Shown here: positions 1-64,000 of the stretch, piece after piece
Numbering within the stretch: the stretch's first letter is position 1
How the letters are laid out: each line of letters begins with the position of its first letter
Assembly: GCA_965216755.1 (NCBI GenBank)
Contig: CBDCGL010000011.1
Coordinates: 480,001-544,000 of the forward strand
Direction: 5' to 3'
DNA: 64,000 nucleotides
DNA from: Alphaproteobacteria bacterium
GTDB lineage: Bacteria > Pseudomonadota > Alphaproteobacteria > UBA7887
The notes under the pieces: generated by a model
Told to the model about the DNA's origin: nothing
Database searches by the model: none
Seen by the model: the letters and a program-made list of their open reading frames with translations, nothing else
Position numbers and translations under genes: made by a program

Positions 1-1
1 A

Positions 2-1522
2 GAAATCGAATGGCATGAGGATTCCCCGGTCGGCAAGCTCGACTTGTTGGTTAACCTCAATATCCGAATGGACTCGACCGCAAACTATTCGGATGTCGTG
101 TTGCCAGCAGCGTTCTGGTACGAGAAATACGACGTGACATTTGGTGATATGCACACTTTTGTGCATCCGTTGACGCCAGCCACCCAGCCGCCTTGGGAAG
201 CCAAACATGACTGGGACGCGTTTCGGCTAATTGCCCGGAAGTTTACGGACTTGGCGAAGAAACACTTCCCCGAGCCGGTTAAGGACATCGTGTTCAACGC
301 ACTGTGGATGGACAGTCCCGAACAACTCGCCCAACCGCTGGGAGAGATAAAGGATTGGCGTAACGGGGACACCGAACCGGTACCAGGCAAAACGTTTCCG
401 AGCATTAGCATTGTCGAGAGAGACTACAGCCAAGTCTACGAGAAGATGGTTTCTCTTGGCCCACTCGTATGCCAGCCTAAGGGTTATGGTTCCAAGGGAC
501 AATATACAGACCTGACGCCGATTGTTGAAGAAGAGCTCAAGCACAATGAGGCGCTTGAGGTGCGGGATGGGCGTGTCCGCTTCGAGCGAGCCGAGCAGGC
601 GTGCGAACTGATTCTACAGATATCACCTGAGCTTAACGGTCGGCTATCTTGGCTTTTCTTCAAGGAGATGGAGAAAAAGGTCGGGTTGCCAATGGCCGAC
701 ATGGTTGAAGTCGTCAAGAACCGAAAAGTCCATTACAAGGACGTCATTTCTCAACCGAGAAGAATTCATACGACACCACAATGGAGCGCGCTGCTGCATG
801 ACGAAAACGGCAAGCAGCGGACATTTGCGCCATGGACAATGAACGTAGAACGACTCAAGCCGTGGCACACGCTCTCGGGACGGCAAGAGGTCTACTACGA
901 CCATCAAGGCATTCGAGAGTTGGGCGAAGCGCTGCCGACAAACAAACCACCTCTCGACATGGTGGCCATCGGTGACATCAATATGGAACGGGCCGGCCCC
1001 AAGTCGAAAGTGTTCCGGTTCATCACGCCACATGGCAAATGGCAGATACATAGTTCGTTCAGAGACCACTGGCCGATGATGCATATGTCGCGGGGCGGAC
1101 CAACAGTCTGGATTAATCCCGATGATGCAAACGAAATTGAGGTGAAAGACAACGATTGGGTGGAGATGTATTGCGAAAATGGGATCGAGGTCGTACGCGC
1201 TGTCGTCAGCCATCAAGTCCCGCGCAACATGGCGATCACCTACCACCAAGTCGAACGAAACGTAAATGTTCCGTTTTCGCCTCTTGCAAAGCAGAACGAT
1301 TGTTCGGATTTACGCGGCGGAAACAACAATGCGACCACGCGTATCCTCATGAACCCGGCTACGATGATCGGCGGCTATGCACAGTTCTCCTATTACATCA
1401 ATTATTGGGGGACAAGCCCATCGGAACGCGATCACGGTGTGATCATTCGAAAAATGCCATTGGGCGTGGGTAACAAACCCATCTACCAGGAAAGTGAACT
1501 TCACAAGGTGCCGGCAAGGTAA
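2..1522 (+). CDS. narG: Respiratory nitrate reductase alpha subunit (NarG/NxrA family), C-terminal part; 5' end lies outside the window
   Basis: Frame open from base 2 (EIEWHEDSPVGKLDLLV..RMDSTANYSDVVLPAAFWYEK); motifs PWHTLSGRQ..Y.DH, TPHGKWQIHS, SRGGP.VWINP.DA, GGYAQFSYYINYWG; followed by narHJI. Confidence 0.93.
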   Translation, partial: EIEWHEDSPVGKLDLLVNLNIRMDSTANYSDVVLPAAFWYEKYDVTFGDMHTFVHPLTPATQPPWEAKHDWDAFRLIARKFTDLAKKHFPEPVKDIVFNALWMDSPEQLAQPLGEIKDWRNGDTEPVPGKTFPSISIVERDYSQVYEKMVSLGPLVCQPKGYGSKGQYTDLTPIVEEELKHNEALEVRDGRVRFERAEQACELILQISPELNGRLSWLFFKEMEKKVGLPMADMVEVVKNRKVHYKDVISQPRRIHTTPQWSALLHDENGKQRTFAPWTMNVERLKPWHTLSGRQEVYYDHQGIRELGEALPTNKPPLDMVAIGDINMERAGPKSKVFRFITPHGKWQIHSSFRDHWPMMHMSRGGPTVWINPDDANEIEVKDNDWVEMYCENGIEVVRAVVSHQVPRNMAITYHQVERNVNVPFSPLAKQNDCSDLRGGNNNATTRILMNPATMIGGYAQFSYYINYWGTSPSERDHGVIIRKMPLGVGNKPIYQESELHKVPAR

Positions 1523-1533
1523 GGACAAAGACT

Positions 1534-3102
1534 ATGCAGATTAAAGCCCAGCTAAGTATGTCCTTTAATTTGGAGAAGTGCATCGGCTGCAATACGTGCA
1601 CGGTCGCCTGTAAGAACGTTTGGACGAACCGTGAGGGCGCCGAATACATGTGGTGGAACAATGTCGAAACGAAGCCCGGTATCGGTTACCCGAAGCAATG
1701 GGAAAAGCAGGAACTCTGGAAAGGCGGTTGGATAAGAAAGGGAGATAAGCTTGTACTTCGCTACGGCAACAAGTCGTACATGCTCTCGAACCTGTTTTTC
1801 AATCCGCATATGCCGGAAATGGCTGACTATTATGGCAACGGCGACGTCTATACGTTCACATATGACGATCTCCACTCCAGCGATCAATCTCAGCAACAGC
1901 CGGTCGGACGGCCGAAGTCTATGGTCACCGATGAAGAGGATGTACCGATCGATTGGGGCGTTAATTGGGAGGACAACGCTGGTGGTGCTCACGTAACTGG
2001 AAAGCATGACGTCAACTACGGTGAAATGAGCAAGTCTGAAATGGAGGCGACTCTGAAGTTTCGAGACGTGTTCTATTTCTACCTGCCGCGCATTTGTAAT
2101 CATTGCCTTAATCCCGGTTGCGTCGGCGGTTGCCCGTCGGGCGCTGCATACAAACGGGACGAGGACGGCGTCGTCTTGATCGACCAGAACAGGTGTCGAA
2201 ATTGGCGCTACTGCATTTCGTCCTGCCCCTACAAGAAGCCGTACTACAACTGGGCAAGCGGCAAAATGGAGAAGTGCATTCTCTGCTATCCGAGAGTCGA
2301 ATCAGGCCTGCCGCCAGTCTGTTTCCATTCGTGTGTTGGCAAGATTCGGTCGTTTGGTGTCATTTTCTATGACATGGATCGTGTGCACGATGCCGCGATG
2401 GCGGATGACAAGGACTTGGTCGAAGCACAGCGGGATATCATTCTGGATCCGTTCGATCCGGCAATCATCGAAGCAGCCAAGAAATCTGGCATCAGCGATG
2501 ATTGGATCGACGCCGCGCAACGTTCACCGATATACAAGATGGTCAAGAAGTGGAAGTTGGCACTTCCCCTTCATCCCGAATTCAGAACCTTGCCAAACCT
2601 TTTTTACATACCGCCGTTGGCGCCGCTAATCACCAGCGCGGGCAACGTTTCGCCTTCGGACAAGGATATATTCGATATGGCGAAGCCATCCAACGGCCCG
2701 CTTATCGGCCTGGAGGAAATCGACAAGTTTCGTGTACCCCTTAAATATCTTGCGGGCTTATTCGGCGCGGGGAATGAGGATGTAGTCAGACTGGCTCTGC
2801 TGCGTCAGTTGGCTGTTCGACATTACCAGAGAAGCATTAGGGTCGACAACGCGCCCAACGTCGAAGTGCTCAAACAAGTCGGCCTTAGCGAAGAGGACGC
2901 TAAGGGAATCGTTCGCGGCTTATCGCTGTCATTTTATAACGAACGATTTGTCGTCCCGACTACCAAACGCGAAGCTGCGGATATCAGCCCATATACCGAG
3001 CGCGGTCTCGCCGGTTTTGAGCAGATGACACCGTGGTCACCAATGAAACGGAAGAAGAGCTATCACAAGTCATACCATACCGGGTCGAAGCGCTATGAGT
3101 GA
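1534..3102 (+). CDS. narH: Respiratory nitrate reductase beta (Fe-S) subunit
   Basis: Cys groups CIGCNTCTVAC, CNHCLNPGC...CP, CRNWRYC...CPY, CILCYPR...C...C; NNVETKPGIGYP; LPLHPEFRTLP. Confidence 0.95.
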   Translation: MQIKAQLSMSFNLEKCIGCNTCTVACKNVWTNREGAEYMWWNNVETKPGIGYPKQWEKQELWKGGWIRKGDKLVLRYGNKSYMLSNLFFNPHMPEMADYYGNGDVYTFTYDDLHSSDQSQQQPVGRPKSMVTDEEDVPIDWGVNWEDNAGGAHVTGKHDVNYGEMSKSEMEATLKFRDVFYFYLPRICNHCLNPGCVGGCPSGAAYKRDEDGVVLIDQNRCRNWRYCISSCPYKKPYYNWASGKMEKCILCYPRVESGLPPVCFHSCVGKIRSFGVIFYDMDRVHDAAMADDKDLVEAQRDIILDPFDPAIIEAAKKSGISDDWIDAAQRSPIYKMVKKWKLALPLHPEFRTLPNLFYIPPLAPLITSAGNVSPSDKDIFDMAKPSNGPLIGLEEIDKFRVPLKYLAGLFGAGNEDVVRLALLRQLAVRHYQRSIRVDNAPNVEVLKQVGLSEEDAKGIVRGLSLSFYNERFVVPTTKREAADISPYTERGLAGFEQMTPWSPMKRKKSYHKSYHTGSKRYE

Positions 3103-3685
3103 TAAAGCAAGATCAAAGGTTTTGAGCGAGGTGTACGGACTCATTGCCGAGTTGTGGTGCGGTCCGCCGGACACGGGCGCGAAGCGTGATGGCATTGAGA
3201 AGGATGCTGTTGCGGCGCTAGGCCACCTCGACGAACTAGAACCAGAGGGTGCAACGCTTCTCCGACGATTTCTAGCCGAAGACGCGCTAGCGGAAGAAGA
3301 TTACATCGACCTGTTCGAGTTGGAGCCCAAGTGTGCGCTCTATCTCGGCAGCCATAGCTACGACGAACCCAAAACTTGCGCTGGCGCGGCGGTGTCCGAG
3401 CGCAACGAATACATGATCGAACTTGTTGGAATTTACCGACACTTCAAGCGGGTGCCAAATGGCACAGAATTGCCTGACTATTTGCCATTGATGGTGGACT
3501 TCTTAGCTCTAACGTCGGAATCGCAAGATGATCCCGTCAGAACAAAATTTATTCGGGAATATTTCGTTCCATACCTGTCGCCAATACGATCGCGCCTTCA
3601 AGAACTCAAGACACCGTACCTCTATCTTCTCCAGGCGCTTGAACGAATTGTCAGTGTTGACCAAAGGAACACTCAATGCCACTGA
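3095..3685 (+). CDS. narJ: Nitrate reductase Mo-cofactor assembly chaperone (NarJ/TorD family)
   Basis: YIDLFE...ALYL and ELPDYLPLMVDF motifs; start overlaps the narH stop; lies between narH and narI. Confidence 0.88.
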   Translation: MSDKARSKVLSEVYGLIAELWCGPPDTGAKRDGIEKDAVAALGHLDELEPEGATLLRRFLAEDALAEEDYIDLFELEPKCALYLGSHSYDEPKTCAGAAVSERNEYMIELVGIYRHFKRVPNGTELPDYLPLMVDFLALTSESQDDPVRTKFIREYFVPYLSPIRSRLQELKTPYLYLLQALERIVSVDQRNTQCH

Positions 3686-3709
3686 GCGTTGAAGGAAAGG
3701 TGGAAGAGG

Positions 3710-4408
3710 ATGTGGGATAATTTCTTTTTCGTCGGACTCCCGTACATTGCCATCATTCTGCTGATCGGCGGCACGATACATCGCGGCTTAAGTGGGACTA
3801 TGAGTGGATATCGCGGGAAATGGGATTTAAGCGCGCGCGGCGACTTTTTGTGGACAACACGTTCCACAGGCTTTTTTGGGCGTGCTTCAATCGGACCCGC
3901 TTCCTTGTGTTTACATTGGGGAGCGATAATCCTTCTTGTTGGGCATATTGCCGGTTTTATCGGCGGTGCATACAATCTCACGTCGTGGGTTGAGTTCTTT
4001 AGGTGGGCCGGGTTGGGGGGCGGCGTTCTCTTCATCTATGGCTTGGCTTGGGCCTTTGTTCGCCGGCTCAGTATCCCGCAAGTTCGCGCAATGAGCACAC
4101 CGGATGACTACATCATTCTGATTTTCCTAATCTTGATTGGGGGACTCGGTTTGTACCAATCCGGTATTGAGTTGGTTTTCGGAGTTTCATATTCGGTGGG
4201 GCCCTGGTTCGCGAGTGTGTTCAAGCTGCAACCGGACATATCAATGATTTCAGGCGCACCGCTGGTTAACAAGCTGCACATTATCCTGGCACTGCTTTTC
4301 TTTGCCTACCTGCCGTTTACAAAACTCGTGCACATTTTTAGCTATCCGTTCGGCTACATGACGCGACCGTTCATCTCAATGAGAAAGTATGTGGCGCTGA
4401 AAAAGTAA
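3710..4408 (+). CDS. narI: Respiratory nitrate reductase gamma subunit (diheme cytochrome b)
   Basis: Five hydrophobic segments; four heme-ligand His (LHWG, VGH, KLH, PFTKLVH); ATG at 3710 after GGAAGAGG. Confidence 0.9.
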   Translation: MWDNFFFVGLPYIAIILLIGGTIHRGLSGTMSGYRGKWDLSARGDFLWTTRSTGFFGRASIGPASLCLHWGAIILLVGHIAGFIGGAYNLTSWVEFFRWAGLGGGVLFIYGLAWAFVRRLSIPQVRAMSTPDDYIILIFLILIGGLGLYQSGIELVFGVSYSVGPWFASVFKLQPDISMISGAPLVNKLHIILALLFFAYLPFTKLVHIFSYPFGYMTRPFISMRKYVALKK

Positions 4409-4741
4409 GGGCGTGTTTCGGTATCCGATCGTATCGATCCGGGGCGGTGTTCGGGGCTGCAAGGTGATGACTTGCTGGGTGAAGCCGAGAGAAGTCCCGT
4501 ACCGGAAACGTGGCCGGTTCTCGACTTTGACGAGGACTTGCGGATCTGAGCACGACGCCATGTGGGCCGTAAGGATTTCAAAGAGAGTGGCACCCGAGTG
4601 CGTCGTGGATTGTTTCCCAAAGCACAGACTGCGGTGGCTGTTGCCACAACCGCGGCGATGCGATCCGGCCGTCCGGCAATGTCGGACCCGCAAGAGCGTT
4701 AAGCCATTGTGGTCGGACAATGCATATGGGGTGTGCATATA

Positions 4742-7444
4742 GTGAGCGACGACACCATAGTATACGATCGAAGGAAACAATACACCGTTCTTACCATGAA
4801 TACGGCGGCCTTTACGGTCAATTTCATGGTTTGGACGATGTTCTCGATTATTGGCATTAAAATCAAAGGCGAGCTCGGTCTCAATGAGACGGAGTTCGGG
4901 TTGTTGGTCGCCACTCCCATTCTTACCGGATCTCTCGTCCGACTGCCGTTGGGTTTGTTGACCGATCGGTACGGCGGCCGCGTCGTATATTTCTGTCAAA
5001 TGCTTTTGGTTGCTATTTCTACCTATGGATTAGCATTTGCCGACCAATACTGGCAGTACCTTCTCATTGGCCTTTGTATAGGCCTGGCCGGCGGTTCCTT
5101 TGCCATCGGGATCGCCTATACGTCAGCATGGTTTGGCAGACGCCAGCAAGGTACGGCCATGGGGATCTTCGGGGCCGGCAACGCGGGCGCTGCCGTCACC
5201 AATATGGTTGCACCGTTGATCGTTGTTGCACTCGGCTGGCGGGCCGTGCCGCAGATTTATTCGATTACAATGCTTGTGATGGCGATCATATTTTGGATGT
5301 TTACGTATCCGGATCCGTTATTGGAGGAACGCCGCAGAACGCGTAGCATACCAAGCCTTGCCGAACAACTTGTACCGCTGGGCGATCTTCGAGTTTGGCG
5401 TTTTGGTCTGGCATATTACTTTGTCTTCGGCGGATTTGTCGCGCTCGCGCTTTGGTTGCCAAAATACTATATGCAAGAGTACGGGCTTGGCCTTACTCAA
5501 GCATCATATATTGCTTTGGCATTTACGTTGCCGTCTGGCGTGATCCGGGCGCTTGGCGGATGGTTCTCCGACAAATGGGGCGGGGATACGGTTACCTGGT
5601 GGGTATTTTGGGTTTCCATAATTTGTTTGTTTTTTCTGTCGTACCCGGCGACGACATTTACTGTACACGGGATATCGGGTGACACGACTTTCGACCTCGC
5701 CGTCAGCGTCATCTTCTTCACGTTTCTTGTATTTATTGTGGGTATCGCGCAAGGCATTGGGAAGGCCAGCGTCTACCGGAGCCTCGCCGACGTGTATCCC
5801 AGAAACATGGGTGCGGTAGGCGGTTTGGTTGGTGTCATTGGCGGACTGGGTGGCTTCTCACTTCCCATCATGTTCGGCGTAGCAGCTGATGCGACCGATG
5901 TGCGTAGCAGCACGTTTATGCTGATGTATGCCGTCCTCGCAGGAATCATGTTGTGGACTTGGTTGGCGGCTAAACAAGAACGGTTGAAGATGCTTCAGGG
6001 CGACCCGGAGTATCGCGAGAAAGTCATCCGGAACGAAATTCTTGCGGCGGCCCAGCAACCGACGAGTTGGCTGCGGGACTGGCGACCGGAGGATGACGCG
6101 TTTTGGGGTCGGAGCGGTCGCAGTATCGCTTTACGCAACCTAATCTTCTCGATGCCGCCCCTGCTATTGTCATTTGCGGTGTGGATGGTTTGGAGCGTTG
6201 TCGTCGTCGAACTACCCCGCATCGGCTTTGAGTTCTCAACGAGTGAGTTGTTCTGGTTGGCAGCCGCACCGGGCCTTTCTGGTGCCGCTTTAAGGCTTCT
6301 CTACGCTTTTGTCGTCCCGATCTTCGGAGGTAGAAACTGGACAATAGTGAGTACGGCGTCTCTTTTGATACCGACGTTGTGGATGTCGTTGGCTGTTCAG
6401 AATCCCGGCACTGACTATGCTGTTTTTGTTGTTATCGCGCTGCTGTGCGGCTTAGGCGGTGGCAATTTCTCCTCCAGTATGGCCAACATAAGTTTCTTCT
6501 TTCCCAGACGAATGCAGGGTACGGCCCTGGGCTGGAACGCAGGGATCGGTAATCTCGGCGTCGGACTCGTTCAGGCGGTCGTTCCGCTGGTTATCTATGC
6601 CGGCGCATTCACAATCTTAGGGGGTGAAGCGCAATCTCATGTGAGTGGTGACGTTGTCAGCGCGGTCTGGTTGCAAAACGCAGGATTTGCTTGGATTCCA
6701 TTTATACTTGGCGCCACTTTCGCTTCGGCACTCACTCAGAACAACATCCAGGAGGCGCGTGCAACGTTTAGTCAGCAATGTGTCATTTTTGCGCGGAAGC
6801 ACGCTTGGTTACTTGCCTGGCTGTATGTCGGCACATTCGGTTCCTTCATAGGCTTCTCAGCCGCTTTTCCGGGGCTGCTCAATACCCTGTTTCCAGAAAC
6901 GGACATCGTCCGGTGGGCATTTATCGGACCATTGCTTGGTGCCCTAATTCGGCCGCTTGGCGGCTGGCTTTCGGATCGAGTTGGTGGGGCAAGGGTCACG
7001 TTTTGGAATTTTGTGGTGATGTTGGTGGCCGCGATCGCGTTGGTTTGGACGTTGCCGTCGGGACCTGCTGGCAGTGACGCATTTGGGTTCGTCCTGGCAT
7101 CTATGTTGCTTTTTGTTACGGCGGGTATCGGAAACGGATCAGTTTTCCATCTGGTGCCGACCGTATTTAGCAAGCTCCACGTCAATCGCGCCGGTGCGGC
7201 CGCGCGCGTCGGCGAAACGGCCGCCATATCAAGCAGCGAGATTGAAACATCCGTCGCGCTGGGCTTCGCTGCGTCTATTGGGGCTCTGGGTTTGTTCTTT
7301 GTGCCAGCGTTCTTCGCAATATCTATCGAGAGCACTGGCACCGCTCGGTTGGCCCTGCTTGCCTTTGTTGCATTTTGCCTTTCATGCCTGTTCGTGACTT
7401 GGTGGTGGTATCGACGTCCAGGATCGGAAGTCGAATGTGCTTGA
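4742..7444 (+). CDS. narK: Fused NarK1-NarK2 nitrate/nitrite transporter (two MFS NNP modules)
   Basis: ~900 aa. Module 1: GSLVRLPLG, GLAGGSF, GIFGAGNAG. Module 2: WRPEDDAFW...A.RNL, GLGGGNFSSSMANISFFFP, FGSFIGFS, GIGNGS. GTG 4742 chosen as start (ORF track opens at 4709). Confidence 0.9.
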   Translation: MSDDTIVYDRRKQYTVLTMNTAAFTVNFMVWTMFSIIGIKIKGELGLNETEFGLLVATPILTGSLVRLPLGLLTDRYGGRVVYFCQMLLVAISTYGLAFADQYWQYLLIGLCIGLAGGSFAIGIAYTSAWFGRRQQGTAMGIFGAGNAGAAVTNMVAPLIVVALGWRAVPQIYSITMLVMAIIFWMFTYPDPLLEERRRTRSIPSLAEQLVPLGDLRVWRFGLAYYFVFGGFVALALWLPKYYMQEYGLGLTQASYIALAFTLPSGVIRALGGWFSDKWGGDTVTWWVFWVSIICLFFLSYPATTFTVHGISGDTTFDLAVSVIFFTFLVFIVGIAQGIGKASVYRSLADVYPRNMGAVGGLVGVIGGLGGFSLPIMFGVAADATDVRSSTFMLMYAVLAGIMLWTWLAAKQERLKMLQGDPEYREKVIRNEILAAAQQPTSWLRDWRPEDDAFWGRSGRSIALRNLIFSMPPLLLSFAVWMVWSVVVVELPRIGFEFSTSELFWLAAAPGLSGAALRLLYAFVVPIFGGRNWTIVSTASLLIPTLWMSLAVQNPGTDYAVFVVIALLCGLGGGNFSSSMANISFFFPRRMQGTALGWNAGIGNLGVGLVQAVVPLVIYAGAFTILGGEAQSHVSGDVVSAVWLQNAGFAWIPFILGATFASALTQNNIQEARATFSQQCVIFARKHAWLLAWLYVGTFGSFIGFSAAFPGLLNTLFPETDIVRWAFIGPLLGALIRPLGGWLSDRVGGARVTFWNFVVMLVAAIALVWTLPSGPAGSDAFGFVLASMLLFVTAGIGNGSVFHLVPTVFSKLHVNRAGAAARVGETAAISSSEIETSVALGFAASIGALGLFFVPAFFAISIESTGTARLALLAFVAFCLSCLFVTWWWYRRPGSEVECA

Positions 7445-7604
7445 TATGTGCTATCGAAGGTCTTGGTCCCCACGGCGCTACACATACCGGAAATACGCTG
7501 GGTGTCACCGAGCCTTTTGCGCGCGCAACCGACTCGTATTCGCGGTCGAAAGAGCGTGAGGTCGGTGTGATGAGCGACACAATGCGAAGCAACGGAAAAA
7601 CGAG

Positions 7605-9221
7605 ATGACTGAAATTACAAGGTGGGATATAGAAGACGGCGCATTCTGGGACTCGACTGGAAAACGCATCGCCAACCGCAATCTTTGGATCTCTGTGCCA
7701 AGCCTTCTGTGCGGCTTTGCTGTCTGGCTATACTGGGGAATCATCTCGGTCCAGATGCTAAATTTAGGGTTCCCATTTTCCAAGTCCGAGTTGTTTACAC
7801 TAACCGCGATAGCCGGATTTACGGGCGCGACACTACGGATTCCAAGTACGTTCTTCATCAGGATTGCTGGTGGGCGCAATACAATCTTTTTTACGACAGC
7901 CCTCCTGATGATTCCTGCGATCGGCTCTGGGATTGCACTGCAAGACAAAGATACGCCGCTATGGATGTTTCAGATCTTAGCACTGCTGTCCGGCTTCGGC
8001 GGCGGCAATTTCGCTTCCTCAATGTCCAACATCAGTTTCTTCTTTCCCAAGCGCATGCAAGGTCTTGCACTTGGTCTTAATGCGGGCCTGGGCAATGCCG
8101 GTGTCACCACTATGCAGGTGTTGGTTCCTTTGGTGATGACATTTGGCGTTTTCGGTGCGTTGGGCGGTGACCCAATGATCCTGCAAAACACTTCCGGTAC
8201 TTTGGTGGGTAAGATTCCTGCCGGCTCGGAAACCTGGATCGCCAATGCCGGTTTGGTTTGGTTGGTCCTGTTAATTCCGCTCGCGCTTGCCGGTTGGTTT
8301 GGCATGAACAACATACGAACACCCGAAGTCACACCCGTGATCAGTGGAGGCGTTATTGGCGCTTTCACACGTATAACATCAATGCTATTGGTCGGGTTGA
8401 CTACAGCGGCAGTGGGTCTCTATTTCATTCTTCCGGCGCCTTTTGGATTGGGTTTGCCGAATTGGTCGAAGTGGTACGTGCTCATCGGTGTCATCGCTGC
8501 AACAGTTATCCTTCTCTACTATGTCTGCTTTTTTGTTAGGGACAATCTCCGCCGCCAATATCAGATTTTCCGCAACAAGCATACGTGGGTGATGAGCGTC
8601 ATCTACACCATGACCTTCGGTTCTTTCATCGGCTATTCTGCCGCGTTTCCACTCGCCATCAAAGTTGTCTTTGGTTTTCAGCATCTTGAAGTCGATGGCG
8701 TCATGACGCACGACACGCTCAATCCGAATGGTCCGAGCGCGCTCATGTTTGCTTGGATGGGACCCTTTATTGGCGCCCTGATCCGACCTTTTGGGGGGTG
8801 GATTTCGGACAAGGTCGGTGGTGCAAAGGTCACGCAGGTCATCACAATCATAATGATCCTTAGTGCACTTGGTGTTGCCTACTACATGCACGCGGCTTAC
8901 CAGTCTGCAACACCGGAGGATTTCTTTCTGCCGTTCTTCGTTCTATTTCTTGTGCTGTTTGCGGGGACCGGGATAGGCAACGGTTCGACGTTTCGTACGA
9001 TTGCAATGATTTTTCCCAAGGAACAGGCCGGGCCGTCTTTGGGTTGGACGTCAGCCGTGGCCGCGTACGGTGCGTTCATTATACCCCAGGTATTCGGCGA
9101 ACAGATCAAGGCTGCGACGCCGGAACACGCGCTTTACGGTTTCGCGGTATTCTATTTTATTTGCCTACTACTTAATTGGTGGTACTACTTGGGGCCGAAA
9201 AGAGAGTTCGATAACCCTTAA
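7605..9221 (+). CDS. narK: NarK2-type nitrate/nitrite antiporter (MFS)
   Basis: WDIEDGAFW...ANRNLWIS, GFGGGNFASSMSNISFFFPK, TFGSFIGYS, GIGNGSTF. Confidence 0.92.
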   Translation: MTEITRWDIEDGAFWDSTGKRIANRNLWISVPSLLCGFAVWLYWGIISVQMLNLGFPFSKSELFTLTAIAGFTGATLRIPSTFFIRIAGGRNTIFFTTALLMIPAIGSGIALQDKDTPLWMFQILALLSGFGGGNFASSMSNISFFFPKRMQGLALGLNAGLGNAGVTTMQVLVPLVMTFGVFGALGGDPMILQNTSGTLVGKIPAGSETWIANAGLVWLVLLIPLALAGWFGMNNIRTPEVTPVISGGVIGAFTRITSMLLVGLTTAAVGLYFILPAPFGLGLPNWSKWYVLIGVIAATVILLYYVCFFVRDNLRRQYQIFRNKHTWVMSVIYTMTFGSFIGYSAAFPLAIKVVFGFQHLEVDGVMTHDTLNPNGPSALMFAWMGPFIGALIRPFGGWISDKVGGAKVTQVITIIMILSALGVAYYMHAAYQSATPEDFFLPFFVLFLVLFAGTGIGNGSTFRTIAMIFPKEQAGPSLGWTSAVAAYGAFIIPQVFGEQIKAATPEHALYGFAVFYFICLLLNWWYYLGPKREFDNP

Positions 9222-9340
9222 GAGTTTTGTTCGATGCGGCTGATCCTAGTGGTAAACGGCGAGGGTTCCATTTTATCGAAATCCGGTTAGGTCTAGAGAA
9301 CGGATGGAAGTCAAGCTCTGAGCGCAGGTAACAAATCGGT

Positions 9341-9787
9341 TCAGACTATACAAACTTTCCGAGTTCGGGCCCAATCCGTCCCGAGCTTGGTCAATGCGTC
9401 AGCGCCCAAAATTCGTCGCGCCATGGGAAACAGGACCTCTTCTTCCTTACGAAAATGGCTGCGCGCGGCGCTTAATGCGTCGGCCACCCAATAAACCGCT
9501 TGCTCGACTTCGTCTACGTCTTCGATTTGACCAAGTAGCTGCTCCATTTCGCGGTGTTCCGCAGTCATAACGGCTAGCGGACCGGCGTCCTGTCCCAAGT
9601 AAGGGGAGAGCGCGGTGAAAAGAAGGTCCTCCTCAATCTTGGCGTGCGAATCTACCATTGTCGCCAATACAGTTGTGGCGGCACGGATCTGAGCCATGGC
9701 ACCCTCAATAGTGGCGATGTCTTCAACTTGATTAAATAACATGTAAAACGCACCGTGTTCGCCAAGTAATGCGTCAGTCAATTGCAT
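9341..9787 (-). CDS. Hemerythrin (HHE cation-binding) domain protein
   Basis: Pattern L..EH, H..IEE..LF, M..EH, H..KEE..LFP. Confidence 0.88.
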   Translation of the reverse strand: MQLTDALLGEHGAFYMLFNQVEDIATIEGAMAQIRAATTVLATMVDSHAKIEEDLLFTALSPYLGQDAGPLAVMTAEHREMEQLLGQIEDVDEVEQAVYWVADALSAARSHFRKEEEVLFPMARRILGADALTKLGTDWARTRKVCIV

Positions 9788-10216
9788 GAGGTGAAACTCC
9801 CGAGCATTGTTTCAAGAGACACTACTACACATGCAATGTGACAGCAACTTGGAACTGATACACATGACTATTTGTCGAGGGTGCATTTATCGAGAAATGA
9901 CGTGTGTGAGATTACAGGCGCGCAGGACTTTCGGTGATGCTTGTCGGGAAGTTGCGATGGAGGTTAGGCGGCGCTTCACAACGCCGACTGGGTGTTAATT
10001 GAGAGGGCAACCTGACGTGTCGCGAGGAATGTCGCATTCGAGATCATGCTCGGATGCCGTTAATCGTGGCAACCGACGAATTTGGTCGAGTGAATGTAAC
10101 GATGGGAGAGGCACACATGACGCTAGGGCGGCACCCGACAGTCGTGAACCAAATTCGTTGATTGCTCGGCGGGGGCGGCCAGCAGGGCGGGGCGCTTGCT
10201 CGGCAATTCCGATGCT

Positions 10217-10321
10217 TAGTCGCCCTTTGTTCAAACGGAGTCGTTTGAACGAAGCTAAATTGATCGATTTCAGTTAGATAGAGCGTGTCATGCGAACGCA
10301 TGTGAGCGTGAGGTGCTCCAG
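10217..10321. repeat. ~105-bp double-hairpin intergenic repeat, copy 1 (inverted relative to 44721-44825)
   Basis: GTTCAAACGGAGTCGTTTGAACGAAGCTAAATTGATCGATTTCAGTTAGATAGAGCGTGTCATGCGAACGCATGTGAGCGTGAGGTGCTC aligns nearly base for base with the reverse complement of 44721-44825. Confidence 0.9.
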
Positions 10322-10588
10322 TGCCCTGGGGCTGATGAAGGTTGGGGTGGGAAGGCAAGGTGGAAGTCGAGATGCATTGGCACTTTAGCATTTCGATGGC
10401 ACGTCGTTGGCTGGCTGCCACAATATCGTTTCACAGTTTTACATTTTGATACAATCTGTTTCTGGATTGGTGTGCCTACCGGGCGTAGGATGAATTGCTG
10501 AACTTTGCATTCTGCGAGCATTTGTATAATTAGGAGACCATGCTAATTACACTTCGATAGACGTAATCGTTTCGAAAATGGGCTGGAT

Positions 10589-10864
10589 ATGAACTCTAGT
10601 AACGGCGGTTCCATCTAAAGGGTTTGCGCGCGCGTAGGAACCGTCGACGGCGTCGGTGTGCTGAGCCGCCGTCGATTGTTGGGCGTTTCCTTGGTCTTTG
10701 TGTTTGCAGCTTAGTTATTTGGCGGCGTTTTGTACGCGGATTCTTTCGATTTTGTCGACGGTAAACCGGCTTTTCTGGTCCATTGGTCTCACTGCCACGG
10801 TCCGCAAGGCATAGGGGCCTACGGGCGCAATCTCACGGATGGCGAATCAAGGCACCGCGCATAA
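10589..10864 (+). pseudogene. Decayed exported c-type cytochrome gene (N-terminal part)
   Basis: One frame reads ...SRRRLLGVSLVFVFAA*LFGGVLYADS...GKPAFLVHWSHCHGPQGIGAYGRNLTD. It has two in-frame stops, WxxCH in place of CxxCH, and ends at the IS3 remnant. Confidence 0.5.
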
Positions 10865-11137
10865 TACCCACACCTCGTCGCCTTTTTTCAGCTCCAAGGT
10901 CAATTCGCCGACCAGTGTTTTCAGGCGCGCGTTTTTCCGTTCGAGCCGGCCTTGGCGCTGTTGATCGCCGGCCGTCTCGAAGGCATGTGCGGCGTTCCCC
11001 ATAAATTGATCACGCCATTGATAATATTGCGATTGCGCGATGCCGTGCTCATTGCACAACTCAGCAACAGGCCGGCCTCTCAGCCCCTCCAACACGATCA
11101 GCGCCTTCTGCGCCGACGTCCATTTTCGTCGTTTCAT
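10847..11137 (-). CDS. IS3-family transposase OrfA (HTH); no OrfB follows
   Basis: MKRRKWTSAQKALIVLEGLRG.PVAELC.EHGI.QSQYY.WRDQF...LE..NARLK.LVGELTLELKK. Confidence 0.85.
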   Translation of the reverse strand: MKRRKWTSAQKALIVLEGLRGRPVAELCNEHGIAQSQYYQWRDQFMGNAAHAFETAGDQQRQGRLERKNARLKTLVGELTLELKKGDEVWVLCAVP

Positions 11138-11212
11138 AGCTGCAACCCCCCTTCTTCATGCAGCCACGATTTCTCTCTTAGCTCAACCTCTCTTCAAACA
11201 GGGAGCGGTATA
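10865..11212 (-). mobile_element. Truncated IS3-family element (left end plus orfA)
   Basis: Left end TATACCGCTCCCTGTTTGAAG... on the minus strand from 11212; the same end recurs at 14716. Confidence 0.75.
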
Positions 11213-11993
11213 AATGTTTGAATTGTTAAATAACCGCTCGACATGATTGCGATAGCGATACAGGAAGGTACTGAAGGCGGGGATCCTGATCCGGCGCGGC
11301 ATCGGTTTGATGTTTGCCCAGGCATCGCGGTCCGCCATCTGTTGGCGCAGCGCGTCGCTGTCATAGGCGCGATCGGCGAGCAGAATGTTGCTGGCGCCTA
11401 GGCTGTCCAGCATGTCGGCCGCGCTCCTGCCATCGCGGGCTTGCCCTTCAGTGAGCTTGAGGTCGATGGCCAAACCGTTCGCGTCGACCAGGGCGTGGAT
11501 CTTGGTCGTCAACCCACCTCGTGAGCGCCCCATGCATCGGGCTCGAGCGTCGTTCCCGGAGGCGGCCGGCGCCGTTTCCCAGGCCCCCCATTTACGTTCG
11601 CGGCATGTTGATGAACCCGCACAGACGGTGAGTCGATCATTTGTGGGTCGCCCTCGTAGGCCTCTGAAATGGCGTCGAAAACACGATCCCAGACGCCTAT
11701 TTTCCGCCACCGGACAAACCGGTTGTCGCAGGTCGTCGGCGGACCATACCGTTCCGGAATGTCCGCCTAAGGTAACCTTGTGCGTCGACGCCGATAGATG
11801 CCGTTCAACACTTTCCGGTCGTCGGCGCGCGCGACACCGCGTGGTTTGTTGGGCAGCAAAGGTTCAATGATCGACCATTCGAAGTCTGATAGTTCGTACG
11901 GTCTTGGTGACATCGTGGGTCCCCGTCCTTGATTGAGCCCTTGACTCACGGTTCGACCAAAATTGGAACCCCTTTTATGAGTTCATGGCCTAG
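11213..11993 (-). pseudogene. IS5-family transposase, frameshifted and truncated at the 3' end by the IS3 element
   Basis: Fragments YELSDFEWSIIEPLLP.KPRGV.R.DDR.VLNGI, GP.TTC.NRFVRW, GRSRGGLTTKIHALVD, LLADRAYDSD, YRYRNHVERLFN. Terminus-like CTAGGCCATGAACTCATAA at 11993. Confidence 0.88.
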
Positions 11994-12099
11994 TCCATGT
12001 TGATTGTCAGTTCATAAGCGGCCTCTGGTCCATTGGGATGATGGTTTCCGGAGCCGGGCGCTGCCCAGGTTAATGATGCGACTACCTGCAAGCGGCGCC

Positions 12100-14364
12100 T
12101 CAGCCATGGCGCTTGTCGGAGACCGGGCGCAACCGCGCAGGAACGAACTTGTGCCACGGCGTACCGGCGAAAGCATCGCGATCCTCGCTCGCCGTAAGCT
12201 CGTTGGGCGGGGTTCCAGTGACCCGCCCGACGCCGACGGCGTCCGGATAGGTGAGCCCAAGGCCGTTGGGCAACGAGATGTGGCCCGGACGCATGCGCTC
12301 GTCGCAGCGCACCATCACAGTCACGGCACCGCGTTTGGTCGACAGCTCGGCGCTACCACCGTCTACGAGACCAAGCTCCGTCGCGTCTGCAGGACTGACC
12401 GCGAGGGCTGTGGCGTCGTTGCGTTTCAGCCAGCGCGGATCGCGGATGTTAGTTTGGGCGGTATAGTCGCGCCGCTCTCCCGCCTCGAGCACGAGCGGGA
12501 AAGCGTCGCGGTCACCGGGCAGAATGTCTTCGCTGAGCGAGGTCAGCTCATCGATCATCTCTGGCAGCCAGAGATTGGCTTTGCCGCGCATGCGCTGCAA
12601 GCTGTCCTCGGGCGCGTCGATGCTGAAGATAAAACCCGAGGGATTGTCGAGGGCGGCACGGAAAAGCGCTTCCCCCGCTGTCGGCCCGGAGAATCCGGCG
12701 CGAGCCACGGAGTCTGGATACTTGCGGGCGCAAATGTGTGCCGATAGCCAGAGGCCTACGGCGGTATCCGCTCCGTCAGCCAGGGTCGGGCCGAGCGTGC
12801 GCTGGAGAGCATGAATCGGGAAGGCGGCGATGCGCGGGTTCTCTTTCATTGCCGTGAAGAAGGCGCCGGCGAAGGCATCGCGATCGTTCGCCGCGGTCTC
12901 CGCAAGGGCGTCGAGGTCGCTGTCTTCGAAGACACCGATTGCCTGTAGCAGACTCGAATGGATTTCTGCCTCCGACAAGGTGCCCGGCAGCGGCGCAATG
13001 ATGGGGCGGCGCAGCTGGAAGAAATTTCGCGGAAACTCGAAATTAAAGAACGCTGCCTCCCACTTTTCGTATTGCGACGAAGCGGGCAGAACGTAGTGCG
13101 CGAGCTTCGCCGTCTCCGTCATCGCCACGTCGACGACTACGAGCAGCTCAAGCGCCGAGAGCGCCTCGCGCATGCGCTGGGAATCGGCCAGCGAGTGAGC
13201 GGGGTTTGCGCTCTCGACGAATGCCGCGCGCAGCCGGGCGGGGTGATCACCGAGAATTTCGTCCGGCAAAAGGTTGCACGGGATCATGTCGCCAAGCAAA
13301 CGCGTGCCCGTGACCGGGGAAGCCGGAAAAGCGCCGTCCGCCTCCCGGGTTCTGGCATAAATCGGCACGAAGTGGCTCGGGATGTTGGCGGCACCCAGCT
13401 TTGCGAAATGGCCCGTCACCAGGATCAGCAATCCGTTGAGGTAGCTGTTGAGGGTAGAGTTGGGCGACATCTCGACACCGAGATCCTCGTACATCGCCAT
13501 GCTCTCGGCTGCGACAATGCGGCGCGCGGCGGCACGAATGAGCGCGGCGTCCACGCCGCAGATACGGGCATAGTCGTCAACGTCGATCTCGGCAAAGAGG
13601 GCAAGGGTCTGATCCACGCCTTCCGCATGCGCGGCGAGGAAATCGTGATCGGCCAGACCCTCCTGCACGATCACGGCAACCAGCGCCGAAAGGCACCAAG
13701 CGTCGCGGCCCGGTTTCACTTGCAGGTGGAAATCGGCGAGTTCGGCTGTTTCGGTGCGCTTCGGGTCGAGCACGATCATCGAGCGAGCCTCGTCGCGCCA
13801 GATTTGGCGCAAGGTCGCCCGAGCCCGCTGAATGCCGTTCGAATGCCAAGGATTCTTGCCAACGAACACTGCGACCTCGCAATTCTCGAAATCGCCATGC
13901 CAATTGTTGCCGAACATTCGCTGGTTGACCCAGGCCATGCCCGTCTTCTCCTGCGCCAGGGCACTGGAGCGATAGGTGATGCCAAGCGCCTGGCGCAGCC
14001 CGGTGGCGTAGAGGCCAGGCAAGTGGTTGCCCTGGCCGCCGCCGCCGTAATAAAGAATCTTGTCGCCGCCGTGCCCGTCGCGAATGGCGAGGAGCTTGGC
14101 CGCGACCTCGGCAATGGCGGTGTCCCAGTCGATCGTCTCGAAACTGCCGTCGGCGCGCCGGCGCAACGGCGCGGTCAACCGGTCGCGGCCGTTCTGGTAG
14201 TAGTCGATCTGCAACGCCTTGTTGCAGGTGTAGCCCTTCGAGGCGGGATGATCTTTGTCTCCCTTGACACGCGCCATATGCCGCCCGCTTTCATCCAGCT
14301 GCACCGCAAGGCCGCAATTTGTGTAGCACAGCATGCACGCCGTCTTGAGCCACTGGTCCGTCAT
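12100..14364 (-). CDS. Molybdopterin (bis-MGD) oxidoreductase of the DMSO reductase superfamily, substrate unknown
   Basis: N-terminal CMLCYTNCG...HPASKGYTC.K Fe-S motif; DPKRTETA..AD, NPAHS, VVVDVAMTETA..A.YVLP...YEK; C-terminal dinucleotide-binding domain; no Tat signal. Confidence 0.88.
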   Translation of the reverse strand: MTDQWLKTACMLCYTNCGLAVQLDESGRHMARVKGDKDHPASKGYTCNKALQIDYYQNGRDRLTAPLRRRADGSFETIDWDTAIAEVAAKLLAIRDGHGGDKILYYGGGGQGNHLPGLYATGLRQALGITYRSSALAQEKTGMAWVNQRMFGNNWHGDFENCEVAVFVGKNPWHSNGIQRARATLRQIWRDEARSMIVLDPKRTETAELADFHLQVKPGRDAWCLSALVAVIVQEGLADHDFLAAHAEGVDQTLALFAEIDVDDYARICGVDAALIRAAARRIVAAESMAMYEDLGVEMSPNSTLNSYLNGLLILVTGHFAKLGAANIPSHFVPIYARTREADGAFPASPVTGTRLLGDMIPCNLLPDEILGDHPARLRAAFVESANPAHSLADSQRMREALSALELLVVVDVAMTETAKLAHYVLPASSQYEKWEAAFFNFEFPRNFFQLRRPIIAPLPGTLSEAEIHSSLLQAIGVFEDSDLDALAETAANDRDAFAGAFFTAMKENPRIAAFPIHALQRTLGPTLADGADTAVGLWLSAHICARKYPDSVARAGFSGPTAGEALFRAALDNPSGFIFSIDAPEDSLQRMRGKANLWLPEMIDELTSLSEDILPGDRDAFPLVLEAGERRDYTAQTNIRDPRWLKRNDATALAVSPADATELGLVDGGSAELSTKRGAVTVMVRCDERMRPGHISLPNGLGLTYPDAVGVGRVTGTPPNELTASEDRDAFAGTPWHKFVPARLRPVSDKRHG

Positions 14365-14715
14365 TGCCCGCCCTCCTTAACCAATCTCGCGTGAGGATCG
14401 TAACCGACAAGACGGCGCGGCACCAGATTCGGCACGACAACCTTTATGCGCGGTCGCGCGATCACTTGCTGCCGAACTGCCCGGTTGCCTCGACCGGATT
14501 GTGCACGGCTGCTAGGGATTGGGGCGGCTCAGAGGCGCTGCCCACGACCTTCTCCGATATCATTCTCTTCCTGCCTTCGCTACTGGAGCGAGGCGCTGCG
14601 CCAGGTGAGATCCGTTACGGTTTCAATCGAAACATCGCAAGAGAGGAAGAAAGGATACGGAAAAGCAGCGCGAAACGATCATCTTCCCCAATGCCAGCGC
14701 AGGGATGAAAGGCTA

Positions 14716-14802
14716 TATACCGCTTCCTGTTTGAAAGACGGTTGAGCTAAGAGAGAAATCGTGGCTGCATGAAGAAGGGGGTTGCAGCTATGAAACGACG
14801 AA
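14716..14802 (+). mobile_element. Second copy of the IS3-family left end, cut after four codons (MKRR)
   Basis: Near-identical inverted copy of 11125-11212. Confidence 0.85.
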
Positions 14803-15455
14803 TTTCTTGGTTGGCTGGTCGATGAGGGCATTGCACCGCATGTCGTTGTTCGCGATCAAAGCAAACGCAAGGACGGCACCTTTGCCAAAGCTGATTTCCA
14901 GTACGATGACGAAAGAGATCTCTACGACTGTCAGGATGGAAAATATCTCAAACGGTACCGATTGGCCGGGCGGTTGCCAAAAGCTAAGCCACCTAAGGAT
15001 TGTCTGCACAAATATCGAACGCCAAAGGCCGGCTGTGATGCCCGCCCGCTGAAGATACAGTGTTGCCCCAATCAACCGCTGCGTCAAGTATCGCGCAGCA
15101 CCCACGAAACAACCCGAGACATTGCTCATTCCCTTGTCGGCACTGACGAATTCCAGCGGTCATGGGACGACCGTAAGAAGGTCGAGATGCGCTTTGGGCA
15201 TCTCAAGACCTATCATCGCTTCGAGCGAATGAGATTGCGTGGGTTGTCCGGCGACAGGGACGAATTTCACCTCGCTGCCATCGTCCAGAACCTCAAAACC
15301 ATTGCCTTGATGCTGAACAAACTGCGGCCGACCCCGCGCGGCGTAATCGCTCACACTATGGCACTGCCCTTGCCGTAAGCTACCTCAAAGCGATGTATCA
15401 GACGATGCGACGGACGCCAGTGATCGCCCGTTTCTCCACTTTTTCAACAGCATCG
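14803..15455 (+). pseudogene. IS1182-family transposase 3' fragment with right end
   Basis: LGWLVD.GIAPHV...R.DGTF...DF.YD.E.D.Y.C..GK.L; C...PLK.QCCP; RKKVEMRFGHLK...R.RLRGLSG.RDEFHLAAIVQNL; terminus ACTTTTTCAACAGCATCG. Confidence 0.82.
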
Positions 15456-15615
15456 ACCCCTTTCGGCCCTGAGCGGTTGCAACATCTGCGGTCTCGGTGA
15501 CAGCCGCTTCGATCAAGCCGGGGTGTCTTGGGAACTTTCTTATGTCGATGCGCGGACTATTGGTCCATGCGAGCGTGATGTCGGGCGAGGCTGATACCGC
15601 TGGCCGAAGTCTCCG

Positions 15616-16548
15616 TCACGCAGCCGCAACGGGCAGGCGTAAATGCACCGTCGGCGGATCAATTCCTTCCTGTTCGCAGCTATTAGCGATGTCGAGGACG
15701 GTGGCGCGTTGCATGTCGCGGCGGAAGCGCAAGTCGTCAAAGGGCACGCCGCGATGCAGCGTGCAGCGATTGTCCCACATGACGAGATCACCAACACGCC
15801 AACGGTGGACGTAAGTGAACTGCGGTTGCGTGGCATGCGCAAGCATTTCGTCGACTAGCGCTTTGGCCCCTGCGTCGTCCATTCCGACGATGTAGCCGGC
15901 ATGCGATGCAACGAACAAGTTCTTGCGCCCCGTCTGCGGCATCTGACGAATCATAACATGCGGCACGGCACCGACAGCCAAGCGTTCGCCTTCCTCCCAG
16001 TCGGCATAACCTGTGCGCTCGCGCGAATAGACCAAAGAGTGTTCCGCAACCAGACCGTCGAGGTGCGCTTTTTGAGTCTCCGGCAAGGTATCATACGCCG
16101 CGCGCAAATCAGCAAAGGCGGTCTGGCCACCAACCGGCGGGATCTCACGGGCATAGAGCAACGAGACGAATGCCGGCACGTATTTGAACGAGCTGTCGGT
16201 GTGCCACAGACGGTTGCCGAGATGGAGGCCGCGCAGCCGACTGCTCTTCTCAAGAATTTTGCCATTGGCATCGAGATTCGATACATCCGTAATATCCTCG
16301 CGAAGGCGCAACTTTTGATCGGCGACCGCGTTCTTGACTACGCTGTGATCCATCGGCCCAAAATTCTTGGCAAATGAAACGTGCTCGTCCTGAGACAGCT
16401 TCTGGTCCGGGAAGATTAGGACGGCATATGTCCACAGTGCCTGCTTAATTTCTTCAAGATTCCCAGGCGTTAGGGACGCCAGATCCACGTCGCACACTTC
16501 AGCGACGAAGTCTTCGTTGACAGGACGAATCGTAACGCCCACGGCCAT
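15616..16548 (-). CDS. TauD/TfdA-family Fe(II)/2-oxoglutarate dioxygenase (TfdA-like)
   Basis: GNRLWHTDSSF, GG.T.FAD.RAAYD, W..GDLVMWDNRCT.HRG; GGAGGG RBS before ATG 16548. Confidence 0.9.
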   Translation of the reverse strand: MAVGVTIRPVNEDFVAEVCDVDLASLTPGNLEEIKQALWTYAVLIFPDQKLSQDEHVSFAKNFGPMDHSVVKNAVADQKLRLREDITDVSNLDANGKILEKSSRLRGLHLGNRLWHTDSSFKYVPAFVSLLYAREIPPVGGQTAFADLRAAYDTLPETQKAHLDGLVAEHSLVYSRERTGYADWEEGERLAVGAVPHVMIRQMPQTGRKNLFVASHAGYIVGMDDAGAKALVDEMLAHATQPQFTYVHRWRVGDLVMWDNRCTLHRGVPFDDLRFRRDMQRATVLDIANSCEQEGIDPPTVHLRLPVAAA

Positions 16549-17007
16549 TCCCTCCATCTTCCAAGCCTTGCAGCTGGCCAATGCGCGCGCGTCAAATGAG
16601 GCTGCTTGACTAGGCTTTACCTGAACTCTGGGAATCTATGGCAACCGCCGGCCCAAAGACAGGGTCATACTTGCAATGCTGGCCCGCGAGCCACGACCTG
16701 CACCGAAGATTTGCCTCGCGTTCACTGCCGAAATTGACGCCGGACGACGTCATGGGCTTCGAGGCCTGACAACGGTGTCGCGTCACGTTCCGATGGATGA
16801 GCTGCGTTTTCTAAGGCATCTGCCTGTCAATCATTGCCATTGATTGCGGTCGGCAAACGCTCATGCTCGCGAATTGGCATCGTTACAAGTGCGCGCTGCG
16901 GACCTTTCACCGTTAGTAGTTGCCGGATGATCAAAAGGCGGTTGTCAGTTGCGCAATCCGAACGACAACCGCACGCAGTGACCGCCATTCAAAGGTCGCC
17001 GACGTTC

Positions 17008-17304
17008 TCAATGTGCGGCGCCCTGTCTGGCGAATGGCAGGTCTTGGCTATCAGGCTTGGCCATATCCAGGGTAAGCGAACGCTTATTCCGGTTGGTGCT
17101 CAGAAAGTATGCCGCCTGACCGCTGTCTTCGCCGTGCGCATCCTTCATGTACGGTGGTCCGCAGCCACGCGTATCGTCGCCGCGACCTAGTTGTTCGACC
17201 TTGATCACGTCCGCGCCTAGATCGCCGAGCAACTGCGTGCCGCTCGGCCCGGCCAGAAACCGGGTCCGAACGAATACCCGGAATTCGTCGAGTGCGCTTG
17301 CGAT
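17008..17304 (-). pseudogene. CaiB/BaiF class III CoA-transferase N-terminal remnant
   Basis: LAGP..TQLLGDLGADVIKVE..GRGDDTR..GPP...AYFLSTNRNKRS.TLD. The expected TAATG coupled start reads TAATC, and the frame stops after ~98 codons. Confidence 0.85.
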
Positions 17305-18920
17305 TATGCCGGCAACGGCACGACGACGCCGGGATTCATTATGCCGGCGGGATCGACCGTCTGCTTGGCGGCTGCGAGAATGTCGCCGAACAAGTCAGGG
17401 CGCTGTTTCTGGTACCAAGGCATGTGCATTCGGCCGATGGCGTGGTGATGGGTCACCGTTCCGCCTGCGCCAACCATGGCGTCATAGGCGGCAGCCTTGA
17501 TCGCCATATCGGTTTCAACCATGGCGTGGGGGTCACAAAAGAAGTGAAACGTGAAATAGGGTGCCGGTCCGTCTGGGTAGAGGTGGGTGAATCGGCAGGT
17601 CACCGTCCCATCTCGCCCGGTCGCCTCGCGGATCGCGGCCTTCGTCTTTTCCATGACCGCGGCGTGCAGCGACGGAAATTGCGACCAGCTGATCGCGGTT
17701 TCGACCGTATCGCGGCCAATGCCGCGCGCCGTTTTTATCTCGCGATAGTATGGCTCTCTCAAGAATGCAGTGCGCCAGCGCACAGCGGCGTCCTCGCCTT
17801 CCGACGTATCGCCGACGGAGACGCCGCCATGATCTCGGCACGCCTGCAGCGCCAATTCCAGCCAATGTTCGACCGGATGATGGGCGGACTCGAAGCCGAG
17901 CACGAGTATGGCCGCCGCGCCGACAAAGGCGCCCGTGTAGTGTGCCTCATTGCCGTCAACTAACCGGCAATTTGCCGGATTGAGGCCGGCCTGCATGATC
18001 TCGCGCACCGTCGCGACGCCTTGTTCATAATCGTCAAAAGTCACCGTTGCGCCGGCGCGGTGGATTGGTGTTTGTGGCAGCTTGAGCCAGACATCAGTGA
18101 TGATGCCGAGGGCGCCCTCCGAGCCCATCACGAACCGATCCGGACTCGGCCCGGCACCAGAGGCTGGCAGGCGTCGCGATTCCATCGTGCCCTTCGGCGT
18201 GACGATACGGATGCTCTCGACAAAATCGTCGATATGGGTGGTCGTGCTGACGAAGTGACCCGCTGCTCGGGTTGCGACCCAACCGCCTAATGTCGAGAAG
18301 TTATAGGCTTGCATGAAAAACCGCATGGTAAGCTCGTGGGGCTTGAGCTGGCGATCGAGCTCGGGGCCAAAAATGCCCGCCTGCACCCGGGCGGCGCGTG
18401 ACACTTTATCGACCTCAAGAACCTGATCCATCGCCGACATGTCGATACTGACCACGGCCTTGAACCGATCGCCGACGGCCGGATTGACGCCGAGCACTGC
18501 GCTCGAGCCGCCACCAAAGGGAATTGCCGCGGCCTCGATCTCGCCGCACCAGTCGATCAGCGCGGCCACTTGCTGTTCGGTGCGCGGATAAGCAACGATG
18601 TCGGGTGCCTCGGCAAAGTCGCGGGCGAACATGCGTGCAGTTTCGATGGTAGTCTTGCCGTAGGTGTGCAGCGCCCGACGATAAACGTCTTCATGACAAA
18701 TGTCGGTCAGCGTGTCCGGAATCTTGGTGATTCGCGATTGCCTAAGAGTCAACTCGTCGAGCGTTGGTGCCGGCAGCGCTTCAAACTGATCGATCCCGAA
18801 TACACCGCCCCAAACGCGTTCGATCTCGGCGACCTCGGCATCGCTCGCGTGTTCGTCCTCAAATCCCCAGGCATAGAACTTCCGGCGCCTTTGCCGATGT
18901 TGCTGAGACACTGCCGTCAT
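17304..18920 (-). CDS. FAD-binding oxidoreductase, alkyldihydroxyacetonephosphate synthase-like (VAO/PCMH fold)
   Basis: RRKFYAWG, PFGGGSS, FSTLGGWVATR, SGAGPSP...GSEG.LGIIT, THLYPDGPAPYF, THHHAIG, DP.GIMNPG; GGAGG RBS. Confidence 0.87.
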   Translation of the reverse strand: MTAVSQQHRQRRRKFYAWGFEDEHASDAEVAEIERVWGGVFGIDQFEALPAPTLDELTLRQSRITKIPDTLTDICHEDVYRRALHTYGKTTIETARMFARDFAEAPDIVAYPRTEQQVAALIDWCGEIEAAAIPFGGGSSAVLGVNPAVGDRFKAVVSIDMSAMDQVLEVDKVSRAARVQAGIFGPELDRQLKPHELTMRFFMQAYNFSTLGGWVATRAAGHFVSTTTHIDDFVESIRIVTPKGTMESRRLPASGAGPSPDRFVMGSEGALGIITDVWLKLPQTPIHRAGATVTFDDYEQGVATVREIMQAGLNPANCRLVDGNEAHYTGAFVGAAAILVLGFESAHHPVEHWLELALQACRDHGGVSVGDTSEGEDAAVRWRTAFLREPYYREIKTARGIGRDTVETAISWSQFPSLHAAVMEKTKAAIREATGRDGTVTCRFTHLYPDGPAPYFTFHFFCDPHAMVETDMAIKAAAYDAMVGAGGTVTHHHAIGRMHMPWYQKQRPDLFGDILAAAKQTVDPAGIMNPGVVVPLPA

Positions 18921-18958
18921 TTGCCGCCTCCCCGCTTTGAGATTACCGAACCGCCGGG

Positions 18959-19422
18959 CTAGAGCCGTGTCCGACAATATTGAATCAATTCTGTTCGCGG
19001 CCCGGCGTGGCGATCCACGCGAAGGGCGGTGCCGCGCGATGCTCGTGTCCCGAAACCGAAGTTCGTCACGTCTGACCCCAGGCGCCTTACGAACTTCGGC
19101 TTCGTCAGGACACGAGCCGATTGTTCGCATCTCGTGCGGTTCACGGATCGGACGTTCGCTCTGGTGCTCGATGCGAGATCAAGCGAACGTCCGATCCACC
19201 GCACGAGCGCATCGGGCAAGTCGGCCGACCAATGTGGTCGTCCACATGGATCCCCATCGGGGGTCGCCCGCCGGTTGCGAACCCGCAGGGCCGGGCGCCT
19301 TTTCGCCAATCTCGGCGGCGCTGTCCTTGGCCGTATTCCCGATACGGCCCGCGGACAGCAATTTGATCTTGGCGAAAATGCACGCCGGTAGAATGGTTCA
19401 GTATTGTCGGACAGTGCTCTAG
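18959..19422. mobile_element. MITE-like non-coding element with ~33-bp imperfect terminal inverted repeats
   Basis: Left end CTAGAGCCGTGTCCGACAATATTGAATCAATTCT; right end reverse complement CTAGAGCACTGTCCGACAATACTGAACCATTCT; internal hairpins; no convincing ORF. Confidence 0.72.
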
Positions 19423-19724
19423 TCATCTTGAGGCTATCGATAAGTCGTCCACAATATAGGATTTCGACGATAGCGGCATGTCTCATCCTGGCTATTCCCG
19501 GCTGTCCAAGAATGCCCGCGAGTACGGTGAAACTTGGGTGGTTAGCGGACCAAGTCGGTCATAACGATAGGCAGGGGATCGGCAAAGCGACACCGCCTCA
19601 TTTTTCACGGCGTGGGGACGCGATAGCCTGCCGAATGTTGCAAATTAGGTGATGTTTCGGTGGGGATTTCGTGGGGTGAGATTTCCGCCCAGGCAGCAAA
19701 TCAGCCGCAACTTCTTGATTTATA

Positions 19725-19799
19725 TGGTGGGCGCGACTGGGATTGAACCAGTGACCCCCGCCGTGTGAAGACGGTGCTCTCCCGCTGAGCTACGCGCCC
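19725..19799 (-). tRNA. tRNA-Val(CAC)
   Basis: Minus strand GGGCGCGTAGCTCAGCGGGAGAGCACCGTCTTCACACGGCGGGGGTCACTGGTTCAATCCCAGTCGCGCCCACCA; cloverleaf, anticodon CAC, encoded CCA. Confidence 0.96.
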
Positions 19800-19850
19800 A
19801 TCCGCACAAGACCACCCCGGCCGATATTTAGGGGCGCGGACAGGCTGCTC

Positions 19851-19878
19851 ATTAAATCCCCTTCGCACGCCCTGTCAA
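19851..19878 (-). promoter_or_regulatory. Sigma70-type promoter of the tRNA gene
   Basis: TTGACA-N16-TTTAAT about 50 bp upstream of the tRNA. Confidence 0.65.
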
Positions 19879-19885
19879 GCACGGG

Positions 19886-20566
19886 TCAGGCGATATTGCC
19901 GACCGACTCCAACGTGGCAAGCAACTGATCGAAGTGATCAATCAATGCATCGGCGCCCAGGTCACCGGGTGGAATGCGTGTGTATCCAAAAGAAACCAAA
20001 ACGATCGGCACACCGGCTGCCCTCGCCGTGCAGACATCCGTGCTGCTGTCGCCAACCATCACCGCACGCGTCAATCGGCCACCGGCACCGCCGACCGCGG
20101 CGGCCAGCGGAGCGGGGTCAGGTTTGCGGGTTGGCAAGGTGTCACCACCAATCACGGCGCCAAAGAACCGCGCCAAATCCAACTCGGCCAGTATTTCGTG
20201 GCTGAGACCCTCTGGTTTGTTGGTGCACACAGCCAACGGGCAACCGCGCGTCGCCAGCAGCTCCAGCGCGTCTACAACGCCCGGATACGGCTGCGTCGTC
20301 GCCGTCAACATCTGTTCATAATGGGCGAGGAAGCGAAGGCGTAGGGGCTCGACTTGGTCTTCGCCTAGCTCCCGACCGACTGTCGCCAAACCCCGTTCGA
20401 TCAACTTGACAGCGCCTTCGCCCACCATATGGCGAACGTCGGTCACGGAAACAGGCGCGATGTCTTCCTCTGCCAACAAGGCGTTTAGGGCGCCAGCCAA
20501 GTCCGGCGCGCTGTCGATCAACGTGCCATCAAGGTCGAATACGACGGAAATATGGGCATTGGGCAT
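19886..20566 (-). CDS. gph: Phosphoglycolate phosphatase (HAD)
   Basis: FDLDGTLIDSAPDL, CTNKP, GGDTL..RKPDP, MVGDS..D. Confidence 0.92.
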   Translation of the reverse strand: MPNAHISVVFDLDGTLIDSAPDLAGALNALLAEEDIAPVSVTDVRHMVGEGAVKLIERGLATVGRELGEDQVEPLRLRFLAHYEQMLTATTQPYPGVVDALELLATRGCPLAVCTNKPEGLSHEILAELDLARFFGAVIGGDTLPTRKPDPAPLAAAVGGAGGRLTRAVMVGDSSTDVCTARAAGVPIVLVSFGYTRIPPGDLGADALIDHFDQLLATLESVGNIA

Positions 20567-20745
20567 CAGCGATCCATCGCCGTCTGAGCGGATTCGGATG
20601 AGGGACGGCGGCGCGGCGCTACCGCACATCCCCCTGGTTACGCGACTCTACGCGACGGATAGGTAGGAATTGTTAAAACGTCGAACTGTGCCGCGCCGCA
20701 GCGAAGACGGTCGACGCCAGCCGTCCACGTTGCGCCACAAGCGTA

Positions 20746-21453
20746 CTATTGGACCATCGTCAGGAATTCATCCACCGTCCGCACCGCATGCGCGATTCGC
20801 GGATAATCCAGCTCGATCGCGGCATTCTGTTCCTCATGACTAAACGTAGCGACCGCGTCTTTGAGGAATGTTGTGTGATAGCCCATCTCAACAGCGTAGC
20901 GACCCGTCGACTCAACGCAGGTATTGGTGGCCAATCCGACAACGATGACATGATCAACGCCGCGCTTGCGAAGCTTGTAGTCAAGATCGGTGTTGGCAAA
21001 CCCACTCGACAGCCAGTGTTCCTCGGCGACCCCATCGCCGGCGCGCGGCGCCAGGTCAGGATGAAATTCGCCGCCCCAAGTCCCATCGGCGAAGACCTGT
21101 GATCTGGCAACGGCTTGATGCACAGGGTGCGGAAACTTCCAGGTTTCGAAGTCGCCCTCGCGCCAGCGCCGATGAGGGGCATAGACGACGTGCACGCCTT
21201 TGGCACGGGCGCCGTCGAGCAGCTTGCGGAGGTTTGGGACCAAGTTGACATCTTCGGCCACTGGCTGGACACGACTCCAGATCTTGCCGCCCTCCGAGAT
21301 AAAATCGTTATAGGGGTCAACCATGATGACGGCCGTCGATTCAGCCGGATAGGCGGCGTCTTCTGCGACCGAAGCCCGCATGTCTGCGCCGACAGTTCCC
21401 GCAAGGATAAGGCCGGCACAGAGAAACTTTGGAACGATGGGATGAATCGACAT
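20746..21453 (-). CDS. Isochorismatase-family cysteine hydrolase with predicted N-terminal signal peptide
   Basis: TAVIMVDPYNDF, SSGFANTDLD..L, GLATNTCVESTGR.A.E.GY; hydrophobic leader KFLCAGLILAGTVGA; GGAGG RBS. Confidence 0.85.
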   Translation of the reverse strand: MSIHPIVPKFLCAGLILAGTVGADMRASVAEDAAYPAESTAVIMVDPYNDFISEGGKIWSRVQPVAEDVNLVPNLRKLLDGARAKGVHVVYAPHRRWREGDFETWKFPHPVHQAVARSQVFADGTWGGEFHPDLAPRAGDGVAEEHWLSSGFANTDLDYKLRKRGVDHVIVVGLATNTCVESTGRYAVEMGYHTTFLKDAVATFSHEEQNAAIELDYPRIAHAVRTVDEFLTMVQ

Positions 21454-21682
21454 GAGCGCCTCCAGCGGTAAATTGAAACAACATATGTGGTGCGCGCAAA
21501 GGTTGGCATTGACCACCACAATCTTCAAATTCGTATTTGGTCTGGGACCTATGCCGGTATGCGGGTGCGATGCGTTATGATGCTTGATCCGCGCGGCCGC
21601 TGGCCTTGACTGGTCGCCAAAGGTCCCAACCTTGTCATCAAAAGCTGTTGAATATTAATGAATTTGGGCGAAAACCCTCAGA

Positions 21683-23044
21683 ATGAACGCTGACATATCC
21701 CAAAGAATCGGCGAGCGCATTGCTGTCGTTGTGTTGGCTGCCGGCAAAGGCACACGCATGCGTTCGCGTCTGCCAAAAGTCATGCACGCCATTGCTGGCC
21801 GTCCGATGATTGCGCAGGTGGTGGAAACCGCCGCCGCTCTGGAGCCTGCCATGGGCGTTGTTGTTGTCGGGCCAGACATGGAGGTGGTTGGCGCCGCCGC
21901 GGCGCCCTTCGATATTGTGCTCCAGCCGACGCAACGTGGCACGGGCGATGCCGTTATATGCGCCCGCGATCAGTTGGACGGGTTCGCCGGCGATGTGCTG
22001 GTGGTTTACGGTGATACGCCTCTGATCACGGCTGATACGTTGGCGGCATTGGTGGCGGCGCGGCGCGGCAATGGGGGGCATGCACTGGCGGTGCTGGGCT
22101 TTCGGCCGGCGGATCCCGCCGAGTACGGCAGGCTTGTCACCACCGATGACGGCGCCCTGGAAGCCATCGTCGAATATAAGGACGCTGACGCGGAAACGCG
22201 CGCGCTGGGTCTGTGTAATGCCGGGGCAATGGCAATTGACGGCAGTTTGCTGTTTTCGTTGCTCGACCAACTCGACGACAACAATGCCAAGGGCGAGTTA
22301 TATCTCACCGACCTGGTGAAGTTGGCGCGTGCGGCTGGCCGTCGGTGCACGGTGGCAGAGGCCGATCCGGTCGAGGTCGCCGGCATCAACACCCGCGCGC
22401 AGTTGGCCGAAGCAGAAGCGGCCATGCAGATACGGCTACGTCGGCGCGCGATGCAAAACGGTGTGACCTTGGTCGATCCGACGACGGTGTGGCTGGCCTA
22501 CGATACCCAGCTGGGTACGGACGTGATCGTCGGCCCTCACGTATTTTTCGGACCTGGTGTCTCGATTGGCGATGACGTCGAGATTTTGCCTTTTTGTCAC
22601 TTGGAACAGGCGCGCGTTGCCGCGCGGGCGCGGATTGGGCCGTACGCGCGCTTGCGCCCCGGCGCCAACATTGGCGATGGGGCCCGCATTGGCAATTTTG
22701 TCGAAGTGAAAGCGGCGACCGTCGAGCCGGGCGCCAAAGTCAACCACTTGACTTATATCGGCGATGCCCGGGTCGGCGCGCACGCCAATGTTGGCGCGGG
22801 AACGATCACCTGCAACTACGATGGCTTTCGGAAGTCCCATACCGATATTGGTGTCGGGGCGTTCATCGGCTCAAATTCGGCGCTCATTGCACCAGTGGCC
22901 GTCGGCGATGGCGCGATCGTCGGCGCCGGTAGCGTTATCACGCACGATGTACCCAAGGATGGGCTTTCGATCGCCCGTGGAGACCAAAGCAATATTGCGG
23001 GCGGCGCCGAGCGATGGCGATCCCGACGGCGGAAATCCGACTAG
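21683..23044 (+). CDS. glmU: Bifunctional UDP-GlcNAc pyrophosphorylase / glucosamine-1-P acetyltransferase
   Basis: LAAGKGTRM.S.LPKV.H, GPYARLRPG, GNFVEVK, GAGTITCNYDG. Confidence 0.97.
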   Translation: MNADISQRIGERIAVVVLAAGKGTRMRSRLPKVMHAIAGRPMIAQVVETAAALEPAMGVVVVGPDMEVVGAAAAPFDIVLQPTQRGTGDAVICARDQLDGFAGDVLVVYGDTPLITADTLAALVAARRGNGGHALAVLGFRPADPAEYGRLVTTDDGALEAIVEYKDADAETRALGLCNAGAMAIDGSLLFSLLDQLDDNNAKGELYLTDLVKLARAAGRRCTVAEADPVEVAGINTRAQLAEAEAAMQIRLRRRAMQNGVTLVDPTTVWLAYDTQLGTDVIVGPHVFFGPGVSIGDDVEILPFCHLEQARVAARARIGPYARLRPGANIGDGARIGNFVEVKAATVEPGAKVNHLTYIGDARVGAHANVGAGTITCNYDGFRKSHTDIGVGAFIGSNSALIAPVAVGDGAIVGAGSVITHDVPKDGLSIARGDQSNIAGGAERWRSRRRKSD

Positions 23045-23068
23045 CGTGCCTACGGCAGGGAGCGGCGC

Positions 23069-24892
23069 ATGTGCGGTATCATTGGCGTCTTAGGCACCAA
23101 CCAAGCGACGCCGCTCATTTTTGACGGACTTAAGCGGCTGGAATATCGCGGCTATGATTCAGCCGGCGTCGCGACATTGGTCGACGGCCGCATCGACCGT
23201 CGTCGTGCCGAAGGGAAACTGCAGAATCTTCAAGCGGTTCTGGAGAATGAACCGCTGCCTGGCACAATCGGTATCGGTCACACCCGGTGGGCCACCCACG
23301 GCGTGCCGTCGACCGAAAACGCCCATCCCCATGCCACTGCGCGAGTTGCCGTGGTTCACAACGGTATCATCGAGAACTTCCAGCCCTTGCGCGCAGAACT
23401 GACCGACTTGGGTCACAAATTTGAGAACGACACCGATACTGAGGTCGTTGTTCACCTGGTGACCCATTTTTTTGACCAGGGCATGAGTCCACAAAATGCC
23501 ACGGTTGCCATGTTGGCGAAGGTCCAAGGGGCTTTCGCGCTGGGCCTTTTGTTCGCCGGCGAGGATGATCTCCTGATCGGGGCGCGCCGTGGCTGCCCTT
23601 TGGCCGTGGGGGTCGGCGAAGGCGAGATGTATTTGGCCTCTGATGCCATCGCCTTGGCACCGATGACCCGACAGATTGTGTACTTGGAAGAGGGCGATTG
23701 GGCGGAGATTAGCCGTCGTGGAGTCGTCGTCCATGATAACGAGGGCGCGGTCATCGACCGGCCGGTACGCACGACCATGCATACCGGGGCCGCCATCGGT
23801 AAAGGCAACTACCGCCACTTCATGGAAAAGGAAATTCATGAGCAACCGACAGTCATCGGCGATACAGTTCATAGTTTCTTTAATCCGGTCGAGCGCACAC
23901 TGAAAATTGCCGATTTGCCGATTGATTTGGCACAGATAAGCCGGCTGAGCATTGTCGCGTGTGGCACGTCATTCTATGCGGGGCTGGTGGCGAAATATTG
24001 GTTCGAAACCATTGCGCGAATCCCGGTGGATATCGATATCGCCTCGGAGTATCGTTACCGTGAGGCGCCGATCACCAATGGCAGCCTTGGTCTATTTATA
24101 TCCCAAAGCGGCGAAACCGCAGATACGTTGGCGGCATTGCGGCACGCACGTGTCGGTGGTCAGCCGGCGCTGAGTGTTGTTAACGTGCCGGAAAGCACGA
24201 TGGCGCGTGAGTCCGATGCGGTCATGTGCACTTTGGCGGGGCCAGAGATTGGTGTTGCGTCGACCAAAGCATTCACCACGCAATTGGCGACGTTGGCATG
24301 TCTCGCCATAGTCTGTGCCCGTCAACGTGGCATGATCGATGCCGCGCGCGAGGCCCGCCTGGCGTCGGCGTTGACCGAAGTGCCGTCGCGTACGGTCGAG
24401 GTTCTGAATCATGACGAACACCTGCATGCCATTGCCGACGCCATCCACGACGTGCGTGATGTTCTCTATATCGGTCGGGGGACCTCATATCCGATCGCCA
24501 TGGAAGGTGCGCTGAAACTCAAAGAAATCTCGTATATTCACGCTGAGGGATACGCCGCCGGAGAATTGAAGCATGGTCCGATCGCCCTGATCGACGAAGG
24601 TGTTCCCGTCATTGTGATCGCCCCAACCGATGGTTTGTTCGAAAAAACAAAATCGAATGTGGAAGAGGTCATGGCTCGGGGCGGCCGTGTGGTAATGATG
24701 AGCGATCAGGCGGGCGTCGACGCTGTATCGGACCGCGCGTTTGCGACTGTTGCGCTGCCCAAGGTCGATCCTTTTGTTGCACCAATTCTTTATGCCATTC
24801 CGGTACAATTGCTTGCCTATCATGTTGCCGTTCTTAAAGGCACCGATGTCGACCAACCGCGCAACCTGGCAAAATCGGTCACTGTGGAATAA
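23069..24892 (+). CDS. glmS: Glutamine--fructose-6-phosphate transaminase
   Basis: MCGI, LEYRGYDSAG, GHTRWATHG, SQSGETADT, QPRNLAKSVTVE. Confidence 0.98.
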   Translation: MCGIIGVLGTNQATPLIFDGLKRLEYRGYDSAGVATLVDGRIDRRRAEGKLQNLQAVLENEPLPGTIGIGHTRWATHGVPSTENAHPHATARVAVVHNGIIENFQPLRAELTDLGHKFENDTDTEVVVHLVTHFFDQGMSPQNATVAMLAKVQGAFALGLLFAGEDDLLIGARRGCPLAVGVGEGEMYLASDAIALAPMTRQIVYLEEGDWAEISRRGVVVHDNEGAVIDRPVRTTMHTGAAIGKGNYRHFMEKEIHEQPTVIGDTVHSFFNPVERTLKIADLPIDLAQISRLSIVACGTSFYAGLVAKYWFETIARIPVDIDIASEYRYREAPITNGSLGLFISQSGETADTLAALRHARVGGQPALSVVNVPESTMARESDAVMCTLAGPEIGVASTKAFTTQLATLACLAIVCARQRGMIDAAREARLASALTEVPSRTVEVLNHDEHLHAIADAIHDVRDVLYIGRGTSYPIAMEGALKLKEISYIHAEGYAAGELKHGPIALIDEGVPVIVIAPTDGLFEKTKSNVEEVMARGGRVVMMSDQAGVDAVSDRAFATVALPKVDPFVAPILYAIPVQLLAYHVAVLKGTDVDQPRNLAKSVTVE

Positions 24893-24946
24893 CGACCGCG
24901 AGGCCAGAGGTTCATTCCGGACCGGAGCGTCGACGTGCGAGGGACG

Positions 24947-25588
24947 ATGACTGTGTATCCGCCGGAATTGTTCTCGAACCATGATCTTTCACAGGCTTTG
25001 CATATCGCGGCGCAAGTCAAGTTTGCGACGATATGTTTCGCCGAAACGCCCGACCAGGATGTGGTGTTTGCGCCATTCGTGCTTGGCGGTCACCCTGACG
25101 CGCCGGTCTTCTTTGGCCACCTGGCGCGCGCAAACCCACTTAACGAAATCCTTTCTCGTGGCGATAAGAACGCCCGGCTCATATTTCAGGCGGCCGACGC
25201 CTACGTTTCGCCCGCGGTCTACTCGGAGAAAGCCCGATCCGGAAAAGTCGTGCCGACGTGGAACTATGTCGCCTCACAGTTTGCTGGCGCGCTTGGGTGC
25301 GTTCCGAATGAACAATTGATGGATATTCTTTGTCAGCAAGTCGATGACTTCGAACGTGCCGTCGATTCAAACTGGAAACTAGACGATGCGCCGGCGGATT
25401 TCTTGGATCACATGGCCAACGGTATCTTCGGCATAAAATTTGTGCCGCGTACTTGGACCGTTCACAAGAAGCTCAGCCAAAATCGTCAGGAAGATCGCCT
25501 GATAGTGTTGTCTTGGTTGGAAAAGCGGGACACGCCCAAGACATCATTGTCCACTTGGATGAAGTTGGATCTCGGCGGCGACGGCTGA
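24947..25588 (+). CDS. PaiB-like FMN-binding protein
   Basis: Y.P..F, GHLARANP, AYVSP..Y, VPTWNY, KLSQNR. Confidence 0.85.
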   Translation: MTVYPPELFSNHDLSQALHIAAQVKFATICFAETPDQDVVFAPFVLGGHPDAPVFFGHLARANPLNEILSRGDKNARLIFQAADAYVSPAVYSEKARSGKVVPTWNYVASQFAGALGCVPNEQLMDILCQQVDDFERAVDSNWKLDDAPADFLDHMANGIFGIKFVPRTWTVHKKLSQNRQEDRLIVLSWLEKRDTPKTSLSTWMKLDLGGDG

Positions 25589-25606
25589 CGGCATGCGGGG
25601 CACAAG

Positions 25607-26137
25607 ATGCACATCGTTCAGGTCGGACGAGATGGCGTCGACGAGGCATTTAGACAAGACGTTCGTGGTGTCTTCGTATTGTCGTCGGCCACCGCGAGAC
25701 GGCTCGTTGGCGGGGCGCAGGACACATTTTTTGCCGATTGGGCGGGTTGTTACCTGGACAATTGGCCGGACTGTGTCTATGCGGCACGTTCGCGGACCGG
25801 TCGCCTGGTCGGCTATTTGACGGGCTGTCCTGACACCACTGCGTCCGCGGCGCAGCTCGCGCACATTGACTACATGGCCGCGTTCGCCGACTGGTACAGC
25901 GCCTACCCGGCGCATTTTCACGTCAACTGCCATCCCAATGACCGTGGTCATGGCCTCGGCACAGCATTGGTCGGAGTGTTTGTTGAGTCCTGCCGCGCCC
26001 ATAGACTTTCGGGTGTCCATGTGGTCACCGCATCCGAGTCGCGTAATCGCAGTTTTTATCGCCGCTGCGGTTTTGAGTTGGTTGAGTCGGCCAAAGTCGG
26101 TGGGCGCGCTCTTGTTCTGCTCGGTCTTGCCCTATGA
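25607..26137 (+). CDS. GNAT-family N-acetyltransferase
   Basis: YPAHFHVNCHP..RGHGLG..L, GVH.VT...RNRSFY...GF. Confidence 0.85.
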   Translation: MHIVQVGRDGVDEAFRQDVRGVFVLSSATARRLVGGAQDTFFADWAGCYLDNWPDCVYAARSRTGRLVGYLTGCPDTTASAAQLAHIDYMAAFADWYSAYPAHFHVNCHPNDRGHGLGTALVGVFVESCRAHRLSGVHVVTASESRNRSFYRRCGFELVESAKVGGRALVLLGLAL

Positions 26138-26168
26138 TGAGGGAATGACAGGCGAAGGAGCGACAAAG

Positions 26169-27107
26169 ATGCGCATTGCGGTGATCGGCGCCGGCGGCGT
26201 CGGTGGATATTTCGGTGGCCGGTTGGCGGCGGATGGGCACGACGTCGTGTTTGTTCAACGCGGCGCCCATTTGGACGCCATGCGCGATAGCGGCCTTCGG
26301 GTAACCAGCGCGCTCGGCGATATTGTGCTCGACAGTGTGCATGCGACTGACAATCCGGACGCCATAGGTCCCGTTGATATTGTGTTGATTGCCGTGAAAA
26401 GCGGCGGCACGGAAGAGGCGGGTTGGGCCGCGCGGACGATGCTTGGGCCCGAGACAGGGGTCATCTCACTTCAGAATGGTGTCGAGAATGAAGATCGTTT
26501 GGTGCCCATTGTCGGCACCGACCATGTCATGGGCGGGGTCGCCTATATCTTGTCGCTGATTGAAGAGCCTGGCCACGTTGCCCACAAAGGGCCCTTTGCG
26601 CGCTTGATATTTGGCGAGCGCGACGGCGCACGTAGCGCCCGCGCCGGTGCTTTTCTGACTGCGTGCCTTAATGCGGGCATCGACGCAGAGTTGTCTGAGA
26701 ATATTGAACAAGCGCTTTGGGTCAAATTCGTCGGCCTTTGCCCCCATAACGGCATGACTGCGCTGACTCGCGCGCCGATTGGCGCTGTTCGAACCGACTC
26801 TCATTGTCGTGCGTTGCTAGAACAAGCGACTTTGGAAGCGATTGCCGTCGCGCATGCAAGCGGTATCGTTTTACCGGCCGACTTTACGGACTCGCCGATG
26901 TTGGTCCATGACGAAAAGCCGCCCAATATGACATCGTCGATGCACTACGACATTACGCATGGCAAACCGCTTGAGCTTGAGTGGCTCAACGGTGCAGTTA
27001 TCCGCTTGGGGCGCCAATTGACAGTCGCGACACCTGTAAACGCATTCATCTATGCGGCACTGAAGCTCAGTATGAACGGTCCACCCATGGAACTTGATGG
27101 CGCATAG
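26169..27107 (+). CDS. panE: 2-dehydropantoate 2-reductase (ketopantoate reductase)
   Basis: MRIAVIGAGGVGGYFG, SLQNGV, LW.K, SSM..D...GK.LE...LNGAV; AAGGAG RBS. Confidence 0.9.
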   Translation: MRIAVIGAGGVGGYFGGRLAADGHDVVFVQRGAHLDAMRDSGLRVTSALGDIVLDSVHATDNPDAIGPVDIVLIAVKSGGTEEAGWAARTMLGPETGVISLQNGVENEDRLVPIVGTDHVMGGVAYILSLIEEPGHVAHKGPFARLIFGERDGARSARAGAFLTACLNAGIDAELSENIEQALWVKFVGLCPHNGMTALTRAPIGAVRTDSHCRALLEQATLEAIAVAHASGIVLPADFTDSPMLVHDEKPPNMTSSMHYDITHGKPLELEWLNGAVIRLGRQLTVATPVNAFIYAALKLSMNGPPMELDGA

Positions 27108-27112
27108 GAATA

Positions 27113-27138
27113 GGGACGGCGGCCAAGGCCGCCGCCCC
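27113..27138. terminator. GC-rich hairpin between convergent genes, possible bidirectional terminator
   Basis: GGGACGGCGGCC-AA-GGCCGCCGCCCC. Confidence 0.5.
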
Positions 27139-27303
27139 CGGGGGTGAGAGGGCCCCAAAGGGGCTACCCCTCCCGGGCGGTGAATGTGGCTGATCACCGC
27201 CCGGTGGATCCCGTCGACGACGAGAAAGGATCCGATCGCCGGCGGGGAGCCGATAGTGATGTGCTGGGGCCGCGTTGTGGCGGCCCCAGCCGGAACCGGC
27301 GCG

Positions 27304-28473
27304 CTATCGACGATACTCTTCGGGCAGCAAGAACATGTGGTCTTGGTCTTCGCCAACGACATTGTGGCAATCGGCACAGAACTTGACCTTGTCTGAACCG
27401 TCGGCATTGGTTTCGCCGAACACGGAACCATTAGGCATAATCATCGTGTACTTCCAGTCTCCCGTCTCGCCATTGAAACCGGCGTCCATTTTTTCCATAA
27501 GGAACAGCGGGCCGATTGTCACCTGGCCCTTTTTGTTGACGCCAAAGCTGTCCTTGGCCAAGACCGATCCGGCTGGCATCGTGCCGAGGTCTTCATAGCG
27601 ACTGTAAGCATCGGTGCCGATGTCGTTGGAGAAGTTGTTCACATAACGATTGCCATGGGTGCCTGAAACATAAGGATTGGTCGCGAAATTTGTCCACGAT
27701 GTGTAGGTCTGGGCGGTGGCATTCCCGGAACCTGCATAGGCGGCCGCGATCGTGCCTTGGGCGCAATCGTAGGCAGCCTTGGCTTCGGCATCGGTGAGTT
27801 CGACACCTCCACCAGCGCCGCATGGGCCGCACGGGTTGCAAGCACCGCACGGATTGCACGGGTTGGCGGCCGCGCAGGGATTGCACGGATTGCAGGCGCC
27901 ACAAGCCGCTGCGCAGGGATTGCACGGATTGCAGGCGCCACAAGCCGCTGCGCAGGGATTACACGGGTTGCAGGCGCCACAGGCCGCCGCGCAGGGATTG
28001 CACGGGTTGCAAGCGCCACAGGCCGCTGCACAGGGATTGCACGGATTGCAAGCGCCACAGGCGGCTGCGCAAGGATTACAAGGATTACACGCACCGCAGG
28101 GATTGCACGGATTGCAGGCGCCACAGGCCGCTGCGCAGGGATTACACGCGATCCGGGGCACCACGCACTCGGTCACGGCGCCGCCACCAGCGCCGCAGGG
28201 GTTACAGGCGCCACAGGGATTGCAAGCGCCGCAGGGGTTACACGCGCCGCACGGATTGCAGGCACCACAGGCCGCGGCGCAGGGGTTGCACCCACCACAG
28301 GGGTTACAGGCACCGCAGGCTTTGCAAGGTCTGCAGGCTTGTGCGACTTGGGTCGCCTGGCCGGACTGCCCAGACTGAGCAATATCCGCACAGGCCGTCG
28401 CCGCTAAGCCCACGCCCACAAACATCGGAATAAACGTAGTACTCAGCAGGCGATTCTTTGTCTGCTCATTCAT
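27304..28473 (-). CDS. Exported cytochrome P460 / c'-beta family protein with a long Cys-rich (CNPC) N-terminal repeat region
   Basis: Signal-like leader ending ATAC; ~170 aa of CxxC repeats; C-terminal domain THG.RYV..., [21 protein letters not shown]....GDW.Y, CADCH near the C-terminus. Confidence 0.85.
27830..28335. repeat. Intragenic tandem repeats (39-bp units plus shorter 9/18-bp units) encoding [13 protein letters not shown]
   Basis: About six 39-bp units GCGCAGGGATTGCACGGATTGCAGGCGCCACAAGCCGCT with mostly synonymous variation. Confidence 0.92.
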
Positions 28474-28691
28474 TTCCCTTCTCTCCCTCCGACAGGATCC
28501 ATTTATCGCTCGCCATTACAGGGACTTGCCTAACTGTTTCCGAGTCAATTCTTTTCACGGGATTGTGACGGCACTGAATGCGTCATCGCCGACCCTGAGT
28601 TGGGCCGTGGCTCGCACCGTCTTGTCACGTGCTATAGTCCCGGCGCGGGCGACCGGCGGCGTCAGGTTCGCTGCGCCAAAGGGGGGTGCGC

Positions 28692-30206
28692 ATGAGTCAG
28701 AAGTCTGATGGTGAGGCGCTATCGGACGATACGTATTGCGAGTCGGCAGAGCAGTTCTTTGAACGACCGGCCCGCACGACGATGGTGCGTTTGTGTGCCG
28801 AAGCTCTGGGGCCGCACCATCTCACCCCTGTTGAATTTCTTCATTCGCCGTTTTATCAGCGTCAGATCTACGGCGGCGGCGATCTGCTCAACGCATTTCA
28901 GAAAACCGCGTTGGCACAGTCCAGCGGCAAGGAGCTGACGCCTCAGGAGCGTCTTAAGCAACTGGTTAGGTTGGCGGACCAAGTTACTGAGAGCGTGAGA
29001 GAAAACGCCGCGGCTTGCCCTCAAATACGATTTAAGGCAGCTGAATTTCCGTCGGTTGTCGCCGATCTGCGCAAGCGTTTGGCGAAGACTCGCCAGCGGT
29101 TCGCGATCATCTACTTGCTTGGGCAGCATCTCGACAACAGCAGCTCTTGGATTACAAAAATCCACAAGGTCGCTTGCTTGTATAGTCCAGATTTAGACCC
29201 ATATGCCGTTGAATGTATTGATGAAATCCTGTCTGAGATCCTTCTGACAAGTGCCGCCTTGACCGAGTTGCTCGGCGTCGAAGGTGGCCTGCAGGATACG
29301 GTGCCGGTCCTGGTTGGGCTTCACGACGCGCCAGGCGCTGAACCTTCCGGTCAAACGAAACAGGCGCCGCGCCCAGCGTTGAGCGATGTGGTGACGCAAG
29401 ATGGGACGCTGGAACATGTCCGTTGGCTCATTGGTACCGGGGCTTTTCCGCTGGGTCGTGCTTCGATTGCGGCGGTGATCCAGCGGGTCGTTGAAGGACC
29501 GCGCCGATTCCGCAAGGAAGAAGACGAATCCGAACTGCTCGCCTTGATGGACGTGTATCAAATGTTCGATGGCGTCTCTGACACTTTGCTTGAGACGGCG
29601 GTCGTCGCCGCTTTCCGCAAACGGGTCGCGTGGGCAGTGAGCGAGACGCACCTGGAGCGCTTGCGCGAAGTCGACACAAGCCCTGCGACGCGGCTCGAAA
29701 AACTGTTGTTTTTCCGCGGCTTGGCGGAGAGCGAATACCAAATCGGCATCGTCGAGACGGAAATCGAAAGGGCCTTTCGCCACAAGGATTTGTATGACGA
29801 AGTGGCAAACCAGGGGACGACCCTGGTCGAGAAGCTAGTTGCATTCGCGCGTCTGTATCGAATCATCGAGGAGACGCCGCTCGATGCATTCCGCAAGCTA
29901 ACAATCCTCGACCATATTTCCGATCTGCAGGGCCGGTTCATACGCGATAACGACTTCTTCCAAAGCCTCACCTGGATCCACCAGGATGTCGTCGAGCGCG
30001 CCATGGCTTTGATCGACCTTTGTGAGCAACGCGCGTTCGTCCAAGGCACCGCCGATCGCGCGGCGCGCCACGTCGTGCGCGAGACGATTGCCGGTAAACT
30101 TTTCAGGACGCTCTATCTGAAGGGCTCGGCGGACGACAAAGAGGCGGCCGAGCGCATGGGGTACTTAAAGACAAAGCTGGAGACCGCCGGATTCCTGGAG
30201 GAATAG
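28692..30206 (+). CDS. Hypothetical protein (~504 aa, predicted alpha-helical)
   Basis: Long ORF with normal composition; no motif recognised. Confidence 0.75.
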   Translation: MSQKSDGEALSDDTYCESAEQFFERPARTTMVRLCAEALGPHHLTPVEFLHSPFYQRQIYGGGDLLNAFQKTALAQSSGKELTPQERLKQLVRLADQVTESVRENAAACPQIRFKAAEFPSVVADLRKRLAKTRQRFAIIYLLGQHLDNSSSWITKIHKVACLYSPDLDPYAVECIDEILSEILLTSAALTELLGVEGGLQDTVPVLVGLHDAPGAEPSGQTKQAPRPALSDVVTQDGTLEHVRWLIGTGAFPLGRASIAAVIQRVVEGPRRFRKEEDESELLALMDVYQMFDGVSDTLLETAVVAAFRKRVAWAVSETHLERLREVDTSPATRLEKLLFFRGLAESEYQIGIVETEIERAFRHKDLYDEVANQGTTLVEKLVAFARLYRIIEETPLDAFRKLTILDHISDLQGRFIRDNDFFQSLTWIHQDVVERAMALIDLCEQRAFVQGTADRAARHVVRETIAGKLFRTLYLKGSADDKEAAERMGYLKTKLETAGFLEE

Positions 30207-30329
30207 GCGGGAGCATGGCCTCGTGAGCGGTTGCTGTGCTTTTCAGTGTTTCTATACTGCACGACCTGACCAAGGCTATGTGGGGCGTGTCGGCACGGCC
30301 GTCCGTTTCAGAAATGCGGGAGTTTTGTT

Positions 30330-31787
30330 ATGCAGCTCAAGGATCAGAGCTTATTTCGCACGCAATGCTACATTGATGGCGTGTGGGTCAACGCCGACTC
30401 CGGCGCGACAATCGAGATCGTAAATCCCGCCGACGGGTCTCTCCTAGGCACCATGCCAAAGATGGGCGGCAGCGAAACCCGCCGCGCAATAGAAGCGGCC
30501 GAGCGTGCGTGGCCAGCCTGGCGCGCCTTGACGGGCAAGGAACGCGGGGCCTTTCTGCGGCGTTGGCACGACCTGATTTTGGAGAATGCCGACGATCTCG
30601 CCATGATCATGACCCTGGAACAGGGCAAGCCGCTGGCGGAAGCCAAGGGCGAGATCATCTATGCGTCTTGGTTTGTCGAGTGGTTCGCCGAAGAAGGCAA
30701 ACGCGCCTATGGCGAAGTGATCCCGCAGACCTTGTCGGATCGCCGGATCGTTGTGATCAAGGAACCTGTCGGCGTAGTCGCGGCCATCACGCCGTGGAAC
30801 TTTCCCGCCGCGATGATCACCCGCAAAGCCGCACCGGGCCTCGCTGCCGGTTGTCCGATCATTATCAAACCGGCCAGCGCCACGCCATTTACCGCAACCG
30901 CGCTGATCGAACTCGCTGAACGGGCCGGTTTCCCAAAGGGCATTATCAGTCTGGTCACCGGATCGGCGAGCGCGATCGGCAAGGAGATGACCGAAAATCC
31001 GATCGTACGCAAGCTGTCATTCACTGGGTCCACCGAAATCGGCAAAGTGCTGATGGCGCAATGCGCCGGAACAGTGAAAAAAGTGTCATTGGAGTTGGGT
31101 GGCAATGCGCCGCTGATCGTTTTCGATGATTGCAACATCGACGAGGCGGTCCGCGGTGCCATGGCGTCCAAATACCGCAACGCCGGCCAGACCTGTGTTT
31201 GTGCCAATCGGATTTTGGTGCAAGACGGTGTCTACGACAAATTCGCCGACGCCTTCGGTACAGAAGTGCGAAAATTGAAAGTGGGTTCGGGCCTCGAAGA
31301 CGGGGTCAGCCAAGGGCCATTGATCGACATGGCGGCGGTCGAGAAGGTCGAGGAACACATCAACGATGCGGTCACCAAAGGCGCTAAGGTGGTCGTAGGT
31401 GGTGGCCGGCATGATCTAGGTGGGCAGTATTTTCAGCCGACAGTGCTCACAGATGTCGATACCCAGATGAAGGTGGCGCGCGAGGAAACTTTCGGGCCCT
31501 TGGCGCCGCTGTTCCGCTTTTCGGATGAGCGCCAAGCGATCGAGATGGCGAACAACACCGAATACGGTCTGGCAGCTTACTTCTTCAGCCGCGATATCGG
31601 CCGAATCTGGCGTGTGGCGGAGGCGCTGGAATACGGCATGGTCGGCATCAACGAGGGTATTATTTCAACAGAGGTTGCGCCATTCGGCGGTGTGAAGGAA
31701 TCAGGCCTGGGCCGCGAGGGTGCGCGGCAAGGCCTGGATGAATTCATGGAAACCAAGTATCTGTGCATGGGTAGTATCACCAGCTAG
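30330..31787 (+). CDS. gabD: NAD(P)-dependent succinate-semialdehyde dehydrogenase
   Basis: AITPWNFP, SFTGSTEIG, LELGGNAP, RNAGQTCVC, EETFGP. Confidence 0.95.
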   Translation: MQLKDQSLFRTQCYIDGVWVNADSGATIEIVNPADGSLLGTMPKMGGSETRRAIEAAERAWPAWRALTGKERGAFLRRWHDLILENADDLAMIMTLEQGKPLAEAKGEIIYASWFVEWFAEEGKRAYGEVIPQTLSDRRIVVIKEPVGVVAAITPWNFPAAMITRKAAPGLAAGCPIIIKPASATPFTATALIELAERAGFPKGIISLVTGSASAIGKEMTENPIVRKLSFTGSTEIGKVLMAQCAGTVKKVSLELGGNAPLIVFDDCNIDEAVRGAMASKYRNAGQTCVCANRILVQDGVYDKFADAFGTEVRKLKVGSGLEDGVSQGPLIDMAAVEKVEEHINDAVTKGAKVVVGGGRHDLGGQYFQPTVLTDVDTQMKVAREETFGPLAPLFRFSDERQAIEMANNTEYGLAAYFFSRDIGRIWRVAEALEYGMVGINEGIISTEVAPFGGVKESGLGREGARQGLDEFMETKYLCMGSITS

Positions 31788-31834
31788 GGATCAGACCACG
31801 CCACGACGCGGCTGGATTCGACGGAAGACCGACC

Positions 31835-33202
31835 TTGTACGATTACGACCTGTTTACGATTGGCGCCGGATCCGGTGGTGTCGCCGCAACCCGGCGCGCC
31901 GGCGGCTATGGTGCGCGTGCGGCAATTTGCGAGGACATGCGGGTCGGTGGTACCTGCGTGTTGCGCGGCTGCATACCGAAGAAACTGTTGGTCTATGCTG
32001 CCCACATGCAGGAGGAGATCCGCGATTCCGCGGCGTTCGGCTGGACCATTCCCGCGCCGGCGTTTGATTGGTCGAAACTGATCGCCAACAAAGACGCCGA
32101 ACTCGATCGCTTGAACGGCATCTATGAGCAGATGCTGGCGAACGCAAATGTCGACCTGCTGATGGGACGCGGCCGCCTGTTGGACCCACATACCGTCCGC
32201 ATCGACGGCCCGGATGGCAGCCGCGATGTGACTGCCGAGACAATCCTGATTGCAACCGGCGGGTGGCCCGAACTACCGCAGTTGCCAGGCATCGAGCATG
32301 CCATTTCGTCGAATGAGGCACTCGACTTGGCACATTTGCCCGAACGAATCGTGATTGTCGGTGGCGGCTACATCGCGGTTGAGTTTGCCGGTATCTTTCA
32401 TCACCTGGGCGTTGATGTGACGGTTGTCATCCGGCGCGATTTGTTGCTGCGTGGTTTCGACCACGATGTGCGGGTCCACTTGCAGGCGGAGCTTGTACGC
32501 CAAGGCATTGACGTGAAACAGGCCTGCAAAATCACGGCGATCCGCCGCCAGGGCGATGTTCTCGTCTTTGACAACACCGACGGTGTGCATTTGGAAGCGG
32601 ATGCGGTTTTGTTCGCCACCGGCCGCGCGCCACGGACAAGCAATATGGGGTTGGAAGCGGCAGGTGTTGCCGTGCGCGATACCGGTGCAATTGTGGTCGA
32701 TGCGCGGTCCCGTACGACGGTGGAGAATATCTACGCCGTGGGCGATTGCACCGATCGGGTCAATCTGACCCCGGTGGCGATTGCCGAAGGTCGAGCGCTG
32801 GTCGAAACGCTGTATAACGACAATTCACAGATTTTCGACTATGACAATATCCCGTCTGCCGTTTTCAGCCAGCCGCCGATCGGGCAGGTTGGCTTGACCG
32901 AGGAGCAAGCGCGCCTAAGATACGAGAATATTTCGATTTATCGGGCAGCGTTTCGACCGCTCAAGAATACTATCAGTGGCAATAAGGGACGCGTCTTGAT
33001 GAAGATGGTCGTCGATGCCGATGGCGACCGCGTTCTTGGCTGCCATATGGTTGGAAACGACGCGCCGGAGATCATTCAGGGGATCGCGGTCGCCCTGAAA
33101 AGTGGTGCGACAAAGGCCGATTTCGATGAAACCATCGGCATACATCCGACGGCCGCCGAGGAATTTGTCACAATGTACCAGGCTGACGAAGCGGCGGAGT
33201 AG
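31835..33202 (+). CDS. gor: Glutathione-disulfide reductase
   Basis: GAGSGG, GGTCVLRGCIPKK, GGGYIAVEF, IHPTAAEEFV; TTG start is uncertain. Confidence 0.95.
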   Translation: MYDYDLFTIGAGSGGVAATRRAGGYGARAAICEDMRVGGTCVLRGCIPKKLLVYAAHMQEEIRDSAAFGWTIPAPAFDWSKLIANKDAELDRLNGIYEQMLANANVDLLMGRGRLLDPHTVRIDGPDGSRDVTAETILIATGGWPELPQLPGIEHAISSNEALDLAHLPERIVIVGGGYIAVEFAGIFHHLGVDVTVVIRRDLLLRGFDHDVRVHLQAELVRQGIDVKQACKITAIRRQGDVLVFDNTDGVHLEADAVLFATGRAPRTSNMGLEAAGVAVRDTGAIVVDARSRTTVENIYAVGDCTDRVNLTPVAIAEGRALVETLYNDNSQIFDYDNIPSAVFSQPPIGQVGLTEEQARLRYENISIYRAAFRPLKNTISGNKGRVLMKMVVDADGDRVLGCHMVGNDAPEIIQGIAVALKSGATKADFDETIGIHPTAAEEFVTMYQADEAAE

Positions 33203-33289
33203 GCGAGCGGTCGCCCATCTTCGATGTTGGCAAATCCTTCATTGGCGCATTATACGTGTGCCATATCGGCATGATGTGTGCCGGAGGAC

Positions 33290-34672
33290 ATGATGAACGA
33301 TAGCTGGACCCCAGAAAGTTGGCGTGGTCTGCCGATCCGCCAACAGCCGACCTATGAAGACCTGACGCGTCAGGTGGATGTCGAACAACGACTACGCAGC
33401 TACCCCCCCTTGGTATTTGCCGGCGAAGCGCGTCAACTGCGCGCCGAACTTGCAGAAGTGGCGGCGGGCAACGCGTTCTTATTGCAGGGTGGCGATTGCG
33501 CCGAGAGCTTCGCTGAGTTCCATCCCGACAACATACGCGACATGTTCCGTGTGCTGTTGCAAATGGCGATTGTGCTGACCTATGGCGCGGCCATGCCCGT
33601 GGTCAAAGTGGGCCGCATGGCCGGTCAGTTTGCCAAACCGCGCTCGGCCGATACCGAGCAGCAAGGCGAAATCTCACTACCCAGCTATCGCGGTGATATC
33701 GTCAATCACATCGATTTTTCCGCCGCAGCGCGTCGGCCAGACGCCGAAAGGATGGTACAAGCCTACGCCCAATCGGCTGCGACCTTGAACTTGTTGCGCG
33801 CGTTTTCCCAGGGTGGCTACGCAGATTTGCATCAGGTGCACCGATGGAATCTCGACTTTGTTGCCAGTAGTCCCCAGGGCGCCCGCTACCGTGATTTGGC
33901 GGATCGATTGAGCGAATGTTTGGCGTTCATGGAAGCGTGCGGACTGACCGCCGAGACCGTGCCGCAAATCCGGCAGACCAGCTTCTACACTAGCCATGAA
34001 GCGTTGCTACTGGGGTATGAAGAAGCGCTGACGCGGATCGATAGTACATCTGGCGATTGGTATGACTGCTCCGCGCACATGTTGTGGATTGGCGACCGGA
34101 CGCGCGATCTCGAGGAAGCTCACGTCGAATTCTTGAGTGGCGTCGGCAATCCGATTGGCGTCAAAGTCGGTCCGACGACCACGGAGGACGACCTGATCCG
34201 GCTGATCGATGTACTCAATCCGACCGATGAACCGGGGCGCCTGACGCTGATCGCGCGCATGGGCAGCGACAAGGTCGGCACTTTGTTGCCGCCTCTGGTG
34301 CGCCGGGTACGAAACGAGGGCCGCTCCGTTGTTTGGTCATGCGACCCCATGCATGGCAACACGGTCAAGTCGCATAGTGGCTACAAGACACGCCCATTCG
34401 ATCGGATCTTGATGGAAACGCGCGGCTTTTTCGCGGTGCATGAAGCTGAGGGAACTTACGCCGGTGGCGTGCATTTCGAGATGACCGGCCAAGATGTGAC
34501 CGAGTGTATCGGCGGGGCGCAAGCGATTACCGAGGATGCCTTATCGGCCCGCTATCACACGCATTGTGACCCGCGCCTTAATGCGTCCCAAAGCTTGGAA
34601 TTGGCCTTCCTGATCGCGGAAGCGTTGAAATCCGCGTGCGTAGGCCAGCACCAGACCGCTGCCGCGTCGTAA
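33290..34672 (+). CDS. Class II 3-deoxy-7-phosphoheptulonate (DAHP) synthase
   Basis: W...[41 protein letters not shown]. Confidence 0.96.
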
Positions 34673-34797
34673 CCAGCTGATGCCAAGGAATCCGGAGTTG
34701 CAAGCGCCCGTGTCTTGCGCCGCCGGCCGAGCTCGTCGCCCCCGTTTGGCCGTGTCTTGGTGGCGGTTTCGTGTGACATCAAAGCTCGCGAATCGTC

Positions 34798-35925
34798 ATG
34801 TCTGCGTTTGAAGACTTTGTCGCGAGACAAACCGACCACTACTTCAAGCGGACCCGCCAAATTGTTGAACAATATGGTGATCGCCGTGTCACCTATGCCG
34901 TGTTCATGCGTCGGCCGGTGATGTTTTGCCCGAGACTGGCGGTGGCCTGGCTCGAAGAAGCCTCGCGTGCGCGAGATGCGTCGTTTGAAATAGAGCCCCA
35001 GTTTGACGAGGGCGCTTGGGTCGGCGCAGGTGAGCCACTTATATACGTTTCCGGGCCATTGGTTCATTTGGCCGATCTGGAAACCATCTATTTGCAACGG
35101 ATAGGGGCACCGAGCGTCGCAGCCTACAATGCTTATGCGATGTGTGTCGATTTGCCAAATGTTGCTTTTCTGGCCATGGATGCACGCCATTGCGCCGGCG
35201 CCGAAATGGCCGAGATGATGGCCTATGGAGCCAGCGTCGGCTCGCGTAAGGCGCAACAAGATGCTGGCGCAAAGGGATTTATCGGCTCCGCGAATGACGC
35301 CACTGCGCGCTATTTCGGCCGTGACCGTGGCCTTGGCACCATGCCCCATGCCTTGATCGGCTACGCCGGTTCGACAGTGCGCGCGGCCGAAATGTTCCAC
35401 GACACTTTTCCCGACGACCCATTGACCGTCTTGGTCGATTATTTCGGCCGCGAGGTCAGCGATAGTTTGGAGGTTTGCCGTCGGTTTCCGGATCTAGCCA
35501 CGGCTGGTACACTGGCGGTTCGGGTTGACACCCATGGTGGCCGGTTCATCGAGGGCTTGGATACCGCGCAATCTTACGCGGTTCTGGAAACCCACGCGCC
35601 CGAGGTCCTGCGCACCTATCGCAGCGAAACCGAATTGCGCTGGCTGGTGGGTACCGGCGTCACGGCGGCCGCGATATGGTATCTGCGCGACGCTCTTGAT
35701 CGCGCCGGGTTCGACAAAGTGAAGATTGTCGCCAGTTCCGGTTTCAGTCCGGCCAAATGCAAGTTGATGGCCAGTGTCGCCGCACCCATCGATATTGTCG
35801 GGACGGGATCTTATTTGCCCGAAAAATGGTCCGAGACCTATGCCACGGCTGACATCGTCGCCTATGACGACGAGCCCATGGTCAAGGTCGGGCGCGAATT
35901 TCTGCTGCGTAAACCATCGTCATGA
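34798..35925 (+). CDS. pncB: Nicotinate phosphoribosyltransferase (short NAPRTase/QAPRTase-fold form)
   Basis: TD.YF, MDARH, GTMPHAL, VRVDT, IVASSGF, G.GS; translationally coupled to nadE. Confidence 0.78.
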   Translation: MSAFEDFVARQTDHYFKRTRQIVEQYGDRRVTYAVFMRRPVMFCPRLAVAWLEEASRARDASFEIEPQFDEGAWVGAGEPLIYVSGPLVHLADLETIYLQRIGAPSVAAYNAYAMCVDLPNVAFLAMDARHCAGAEMAEMMAYGASVGSRKAQQDAGAKGFIGSANDATARYFGRDRGLGTMPHALIGYAGSTVRAAEMFHDTFPDDPLTVLVDYFGREVSDSLEVCRRFPDLATAGTLAVRVDTHGGRFIEGLDTAQSYAVLETHAPEVLRTYRSETELRWLVGTGVTAAAIWYLRDALDRAGFDKVKIVASSGFSPAKCKLMASVAAPIDIVGTGSYLPEKWSETYATADIVAYDDEPMVKVGREFLLRKPSS

Positions 35926-37586
35926 GCAAGCTTCTGCGCGTCGCGCTTGGCCAGGTCAACCCGACCGTTGGTGATATTCCGCGCAATGTCGCGCTGATTC
36001 GCAAGGCGCGCGCGGTGGCGGCCAAAGATGGCGCCGACTTGCTGGTGTTTCCAGAGCTGGTCCTGACCGGCTACCCGCCGGAGGACCTGGTTCTTAGGCC
36101 AGTGTTTCAGGAAACCGCTGAGGGCGCGGTCCAGGATTTGGCGGCCGACACCGCCGACGGTGGCCCGGCGCTATTAATTGGCAGCCCGTGGCGCGACAAT
36201 GGCAAACTCTACAACTCTGCCATATTGCTGGACGGCGGCAAGATAGTAGCGCGGCGCGACAAGGTGCTGCTCCCGAACTACGGCGTGTTCGACGAACAGC
36301 GCTTGTTTGCTACGGGCGACTTATCCGGCCCAATCGCGTTTCGCGACGTGCGGCTTGGCGTGCTGGTTTGCGAGGATATGTGGGGCCCGGATGTGGCGGA
36401 GACGCTCCAAGAAAGTGGCGCCCAAATCTTACTCGTGATGAACGGCTCGCCATTTGAACTCGACAAGGACGATGTGCGTTTGAACCACGCGGTGGCCAGG
36501 ATCACCGAGACTGGCTTGCCGTTGGCCTATGTCAACCAGGTCGGCGGTCAAGACGAGTTGGCGTTCGATGGCAGCTCATTCGTCCTGGCCAAGGACTGCC
36601 GGCGCGTTGTGCAGGCGTCGTCGTGGCGTGAGCAAGTTCTGACCACCGAATGGCAGCGCGACGCCGATGATTCGTGGGCTTGTACCACGGCCGTGACCGC
36701 GGCCGAACCGAGCCGATTTGAATCGATTTACCACGCCATGGTGATCGGTCTACGCGACTATGTCGGCAAGAACGGCTTTCCTGGTGTGATTGTCGGCCTA
36801 TCGGGTGGAATTGATTCGGCGCTATCGGCAGCGGTTGCTGCCGACGCGTTGGGGCCTGAAAACGTCTGGTGTGTGCGGATGCCGTCGCGGTTTTCATCGC
36901 AGCACAGCTTGGATGACGCGGCTGAATGCGCGCGACTTCTGGGTGTGCGCTGCGACACCGTGCCGATCGGGGCCGCACATGACGCTTTCGAAGGCATGCT
37001 TGGCGATCTGTTTGCTGGCCAAGAACCGGATGAAGCGGAGGAGAATATTCAGGCGCGTGCGCGGGGCATCGTGCTGATGGCTTTGTCAAACAAATTCGGT
37101 GAGATGGTCTTGACGACCGGCAACAAGTCCGAAATGTCGGTCGGATACGCAACGCTCTATGGGGACATGTGTGGCGGATTTTCGGTCCTGAAAGACGTTT
37201 ACAAGAGTACCGTGTTTGCGCTTTCAAGGTGGCGCAATCAGCATCATACCGACGATTTGCTGGGGCCGAAAGGGCGCGTGATCCCAGAAAACATCATTAC
37301 CAAGCCGCCATCCGCGGAACTGCGACCCGATCAGACCGATCAAGACAGCCTGCCGCCCTACGATATCCTCGACGATATTCTGAACGGCTTGGTCGAGAAG
37401 GAACTGTCGATTGACGATCTGGTCGCCCATGGTCACGATCGGGCAATTGTGCGACGGGTGCGTCGCTTGCTGTATCGCGCCGAATATAAGCGGCGGCAAG
37501 CGCCACCGGGCGTCAAGATTACACGCCGGGCCTTTGGTCGCGACCGGCGATATCCGATCACGAATGGGTTCTTGGGTGTCGAGTAG
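35922..37586 (+). CDS. nadE: Glutamine-dependent NAD+ synthetase
   Basis: Nitrilase domain (FPEL..GYPPEDL, LPNYGVFDE, CEDMW) plus GLSGGIDS, ENIQAR, TGNKSE, PSAEL. Confidence 0.97.
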   Translation: MSKLLRVALGQVNPTVGDIPRNVALIRKARAVAAKDGADLLVFPELVLTGYPPEDLVLRPVFQETAEGAVQDLAADTADGGPALLIGSPWRDNGKLYNSAILLDGGKIVARRDKVLLPNYGVFDEQRLFATGDLSGPIAFRDVRLGVLVCEDMWGPDVAETLQESGAQILLVMNGSPFELDKDDVRLNHAVARITETGLPLAYVNQVGGQDELAFDGSSFVLAKDCRRVVQASSWREQVLTTEWQRDADDSWACTTAVTAAEPSRFESIYHAMVIGLRDYVGKNGFPGVIVGLSGGIDSALSAAVAADALGPENVWCVRMPSRFSSQHSLDDAAECARLLGVRCDTVPIGAAHDAFEGMLGDLFAGQEPDEAEENIQARARGIVLMALSNKFGEMVLTTGNKSEMSVGYATLYGDMCGGFSVLKDVYKSTVFALSRWRNQHHTDDLLGPKGRVIPENIITKPPSAELRPDQTDQDSLPPYDILDDILNGLVEKELSIDDLVAHGHDRAIVRRVRRLLYRAEYKRRQAPPGVKITRRAFGRDRRYPITNGFLGVE

Positions 37587-37624
37587 GAAAAAGATGTGTC
37601 ACAATTGATTAGTTCACCTAGGAA

Positions 37625-38998
37625 ATGAATATACAGCTCTACAATACGGCTAGCCGCCAGAAAGAAATATTCGAGCCTTTGGATCCGGCACATGTACGCA
37701 TGTATGTGTGTGGGCCAACAGTCTATGACCGCGCGCATATCGGCAACGCGCGGCCTGTCATCGTGTTCGATGTATTGTACCAGCTGTTGAAACGGCACTA
37801 CGACAACGTGACCTATGTGCGCAACATCACGGACGTCGATGACAAGATCATGGAAACGGCGCGCGAAAACGATGAGCCTATTGGAGCGCTCACCGCGCGC
37901 ACGATCGAGATGTTTCACACCGACATGGCCGCGCTCAATACGGCGCCCCCGGATGTTGAGCCGCGGGCAACGGCGCATATCAATGAGATGATCGAACTCA
38001 TCGGCGTCTTGATTGAAAAAGGGCATGCTTATGCCGCGCAGGGCTGCGTGCTTTTTCACGTTCCGAGTATGCCCGACTATGGAAAACTGTCCGGGCGAAA
38101 TCGGGAAGAAATGATCGCGGGTGCGCGCGTCGAAGTCGCACCCTACAAGAAAGACCCGGCCGATTTTGTCCTTTGGAAGCCGTCCGACACTGATCAACCG
38201 GGGTGGGAAGCTCCCTGGGGTCGCGGCCGGCCGGGCTGGCATATTGAGTGCTCGGCGATGAGTGCGGCGCATCTCGGAGAAGAGTTCGACATTCACGGCG
38301 GTGGCCGGGATCTGATCTTTCCACACCACGAGAATGAGATGGCGCAAAGTGAGTGCGCGCACGACGGCCAGCAATTTGCGCGCTATTGGGTGCACAATGG
38401 CTATGTGACCGTGAACGGCGAGAAGATGTCGAAGTCGTTGGGCAATTTCTTCACCGTCCATGACCTTTTGGACCAGGCACCAGGGGAGGCGATCCGGTTC
38501 CTGATGCTGAAGACCCACTATCGCCACCCGCTTGATTGGAGTCTGCAGGCCTTGGTCGATGCCAAGGCGGAATTGGATCGACTCTACCTCGCGCTGCGCC
38601 ATGGTGTCGGCAACCAAATCGGCGACACCAGCGCCGTCGAAGCGGCATTGTGCGACGATCTCAATACGCCGCTGGCATTGAGTGCTCTTCACGCTTTGGC
38701 GGGCGACGTGAACAGGGCTGGTGGCGATAGCGCCCGCGCCGCGGCGGCCGCGACCCTGCGCGCCGCCGGTGCGTTGTTGGGTTTGCTGCAGCAGGACCCC
38801 GAGAATTGGCTCAAGGGCGCCGCGGATCGGACAGGCGATGAAGACGCCGCCGAAATCGAAGCGCTGATCGCGCAACGGGCCGCGGCGCGCAAGGCGCGCG
38901 ACTTTGCTGGCGCCGATCGAATCCGCGACTCGCTTGCGGCGCGGGGCATCGTCCTAGAGGATGGGGCCGGCGGGACCACCTGGCGCCGCGGCGGATAA
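37625..38998 (+). CDS. cysS: Cysteine--tRNA ligase
   Basis: YVCGPTVY..HIGN, GRPGWHIECS, FPHHENE, KMSKS. Confidence 0.98.
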   Translation: MNIQLYNTASRQKEIFEPLDPAHVRMYVCGPTVYDRAHIGNARPVIVFDVLYQLLKRHYDNVTYVRNITDVDDKIMETARENDEPIGALTARTIEMFHTDMAALNTAPPDVEPRATAHINEMIELIGVLIEKGHAYAAQGCVLFHVPSMPDYGKLSGRNREEMIAGARVEVAPYKKDPADFVLWKPSDTDQPGWEAPWGRGRPGWHIECSAMSAAHLGEEFDIHGGGRDLIFPHHENEMAQSECAHDGQQFARYWVHNGYVTVNGEKMSKSLGNFFTVHDLLDQAPGEAIRFLMLKTHYRHPLDWSLQALVDAKAELDRLYLALRHGVGNQIGDTSAVEAALCDDLNTPLALSALHALAGDVNRAGGDSARAAAAATLRAAGALLGLLQQDPENWLKGAADRTGDEDAAEIEALIAQRAAARKARDFAGADRIRDSLAARGIVLEDGAGGTTWRRGG

Positions 38999-39028
38999 GA
39001 CAAGCGTTTCGAAAGGCGCGAGCAGATC

Positions 39029-40618
39029 ATGGCCGATCGCGTTTATCTTTACGACACGACGTTGCGGGACGGCGGCCAAACGCAGGGGGTCGATTTCGGC
39101 GTGGCCGATAAAATCGCGATCGCGCGTGAGCTGGACGCACTTGGCGTCGACTATATCGAGGCCGGCTGGCCTGGTGCCAACCCGACCGACGACGCCATTT
39201 TCGAAGGACCACCGGCCCTCAAAACGGCCAAGCTGGTCGCTTTCGGCATGACCCGTCGCACCGGGCGCAGCGCCGACAACGATCCGTCATTGGCGGCGGT
39301 CATAAATGGTAGTCCCGGGCGTGCGTGTTTGGTCGGCAAAGCATGGGACTATCAGGTCACCACCGCGCTCGGCGTGGATATCGAGGAAAACTTGGCAATG
39401 ATCCGCGACAGCGTGGCACTGGCGGCACAACGCCTTGACGAAGCCATGTACGACGCCGAGCATTTCTTCGATGGTTACAAGGCCAATCCAGACTATGCGC
39501 TCGCGTGTTTGAAGGCGGCCCATGAGGCAGGCGCGAGATGGATCATTTTATGCGATACCAATGGCGGGACTTTGCCGCACGAGGTTGAGTCAATCGTGTC
39601 GGAGGTGGTCAAGCACATTCCCGGTGATTGCTTGGGCATTCATTGCCACAACGACAGCGACACTGCGGTGGCCAGTTCTTTGGCTGCGGTCCGCGCGGGC
39701 GTGCGCCAGGTTCAAGCGACCATGAATGGTCTTGGCGAGCGATGCGGCAACGCCAATCTCGTTTCCATCGCCGCCAATCTGGCGCTCAAGACGGACTATG
39801 AGATCGGCATCGATGAACAGGGCCTTCAAAGGCTGACACATGTTTCGCGACTCGTCGACGAGCGGCTCAATCGCAGCCACGATCGCGGCGCGCCGTTCGT
39901 TGGTGAATCAGCATTCGCCCACAAGGGCGGATTGCACGTTTCCGCCGTCGCACGCGATCCACGCACCTATGAGCACGTCACCCCCGAAGCGATTGGCAAT
40001 CAACGCGCAGTCGTAGTTTCGGACCAGGCGGGCCGGTCGAATATCGTCATGCGTTTGGCGGAACTCGGGGTCGACGTGGATCCAAAAAGCGATGCGCTCG
40101 GCAGGTTGGTCGAAGCCGTCAAAGGTCTGGAAGCGGAGGGATATTCGTACGATGGCGCAGACGCCAGTTTTGAGTTGTTGGCGCGGCGCACTTTGGGCAC
40201 TGTGCCCGACTATTTTCGTCTGATCTCGTTTCGCGTTCTCGACGAGCATCGCACGGACAAGGGCGGCAGCTTGGACTCACTGTCAGAAGCGACCTTGAAG
40301 ATCGAAATCGGCGACCAGCAAATCATGACCGTGGCCGAAGGCAAGGGCCCGGTCGACGCGCTGGCCGCCAGCTTGCGTAAGGCGCTCATCGACTCGTACC
40401 AGGAATTGGCGGGTATGCATTTGATCGATTACAAAGTGCGTATCCTTACACCGGAGGCGGGCACGCAAGCTGTTGTCCGCGTGATGATCGAAAGTGCCGA
40501 TCGCGGTGACCTCAATTGGTCGACGGTTGGCGTATCCGACAATGTGATACGGGCATCCTATGACGCGCTCCGCGACGCGATCAATTGGCGCTTGATGCAT
40601 GCCGACCGCACGGCCTGA
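39029..40618 (+). CDS. cimA: Citramalate synthase
   Basis: DTTLRDG.Q, GWPGANP, DAEHFFDG, LCDTNGG, HCHND, AFAHKGG.H. Confidence 0.93.
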   Translation: MADRVYLYDTTLRDGGQTQGVDFGVADKIAIARELDALGVDYIEAGWPGANPTDDAIFEGPPALKTAKLVAFGMTRRTGRSADNDPSLAAVINGSPGRACLVGKAWDYQVTTALGVDIEENLAMIRDSVALAAQRLDEAMYDAEHFFDGYKANPDYALACLKAAHEAGARWIILCDTNGGTLPHEVESIVSEVVKHIPGDCLGIHCHNDSDTAVASSLAAVRAGVRQVQATMNGLGERCGNANLVSIAANLALKTDYEIGIDEQGLQRLTHVSRLVDERLNRSHDRGAPFVGESAFAHKGGLHVSAVARDPRTYEHVTPEAIGNQRAVVVSDQAGRSNIVMRLAELGVDVDPKSDALGRLVEAVKGLEAEGYSYDGADASFELLARRTLGTVPDYFRLISFRVLDEHRTDKGGSLDSLSEATLKIEIGDQQIMTVAEGKGPVDALAASLRKALIDSYQELAGMHLIDYKVRILTPEAGTQAVVRVMIESADRGDLNWSTVGVSDNVIRASYDALRDAINWRLMHADRTA

Positions 40619-40623
40619 CTCTC

Positions 40624-41433
40624 TTGGCCGGCACTGATCACACGGGGACTAGGGCGCAGGACACGGACGTGCCGCCGCTGGCGCCGGTCGTCATTTTGGT
40701 TGGCCCGCAGCTTGGGGAAAACATCGGCACGGCGGCCCGAGCCATGCTCAATTTCGGTCTCACGGATCTGCGATTGGTCAGGCCGCGTGATGGTTGGCCC
40801 AACGACAAGGCACGCGGTGCATCATCGGGTGCGACCGCCGTTATCGACGGCGCCAAGTTGTTTGACAATACCGAGAGGGCGATCGCCGACCTCGACTACG
40901 TACTGGCGTGCACCGCACGGCCCCGCGACATGACCAAGGCGGTGCAAACCCCGGGCCGCGCGGCGGAAAACTGTCGTATGCGCGCAGTGCGGGGGATTGC
41001 GACCGGTCTCTTGTTCGGACCTGAGAAACATGGCCTGGACAATGACGACGTGACGCTGGCGGACGCCATTGTCAGCATTCCAACCAATCCTGGCTTCGCT
41101 TCGCTAAACTTGGCGATGTCCGTCTTGCTGCTGGGGTATGAGTGGCTTCGAACTGCCGAAGCGACGCCCGCCGAACGACTTGACTATGGCGCAAATACGC
41201 GGCCGGCAACGAAGCAAGAGCTGTTGGGATTCTTCGGCCATTTGGAACGCGAGCTGGATGTTTGCGGGTTTCTGCGCGTTCGTGAGATGCGGCCGCGCAT
41301 GGTCCGCAATATCCGCAATATCTTTCAGCGGGCAAGCTTGTCCGAACAAGAAGTGCGGACGTTGCGTGGCATCGTTGCCGGTTTGACCCGCCGGCCGCGT
41401 CGGGCCGATGGTTGCGACCAGGATACGGTTTGA
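40624..41433 (+). CDS. trmJ: tRNA/rRNA methyltransferase, TrmJ/LasT (SPOUT) family
   Basis: PQLGENIG..ARAM.NFG, FGPE..GL.N, IP.NP.F.SLNLA; TTG start MAGTDHT inferred. Confidence 0.88.
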   Translation: MAGTDHTGTRAQDTDVPPLAPVVILVGPQLGENIGTAARAMLNFGLTDLRLVRPRDGWPNDKARGASSGATAVIDGAKLFDNTERAIADLDYVLACTARPRDMTKAVQTPGRAAENCRMRAVRGIATGLLFGPEKHGLDNDDVTLADAIVSIPTNPGFASLNLAMSVLLLGYEWLRTAEATPAERLDYGANTRPATKQELLGFFGHLERELDVCGFLRVREMRPRMVRNIRNIFQRASLSEQEVRTLRGIVAGLTRRPRRADGCDQDTV

Positions 41434-41457
41434 CTTGGTCGGGGCGCCGAGTATAGT
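41430..41457 (+). promoter_or_regulatory. Sigma70-type promoter of rpsD
   Basis: TTGACT-N16-TATAGT, followed by a leader hairpin AGCCGGCCG...CGGCCGGCT. Confidence 0.6.
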
Positions 41458-41517
41458 ACCGCGCCTTAACTCAGCCGGCCGGGACGCGGCCGGCTTTGCA
41501 ATGTTTTCGGATGTACA

Positions 41518-42132
41518 ATGAGTAAAAGACTCGGGTCGAAGTATAAAATCGACCGGCGCTTGTCACTAAACCTGTGGGGCCGGCCGAAAAGTCCGATCAA
41601 TCGCAGGGAGTATGGCCCCGGCGAACATGGTCAGCGCCGGCGCAAGGTGTCGGACTTTGGTACGCAGCTGCGCGCGAAACAAAGGCTCCGTTTCTATTAC
41701 GGCAACATCACCGAAAAACAGTTCCGCCGGATCTACAAGGAGGCTGTCAAGGCACGTGGCGATACGGGCGAGCATCTTATCGGCCTTTTGGAACGACGGC
41801 TCGACGCCGTGGTATATCGGATGCAGTTGGTGCCGACTGTGTTCGCTGCCCGGCAGTTGATCAACCACGGCCATATTCAGGTAAATGGCCGGCGGGTGAC
41901 GATTCCGAGCTATCGCCTCCGCGAGGGTGACGAGATCGAAGTTCGCGCAAAGTCAAAGCAACATCCCCTGGTTCTGGAGTCGGTCCAAAACCCCGAGAGG
42001 GACGTTCCTGACTATATCGAGATCGATTTCGATAAGCTCAAAGGCCGCATGATCCGCATACCCATGCTGGCCGATGTGCCGTATCCCGTGCAAATGGAAC
42101 CCAATCTGGTGATCGAGTATTACTCGCGCTGA
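41518..42132 (+). CDS. rpsD: 30S ribosomal protein S4
   Basis: [40 protein letters not shown]. Confidence 0.98.
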
Positions 42133-42158
42133 TTGGGACTTTTGTCGATGTCAACTCG

Positions 42159-42183
42159 CGCCCGCGCTTGCCGCGGGCGTTTT
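42159..42183 (+). terminator. Rho-independent terminator after rpsD
   Basis: CGCCCGCG-CTTGC-CGCGGGCG-TTTT. Confidence 0.75.
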
Positions 42184-42230
42184 AGCATGAGCCTCGGTCT
42201 CAATTGCGGGTCTCGATTCATCGTGTTAGA

Positions 42231-42253
42231 TTTCTGAACGATCAGTTTGGTAT
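42231..42253. promoter_or_regulatory. Putative TetR operator, site 1
   Basis: TTTCTGAACGATCAGTTTGGTAT; 20/23 identical to the reverse complement of 42901-42923. Confidence 0.7.
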
Positions 42254-42261
42254 TTGAAGGA

Positions 42262-42888
42262 ATGCCGCGCAAAAAGGAATTCGTCCCGGAGGTCGCGCTG
42301 GAAGCCGCGATGAGGCTGTTTTGGCAGAAAGGGTATGCGGCGACTTCGGTTCAAGAGCTAACCGACGTCATGGGTATCAATCGTTTCAGCCTCTATGACA
42401 CGTTCGGTGACAAACACACCCTCTATCTCGCAGCGATAGACCTCTATTGCACGGAGGTAACGTCGGCTTTGCTTGTGACACTGGACGCCGATGATGGTGT
42501 GGTGGCCATTCGCTCCTATTTTCGGCAGCTAGTGAGAGCGTTGGCCACCGAAATCGGCCGCGACGGTTGTCTCGTTCAAAATGCGACGCTGGAACTTGCG
42601 GTGCGCGATCGTGCCGTGTCAGAGAAAACGAAGGCAATAAACCGGCTGGTTGAGCACAAATTCGAAGCCGCAATTAGGCGCGCGCAGAAGCATGGCGCGA
42701 TCGACAAGAAACTGAATGCGGGTGTTGGTGCGATTTCTTTGTTTGCGCTGGCACAGGGGCTAATTGTCCTGGCCAAGGACGGTCGGGACGCTGACGCGAT
42801 GGGCCGAATCCTCGGGTTCGTCCAAGAAGAACTCGATCGCTGGCGGTCGTTCGATTGTCCGCCGGGCACCGGTGGAAAAGGGGCATAA
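42262..42888 (+). CDS. TetR/AcrR-family transcriptional regulator (NemR/ComR-like)
   Basis: MPRKKEF....LEAAM.LFW.KGY..TS..EL...MGI.R.SLY.TFGDK..L; GCLV. Confidence 0.93.
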   Translation: MPRKKEFVPEVALEAAMRLFWQKGYAATSVQELTDVMGINRFSLYDTFGDKHTLYLAAIDLYCTEVTSALLVTLDADDGVVAIRSYFRQLVRALATEIGRDGCLVQNATLELAVRDRAVSEKTKAINRLVEHKFEAAIRRAQKHGAIDKKLNAGVGAISLFALAQGLIVLAKDGRDADAMGRILGFVQEELDRWRSFDCPPGTGGKGA

Positions 42889-42900
42889 TTTTTTTGTCTC

Positions 42901-42923
42901 ATACCTAACTGAACGTTCCGAAA
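42901..42923. promoter_or_regulatory. Putative TetR operator, site 2
   Basis: ATACCTAACTGAACGTTCCGAAA, inverted copy of site 1, just upstream of the dehalogenase RBS. Confidence 0.7.
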
Positions 42924-42947
42924 ATCTGTAACACGAGGAGCTTAGCA

Positions 42948-43928
42948 ATGTTGAGACTAGACTTACGTAACCTCTCGGTGGCGTTCGGCATCTTTGCAGG
43001 TGCGGGCCTTGCGCACGCCGCCGAGAAGATTCCGCCGTTGGAGATACCTGCGGCATTTCCTTACGCGTCACACCATATCGAGGTGCTGGGGTCGCAAATG
43101 CATTACGCCGATAAGGGTAGCGGCGATCCTATCGTATTTTTGCACGGCCAACCGACGTCTTCCTACCTGTGGCGTAACATCATGCCGCATTTGGAATCAC
43201 AAGGGCGCGTGGTCGCGCCGGACAATATTGGCTTTGGTAAGTCTGACAAGCCAGACATCGCTTACACTTACGCCGACCACTATCGATATTTAGAAGGGTT
43301 CATTGAAGCGCTCGCGCTGCAAAACATCACGTTTGTGGTCCACGATTGGGGTTCGGCGCTTGGCTTTGACTATGCTGCGAACAACCCGGACAACGTCAAA
43401 GCCATTGCTTTTATGGAAGCAATCGTTGCGCCGCTCTTTCCCGCCGAGAGCTACGATGCGATGCCGCCGCAGTTGGCAGAGTTCTTCACGACCATGCGCG
43501 ATCCCGATCAAGGTCCGAACCTGATGGTCGAGCAAAATTACTTCGTCGAAGGTGTGCTACCCAACTTCATTTCCCGTGAGCTAGACCAGGCGGCGCTCGA
43601 TGTGTATCGGGAACCGTTTGTCGAAAAAGAGTCACGGTGGGCGATCAATCAATGGCCGAACGAGATTCCCATAGCCGGCCAGCCGGAGCACGTTGTTGCC
43701 GTGGTCAAAAACTACAATGCTTGGTTGTTGGAAACCGAAAAGCCGCTGTTATTCCTCTATGCGACGCCCGGTGCATTGAACCCGCCGGATTTGGTTGACT
43801 GGTGGGCGGTGCACGCGAAAAACATGGAAACTGCATATATCGGCAATGGCTTACACTTTGTGCAGGAGGATCGGCCATACGCCATAGGGCGAGAAATCGC
43901 GGACTGGTATCGGCGCATCAACAAGTAG
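42948..43928 (+). CDS. dhaA: Haloalkane dehalogenase (HLD-II-like) with Sec signal peptide
   Basis: FLHGQPTSSYLWRNI, APD.IG.G.SDKP, VHDWGSALGF, FMEAI, GLHFVQED; leader ends AHA/AE. Confidence 0.9.
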   Translation: MLRLDLRNLSVAFGIFAGAGLAHAAEKIPPLEIPAAFPYASHHIEVLGSQMHYADKGSGDPIVFLHGQPTSSYLWRNIMPHLESQGRVVAPDNIGFGKSDKPDIAYTYADHYRYLEGFIEALALQNITFVVHDWGSALGFDYAANNPDNVKAIAFMEAIVAPLFPAESYDAMPPQLAEFFTTMRDPDQGPNLMVEQNYFVEGVLPNFISRELDQAALDVYREPFVEKESRWAINQWPNEIPIAGQPEHVVAVVKNYNAWLLETEKPLLFLYATPGALNPPDLVDWWAVHAKNMETAYIGNGLHFVQEDRPYAIGREIADWYRRINK

Positions 43929-44083
43929 ATTGGGTTTTGGCGCCGGAGATTTTTTCGTTGTTCCCTAACCCCCCTTTCGGAAGCGCTGCGTGTTTAAGGG
44001 CAGACCGGCAAGACACGGTCACGCCATCACCAACAACGCAACGTCACCAGCAACACATCAACGCTTCTTAGGGGACTTGACCA

Positions 44084-44596
44084 ATGAACGCACTTCTGAA
44101 GATTTCCGCCGCCGTCGCCGCTTTGACTGTGGTTTCCGTTTCGGCCGCCTCGGCTGACGACATCAACTTCGACTTCACCAAAGTTAAGCAAAAAGCCGCC
44201 GTCGTGAACGTTCTGTCGAACAACGACTTCGGCCCCGGTACCGGCGCCAAGAAGGGCGGTTTGACGGTCAACGGTGTGGTCCAGGACGCGGTCATCGCCG
44301 AAGGCAATGCCACGGTCGCGGTCGGCAACTACGCCGAGGCCTACACCCGCATCGGTACGCTCGAGAACGGTGAGGTCAACGGTGTTCTGCAACGTGCCGT
44401 GATCGCCAAGAACAACGTCAACGTCGCCGCCGGCAACTATGCCTACAGCCGCTTGCACATCGGCACGGCGCGTGACTTCGAGATCAACGGTGTCGTCCAG
44501 CAGGCCGTGATCGCCAAGGACAACGCGGTCGTTTCCGTCGGCAACCACACCACCGCTTGCATGGAAATCGGCACGCTCGGCACCCCCACCTGCTAA
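44084..44596 (+). CDS. Secreted protein with three 36-aa N/G/V/A-rich repeats (functional-amyloid / beta-solenoid-like)
   Basis: Signal peptide ending ASA/DD; repeats start at 44267, 44375 and 44483 (108-bp period); C-terminal Cys pair; strongly C-ending codon usage; own terminator. Confidence 0.85.
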   Translation: MNALLKISAAVAALTVVSVSAASADDINFDFTKVKQKAAVVNVLSNNDFGPGTGAKKGGLTVNGVVQDAVIAEGNATVAVGNYAEAYTRIGTLENGEVNGVLQRAVIAKNNVNVAAGNYAYSRLHIGTARDFEINGVVQQAVIAKDNAVVSVGNHTTACMEIGTLGTPTC

Positions 44597-44621
44597 GCAA
44601 CGCCAAATCCACCGCTTACAC

Positions 44622-44657
44622 GGCGGAACCCGCGGCAAAGTCCCGGGTTCCGCCTTT
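44622..44657 (+). terminator. Rho-independent terminator
   Basis: GGCGGAACCCG-N11-CGGGTTCCGCC-TTT. Confidence 0.75.
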
Positions 44658-44720
44658 CCATTTCGGATCACCGAAGCGCGCCGCCCGTGGGGACGTTGCT
44701 TTCGTCCCCAACAAAAAAAC

Positions 44721-44825
44721 TAGAGCATTTCACGCTCACATGCGTTCGCATGACATGCTCTATTTAACTGATATCGATCAATTTACCTTCGTTCAACCAA
44801 CTCCGTTTGAACGAAGATTGATCTA
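44721..44825. repeat. ~105-bp double-hairpin intergenic repeat, copy 2
   Basis: TAGAGCAT...ATGCTCTA hairpin plus GATCAAT..CTTCGTTCAA...TTGAACGAAGATTGATC hairpin; matches 10217-10321. Confidence 0.9.
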
Positions 44826-45068
44826 ACCGCTGGCCCGATGCTTCGGGTTGAAAACGCGCTTGGATGACGCTGGCGCCCTTGCCAGCCGATCTGCCGGCCG
44901 GATTGGCCGGCGCACCAATTCACCGCCGCAATTTGGGCAGCGACCTTGCAAAATCGTCGCCGCGCAGTCGCGGCAGAATGTGCACTCGAACGAACAGATC
45001 ACCGCATCGTTTGTGTCTGGTGGCAAGTTGCGGTCGCAACACTCGCAGTTCGGGCGCAGTTCAAGCAT
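44823..45068 (-). CDS. DUF1272-family small Cys-rich protein
   Basis: MLELRPNCECCD..LP....A.ICSFECTFC..C......CPNCGGELV.RP.R. Confidence 0.92.
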   Translation of the reverse strand: MLELRPNCECCDRNLPPDTNDAVICSFECTFCRDCAATILQGRCPNCGGELVRRPIRPADRLARAPASSKRVFNPKHRASG

Positions 45069-45216
45069 CGTCCAAGCAATTCCTTCATCCAACACGCGAT
45101 CAGACTCAATCATGGCGATTGTGCCACTGTCCGCCAGGTTCATCACGGCATCAATGTTGGCCTTTGTTTCCCTGCCATGACTTTTGGGCGGCGACATGCA
45201 TCAAATGCTTGGATCG

Positions 45217-45232
45217 TGGCCGACTCCTTGCT
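45217..45232 (+). promoter_or_regulatory. Possible sigma54 (-24/-12) promoter upstream of the Mo-hydroxylase operon
   Basis: TGGCCGACTCCTTGCT (GG-N10-GC), ~270 bp before the first ATG. Confidence 0.35.
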
Positions 45233-45499
45233 AAGTCATAGGGGCATTGTCCGGGGCCGGGGTCAGCACGGAATGTCGCAACCTGTCGAATGACAGTGTT
45301 CGCCCGATAAACCGTAACGCCTTGCGCCTATGTTTAAGTGCCGGCACAGTGCGCGTGCAAACGCATCCCGCATAGAGGTTTCACGATTGATGGTGCGTTC
45401 GGTGCCATCGCGCAAACGATTGCGGTGGTTACCGGCATGCCGGGTTGATTGAGCAACGCACGCGAGGCGAATCAGAACGCAAGGGGAGGCAATTGGCCC

Positions 45500-46360
45500 A
45501 TGCGATACGAGGCTCCCACAACGGTTGACGACGCGGTAGCGTTGCTCGCAAATGGACAAGGTATGAATAAGGTCCTGTCGGGCGGCACGGATTTGCTCGT
45601 CCAACTACGCGCCGGCTTGATCGAGCCGGATCTTATCGTCGATATCAAGAAAATCGACGAAATGCGGTCGATCAGCGCCGAAGATGGCGGTTTTCGCATT
45701 GGTGCTGGTGTAACCGGTGCCGAGCTCGGCGAACATCAGGCACTAAAGGCAGCTTGGCCCGGAGTCGTTGAGGGCACGGAGCTGATTGGTTCGACGCAGG
45801 TTCAAGGTCGTGCAACCATCGGCGGCAATTTATGCAATGCCTCCCCGGCTGCCGACAGCGTCCCGGCGATGATTGCCGCAGGCGCCATTGCCTCGGTGGC
45901 GGGGCCGAACGGTCGTCGCGATGTGCCAATTGAAGACATCGTCACCGGACCAGGACAGACCTCACTGGCAAGGGATGAAATCGTTGTTTCGTTCTTCCTG
46001 CCGGCGCGACCGGCTCATGCGGGCGACGCCTATCTGCGCTTCATTCCACGGACCGAAATGGATATCGCGGTGGTTGGGGCTGGCGTAAATCTGGTGCTCG
46101 ATGCGGGCGGCACGTGCACCAACGCACGGGTGTCCTTGGGCGCGGTCGCGGCGACGCCTTTGTTGGTTGCAGAAGCGGCCGATGCGCTGATCGGTACCAA
46201 AGTCGATGATGCGGCCTTGGACAAGCTGGCCACGGCAGCGAGCGCGGCTGCCAAGCCGATTGACGACAAACGCGGCACCAAAGAGTTTCGAATTAAGGTT
46301 TCCGGCGTATTGGCTCGAAGGGCGGCAAAGCAAGCGCTTGAGCGGGCGGGGAGTCACTAA
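45500..46360 (+). CDS. Xanthine dehydrogenase-family FAD-binding subunit (CoxM/CutM-like)
   Basis: GGTDLL, IGS.Q...RATIGGNLCNASPAAD, PIDDKRGT.EFR. Confidence 0.92.
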   Translation: MRYEAPTTVDDAVALLANGQGMNKVLSGGTDLLVQLRAGLIEPDLIVDIKKIDEMRSISAEDGGFRIGAGVTGAELGEHQALKAAWPGVVEGTELIGSTQVQGRATIGGNLCNASPAADSVPAMIAAGAIASVAGPNGRRDVPIEDIVTGPGQTSLARDEIVVSFFLPARPAHAGDAYLRFIPRTEMDIAVVGAGVNLVLDAGGTCTNARVSLGAVAATPLLVAEAADALIGTKVDDAALDKLATAASAAAKPIDDKRGTKEFRIKVSGVLARRAAKQALERAGSH

Positions 46361-46836
46361 TGTCTAAAATTCACGTCACGACCACCGTCAATGGTGATGA
46401 GGCCGAGTTCTTGTGCGAGGCCGACGAAACGCTCTTGGACGTGTTGCGCGACCAGTTGCATCTGACCGGCAGCAAAGAGGGTTGCGGCTCGGGCGACTGT
46501 GGCGCATGTAGCGTGATGCTGGACGGCCGATTGGTGTGTTCGTGCTTGGTGCTGGGCGCCGAAGTTGGTGGCCGCGCGGTGGAGACGATCGAAGGCATGG
46601 CCGACGGCGAAAAGCTTCATCCCTTGCAACAGCGCTTCTTGGATCATGCGGCGCTGCAATGCGGTATCTGCACACCTGGTTTCCTGATCGCGGCAAAGGC
46701 ATTGCTGGAAAAGAACCCGGATCCAACCGAGACAGAAGTACGGTATTGGCTGGCCGGGAACCTGTGCCGCTGCACGGGTTATGACAAGATCATAAGGGCC
46801 GTCATGGACACGGCCGCCGAGATGAGAGGATCGTGA
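46360..46836 (+). CDS. Xanthine dehydrogenase-family [2Fe-2S] subunit (CoxS-like)
   Basis: GSKEGC.SGDCGAC, QCGICTPG, GNLCRCTGY. Confidence 0.95.
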   Translation: MSKIHVTTTVNGDEAEFLCEADETLLDVLRDQLHLTGSKEGCGSGDCGACSVMLDGRLVCSCLVLGAEVGGRAVETIEGMADGEKLHPLQQRFLDHAALQCGICTPGFLIAAKALLEKNPDPTETEVRYWLAGNLCRCTGYDKIIRAVMDTAAEMRGS

Positions 46837-46838
46837 CC

Positions 46839-49136
46839 ATGGCATCCCAAGTCAGTCCGAAAGAGAAAGATCTGAAATGGGTCGGGACACGCGCGCCGCG
46901 CCCTGATGGCGTGGACAAGGTGACAGGCCGGGCCAAGTTCGGTGCGGATTTGTATCTACCTGGCATGCTGGTCGGCAGGGTGTTGCGCAGTCCGCACGCG
47001 CACGCGCGCATTCGCTCGATCGATATTTCGAAAGCCGAGGCCATACCGGGCGTGAAAGCCATCATCACCCGCGATGACTTTGCGGATATGGAGTCCGAGC
47101 TGGTGCCGGCCGGCGAAATGATGGTCAACTACCGCGACGTCGTTCGCAATGTCATGGCGCGCGAAAAAGCTCTGTACGATGGTCATGCCGTTGCCGCGGT
47201 GGCAGCGACCAGCGCTGCCGCGGCGCGTAAGGCGCTCAAGGCCATCGAAGTTGACTACGAAGTGCTGCCGCACGTCGTCAACGTGTTGGACGCGATGAAA
47301 TCGGATGCCCCAATCCTTCATGAAGACATGATCACCGTGGGCGTCGACCCGGCGCCGGCCAAGGCGTCAAATGTGGCGAAAGTCATCGAGATTGGCATCG
47401 GCGATGTTGCGACCGGATTTGACCAGGCCGATGTCGTTCTGGAGCGCGAATACGATACCGAGGCCGTGCATCAGGGCTATATCGAACCCCACGCCTGCGT
47501 TGCCAGTGTGTCAGAGGACGGACAGGCTGAGTTGTGGTGCTGCACACAGGGCCATTTCGTTGTGCGCGCGTTTTGCGCGCGGCTCCTGGGGATGGACATA
47601 TCCAAGATTCGCGTGACCGCGTCCGAAATCGGCGGCGGTTTCGGCGGCAAGACGGTTGTCTATTTGGAACCACTGGCATTGGCCCTGTCGCGAAAAGCGT
47701 GCCAGCCGGTGAAAATGGTCATGACCCGCGACGAAGTGTTTCGTGCCAGCGGCCCAACTTCGGGCGCCAACGTTTGGGTCAAGATCGGTGCGACCAGGGA
47801 CGGCAAGATGATCGCGGGCGAGGCTGTCCTCAAATATCAAGCTGGCGCATTTCCGGGGTCGCCGGTGCAGCCGGGTGCCATGTGCGCGTTCGCGCCCTAT
47901 GACATGGAGAACGTGAAAGTCGTCGGCTATGACGTCGTCACCAACCGACCGAAAGTGGCGGCATATCGTGCGCCCGGCAGCCCGATCGCGGAATATGCCG
48001 TCGAATCGTTGGTCGATGAGCTGGCGAAGGAACTCGGCAAGGATCCTGTGGCGCTGCGTTTGCAGAATGCGGCGAAGAAGGGCACACAGGCCGCGTATGG
48101 GCCAAAGTTCGGCGATGTCGGCTTGGTCGAGACCCTTGAGGCCGTGAAAGAGCATCCACACTATAAGGCGCCGTTGGGACCGAACCAGGGGCGTGGTATC
48201 GCTTCGGGATTCTGGTTCAACATTGGCGGTGAAACCTGTGCATCAATTAGCATCAATGAAGATGGTTCGGCGATGTTGCAGGTTGGAACACCGGATATCG
48301 GCGGTTCGCGCGCGTCCATGTGCATGATGGCCGCGGAGGAACTGGGTATGGATTTGGACAAGATCCGCCCGGTGATCGCGGATACCAGTGCCCTCGGCTA
48401 CACGTTCTTGACCGGTGGCAGCCGGGTCACGTTTTCCAGTGGCATGGCGGTGGTCCAAGCGGCACGCGACGTTATCGATGAAATGCGTGCCCGAGCAGCC
48501 AAGACATGGGATATACCGGTAGATGCTGTCGAATGGGACGATGGCTACGCCCGGCCAACCAGCAGCAATGCTGGGGATTTCGAACCTTTGTCGCTGGCGG
48601 ACATTGCCATGAACGCGGGAAAAACCGGGGGGCCGATTGCTGGCCATGCGCAAATTAACGCACAAGGTGCTGGGCCAACTTTTGGCACGCACTTGGTTGA
48701 CGTCGAAGTGGACAAAGAGACCGGTCGGGTAACGGTGGTGCGCTACACGGCTGTGCAGGACGCCGGCAAAGCGGTTCATCCAAGTTACGTCGAAGGCCAG
48801 ATCCAAGGTGGGGCCGTGCAAGGTATCGGTTGGGCCTTAAACGAGGAGTACATCTATAACGATGACGGTTGCCTCGATAATCCGGGTTTCCTGGACTATC
48901 GAATCCCCGTTGCGTCGGATGTGCCGATGATCGATGCCGTGATCGTTGAGGTGCCGAATACGCGTCATCCGTATGGCGTGCGCGGCGTTGGCGAGACGCC
49001 CATCGTGCCACCAATGGCAGCCATCGCGAATGCGGTCGCCGACGCGTTGGACATCCGGTTCACGCATTTGCCGATGTCGCCGCCTCATGTTCTGCACGAA
49101 CTTGAACGGAGCGGAACCAAAGTCGGCAACGGCTGA
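46839..49136 (+). CDS. Xanthine dehydrogenase-family molybdopterin-binding subunit, substrate unknown
   Basis: DG.DKVTG.A, RSPHAHA, IGGGFGGK, AYRAPG, VEGQ.QGG..QGIG, GVRGVGE. Confidence 0.93.
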   Translation: MASQVSPKEKDLKWVGTRAPRPDGVDKVTGRAKFGADLYLPGMLVGRVLRSPHAHARIRSIDISKAEAIPGVKAIITRDDFADMESELVPAGEMMVNYRDVVRNVMAREKALYDGHAVAAVAATSAAAARKALKAIEVDYEVLPHVVNVLDAMKSDAPILHEDMITVGVDPAPAKASNVAKVIEIGIGDVATGFDQADVVLEREYDTEAVHQGYIEPHACVASVSEDGQAELWCCTQGHFVVRAFCARLLGMDISKIRVTASEIGGGFGGKTVVYLEPLALALSRKACQPVKMVMTRDEVFRASGPTSGANVWVKIGATRDGKMIAGEAVLKYQAGAFPGSPVQPGAMCAFAPYDMENVKVVGYDVVTNRPKVAAYRAPGSPIAEYAVESLVDELAKELGKDPVALRLQNAAKKGTQAAYGPKFGDVGLVETLEAVKEHPHYKAPLGPNQGRGIASGFWFNIGGETCASISINEDGSAMLQVGTPDIGGSRASMCMMAAEELGMDLDKIRPVIADTSALGYTFLTGGSRVTFSSGMAVVQAARDVIDEMRARAAKTWDIPVDAVEWDDGYARPTSSNAGDFEPLSLADIAMNAGKTGGPIAGHAQINAQGAGPTFGTHLVDVEVDKETGRVTVVRYTAVQDAGKAVHPSYVEGQIQGGAVQGIGWALNEEYIYNDDGCLDNPGFLDYRIPVASDVPMIDAVIVEVPNTRHPYGVRGVGETPIVPPMAAIANAVADALDIRFTHLPMSPPHVLHELERSGTKVGNG

Positions 49137-49154
49137 TAGAGCCTAAATTCAAAC

Positions 49155-49400
49155 ATGGCGCGCGTTGTCCTGCCGAACTCGTTGCGGATTTACACGGACG
49201 GAGAGCTTGAGTTTGATCTCGACGTCCGTGATATCCGCGATTTGTTGGATCAGCTTGGCGCGCGCTATCCGAAATTGAAGCCCCATGTCGAGGAAGGCAT
49301 GGCGGTCGCCATAGACGGTCAGATCTATCAGGATACCTGGCTGGAACCCATCGCGGCCGATAGCGAGGTCTACATTATTCCCAAGATCGCGGGCGGGTAA
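49155..49400 (+). CDS. MoaD/ThiS-family ubiquitin-like sulfur carrier
   Basis: 81 aa ending IP.IAGG; downstream of the Mo-enzyme genes. Confidence 0.88.
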   Translation: MARVVLPNSLRIYTDGELEFDLDVRDIRDLLDQLGARYPKLKPHVEEGMAVAIDGQIYQDTWLEPIAADSEVYIIPKIAGG

Positions 49401-49404
49401 CACA

Positions 49405-49434
49405 ACTCCGCACGACGCATGTTTCGTGCGGAGT
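49405..49434. terminator. Hairpin between convergent genes
   Basis: ACTCCGCACGA-N8-TCGTGCGGAGT. Confidence 0.55.
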
Positions 49435-49508
49435 CGGAACATCCCAGTGTTCGTTGAAGCTGCCGCGGGTGTGGCTGCAGAAAAAGCATTGCCGGGGTAT
49501 CGCTTAGC

Positions 49509-50723
49509 CTATTCTTTCGGGTGCATGCGCCAGTTGCGGCTGGTCAGGCCAGTCGTTTCTTGCGGAGGATGGGCGCGCAGGCCTTCTTCGTTGGGCTCGG
49601 TGCCCCAACCCGGCGTGTCAGGAACGACCAAATAGCCGTCTTCGATTGGCGGTTCCACAGTAAATAGTTCATGATCCCATTCGAGCCGGTCGATATCGAT
49701 TTCCATGATCCGCAAGTTGGGTACCGCGGCGGCAAAATGCGCGTTCATCATTGTCGACAGATGGCCGTAAAAGTTATGCGGTGCAACGTTGACCTCATGG
49801 GCATCGGCGCAAGCGGCGATCTTCATGGATTGCCAAACTCCGTTCCAGACGGCATCGATAATCGACACGTCGACCGCTTCCTCACGGAAATAAGGCAAGA
49901 ACTCGCGTAGCCCGAGCAACGTTTCACACGAGCTGATCGGGTGCGTGCTTTGCTGGCGAATGTGTGCGAGAGCACGCGGGTTGCGGCTGTCGATTTCAAT
50001 CCAGAACATGTCCAGGTCGGCGATCTCACGCAAGATCTTGATGAAACCTTCGGTCTTGGCGTTGAAATTGAGATCGAGAAGAATGTCCATGTCCGGGCCG
50101 GCGCCATCCCGAAACGCTTCCAGGTGTGTTCTGATGTTGCGCAGTACGCGCCGCTCGACATTGAGCTCGGGCTGGAATGGGAAGCCAAATCCGGGGGCCC
50201 AACCGGCGACCCTGTCGCCTTCGTAAATGAAGATGTTGGTTTTGAGCGCGCCAAAACCCTTTTCGCGCACCTCAGCGCCCAACGATTTCACGCCGTCCAA
50301 ATCGGTGATGGCCGGCTTGTAGAATTGTGGCTGACCTATCCGCCAAGTGGCACAGTGCGACCAATAAAGGCGGATCCGGTCTCGCACCTTGCCGCCCAGC
50401 AATTGGTAGCAGGGCACGCCCAGGCTCTTCGCCTTGGCGTCCAGCATGGCATTCTCTATGGCGCCGAGCCCCTCTGCGACCACGCCACTCGCCGCTGGTC
50501 GGGTCGCGCAATAGAGGTCCGCATAGATCCGCTCATGATCGGCAACTGACTTGCCGACGACCCGCTGGGTCAACCGCTTGACGACGGTGCTCACCCCTGG
50601 CGAGCCAAAGCCTTCGTCATATTCGCTCCAACCGACGATACCGTCGTCGGTTACCAGCTTCACGAAATGGTAGTTCCGCCAACCTGCGTCACAGCTCAGC
50701 GTTTCAATGCTCTCGACTTTCAT
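49509..50723 (-). CDS. Mandelate racemase/muconate lactonizing enzyme family protein (DgoD-like)
   Basis: V.TDDG..GW.E, AIENA.LD.KAK.LGVP.Y.LLGG.VRD, D.N, W.E, APHN, P..PGWG. Confidence 0.9.
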   Translation of the reverse strand: MKVESIETLSCDAGWRNYHFVKLVTDDGIVGWSEYDEGFGSPGVSTVVKRLTQRVVGKSVADHERIYADLYCATRPAASGVVAEGLGAIENAMLDAKAKSLGVPCYQLLGGKVRDRIRLYWSHCATWRIGQPQFYKPAITDLDGVKSLGAEVREKGFGALKTNIFIYEGDRVAGWAPGFGFPFQPELNVERRVLRNIRTHLEAFRDGAGPDMDILLDLNFNAKTEGFIKILREIADLDMFWIEIDSRNPRALAHIRQQSTHPISSCETLLGLREFLPYFREEAVDVSIIDAVWNGVWQSMKIAACADAHEVNVAPHNFYGHLSTMMNAHFAAAVPNLRIMEIDIDRLEWDHELFTVEPPIEDGYLVVPDTPGWGTEPNEEGLRAHPPQETTGLTSRNWRMHPKE

Positions 50724-50754
50724 AAACGTCTCCTGTCGTCAGCGCGGTCCGGAG

Positions 50755-52242
50755 CTAGCCGGTCAGCGTCCGGCGCACCGCGGCATGCCAGCCGGCCAAT
50801 AATGTTTCCCGCTGCACCGTCGCCATGGCCGGTTCAAATCGCGCGTCGCGACGCCAATGGTCTGCGACGTCATCAAGCGAGCCGATCAACCCAGCACCTA
50901 GCGCGGCCAGATACGCAGCGCCGAGTGCTGTTGTTTCCATGACTTGCGGTCGATCGACGGGCAAGGCCAGAATGTCCGCTAGAAACTGCACCATCCAATC
51001 GTTCGCGACCATGCCCCCGTCGACCCGCAACGTCGACGGGGTGACGCCATCGTCGGCCATCGCGGCGAACAGGTCGTGCGTTTGATAGCAGACAGATTCG
51101 AGCGCCGCCCGTGCAAATTCCGCGCGTCCGGTACCACGGGTCAGACCAAATACCGCGCCGCGCGCATCCGGGTCCCAATGGGGCGCACCAAATCCCGTGA
51201 ATGCGGGCACCAGATACATCCCTCCCGTATGCTCGATGTCTCGCGCCAACGCCTCTGTTTCATGGGCGCTGTCGATGATCTGCAAAGCATCCCGCAACCA
51301 TTGCACGGCTGCACCGGCGACAAAGATCGAGCCTTCTATGGCGTAAGAGGTTTGACCACGGATTCGGTAGGCAATCGTCGTGAGCAGTCGATTGCGCGAG
51401 GCCACCGGCGTGGCGCCCGTGTTCAGAAGCACAAAACAGCCGGTGCCGTATGTACTTTTGATCGTCCCTTTCTCCAAGCAACTCTGACCAACGGCCGCCG
51501 CTTGCTGATCGCCGGCCATGCCCAAAATCGGGACGGCGCGGCCGAACAGGGTCGGTTCGGTTTCGCCGAACTCTGCGACGCATTCTTCGACTGCCGGCAA
51601 GCAAGGCGATGGCACGCGGAATTGGTCGAGCAGGTCGTCGTCCCAGCGATGGTCGTGGATGTTGAACAGGCTGGTGCGACAGGCGTTGGTGACTTCGGTC
51701 TTGTGGGCCCGCCCGCCCGTGAAACGCCACAGCAAGAACGAATCAACTGTTCCGAAGGCGAGTTCGCCATTCTCGGCCCGCGCACGGCCATCGGCGACGT
51801 GGTCCAGGATCCACGCTGCCTTTGTCGCCGAAAAGTAGGGATCCAACAGTAACCCGGTCTTGGCGGTCAGTTTGTTGCCGACGCCTGCCGACTCGAGCTC
51901 TCTGCATATGTCCGCTGTACGGCGGTCTTGCCAAACGATTGCATTGTGGATCGCGGCGCCGGTCGCGCGGTCCCAGATTAGTGTCGTTTCACGTTGGTTC
52001 GTGATGCCGATGGCGACCACGCGGCCGCCGCTCTGCTCGGCCTGTCGAAGAGCGCGCTGCGCGACATTCAGCGTCGTGCGCCATATGTCCTCTGGATCTT
52101 GTTCCACCCAGCCCTCGGCCGGGTAATATTGTGGAAATTCGGATTGAGCCGCCGACACGATGCCGCCCTCGTTGTCGAACACAATCGCCCGGCTACTGGT
52201 CGTGCCTTGGTCGATAGCCAGGATCAAAGGCTTGTCAGACAT
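50755..52242 (-). CDS. glpK: Glycerol kinase
   Basis: [45 protein letters not shown]. Confidence 0.97.
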
Positions 52243-52322
52243 GGGTGTCGGGGTAAATTTTCATCGATGGGATCATCGGGGAACAACGGTTCGTTTGGAA
52301 GCACTTTCCGCGGACCACGGCA

Positions 52323-53861
52323 ATGAGCGCGCCTTTCGATATCCTGATTATCGGGGGTGGCATCAATGGCACTGGCATTGCCCGCGATGCCGCTGGACGT
52401 GGTCTCAAGGTGGTGCTGTGCGAGCGCGACGACCTCGCCGCGCACACTTCATCGGCAAGTACCAAGCTGATTCACGGCGGCTTGCGATACCTGGAACATC
52501 TCGAATTTCGCTTGGTCCGCGAAGCCTTGGCCGAACGCGAGGTGCTTCTGCGCAATGCCCCACACATTGTCCGGCCACTACGTTTTGTCTTGCCTCACCA
52601 CAAGGGGCTGCGGCCGGCTGTTTTGCTGCGCCTCGGGTTGTTTCTCTATGACTATTTGGGGCGCCGCCGGACTTTGCCTGGATCTCGCAAGATCGACCTG
52701 CGTGTGCCGCCCCATCGTGATGTCCTGCGTTTTGAACTGACCTTCGGGTTTGAATATGCGGATTGTTGGGTCGATGACGCGCGCCTTGTCGTGCTTACGG
52801 CCCTTGACGCCAAGGAGCGTGGCGCCACGATTTTGACCCGTACGACTGTCCAGTCGGCCCGCCGGATCGACGGATTGTGGGCCGTGCGAACCACGTCGCG
52901 TGACGGCACCGAACAGACGCTTGTCAGCCGGACCGTGGTCAACGCCGGTGGCCCATGGGTCGGACAGGTGTTCGAAAGTCTCGATACCGGCCATCGCCGG
53001 ATCGTGCCGCGACTCGTGAAGGGAAGTCACATCGTCACACGTCGATTGTTTGGCGGCGAACATGCCTACATATTTCAAAACACCGATAAGCGGGTCGTGT
53101 TCGCGATTCCCTATGAAGATGCGTTCACTCTGATTGGCACAACAGACGTGCCCTTCGACGCCGACCTCGGCGCTGTCGGTGTGTCTCAAAATGAAGTGAG
53201 CTATCTTTGCAACGCGGTTGGGGACTACATGAATGTCCCAATCCGACCAGACGACATCGTTTGGCGGTTTGCTGGTGTCCGGCCATTGTTTGATGATCAG
53301 CGACGTGACGCGTCGACCGTAACCCGCGACTATGTTCTGGATTTCGATCGAGGCGCGGGCCATGATCCTTTGTTGCTGTCGGTCGTCGGCGGCAAACTAA
53401 CGACACACCGTGTTCTCGCTGAACAGGCCGTCGACAAACTGGCAGCCGATTTACCAAGAGTTGGCCCGGCCTGGACTCGGCACGCGCCATTACCTGGTGG
53501 CGATCTCGGCGGTGCCAATTTCGCGACCTATGCCAAAAAGGCCGCGGATCGCTACCCTTGGCTATCGTCTCTCGGACGGCAAGGGCTTCTGCGGCGTCAT
53601 GGGTCGCGCCTAGATAGGTTACTTGACGGTGCTCACGGTGTCGGTGGCTTGGGTCACGATTTTGGTGGAGGTCTCTATGAAGCCGAAGTGCGCTACTTGA
53701 TTGACCATGAGTGGGCCCTGACAGTGGAAGATATCCTTTGGCGGCGGACCAAGTGCGGTTTGCATATGACACCCGAGCAGCGTGACCATTTCACCGAATG
53801 GATCGGTCGCCGGGCAATAGCGCGCAATGGGAATCAGGGGACGCCTTTCGCACCAGTCTAG
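52323..53861 (+). CDS. glpD: Aerobic glycerol-3-phosphate dehydrogenase
   Basis: GGGING.GIARDA.GRG, TSS.STKLIHGGLRYLE, VKGSH, GGKLTT.R. Confidence 0.96.
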   Translation: MSAPFDILIIGGGINGTGIARDAAGRGLKVVLCERDDLAAHTSSASTKLIHGGLRYLEHLEFRLVREALAEREVLLRNAPHIVRPLRFVLPHHKGLRPAVLLRLGLFLYDYLGRRRTLPGSRKIDLRVPPHRDVLRFELTFGFEYADCWVDDARLVVLTALDAKERGATILTRTTVQSARRIDGLWAVRTTSRDGTEQTLVSRTVVNAGGPWVGQVFESLDTGHRRIVPRLVKGSHIVTRRLFGGEHAYIFQNTDKRVVFAIPYEDAFTLIGTTDVPFDADLGAVGVSQNEVSYLCNAVGDYMNVPIRPDDIVWRFAGVRPLFDDQRRDASTVTRDYVLDFDRGAGHDPLLLSVVGGKLTTHRVLAEQAVDKLAADLPRVGPAWTRHAPLPGGDLGGANFATYAKKAADRYPWLSSLGRQGLLRRHGSRLDRLLDGAHGVGGLGHDFGGGLYEAEVRYLIDHEWALTVEDILWRRTKCGLHMTPEQRDHFTEWIGRRAIARNGNQGTPFAPV

Positions 53862-54393
53862 CGCTCTTTGACGGGGCGAGAAGGCGGACTCCTGCGCGAT
53901 GCCTGGCGTCACAAGTTTGGTGAGCGGTCTTGAGCAAGTTTGCGCTTGTCGGCCATGTTGCAGAAATGGCCGGCGCCTGTGGGCGGAAGATGGAACAGCC
54001 CGAATCAAAGGTTGTTGAACTGGCCCAGCTTCATAGGAAGCGAGGCAAACACTCATACTGTCCGTTGCATTCGGAAATAATAGAAAGTCAAGAAAAATTG
54101 ATATTTCTTATTTTGATTTTCAACTGTCGATGATAAGTGGCGGCGAATATTAAGAACCTACGGCGGAAAGGGGTAATTACAGGATATTCGTTGTTGAATA
54201 CGAAAGCACTATTTTGCATAATCGATTGCGATCGATTCTCAGTACAGGCTCCCGAACGACCAACCTCCGTTGGCACTTTGGATAACGTGCCCATCGGATC
54301 TGCTCTGAGTTCAGAGTCTGCCGAGCCGGCCAGAACCGGCGCAAAAGCAGCGAAGGATTGCGATACGGCGTTTTGCTACTTGGGACGGGCCAC

Positions 54394-55515
54394 ATGCGTG
54401 AAGTCGCTCTACGATTCTTTGATGGCTTGCCATATTTCGCAAAAGCCGTGAGGGCGAAGCTTGCTGAATGGACGCCGCTGATGGTTGCGCGGCCAATGTC
54501 CGTTACCGTCAGCCCCACCAAAAGATGCAATGCCTTTTGCCCAATGTGTGGCATCGGTAGGGCGAACGCGCGCAAGAGCGTCGTGTCCACCGCTGAGCTG
54601 TCTATGGATCAGGTGACAAGTCTCTATGACGGCTTGGCGAAGCTTGGTGCGAGGGGAACATTCGTTTCATTTGCTGATGGCGAGCCGACACTGTGGAAAC
54701 CACTGGCGGCGGCTGTCCATACCGGTCGCCGCTTGGGGATCGACACCAGCTTGACCACAAATGGGTATACGCTGCGGGGGCGTGTGGCAGATGCCATTAT
54801 CGATGCCGAACCAAGCAATGTGGGCATCTCACTCGAATCTGTGCGCAGCGAAGCAAACGAAACACTGCGGCCACTTGGCGGAAAAGGTACCCAGAAAACG
54901 ATCGACGCAATCGAAGAATTGCTCTGCCGTCGCAAAAGTAAAAACAAGAAATTCCGCGTCAACATTAAGACGGTTATTACTGCAATCAATTATCGATTTA
55001 TGCCCGAGATCGTAGAGAAATATGCTGCGCGGGAAGGTGTCATGTGGACGCCGCAGCCCTACCGCGGACCCGACAAATCCCTTTGGGTCACGGATACTGA
55101 CTCGCTGCAGATGGTCGTCGACCGGCTGTTGGTGCTCAAAAAGAAGGGCTACAAGATCAATGCCAGCGCAGAGAATCTACAGAACTTTGTCGATTACTTT
55201 GCGTCCGGATGGGAGGCGCATGGCGGTTGGACGTTGAAAGACCCGCCCGCGCGCTCGCGTCAGAGCACCGCCAATGGCAGGCGATGTACCATTGGATTTA
55301 CCAGCTTGTTTGTTGGCGTTGATGGCCAGATTAGACTGTGCCCATACAAAGAGCCGATCGGAAAATTGGGCGACGAGCCGTTGGACGAGATGTGGCGCGG
55401 ACGGGCTGCGGCCAATGTTCGCGCAAAGATCCGCGATTGCTCGGTGGACTGCGAACTATCGAACACGCGTCCGAGCTCGCTATGGCACAAGGCAAAACTA
55501 TTTCTTGCCAGTTAG
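54394..55515 (+). CDS. Radical SAM protein with C-terminal SPASM/twitch domain
   Basis: CNAFCPMC, DGEPTL, TTNG, ISL; C-terminal C.IG...L.V..DG...LC...IG...L.E.W......R..I..C...C. Start uncertain (54358 TTG or 54394 ATG). Confidence 0.9.
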   Translation: MREVALRFFDGLPYFAKAVRAKLAEWTPLMVARPMSVTVSPTKRCNAFCPMCGIGRANARKSVVSTAELSMDQVTSLYDGLAKLGARGTFVSFADGEPTLWKPLAAAVHTGRRLGIDTSLTTNGYTLRGRVADAIIDAEPSNVGISLESVRSEANETLRPLGGKGTQKTIDAIEELLCRRKSKNKKFRVNIKTVITAINYRFMPEIVEKYAAREGVMWTPQPYRGPDKSLWVTDTDSLQMVVDRLLVLKKKGYKINASAENLQNFVDYFASGWEAHGGWTLKDPPARSRQSTANGRRCTIGFTSLFVGVDGQIRLCPYKEPIGKLGDEPLDEMWRGRAAANVRAKIRDCSVDCELSNTRPSSLWHKAKLFLAS

Positions 55516-55541
55516 TCTATCCGACACAAACAATATTCGCC

Positions 55542-56294
55542 CTAAACGTGCTGCCCACCATTGATGTGAATCTCGGCGCCGTTGACATAGCTCGATTGCT
55601 CGGTGCACAAAAAGTATATGGTCTTGGCGACTTCTTCGGGTGTGCCCAATCGGTGCATGGGGATTTCGGGAACCAACTCTTTCTCAGTTTCTGGCGACAA
55701 AATTGAAGTCTTGATTTCGCCCGGTGCTATGGCATTGACGCGAATCCCCATGGGCCCGAAGTCTGCCGCCATTTCGCGCGTCAGTGACACTAGCGCCGCC
55801 TTCGACGTCGCGTAGGCAGTACCGGCGAACGGATGCACACGACTTCCGGCAATCGACGTTACGTTGACGATGGCGCCAGGAACTTGGCGGAGCTCGTCAA
55901 CCAATCCGCGCGCCAGCAATATCGGGGCGAAGAAATTTACGCGAAAGACGGTCTGCCAATCGTCCAGATCCGTAGTCAAGGAGTCCAATCGACCGCCGTT
56001 CGCGCCTTTCGGCGAAATACCGGCATTGTTGACCAACGCATGCAATGGTCCGCCCGCCAATCGTTCGCGCAATTCGGTCAACCTGTCGTCCAACCCGGCC
56101 GTATCGGCCAGATCAATTTGCAGATGGTCCTCCGGCCCGGCCTCCCACGGGCAATCCTCCGGAAACGGGTGCCGTGAACACGTAATGACCCGCCAACCGG
56201 CACTCGAAAATCGTTTGACTGTGGCATGGCCAATGCCACGGCTGGCGCCGGTCAGGACAAGCGTCTTGCGTGAGTTTGGACGTGAGTCGGCCAT
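55542..56294 (-). CDS. SDR oxidoreductase, FixR-like
   Basis: TGASRGIG, CPW..G..DH, NNAGISPK, SRVHPFAG.AYATSK. Confidence 0.9.
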   Translation of the reverse strand: MADSRPNSRKTLVLTGASRGIGHATVKRFSSAGWRVITCSRHPFPEDCPWEAGPEDHLQIDLADTAGLDDRLTELRERLAGGPLHALVNNAGISPKGANGGRLDSLTTDLDDWQTVFRVNFFAPILLARGLVDELRQVPGAIVNVTSIAGSRVHPFAGTAYATSKAALVSLTREMAADFGPMGIRVNAIAPGEIKTSILSPETEKELVPEIPMHRLGTPEEVAKTIYFLCTEQSSYVNGAEIHINGGQHV

Positions 56295-56347
56295 AAGCGT
56301 TCCTCTCGGACGAAGTTTTGCCGGAGTTTACGCTGTTTCGCTTGTGA

Positions 56348-58144
56348 TTACTCAGCCTTCTGCATCACATAACTCCCGGGCGCCGGCATTAGTGCCGGCA
56401 AATCGCCGTCGCCGGGCGTGCGCGCCCCCACCATGGGCCCGCAAAGCTTGGCATTCCATTTCTGCCAATCGACCCACCATGATTCGTCGTGCTGCTTGGC
56501 ATTGCGTAGCCAGACTTCCGGATCAATTGGCAGTTTGCCGTTGGTCCAATGGCCATACTTCGCGTTGGGCGGCGCGTTGGTCATCCCGGCAATATGCCCA
56601 GAGCCGCCGAGAACAAATCGCTTGGGTCCACCGAAAATCTGGGTTGCCTTATACGCGGACATCCAAGGTGCGATATGGTCTTCCTTGGTCCCCACGACGT
56701 AGACCGGTTGCTTAACCTGCGACAAGTCGATCTTGACGCCGTTGATTTCCAATCCACCCGGCTGTGCCAGCAGGTTCTTTTGATACATATTGCGCAGATA
56801 GAATGAATGCATGCGCGCCGGCATGCGCGTGCTGTCTGAGTTCCAAAACAAGAGATCAAACGGGAACGGATCGCGCCCCATCAGGTAATTGTTGACAACA
56901 AACGACCAAATCAGGTCATTGGCGCGAAGCATGTTGAAAGTGGTGGACATGGCACTGGCTTCCAAAAAACCGCCACTGTCCTCCATTCGCTCTTCGAGCG
57001 CGGTCAATTGTTCTTCGTCGATGAACACAGCCAATTCGCCGGGTGTCTCGAAATCGACTTGCGCCGCCAGGAAAGTCGCACCCTTGACCCGATCATCGCC
57101 CTTTGCCGCCATATAGCCGAGCGCCGTAGCCAGCAACGTGCCGCCCAGGCACAAGCCCAGTGTCGTTACGTCGCGCACCCCGGTGGCTTTTTCGATGGCG
57201 TCGAACGCGGTCAGTAGGCCTTCGATCACATAGGAATCGAAATCCTTGTCAGCGAGACGCACGTCGGGGTTAACCCAGGAAATGATAAAGGTAGTAAAGC
57301 CTTGTTCGGTGGCCCACCGAACGAACGAATTTTTCGGTCTCAGATCTAAAATGTAATATTTATTGATCCATGGCGGCACGACCAACAATGGTATTTTATG
57401 AACTTTTTCGGTCGTGGGCGCATACTGGATCAGCTCAAACAAATCATTGCGAAAGACAACTTGCCCGGGCGTTGCGGCGACGTTCTCGCCGACTTTGAAC
57501 GCCTCCATATCGGTCATCTTAATTCGTAGCTGGCCGTGGTCGTTGTCCAGATCGTCCAAGAGATTGCCCAATCCCTTGACCAAGTTTTGTCCATTTGAAC
57601 TGAAGGTTTCGCGCAGGACCTCCGGGTTGGTCAGCACGAAATTGCTGGGTGCCATGGCGTCCGCAAACTGGCGCGTATAGAAATCCACCTTTTGCGCGGT
57701 CTTGCCGTCCAGCCCGTCGACATCGTTGACTGTTGCCTGCATCCAACGCGCCGTCAGAAGGTATGACTGTTTGATAAAGTCGAACAGGGCGCTCTCTTCC
57801 CAAGCGGCATCCTTGAAGCGGCGATCTCCAGGTTCTGGGGAAACCACGGCGTTTGGGTCTTGGCCGAGCATCCGCTGTGCGGTGTTCTGCCACAAACGCA
57901 TATAGTCCTGCCAAAGCAGCATTTGCGCCTGAACGGCTTTCATGGGGTTCGCCATCATGCGCGTGGTCAATTCAAGAAAGGCGTTGCCGATATTTAATGG
58001 GTCAGCCATGCCAAGGTTGTCTGGCGATTGCCGTTGGATAAATGCTTGAATTAGACGCTGGCTCTGCTCGGCGATCTTGGCCATGTTCTGCGCGAACTCA
58101 GCCGCATCAGGTGTTTCGGTCGTATCGCGGTTCGAATCAACCAT
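56348..58144 (-). CDS. phaC: Class I poly(3-hydroxyalkanoate) synthase
   Basis: DRRF....W, PPWINKYYILDL, GLCLGG lipase box, WNSD, EDHIAPW, SGHIAG; start uncertain (58144 or 58159). Confidence 0.96.
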   Translation of the reverse strand: MVDSNRDTTETPDAAEFAQNMAKIAEQSQRLIQAFIQRQSPDNLGMADPLNIGNAFLELTTRMMANPMKAVQAQMLLWQDYMRLWQNTAQRMLGQDPNAVVSPEPGDRRFKDAAWEESALFDFIKQSYLLTARWMQATVNDVDGLDGKTAQKVDFYTRQFADAMAPSNFVLTNPEVLRETFSSNGQNLVKGLGNLLDDLDNDHGQLRIKMTDMEAFKVGENVAATPGQVVFRNDLFELIQYAPTTEKVHKIPLLVVPPWINKYYILDLRPKNSFVRWATEQGFTTFIISWVNPDVRLADKDFDSYVIEGLLTAFDAIEKATGVRDVTTLGLCLGGTLLATALGYMAAKGDDRVKGATFLAAQVDFETPGELAVFIDEEQLTALEERMEDSGGFLEASAMSTTFNMLRANDLIWSFVVNNYLMGRDPFPFDLLFWNSDSTRMPARMHSFYLRNMYQKNLLAQPGGLEINGVKIDLSQVKQPVYVVGTKEDHIAPWMSAYKATQIFGGPKRFVLGGSGHIAGMTNAPPNAKYGHWTNGKLPIDPEVWLRNAKQHDESWWVDWQKWNAKLCGPMVGARTPGDGDLPALMPAPGSYVMQKAE

Positions 58145-58323
58145 CGTTCCCTGTTCCATTCCCAACGTGTAGGGCGCGCGCGAACGCCTCGAATATGGCT
58201 TTGCTGCACTGCAGCGAAAACTTGTACCAGCTTTTCCTTGCGATGCACCAGCAGATTTACGATGTTCTGCTTGGTGGTCCGAGTGATCCGGGCCGCGTTG
58301 GACAACCATCGGGTGAGGCAGGA

Positions 58324-59283
58324 ATGCGCGCGTGGAGCAAGGCGCCGGGGCGAACAGCGGCCGGCGACGGCATTGACGCCAGCGACAATGAAGCGACCAG
58401 ATCTTGCCGCTTCAGGCGCGCCCTGTACGCGTGCGTGGCCGTCCTGGCGGTTTCTGGTTGTTCGGCTTTGCCGGAGTCATTGGATCCGGTTTCGTGGTTG
58501 CGGGCGGCAGACGATGCCGTGACCGCAGACCAAAGTGAGGAAGATCGGACACTGGCCGCGCGGGCTGCGAGCGAGAGAGCCGAGCCGATCCCGGGCGCCG
58601 ACCGCCCGTTTCCGAGGCTCGGCGAAGTACCAGGTGCGCCGCCGCCCGTGGCCGATATAGAACGTCGGCGTCAGCTCGCCGATTCCCTGGCAGCTGAGCG
58701 CGCCAACGCGCGATACTCGGAACAGACAATCGCGGCGGCACGCGCGGCTGATGGCAGTGCGCCAAGCGCGCCCATGCCACCCCAATCAGCGCCACCGCCA
58801 CCGCCTTATGAGGCGCAATCAGAGGCTTACGAGAGCACGTACCAGGATGCCTTCGCGCGTTCGGCCGAGACGGCGATGGCCCCGCCGGAGTCTGGCCGGG
58901 TGGCGTCGACCGGTCGGGTTCATGTTGCTGTCATTTATTTTGGCAGCGGGTCGTCAAAGTTGAGTGGTTCGGACAAGGATGTGCTGCGGCAGGTGGTCCA
59001 GCTCTATCGGAATCATGGCGGGCAGTTGCGCGTTGTTGGTCATGCGAGCGGGCCGACTGGCAAGGCCGATATTGCCGAGCAGAAAATACTCAACTACCGG
59101 ATGTCCGAAGATCGCGCCCAAGCGGTCGCGCAGGAGCTTATGCGGTTGGGCGTCCGTCCCGAGCAGGTGATCGTGAATGCAGTGTCCGACACACAACGGA
59201 TTTATGCAGAGGACACGCCCGTCGGCGAAGCAGCGAACCGACGAGCCGACATCTACATAGACGGACCACAGCGGCCGATCTGA
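58324..59283 (+). CDS. OmpA-family (peptidoglycan-binding) lipoprotein
   Basis: Lipobox VSGC; Pro-rich linker; IYF..GS..L, V.GHAS, N..MS..RA..V...L, NRRADI. Start uncertain. Confidence 0.85.
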   Translation: MRAWSKAPGRTAAGDGIDASDNEATRSCRFRRALYACVAVLAVSGCSALPESLDPVSWLRAADDAVTADQSEEDRTLAARAASERAEPIPGADRPFPRLGEVPGAPPPVADIERRRQLADSLAAERANARYSEQTIAAARAADGSAPSAPMPPQSAPPPPPYEAQSEAYESTYQDAFARSAETAMAPPESGRVASTGRVHVAVIYFGSGSSKLSGSDKDVLRQVVQLYRNHGGQLRVVGHASGPTGKADIAEQKILNYRMSEDRAQAVAQELMRLGVRPEQVIVNAVSDTQRIYAEDTPVGEAANRRADIYIDGPQRPI

Positions 59284-59327
59284 GTTAGAGTTAGGTGTCT
59301 GTTTGAATTACGACGAAGCACCATTTC

Positions 59328-60563
59328 ATGGAGAATGAATTTGAGCGGGTAAAGCGATTGCCGCCCTATGTGTTCGCCGAAGTGAACACGATGAAAGCGG
59401 CCGCGCGCGCGGCAGGCCGGGATATTATCGATTTCGGCATGGGAAATCCTGATGCGCCGACGCCGCCGCATATTGTCGAGAAACTGGTCGAAACGGTACG
59501 CAACCCGCGCACCCACCGCTATTCCGTTTCTCGGGGCATTCCCGGATTGCGGCGCGCTTTGGCAGCCTACTACGATCGCCGTTTTGGGGTCGACCTGGAT
59601 CCGGAAACCGAAGCGATCGTGACCCTAGGATCCAAGGAAGGCTTGGCGAATCTGGCCTCGGCTATCGGCGCGCCGGGCGACGTCATATTGGTGCCAAATC
59701 CCAGCTACCCGATCCACCCTTACGGATTTGTCATTGCGGGCGCCGCGGTGCGGCACATCCCGACCGGGCCCGGATTTGACCTTCTCGACGAGATCGACCG
59801 CGCAGTCAAACACAGCGTGCCGCGGCCGCGTGCCTTGGTGTTGAACTATCCGCGCAATCCGACAGCCGAAACGGTAGATCTGGCATTTTACGAAGAGATC
59901 GTGGCGTACGCGCGCAAGCACAATATGTACCTCCTTTCGGATCTCGCCTACGCGGAGATCTATTTCGATATCGATCCGCCGCCGTCGATATTGCAAGTGC
60001 CTGGCGCGCGCGAAGTGGCGGTGGAATTCACATCGTTGAGCAAGACCTACTCCATGCCCGGTTGGCGGATCGGTTTCGCCGCTGGCAATCCAAAGCTGAT
60101 CAATGCGTTGGCACGGATCAAGTCTTACTTGGATTATGGAGCCTTCACGCCGATACAAGTCGCGGCGACGGCGGCATTGAATGGACCGCAAGATTGCGTC
60201 GACGACATTCGCCGGCGCTATCGTGAGCGTCGAGATGTGTTGATAGAAGGACTCAATGCGGCCAATTGGCCCGTGGCACCGCCGCAGGCGACGATGTTTG
60301 TGTGGGCACCAATTCCGGAGCCCTTCTGTGCGATGGGTTCATTAGAGTTTTCGAAACGCCTTTTGCAGGAGGCTGAGGTGGCGGTGTCTCCTGGCTTTGG
60401 TTTTGGCGAATATGGCGAGGGCTTTGTCCGCATCGCCCTGGTCGAGAATCGCCAACGCATTCGCCAAGCAGCCCGTAACATCAGGGCGTTCATGCAAGGC
60501 GCGGACCCGGCGCGCCCGGCGGTGAAAGATCATTCGGGGCCTGGCCAGGCGCTGGCGTCATGA
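59328..60563 (+). CDS. alaC: PLP-dependent class I aminotransferase, AlaC-like (often annotated LL-DAP aminotransferase)
   Basis: RLPPYVF, DFGMGNPD, GSKEGL, SLSKTYSMPGWRIGF, KSYLDYG.F. Confidence 0.88.
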   Translation: MENEFERVKRLPPYVFAEVNTMKAAARAAGRDIIDFGMGNPDAPTPPHIVEKLVETVRNPRTHRYSVSRGIPGLRRALAAYYDRRFGVDLDPETEAIVTLGSKEGLANLASAIGAPGDVILVPNPSYPIHPYGFVIAGAAVRHIPTGPGFDLLDEIDRAVKHSVPRPRALVLNYPRNPTAETVDLAFYEEIVAYARKHNMYLLSDLAYAEIYFDIDPPPSILQVPGAREVAVEFTSLSKTYSMPGWRIGFAAGNPKLINALARIKSYLDYGAFTPIQVAATAALNGPQDCVDDIRRRYRERRDVLIEGLNAANWPVAPPQATMFVWAPIPEPFCAMGSLEFSKRLLQEAEVAVSPGFGFGEYGEGFVRIALVENRQRIRQAARNIRAFMQGADPARPAVKDHSGPGQALAS

Positions 60564-61861
60564 CCAAACCTTTGCGCATAGCGATCGCTGGTCTGGGCAC
60601 TGTCGGCGCCGGCACTGTTCGGCTGTTGGACGAGCATCGCGACTTGCTGGGGCTCCATTGCGGTCGCGCCATCGATGTCGTCGCTGTTTCCGCTCGAGAT
60701 CGTAATCGCGATCGCGGCATCGATTTGCGTGACACAACCTGGCACGACAACGCCATGGCACTTGCCGAAGCCGAATGTGATGTTGTTGTTGAATTGATCG
60801 GTGGCGAGGATGGCATTGCCCTGGACTTGGTGAAGGCGGCGTTGTCGCAGGGCAAGCATGTGGTCACCGCGAACAAGGCACTATTGGCGCATCACGGTAC
60901 TGAACTGGCGACGTTGGCCGAAACGAACGGATCGCTCTTGGCATATGAGGCGGCCGTTGCCGGCGGTATTCCGATCATCAAAGCGCTCCGCGAAGGCTTG
61001 GTCGCGAATCGGATCGAGCGCGTCTACGGGATACTCAACGGCACGTGCAACTATATCTTGACCGAGATGGAGCAGACCGGCCGGCCGTTCACTGATGTCC
61101 TGGCTGACGCGCAGGCCCATGGCTACGCCGAAGCGGATCCCAGTTTCGACATCGACGGTATCGACACCGCCCATAAACTGGCGATCATTACGAGTTTGGC
61201 GTTTGGCAGTGAGATCGATTTCGATTCGGTCTATGTCGAAGGAATCCGGGCCGTTACGCCACTCGACATTGTCTTCGCCGACGAACTTGGCTACCGGCTC
61301 AAATTGCTCGGCGTGGCGCGCCGAATCGGCGACCGACTCGAGCAACGCGTTCACCCCTGCATGGTTCCGAAGTCGGCGGCTATCGCCCATGTCAGCGGCG
61401 TGCTCAACGCGGTCGTTGCTGAAGGCGATTTCGTTGGCAATACAGTGTTCGAAGGCGCCGGCGCCGGCGCCGGCCCAACCGCTTCGGCCGTCGTCGCGGA
61501 TTTGGTCGACGTCGCGTCCGGCCGCGCCGGGCTTGCGTTCGGCGTCCGCGCGCGCGATCTGGTGGTTGTCGATCCTCTGCCGATGGACGAACGTTTTGGA
61601 TCCTACTTTGTCCGACTCATGGTCGTTGACCGCCCCGGTGTGATCGCGGACATTACGGCTTGTTTTCGGGATCACGACGTATCAATGGAAGCGATGGTGC
61701 AGCGCGCACGCAAGCCTGGCGAAGCAGTGCCTGTGGTTGTAACAACTCATGAAGTCGTCGAGCGGTCGATGGCTGCCGCGCTGTCTCAGATCGGCCGCCT
61801 CGACACGGTGCTCGAACCGCCGCGGCTTATCCGCATCGAGTCTTTCGACGGACGCTTGTGA
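60560..61861 (+). CDS. hom: Homoserine dehydrogenase with ACT domain
   Basis: GLGTVG, VVTANKA, EAAVAGGIP, GILNGTCNYIL, GAGAGPTASAV, DRPGV. Confidence 0.97.
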   Translation: MTKPLRIAIAGLGTVGAGTVRLLDEHRDLLGLHCGRAIDVVAVSARDRNRDRGIDLRDTTWHDNAMALAEAECDVVVELIGGEDGIALDLVKAALSQGKHVVTANKALLAHHGTELATLAETNGSLLAYEAAVAGGIPIIKALREGLVANRIERVYGILNGTCNYILTEMEQTGRPFTDVLADAQAHGYAEADPSFDIDGIDTAHKLAIITSLAFGSEIDFDSVYVEGIRAVTPLDIVFADELGYRLKLLGVARRIGDRLEQRVHPCMVPKSAAIAHVSGVLNAVVAEGDFVGNTVFEGAGAGAGPTASAVVADLVDVASGRAGLAFGVRARDLVVVDPLPMDERFGSYFVRLMVVDRPGVIADITACFRDHDVSMEAMVQRARKPGEAVPVVVTTHEVVERSMAAALSQIGRLDTVLEPPRLIRIESFDGRL

Positions 61862-61899
61862 GCGATAAATTCACCTCGATCATCCAATAGGGAAGAATC

Positions 61900-62886
61900 A
61901 TGGATGAGACCCAAACGCTAGACCGCAATCTGGCTCTGGAGGTCGTGCGGGTTACGGAAGCGGCCGCCTTGTCATGTTCGCGTTTTATGGGGCGCGGCGA
62001 CGAACGCGCGGCGGATCAAGCCGCTGTCGATGCGATGCGCAAGGCTTTGAACGGTTTGTCCATCGACGGCACGGTCGTGATCGGCGAAGGCGAACGTGAT
62101 GAAGCGCCGATGTTGTATGTCGGCGAAAAGGTTGGGGCGGGCGGACCGAAAGTCGATATTGCGTTAGATCCGCTCGAAGGCACGACGATCTGCGCAACTG
62201 GTGGGCCCAATGCCTTGGCGGTCATCGCCATGGCGCAAGAAGGGGGGTTGCTCAACTCGCCAGATGTATACATGGACAAGATCGCGATTGGCGGCGGCTT
62301 GCCGGCTGGCGTTGTCGATTTGGACGAGAGCGTCAAAACCAATCTCGCCAATCTTGCCAAGGCAAAGAAACGTGATGTTTCCGACCTGGTCGCGTGCATT
62401 CTCAATCGTCCGCGCCATGAGGAACTTATCGCCGAGGCGCGCGAGGCGGGTGTGCGGATCCAACTTATCCAGGATGGCGACGTTGCCGGCGTCATCGCGA
62501 CCGCGCTTGAAGACACGGGAATCGACATCTATCTGGGCAGCGGCGGCGCGCCCGAAGGGGTCTTGGCGGCCGCCGCACTGCGCTGCATCGGTGGTCAAAT
62601 GCTTGGGCGGCTGATCTTTCGCAATGACGACGAGAAAAAAAGGGCAGCGCGCGTCGGCATCACCGACTTGAATCGCAAATACTCGATGGAAGAAATGGCC
62701 CATGGCGACGTCATGTTTGCGGCAACCGGCGTAACGGACGGTTCAATGTTGCGGGGCGTGCGACGCACGGGCAATGGCGCGACCACGCAATCGTTGGTCA
62801 TGCGGTCGAAATCCGGCACTGTGCGCGTTATTGACGGCCGACACGATTTCAAGCGGAAGGGTCAGCTTTCGGGTGTGCCCCGCTGA
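61900..62886 (+). CDS. glpX: Class II fructose-1,6-bisphosphatase
   Basis: RVTEAAA, VIGEGERDEAPML, DPLEGT, DGDV, GGAPEGV, ATGVTDG. Confidence 0.97.
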   Translation: MDETQTLDRNLALEVVRVTEAAALSCSRFMGRGDERAADQAAVDAMRKALNGLSIDGTVVIGEGERDEAPMLYVGEKVGAGGPKVDIALDPLEGTTICATGGPNALAVIAMAQEGGLLNSPDVYMDKIAIGGGLPAGVVDLDESVKTNLANLAKAKKRDVSDLVACILNRPRHEELIAEAREAGVRIQLIQDGDVAGVIATALEDTGIDIYLGSGGAPEGVLAAAALRCIGGQMLGRLIFRNDDEKKRAARVGITDLNRKYSMEEMAHGDVMFAATGVTDGSMLRGVRRTGNGATTQSLVMRSKSGTVRVIDGRHDFKRKGQLSGVPR

Positions 62887-64000
62887 GTGTCAACACGCAA
62901 GCCAGTGTGACGCGTTTCTCGGTGTAGACCGGTCGATCGGTGGGCGCCGATGGCAGGCGCGCTGCAGCGACGAACGGATGGCCTTGGCCATAGCTCAAGC
63001 CATCGACGCACCGGAGATTGTTGGACGCGTTCTGGCCGGCCGTGGCGTCTCGGTAGAGCACGCCGATGGCTATTTGAACCCGAAAATGAAACACCTGATG
63101 CCCGACCCGTCGACGGTACGGGACATGGATGTGGCGGTCCCACATTTGGTCGCGGCGATCGATGCTGGCGAGAAACTTGCCGTGTTTGGTGACTATGACG
63201 TGGACGGCGCCACCTCTTCGGCGTTGCTCGCGTCATATTTCGCGGATTTGGGCGTCGCCTTCGAAGTTTACATCCCGGATCGGCGGCGTGAAGGCTACGG
63301 TCCCAATGTGCCAGCGCTTCAACAACTGCACGCGAAAGGTGTGCGAACCGTGATCACCGTCGATTGCGGTACGACGTCCTATGACGCCCTGACTGCGGCG
63401 CGCGACATGGGGCTGGAGGTCATCGTCGTTGACCACCACTTGGCTGAGACGGCGTTGCCGCGTTGTCGGGCCGTGGTCAACCCAAACCGTCTTGACGACA
63501 ACAGCGGCTTGGGCGCGTTGGCCGCGGTCGGTGTCACATTCCTGTTGGTTGTCGCTCTCAACCGTGCCCTGCGGAAAGGCGGCTATTTTGACAAGCGCGC
63601 TGAGCCCTCTTTGATGCAATGGCTGGATCTGGTGGCGTTGGGCACCGTGTGTGACTTGGTGCCTATGATCGGCCTCAATCGGGCGCTGGTCGTACAGGGG
63701 CTTAAGATTCTAGGCCAGCGTCGCAATGTTGGGCTCGCGGCGCTTGCCGATGTGGCCGGTGCCGCCAACACACCAGATACGTATATGCTGGGATATGTGC
63801 TCGGACCCAGAATTAACGCTGGCGGTCGTGTCGGACAGGCGCGGCTGGGACACGAGCTGATAATGTCTGCATCCGAGGCAACGGCAACAGACATGGCGCG
63901 CCAGCTCGACACTTTGAATGCCGAGCGCAAGGCAATCGAAGCCGACGTGCTCGCACAGGCTGAAACACAGGTTAACCTGGCCGGCGAACTGCCCCCGGTG
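62873..64000 (+). CDS. recJ: Single-stranded-DNA exonuclease RecJ, truncated at the window edge
   Basis: Frame read manually: FLGV.RS..GRRW, FGDYDVDGATS, YIPDR..EGYG, TVDCG, VVDHH, ALGTVCD, GPRINAGGR. GTG start at 62873 inferred. Confidence 0.94.
   Translation, partial: MCPAECQHASQCDAFLGVDRSIGGRRWQARCSDERMALAIAQAIDAPEIVGRVLAGRGVSVEHADGYLNPKMKHLMPDPSTVRDMDVAVPHLVAAIDAGEKLAVFGDYDVDGATSSALLASYFADLGVAFEVYIPDRRREGYGPNVPALQQLHAKGVRTVITVDCGTTSYDALTAARDMGLEVIVVDHHLAETALPRCRAVVNPNRLDDNSGLGALAAVGVTFLLVVALNRALRKGGYFDKRAEPSLMQWLDLVALGTVCDLVPMIGLNRALVVQGLKILGQRRNVGLAALADVAGAANTPDTYMLGYVLGPRINAGGRVGQARLGHELIMSASEATATDMARQLDTLNAERKAIEADVLAQAETQVNLAGELPPV

Follow-up and report, generated by a model that had tools for sequence, protein, structure and literature searches.

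The gene at positions 44084 to 44596 of the 64,000-nt stretch of DNA analyzed here (the window) appears to encode the repeat subunit of a conserved, curli-like export module, and this subunit is likely the module's cargo. The copy in the window would be a recent stand-alone duplicate that adds to the dosage of the major subunit. We place about even confidence in this reading. The preliminary description had proposed an undescribed secreted beta-solenoid fiber subunit, and the core of that idea is supported by the varying repeat number of the family (2–7) and by its linkage to pore genes; the orphan status and the curlin or Fap kinship that went with it are not. The features of the locus are as follows.

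43949..44654, + strand: duplicated unit of 706 bp, comprising upstream block, leader, CDS and 3' hairpin (blastn against L006)
43967..43996, + strand: conserved upstream block AACCCC-N15-GCGTGTTTA (genome pattern scan)
43997..44083, + strand: 5' leader, A/C-rich and largely unstructured (composition and folding)
44084..44596, + strand: coding sequence of the secreted repeat protein (170 aa), with its stop codon (ORF call)
44084..44155, + strand: predicted Sec signal peptide, residues 1–24 (read from the sequence)
44156..44266, + strand: mature N-terminal segment, residues 25–61 (alignments A1 and A7)
44267..44374, + strand: repeat 1, residues 62–97 (alignment; strands in the model)
44375..44482, + strand: repeat 2, residues 98–133 (alignment; strands in the model)
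44483..44590, + strand: repeat 3, residues 134–169, which holds C159 (alignment)
44558..44593, + strand: C-terminal Cys-pair loop, C159-x10-C170 (Cys tail common in the family)
44622..44654, + strand: GC-rich hairpin closing the duplicated unit, terminator-like with a weak U-tract (folding)

Three elements described at the outset were found as stated: a Sec signal peptide, three contiguous 36-aa repeats at an exact 108-bp period, and a C-terminal Cys pair. The N-terminus reads as Sec-like, with K6, a hydrophobic core, and A22-S23-A24 ahead of D25, and putative cleavage after A24; signal-like N-termini align throughout the repeat family (alignment A7). The mature segment that follows (residues 25–61) is kept in the five paralogs of this genome, whereas most relatives lack it; the AlphaFold2 model predicts disorder here, with pLDDT below 50 at residues 1–30 and 33–57. 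Pairwise identities among the repeats are 20/36, 20/36, and 16/36. Their sum of 56 was reached by none of 20,000 shuffles, which averaged 9.2 ± 2.8 with a maximum of 25. Tandem Repeats Finder returned no rows for the repeat region at the DNA level because DNA identity between units is only 67–69 of 108 positions. Each of the three units scores 53–54 bits against the repeat-unit profile A2. In the alignment, C159 and C170 fall in the same columns as the two cysteines of the relatives, whose last repeat likewise has Cys in the column of C159, and the two residues probably form a disulfide within the C-terminal loop. With its predicted signal peptide, tandem profile-A2 units, and terminal Cys pair, the window protein has the protein features of an unnamed family of 35–37-aa repeat/Cys-pair proteins.

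Monomer structure prediction had been proposed beforehand as a check. AlphaFold2, supplied with a 28-row alignment, gave an all-beta model for the repeat region, with block-mean pLDDT values of 79–89 over residues 61–170. The model has about two long strands per unit, joined by two-residue turns. Conserved Gly/Asn-rich positions occur at four places per unit, and these would fit four corners per coil. The predicted fold is a beta-solenoid in which one 36-aa unit would make up one coil. Long strands with two-residue turns are also compatible with a flat hairpin meander. Separately, the conserved C-terminal disulfide loop could cap a solenoid and block end-to-end stacking.

The gene had been described as an orphan, but this genome holds five close paralogous copies (A to E, copy A being the window copy), three of them in one cluster, together with two diverged family genes, and relatives are present in other genomes. 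The family is sparse. Among 1.84 billion cluster representatives, profile A2 matched just 35 at E ≤ 0.001, and the matches that were fetched are small signal-peptide proteins with 2–7 units, mostly ending in the same C...C tail. Unit length is 35–37 aa across the family. Among the 44 family ORFs that lie beside pore genes, 17 have only two repeats and 36 carry the C...C tail, which also occurs in most matches of the deep search. A word-based protein search with the family alignment A7 returned 5 proteins only, and the sole name given by a source was "hypothetical protein." A scan of the genome contigs with the five-paralog alignment A1 gave 171 pattern matches, none of them confirmed. The window protein matched no Pfam family at E ≤ 10, and neither Pfam nor NCBIfam yielded a Fap, curlin, HfaA, or HfaD match.

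The duplication that produced copy A is recent. Window positions 43949–44654 match L006 positions 11929–11225 (paralog B, in the 3.87-Mb cluster) at 99.15% identity, with 5 mismatches and 1 gap (blastn); the window gene is a recently duplicated spare copy of the module's likely cargo subunit. Paralogs B, D, and E, as well as both genes of a second module, sit just upstream of the genes for a partner protein and a CsgG-like pore. Copy C is a satellite with the same layout as copy A and 89% protein identity; it has a partner gene, and no pore gene was found within L007. Copy A is flanked by a hydrolase gene and a Cys-rich ORF, with no module gene next to it. A 706-bp copy this similar to paralog B, placed between unrelated genes and lacking an adjoining partner or pore gene, might be nothing but a silent or redundant by-product of the duplication that contributes nothing on its own. 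We consider this improbable. The duplicated unit carries the upstream block, the leader, a Shine-Dalgarno-like site, and the hairpin, and so amounts to a complete expression unit. In addition, the reading frame is intact, the coding sequences of copies A and B differ at only two positions (both synonymous), and satellite copy C has kept its layout at the greater divergence given above. Added subunit dosage is our preferred account of copy A.

In its exact form, AACCCC-N15-GCGTGTTTA, the block has just 3 occurrences in the 5.0-Mb genome, ahead of copies A, B, and C, against 0 in the reversed control; copies D and E are preceded by looser versions. We regard the block as a candidate promoter; a consensus scan at the window gene returned no sigma-70-like site. 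The idea that the block marks a wider regulon was rejected, as the strict pattern is confined to copies A, B, and C. The leader at 43997–44083 is A/C-rich, as first described, with an A+C fraction of 0.67 vs. 0.48 ± 0.06 in the window, a value reached by 1 of 2204 87-nt windows. Its folding is unremarkable (z-score −0.81; 37 of 200 shuffles fold as well), and Rfam gave no match at E ≤ 1 for the leader with its flanks. A Shine-Dalgarno-like AGGGGA lies at 44070–44075, 8 nt ahead of the ATG.

Two further expression signals had been put forward, and each holds in part. The "strong terminator" exists as a hairpin (44622–44654, −26.4 kcal/mol, z −4.05, with none of 200 shuffles folding as well), but its role as a terminator is only partly supported: the U-tract that follows is weak (CCUUUCCAUUUCG), and a consensus terminator scan called none on the + strand after the gene. 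Likewise, the codon bias is real. The gene has a GC3 of 0.82, an AAC:AAT ratio of 16:1 vs. 308:278 across the window ORFs, and the first rank of 53 window ORFs by CAI. Very high expression is not shown by this bias, however: the 15 ORFs taken by position as the ribosomal-protein operon have an AAC:AAT ratio of 42:52 and no preference for C-ending codons. Codon adaptation to that operon was also tried as a proxy for expression and was discarded as uninformative, the reference genes themselves scoring 0.60–0.75 without C-ending bias.

The window holds no other gene of the module, which agrees with the earlier statement that no fap or csg secretion genes occur in it. A genome-wide search for an export channel, also proposed beforehand, found a CsgG-type export gene outside the window. 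CsgG-like lipoprotein genes are present at two loci of the genome, and the genes that adjoin the paralogs and their relatives are CsgG-like and carry no Fap annotation. Members of this pore-like neighbor family (498 aa) have both DUF4384 and PG_binding_1 domains in 20 of 20 members scanned, and the lipobox cysteine C20, within the consensus ...LLxAAC... as read from the sequence, is invariant in all 20 aligned. When the pore profile A5 (20 sequences) was compared by hhalign with the CsgG-domain profile A6, built from 13 domains in 13 genomes that pass the CsgG cut-off, the probability was 96.6% with an E-value of 5.2e-10 over 168 columns, and the match spanned positions 20–204 of the 205 columns of A6. 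At the level of sequence profiles, this establishes the N-terminal domain of the pore as a homolog of CsgG. Matches to the Pfam CsgG model (PF03783) are weak, being found in 11 of 20 pore members with a best E-value of 5.2e-4. P0038, the 498-aa pore beside the paralogs, has no PF03783 match at E ≤ 10, and the best match in the genome is a pore paralog at 19 bits, below the gathering cut-off of 20.8. Many pore relatives are labeled CsgG by JGI. Searches of the PDB with the single pore sequence and with A5 gave only weak peptidoglycan-binding-domain matches, with no CsgG entry among the matches listed. We infer that this pore is the channel through which the repeat subunit is exported.

The pore has 138 relatives in approximately 185,000 species genomes, and most module-bearing records are labeled Alphaproteobacteria. 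Many more members were detected for the pore family than for the repeat family (728 vs. 35 matches in the protein collection and the cluster representatives, respectively). We kept 80 loci from the 138 relatives, 72 of which hold at least 1.5 kb of upstream DNA. A partner gene is present at 40 of the 80. The first profile found a repeat gene at 22, rising to 30 after local iteration, and 27 of those 30 repeat genes are on the same strand as the pore and within 2.5 kb upstream of it. The profiles found no repeat gene at the other 50 loci, some of which hold diverged members. The order repeat, partner, pore, small121 recurs, twice each in G000 and G010 and once in G134. The partner is a conserved Cys-pair protein of ~100 aa with no Pfam or NCBIfam family. 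We considered its C-terminal part as a degenerate subunit repeat, which would make it a CsgB-like nucleator, and rejected this when hhalign aligned only the signal peptides (52%); by this comparison the partner has no recognizable kinship with the subunit repeat, and a CsgB-like templating role has no support at the sequence level.

DUF4384 also occurs on a 518-aa membrane protein encoded just downstream of an ECF sigma gene, beside the main cluster. An ECF sigma gene lies near the pore at 3 of the 80 loci and the ECF-associated DUF4384 membrane protein at 6, so neither is a core part of the module. The presence of DUF4384 on both this protein and the pore-like lipoprotein suggests a shared ligand, and it is conceivable that the repeat protein stays in the periplasm as an envelope component, or as the ligand that both DUF4384 domains sense, and is not an exported structural subunit at all. 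The peptidoglycan-binding domain of the lipoprotein is a periplasmic feature. Moreover, in the excerpts of Dueholm et al. 2012 (PMC3521004) used here, curli systems account for only 171 of 601 Pfam CsgG matches, so CsgG relatives need not all be amyloid exporters. We give a periplasmic protein little credence, since the match to CsgG extends over almost the full domain, the order and content of the module parallel those of the curli and Hfa export operons, and the ECF sigma gene and its partner accompany so few pores. Export through the CsgG-like pore remains the better reading of the linkage.

Linkage to a CsgG-like pore would be equally expected if the subunit were a cargo that does not form fibers but stays monomeric, or forms small oligomers, on the cell surface, where it might be an adhesin or might anchor polysaccharide or other matrix material, like the Hfa holdfast anchor. 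In Caulobacter, according to excerpts of PMC6707917, the CsgG-like HfaB is needed to target HfaA and HfaD, small multimer-forming proteins, to the surface, where they form SDS- and heat-resistant multimers and act as an anchor rather than a free fiber. The disulfide loop conserved at the C-terminus might act as a cap. YadA_head adhesin repeats are weakly matched by 3 of 28 family members (best E 4.2e-5), the window protein itself having no match to YadA head or beta-helical adhesin repeats. Among the nearest Atlas clusters are one that bears the automatic name "Adhesin" (0.89) and another that contains HfaD (0.81); these are leads only, as were all named families there (below 0.9). We regard such a cargo as a genuine but minority possibility. 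The two-repeat relatives would form a solenoid only ~10 Å thick, which is hard to picture as stable alone, and having five copies of the subunit gene points to a structural product made in bulk. Membership in the HfaB family fails by a wide margin (model NF037935: 15.9 bits for P0038 and 24.4 bits for P0041 against an equivalog cut-off of 300), and the subunit matches neither HfaA nor HfaD in Pfam or NCBIfam.

Under the stacked-fiber reading, the subunit would cross the inner membrane by the Sec route, losing residues 1–24 as its sequence suggests. The outer membrane would then be crossed via the lipoprotein, with its CsgG-like N-terminal domain and its periplasmic peptidoglycan-binding domain and DUF4384; we infer this step from homology and gene linkage. 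Copy A has no adjoining partner or pore gene, and so is assumed to use a pore in trans. Outside the cell, the 36-aa repeats are predicted to fold into a three-coil beta-solenoid, with a C159–C170 disulfide closing the C-terminus. A solenoid of three coils, or of two in certain relatives, is too short by itself, so the subunits probably stack, speculatively into a surface fiber or layer. The ~100-aa Cys-pair partner may serve as an adaptor or nucleator, which is also speculative. Expression is probably controlled by two proteins encoded beside the main cluster, the ECF sigma factor and the membrane protein with DUF4384, judging from their position.

A broader proposal is possible, although we hold it to be doubtful. 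In it, curli and Fap would be joined by the 35–37-aa repeat proteins as a third structural class of bacterial functional amyloid or stacked-solenoid fiber. Export would run through an unrecognized branch of type VIII secretion with a CsgG-like pore whose peptidoglycan-binding domain fixes it to the cell wall. The DUF4384 of the pore would replace CsgE in cargo capture, the membrane-bound DUF4384 and the ECF sigma factor would report the periplasmic load of subunits to transcription, and the Cys-pair partner would be a pore-bound adaptor that starts the fiber. The few secretion-coupled functional amyloid or fiber systems so far understood are curli, Fap, and the Hfa anchor. An unnamed family of small repeat proteins is now tied to a conserved three- or four-gene module around a wall-anchored CsgG relative, and this export module is apparently undescribed. 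If the subunits polymerize, the module would contribute a new kind of subunit, built of 36-residue coils (sometimes only two) with a disulfide at its end, and a new pore design for studies of biofilm matrix, amyloid control, and nanopore or material engineering. DUF4384 would also gain a testable role.

Comparison with known systems bears on the kinship first suggested. It is very improbable that the protein is a divergent true member of FapC/FapB or of the curlins CsgA/CsgB, which is largely refuted at the sequence level. None of 28 family members matched Curlin_rpt (PF07012) at E ≤ 10, a genome-wide search at E ≤ 1 gave no match although it recovered the E. coli control, and hhalign of A2 and of A7 against the curlin profile A9 (14 curlin units from 11 genomes) gave a probability of 0.1% each. 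The csgE and csgF models (PF10627 and PF10614, accessions taken from excerpts of PMC3521004) had no match at E ≤ 1 in this genome, which is 99.8% complete.

Kinship to Fap fared no better, there being no match to Fap family models in Pfam or NCBIfam, and the structural score against Pseudomonas FapC (PDB 9u4u) was too low to show a shared fold. FapC has three imperfect repeats, each one cross-beta layer (PMC12392863). Its five-stranded Greek-key cores of ~52 to 62 residues are separated by linkers of ~30 to 260 residues (PMC12392863), whereas the new units are 36 aa long, contiguous without a linker, and modeled with some two long strands per unit. Neither "cys" nor "cysteine" appears in the main text of the FapC structure papers searched. 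Fap also depends on the trimeric transporter FapF and the FapA-F genes, in contrast to the CsgG-like lipoprotein of the new module. The YadA head and the two-partner-secretion adhesins EtpA and FHA differ in unit length, in using an autotransporter or TpsB route in place of a CsgG-like pore, and in size, the new proteins being tiny.

The Hfa system shares a CsgG-like lipoprotein of the outer membrane, which in Caulobacter is needed to place small proteins on the surface and would do so here; it differs in that the new pore has peptidoglycan-binding and DUF4384 domains and the subunit belongs to neither the HfaA nor the HfaD family. In curli, CsgA and CsgB leave the cell through the lipoprotein channel CsgG, a route known as type VIII secretion. 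Curli differ in several respects. The repeat unit is 35–37 aa here vs. ~22 aa in curlin (consensus of A9), the new pore falls below the Pfam CsgG cut-off and has the extra PG_binding_1 and DUF4384 domains, the new subunit ends in a conserved Cys pair, and the accessory partner has no known family. Repeat number varies in both, with 2–7 in the new family and from 4–5 up to 22 among CsgA homologs in the excerpts of PMC3521004. In both systems, a small Sec-exported subunit consists almost entirely of imperfect tandem repeats in which Asn, Gln, and Gly positions are conserved, and its genes adjoin a gene for a lipoprotein with a CsgG-like domain and genes for small secreted accessory proteins.

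The repeat observation made in the preliminary description is sound. The gene in question reads as follows:

44084–44596, + strand: intact ORF of 170 aa (window sequence)

Residues 62–169 form three contiguous 36-aa units with a period of exactly 108 bp, as had been claimed. Pairwise identities between units are 20/36, 20/36, and 16/36, and none of 20,000 shuffles reached their sum of 56 (shuffled values 9.2 ± 2.8, maximum 25). Identity between units at the DNA level is just 67–69 of 108 positions, and Tandem Repeats Finder reported no repeat in the DNA, which argues that the repeat is old and has been maintained at the protein level. Read from the sequence, the N-terminus does resemble a Sec signal peptide (K6, a hydrophobic core, and A22-S23-A24 ahead of D25), and the terminal Cys pair is present as C159 and C170. 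The first ~55 residues of P0003, a 149-aa protein from an 840-bp ENA contig, are 98% identical to this N-terminus, and its remainder carries PF01925; P0003 is either an assembly chimera or another junction in a close strain.

The gene had been called an orphan, which is true of the window only. The genome carries five copies, A (the window gene) to E. The protein from copy B is identical to that from A, those from C and D are 89% identical, and E is 71% identical. A cluster near 3.87 Mb contains E, B, and D as a tandem array, and C is a solitary copy near 2.82 Mb. In the window, copy A forms a unit of 706 bp (43949–44654) with 99.15% identity to copy B; the unit spans an upstream block, the leader, the coding sequence (two synonymous differences from B), and a hairpin. 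The upstream block, AACCCC-N15-GCGTGTTTA, occurs at exactly three sites in the genome, before copies A, B, and C (reversed control, 0), with looser forms at D and E. We infer from this distribution that the block may be the promoter region of the repeat family. Just downstream of the repeat gene, and convergent with it, a 124-aa ORF (44823–45197, − strand) encodes several CxxC-type Cys pairs; it is not part of the duplicated unit and seems to have no relation to the gene.

The leader (43997–44083) is indeed A/C-rich (A+C 0.67 vs. 0.48 ± 0.06 in the window). It is unstructured (fold z −0.81), matched no Rfam family, and has an AGGGGA site 8 nt ahead of the ATG. The strong terminator proposed for the gene stood in part: there is a strong 3′ hairpin at 44622–44654 (−26.4 kcal/mol, z −4.05), but its U-tract is weak and a consensus scan at the gene called neither a terminator nor a sigma-70 promoter. 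The strong codon bias is real, with a GC3 of 0.82, an AAC:AAT ratio of 16:1 (vs. 308:278 across window ORFs), and the highest CAI of 53 window ORFs. In 15 presumed ribosomal-protein operon ORFs, picked by position around the L2 gene, AAC:AAT was 42:52; the bias is therefore not characteristic of those ORFs. A 214-aa antisense ORF (44027–44671, − strand) spans the entire repeat gene. A similar shadow ORF accompanies each of the five paralogs, so the GC3-rich coding strand of the repeats most likely produces it as an artefact.

The cluster near 3.87 Mb (locus L006) and a second locus (L149), both on contig G000:C11 of the host genome, place the repeat genes beside a CsgG-like lipoprotein, the putative pore:

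L006, − strand, genes 1–3 in order: ECF sigma factor; 518-aa membrane protein with C-terminal DUF4384; repeat gene E
L006, − strand, genes 4–7: ~100-aa secreted partner; repeat gene B; second partner; repeat gene D
L006, − strand, genes 8–10: 498-aa lipoprotein P0038 (PG_binding_1, DUF4384); 121-aa secreted protein, small121; autotransporter
L006 13265–14821 and 14828–15481 (G000:C11 about 3.875–3.877 Mb), − strand: the genes for the 518-aa protein and the ECF sigma factor, respectively, 6 nt apart, with the sigma factor gene first in reading direction
L006 7808–8173, − strand: small121, directly after the pore gene, family unassigned
L006 6131–7519, − strand: autotransporter of 462 aa that closes the cluster (beta-domain E 1.4e-60; short passenger, ~180 aa)
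L149 7926–10737 (G000:C11 about 2.458–2.461 Mb), − strand: second complete module, with the layout of locus L062 in another genome, G010

The mature N-terminus of the partner, KEFNQRPHLDSGSQ, is conserved, and two Cys lie close to the C-terminal end. A partner gene also follows copy C, and none follows copies A and D. We tested whether the partner could be a degenerate subunit repeat and rejected this reading. The module at L149 encodes P0041, a paralog of the pore, together with a partner, a 108-aa two-repeat protein, and a 138-aa three-repeat protein that shares the Cys-pair tail of the window protein. Both of its repeat genes are diverged and were missed by the first repeat profile.

The N-terminal ~270 residues of P0038 had no Pfam match even at E ≤ 10, and PDB sequence searches reached only the peptidoglycan-binding part of the lipoprotein. 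It has 728 relatives of like architecture; many carry the JGI label CsgG, and two have a precomputed PF03783 match. Of the 120 relatives listed, 20 were picked for alignment; 11 of them gave weak Pfam CsgG matches, and all share the lipobox Cys. CsgG clusters were also nearest to the N-terminal region in the ESM Atlas (0.87), which we treat as a lead only. For a CsgG reference profile we used 13 domains that exceed the Pfam cut-off, one from each of 13 genomes in the same class; three of 16 CsgG loci were dropped, two for partial model coverage and one for a shorter match. With hhalign, the lipoprotein family matched this profile at 96.6% probability (E 5.2e-10) over 168 columns, spanning positions 20–204 of its 205 columns. 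Against the HfaB model, the two lipoproteins of the genome scored 15.9 and 24.4 bits, below the cut-off of 300. Together, these comparisons place the lipoproteins, by sequence, as distant CsgG/HfaB relatives and members of neither curated family. The best PF03783 match in the genome is P0041, at 19 bits under a cut-off of 20.8, and CsgE, CsgF, and the curlin repeat had no match in the whole genome at E ≤ 1. The earlier statement that export genes are missing therefore holds for the window only, as the genome encodes two CsgG-like lipoproteins outside it.

The same association is found in other genomes. In G010, repeat gene(s), partner, and pore occur on two contigs, followed on one of them by small121, and in G134 a three-repeat gene immediately precedes the pore gene. 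When the species-genome collection was scanned with the pore alignment, 138 relatives were obtained. We kept 80 loci (upstream DNA reaches 1.5 kb or more in 72 of them; L069 and L078 are duplicates of the G010 loci, hence not independent of them). The records are mostly labelled Alphaproteobacteria, Geminicoccaceae, Rhodopila, or Acetobacteraceae, with a few Rhodocyclus, Propionivibrio, and Halioglobus. Local HMMs detected the partner in 40/80 loci. The first profile found a repeat gene in 22/80 loci, and four local iteration rounds, with units shorter than 30 aa omitted from profile rebuilding, raised this to 30/80; in 27 of these the repeat gene shares the strand of the pore gene and lies upstream, no more than 2.5 kb away. 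Two "negative" loci (L146 and L079) contain diverged members. About 1 kb upstream of the pore in L095, L106, and L135 (labelled Roseicella, Dankookia, and Paracraurococcus, respectively), off-frame ORFs have a 35–36-aa periodicity (autocorrelation 0.24–0.27), which suggests more diverged repeat genes in another frame or strand, mostly missed. The count of 30/80 is thus a lower bound.

Other cluster members are less regular neighbors of the pore. Small121, present also at L062 and in 12/80 pore loci, is a fourth, optional part of the module. Relatives of the 518-aa protein were near the pore in 6/80 loci and an ECF sigma factor in 3/80. At the N-terminus of the 518-aa protein, a ~45-aa repeat with a D.I.WD..DD.IL.YA-like motif occurs three times; the protein also has one membrane segment, a coiled coil, and the DUF4384 domain. 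It is a candidate anti-sigma factor; no known anti-sigma domain was detected in it. Because autotransporter relatives were near the pore in just 2/80 loci, that linkage is probably coincidental. Roles for the partner, small121, and DUF4384 are guesses.

The repeat family itself is sparsely distributed. A profile of 25 repeat units matched 2/23 genomes of the order and 3/401 of the class sample (the host genome included in each), and 35 of 1.84 billion cluster representatives at E ≤ 0.001, nine of them at E ≤ 1e-10. The 24 of these 35 that were retrieved are small proteins with a signal peptide and 2–7 units, and most terminate in AC[TS]xIG[ST][IL]G...C. Among 44 pore-adjacent repeat ORFs, two units occur in 17, three in 13, and four in seven; the C...C tail is present in 36. 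Where a source names a family member, the name is "hypothetical protein."

AlphaFold2 gave a mean pLDDT of 52.9 with the five-paralog alignment. With a 28-row alignment (four of the five paralogs, identical B being omitted, six translated relatives, and 18 of 34 non-self deep-search matches), block-mean pLDDT in the repeat region was 79–89, and residues 1–57 stayed below 50. The latter model contains only beta structure, to which each unit contributes about two long strands connected by two-residue turns. It looks like a solenoid without a close solved relative, and Foldseek matches agree. Conserved Gly/Asn-rich positions fall at four places per unit (2–3, 13–14, 20–21, and 30), which may be the four corners of one flattened coil. 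Alternatively, the model may describe a flat hairpin meander.

The window gene is best read, from sequence comparison, as a spare, self-contained copy of the gene for a putative cargo subunit, which would belong to a curli-like module, related to CsgG, that has not been described before; polymerisation, amyloid nature, export, and high expression of the subunit are proposed properties. The likeness to CsgA, FapB, and FapC first drawn for the protein did not extend to family matches. By sequence, the family is not curlin: none of 28 family members matched Curlin_rpt and hhalign of the repeat profiles against 14 true curlin units gave 0.1% probability; three of the 28 weakly matched YadA_head repeats. 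Pfam and NCBIfam searches with the window protein matched no Fap family. FapC repeats differ in having cores of about 52 to 62 residues, five strands, and long linkers (PMC12392863), and the exporter of FapC is FapF. Searches of the available library did not find DUF4384 and CsgG together or anything related to "CsgG-like" with "peptidoglycan-binding," and by title and abstract no paper mentioning DUF4384 concerns the present module. Curli systems account for only 171 of 601 Pfam CsgG hits in Dueholm et al. 2012 (PMC3521004), in whose main text "peptidoglycan" does not occur. The closest functional precedent is the Hfa anchor, since the CsgG-like HfaB is described in PMC6707917 as needed for surface placement of the multimer-forming HfaA and HfaD.
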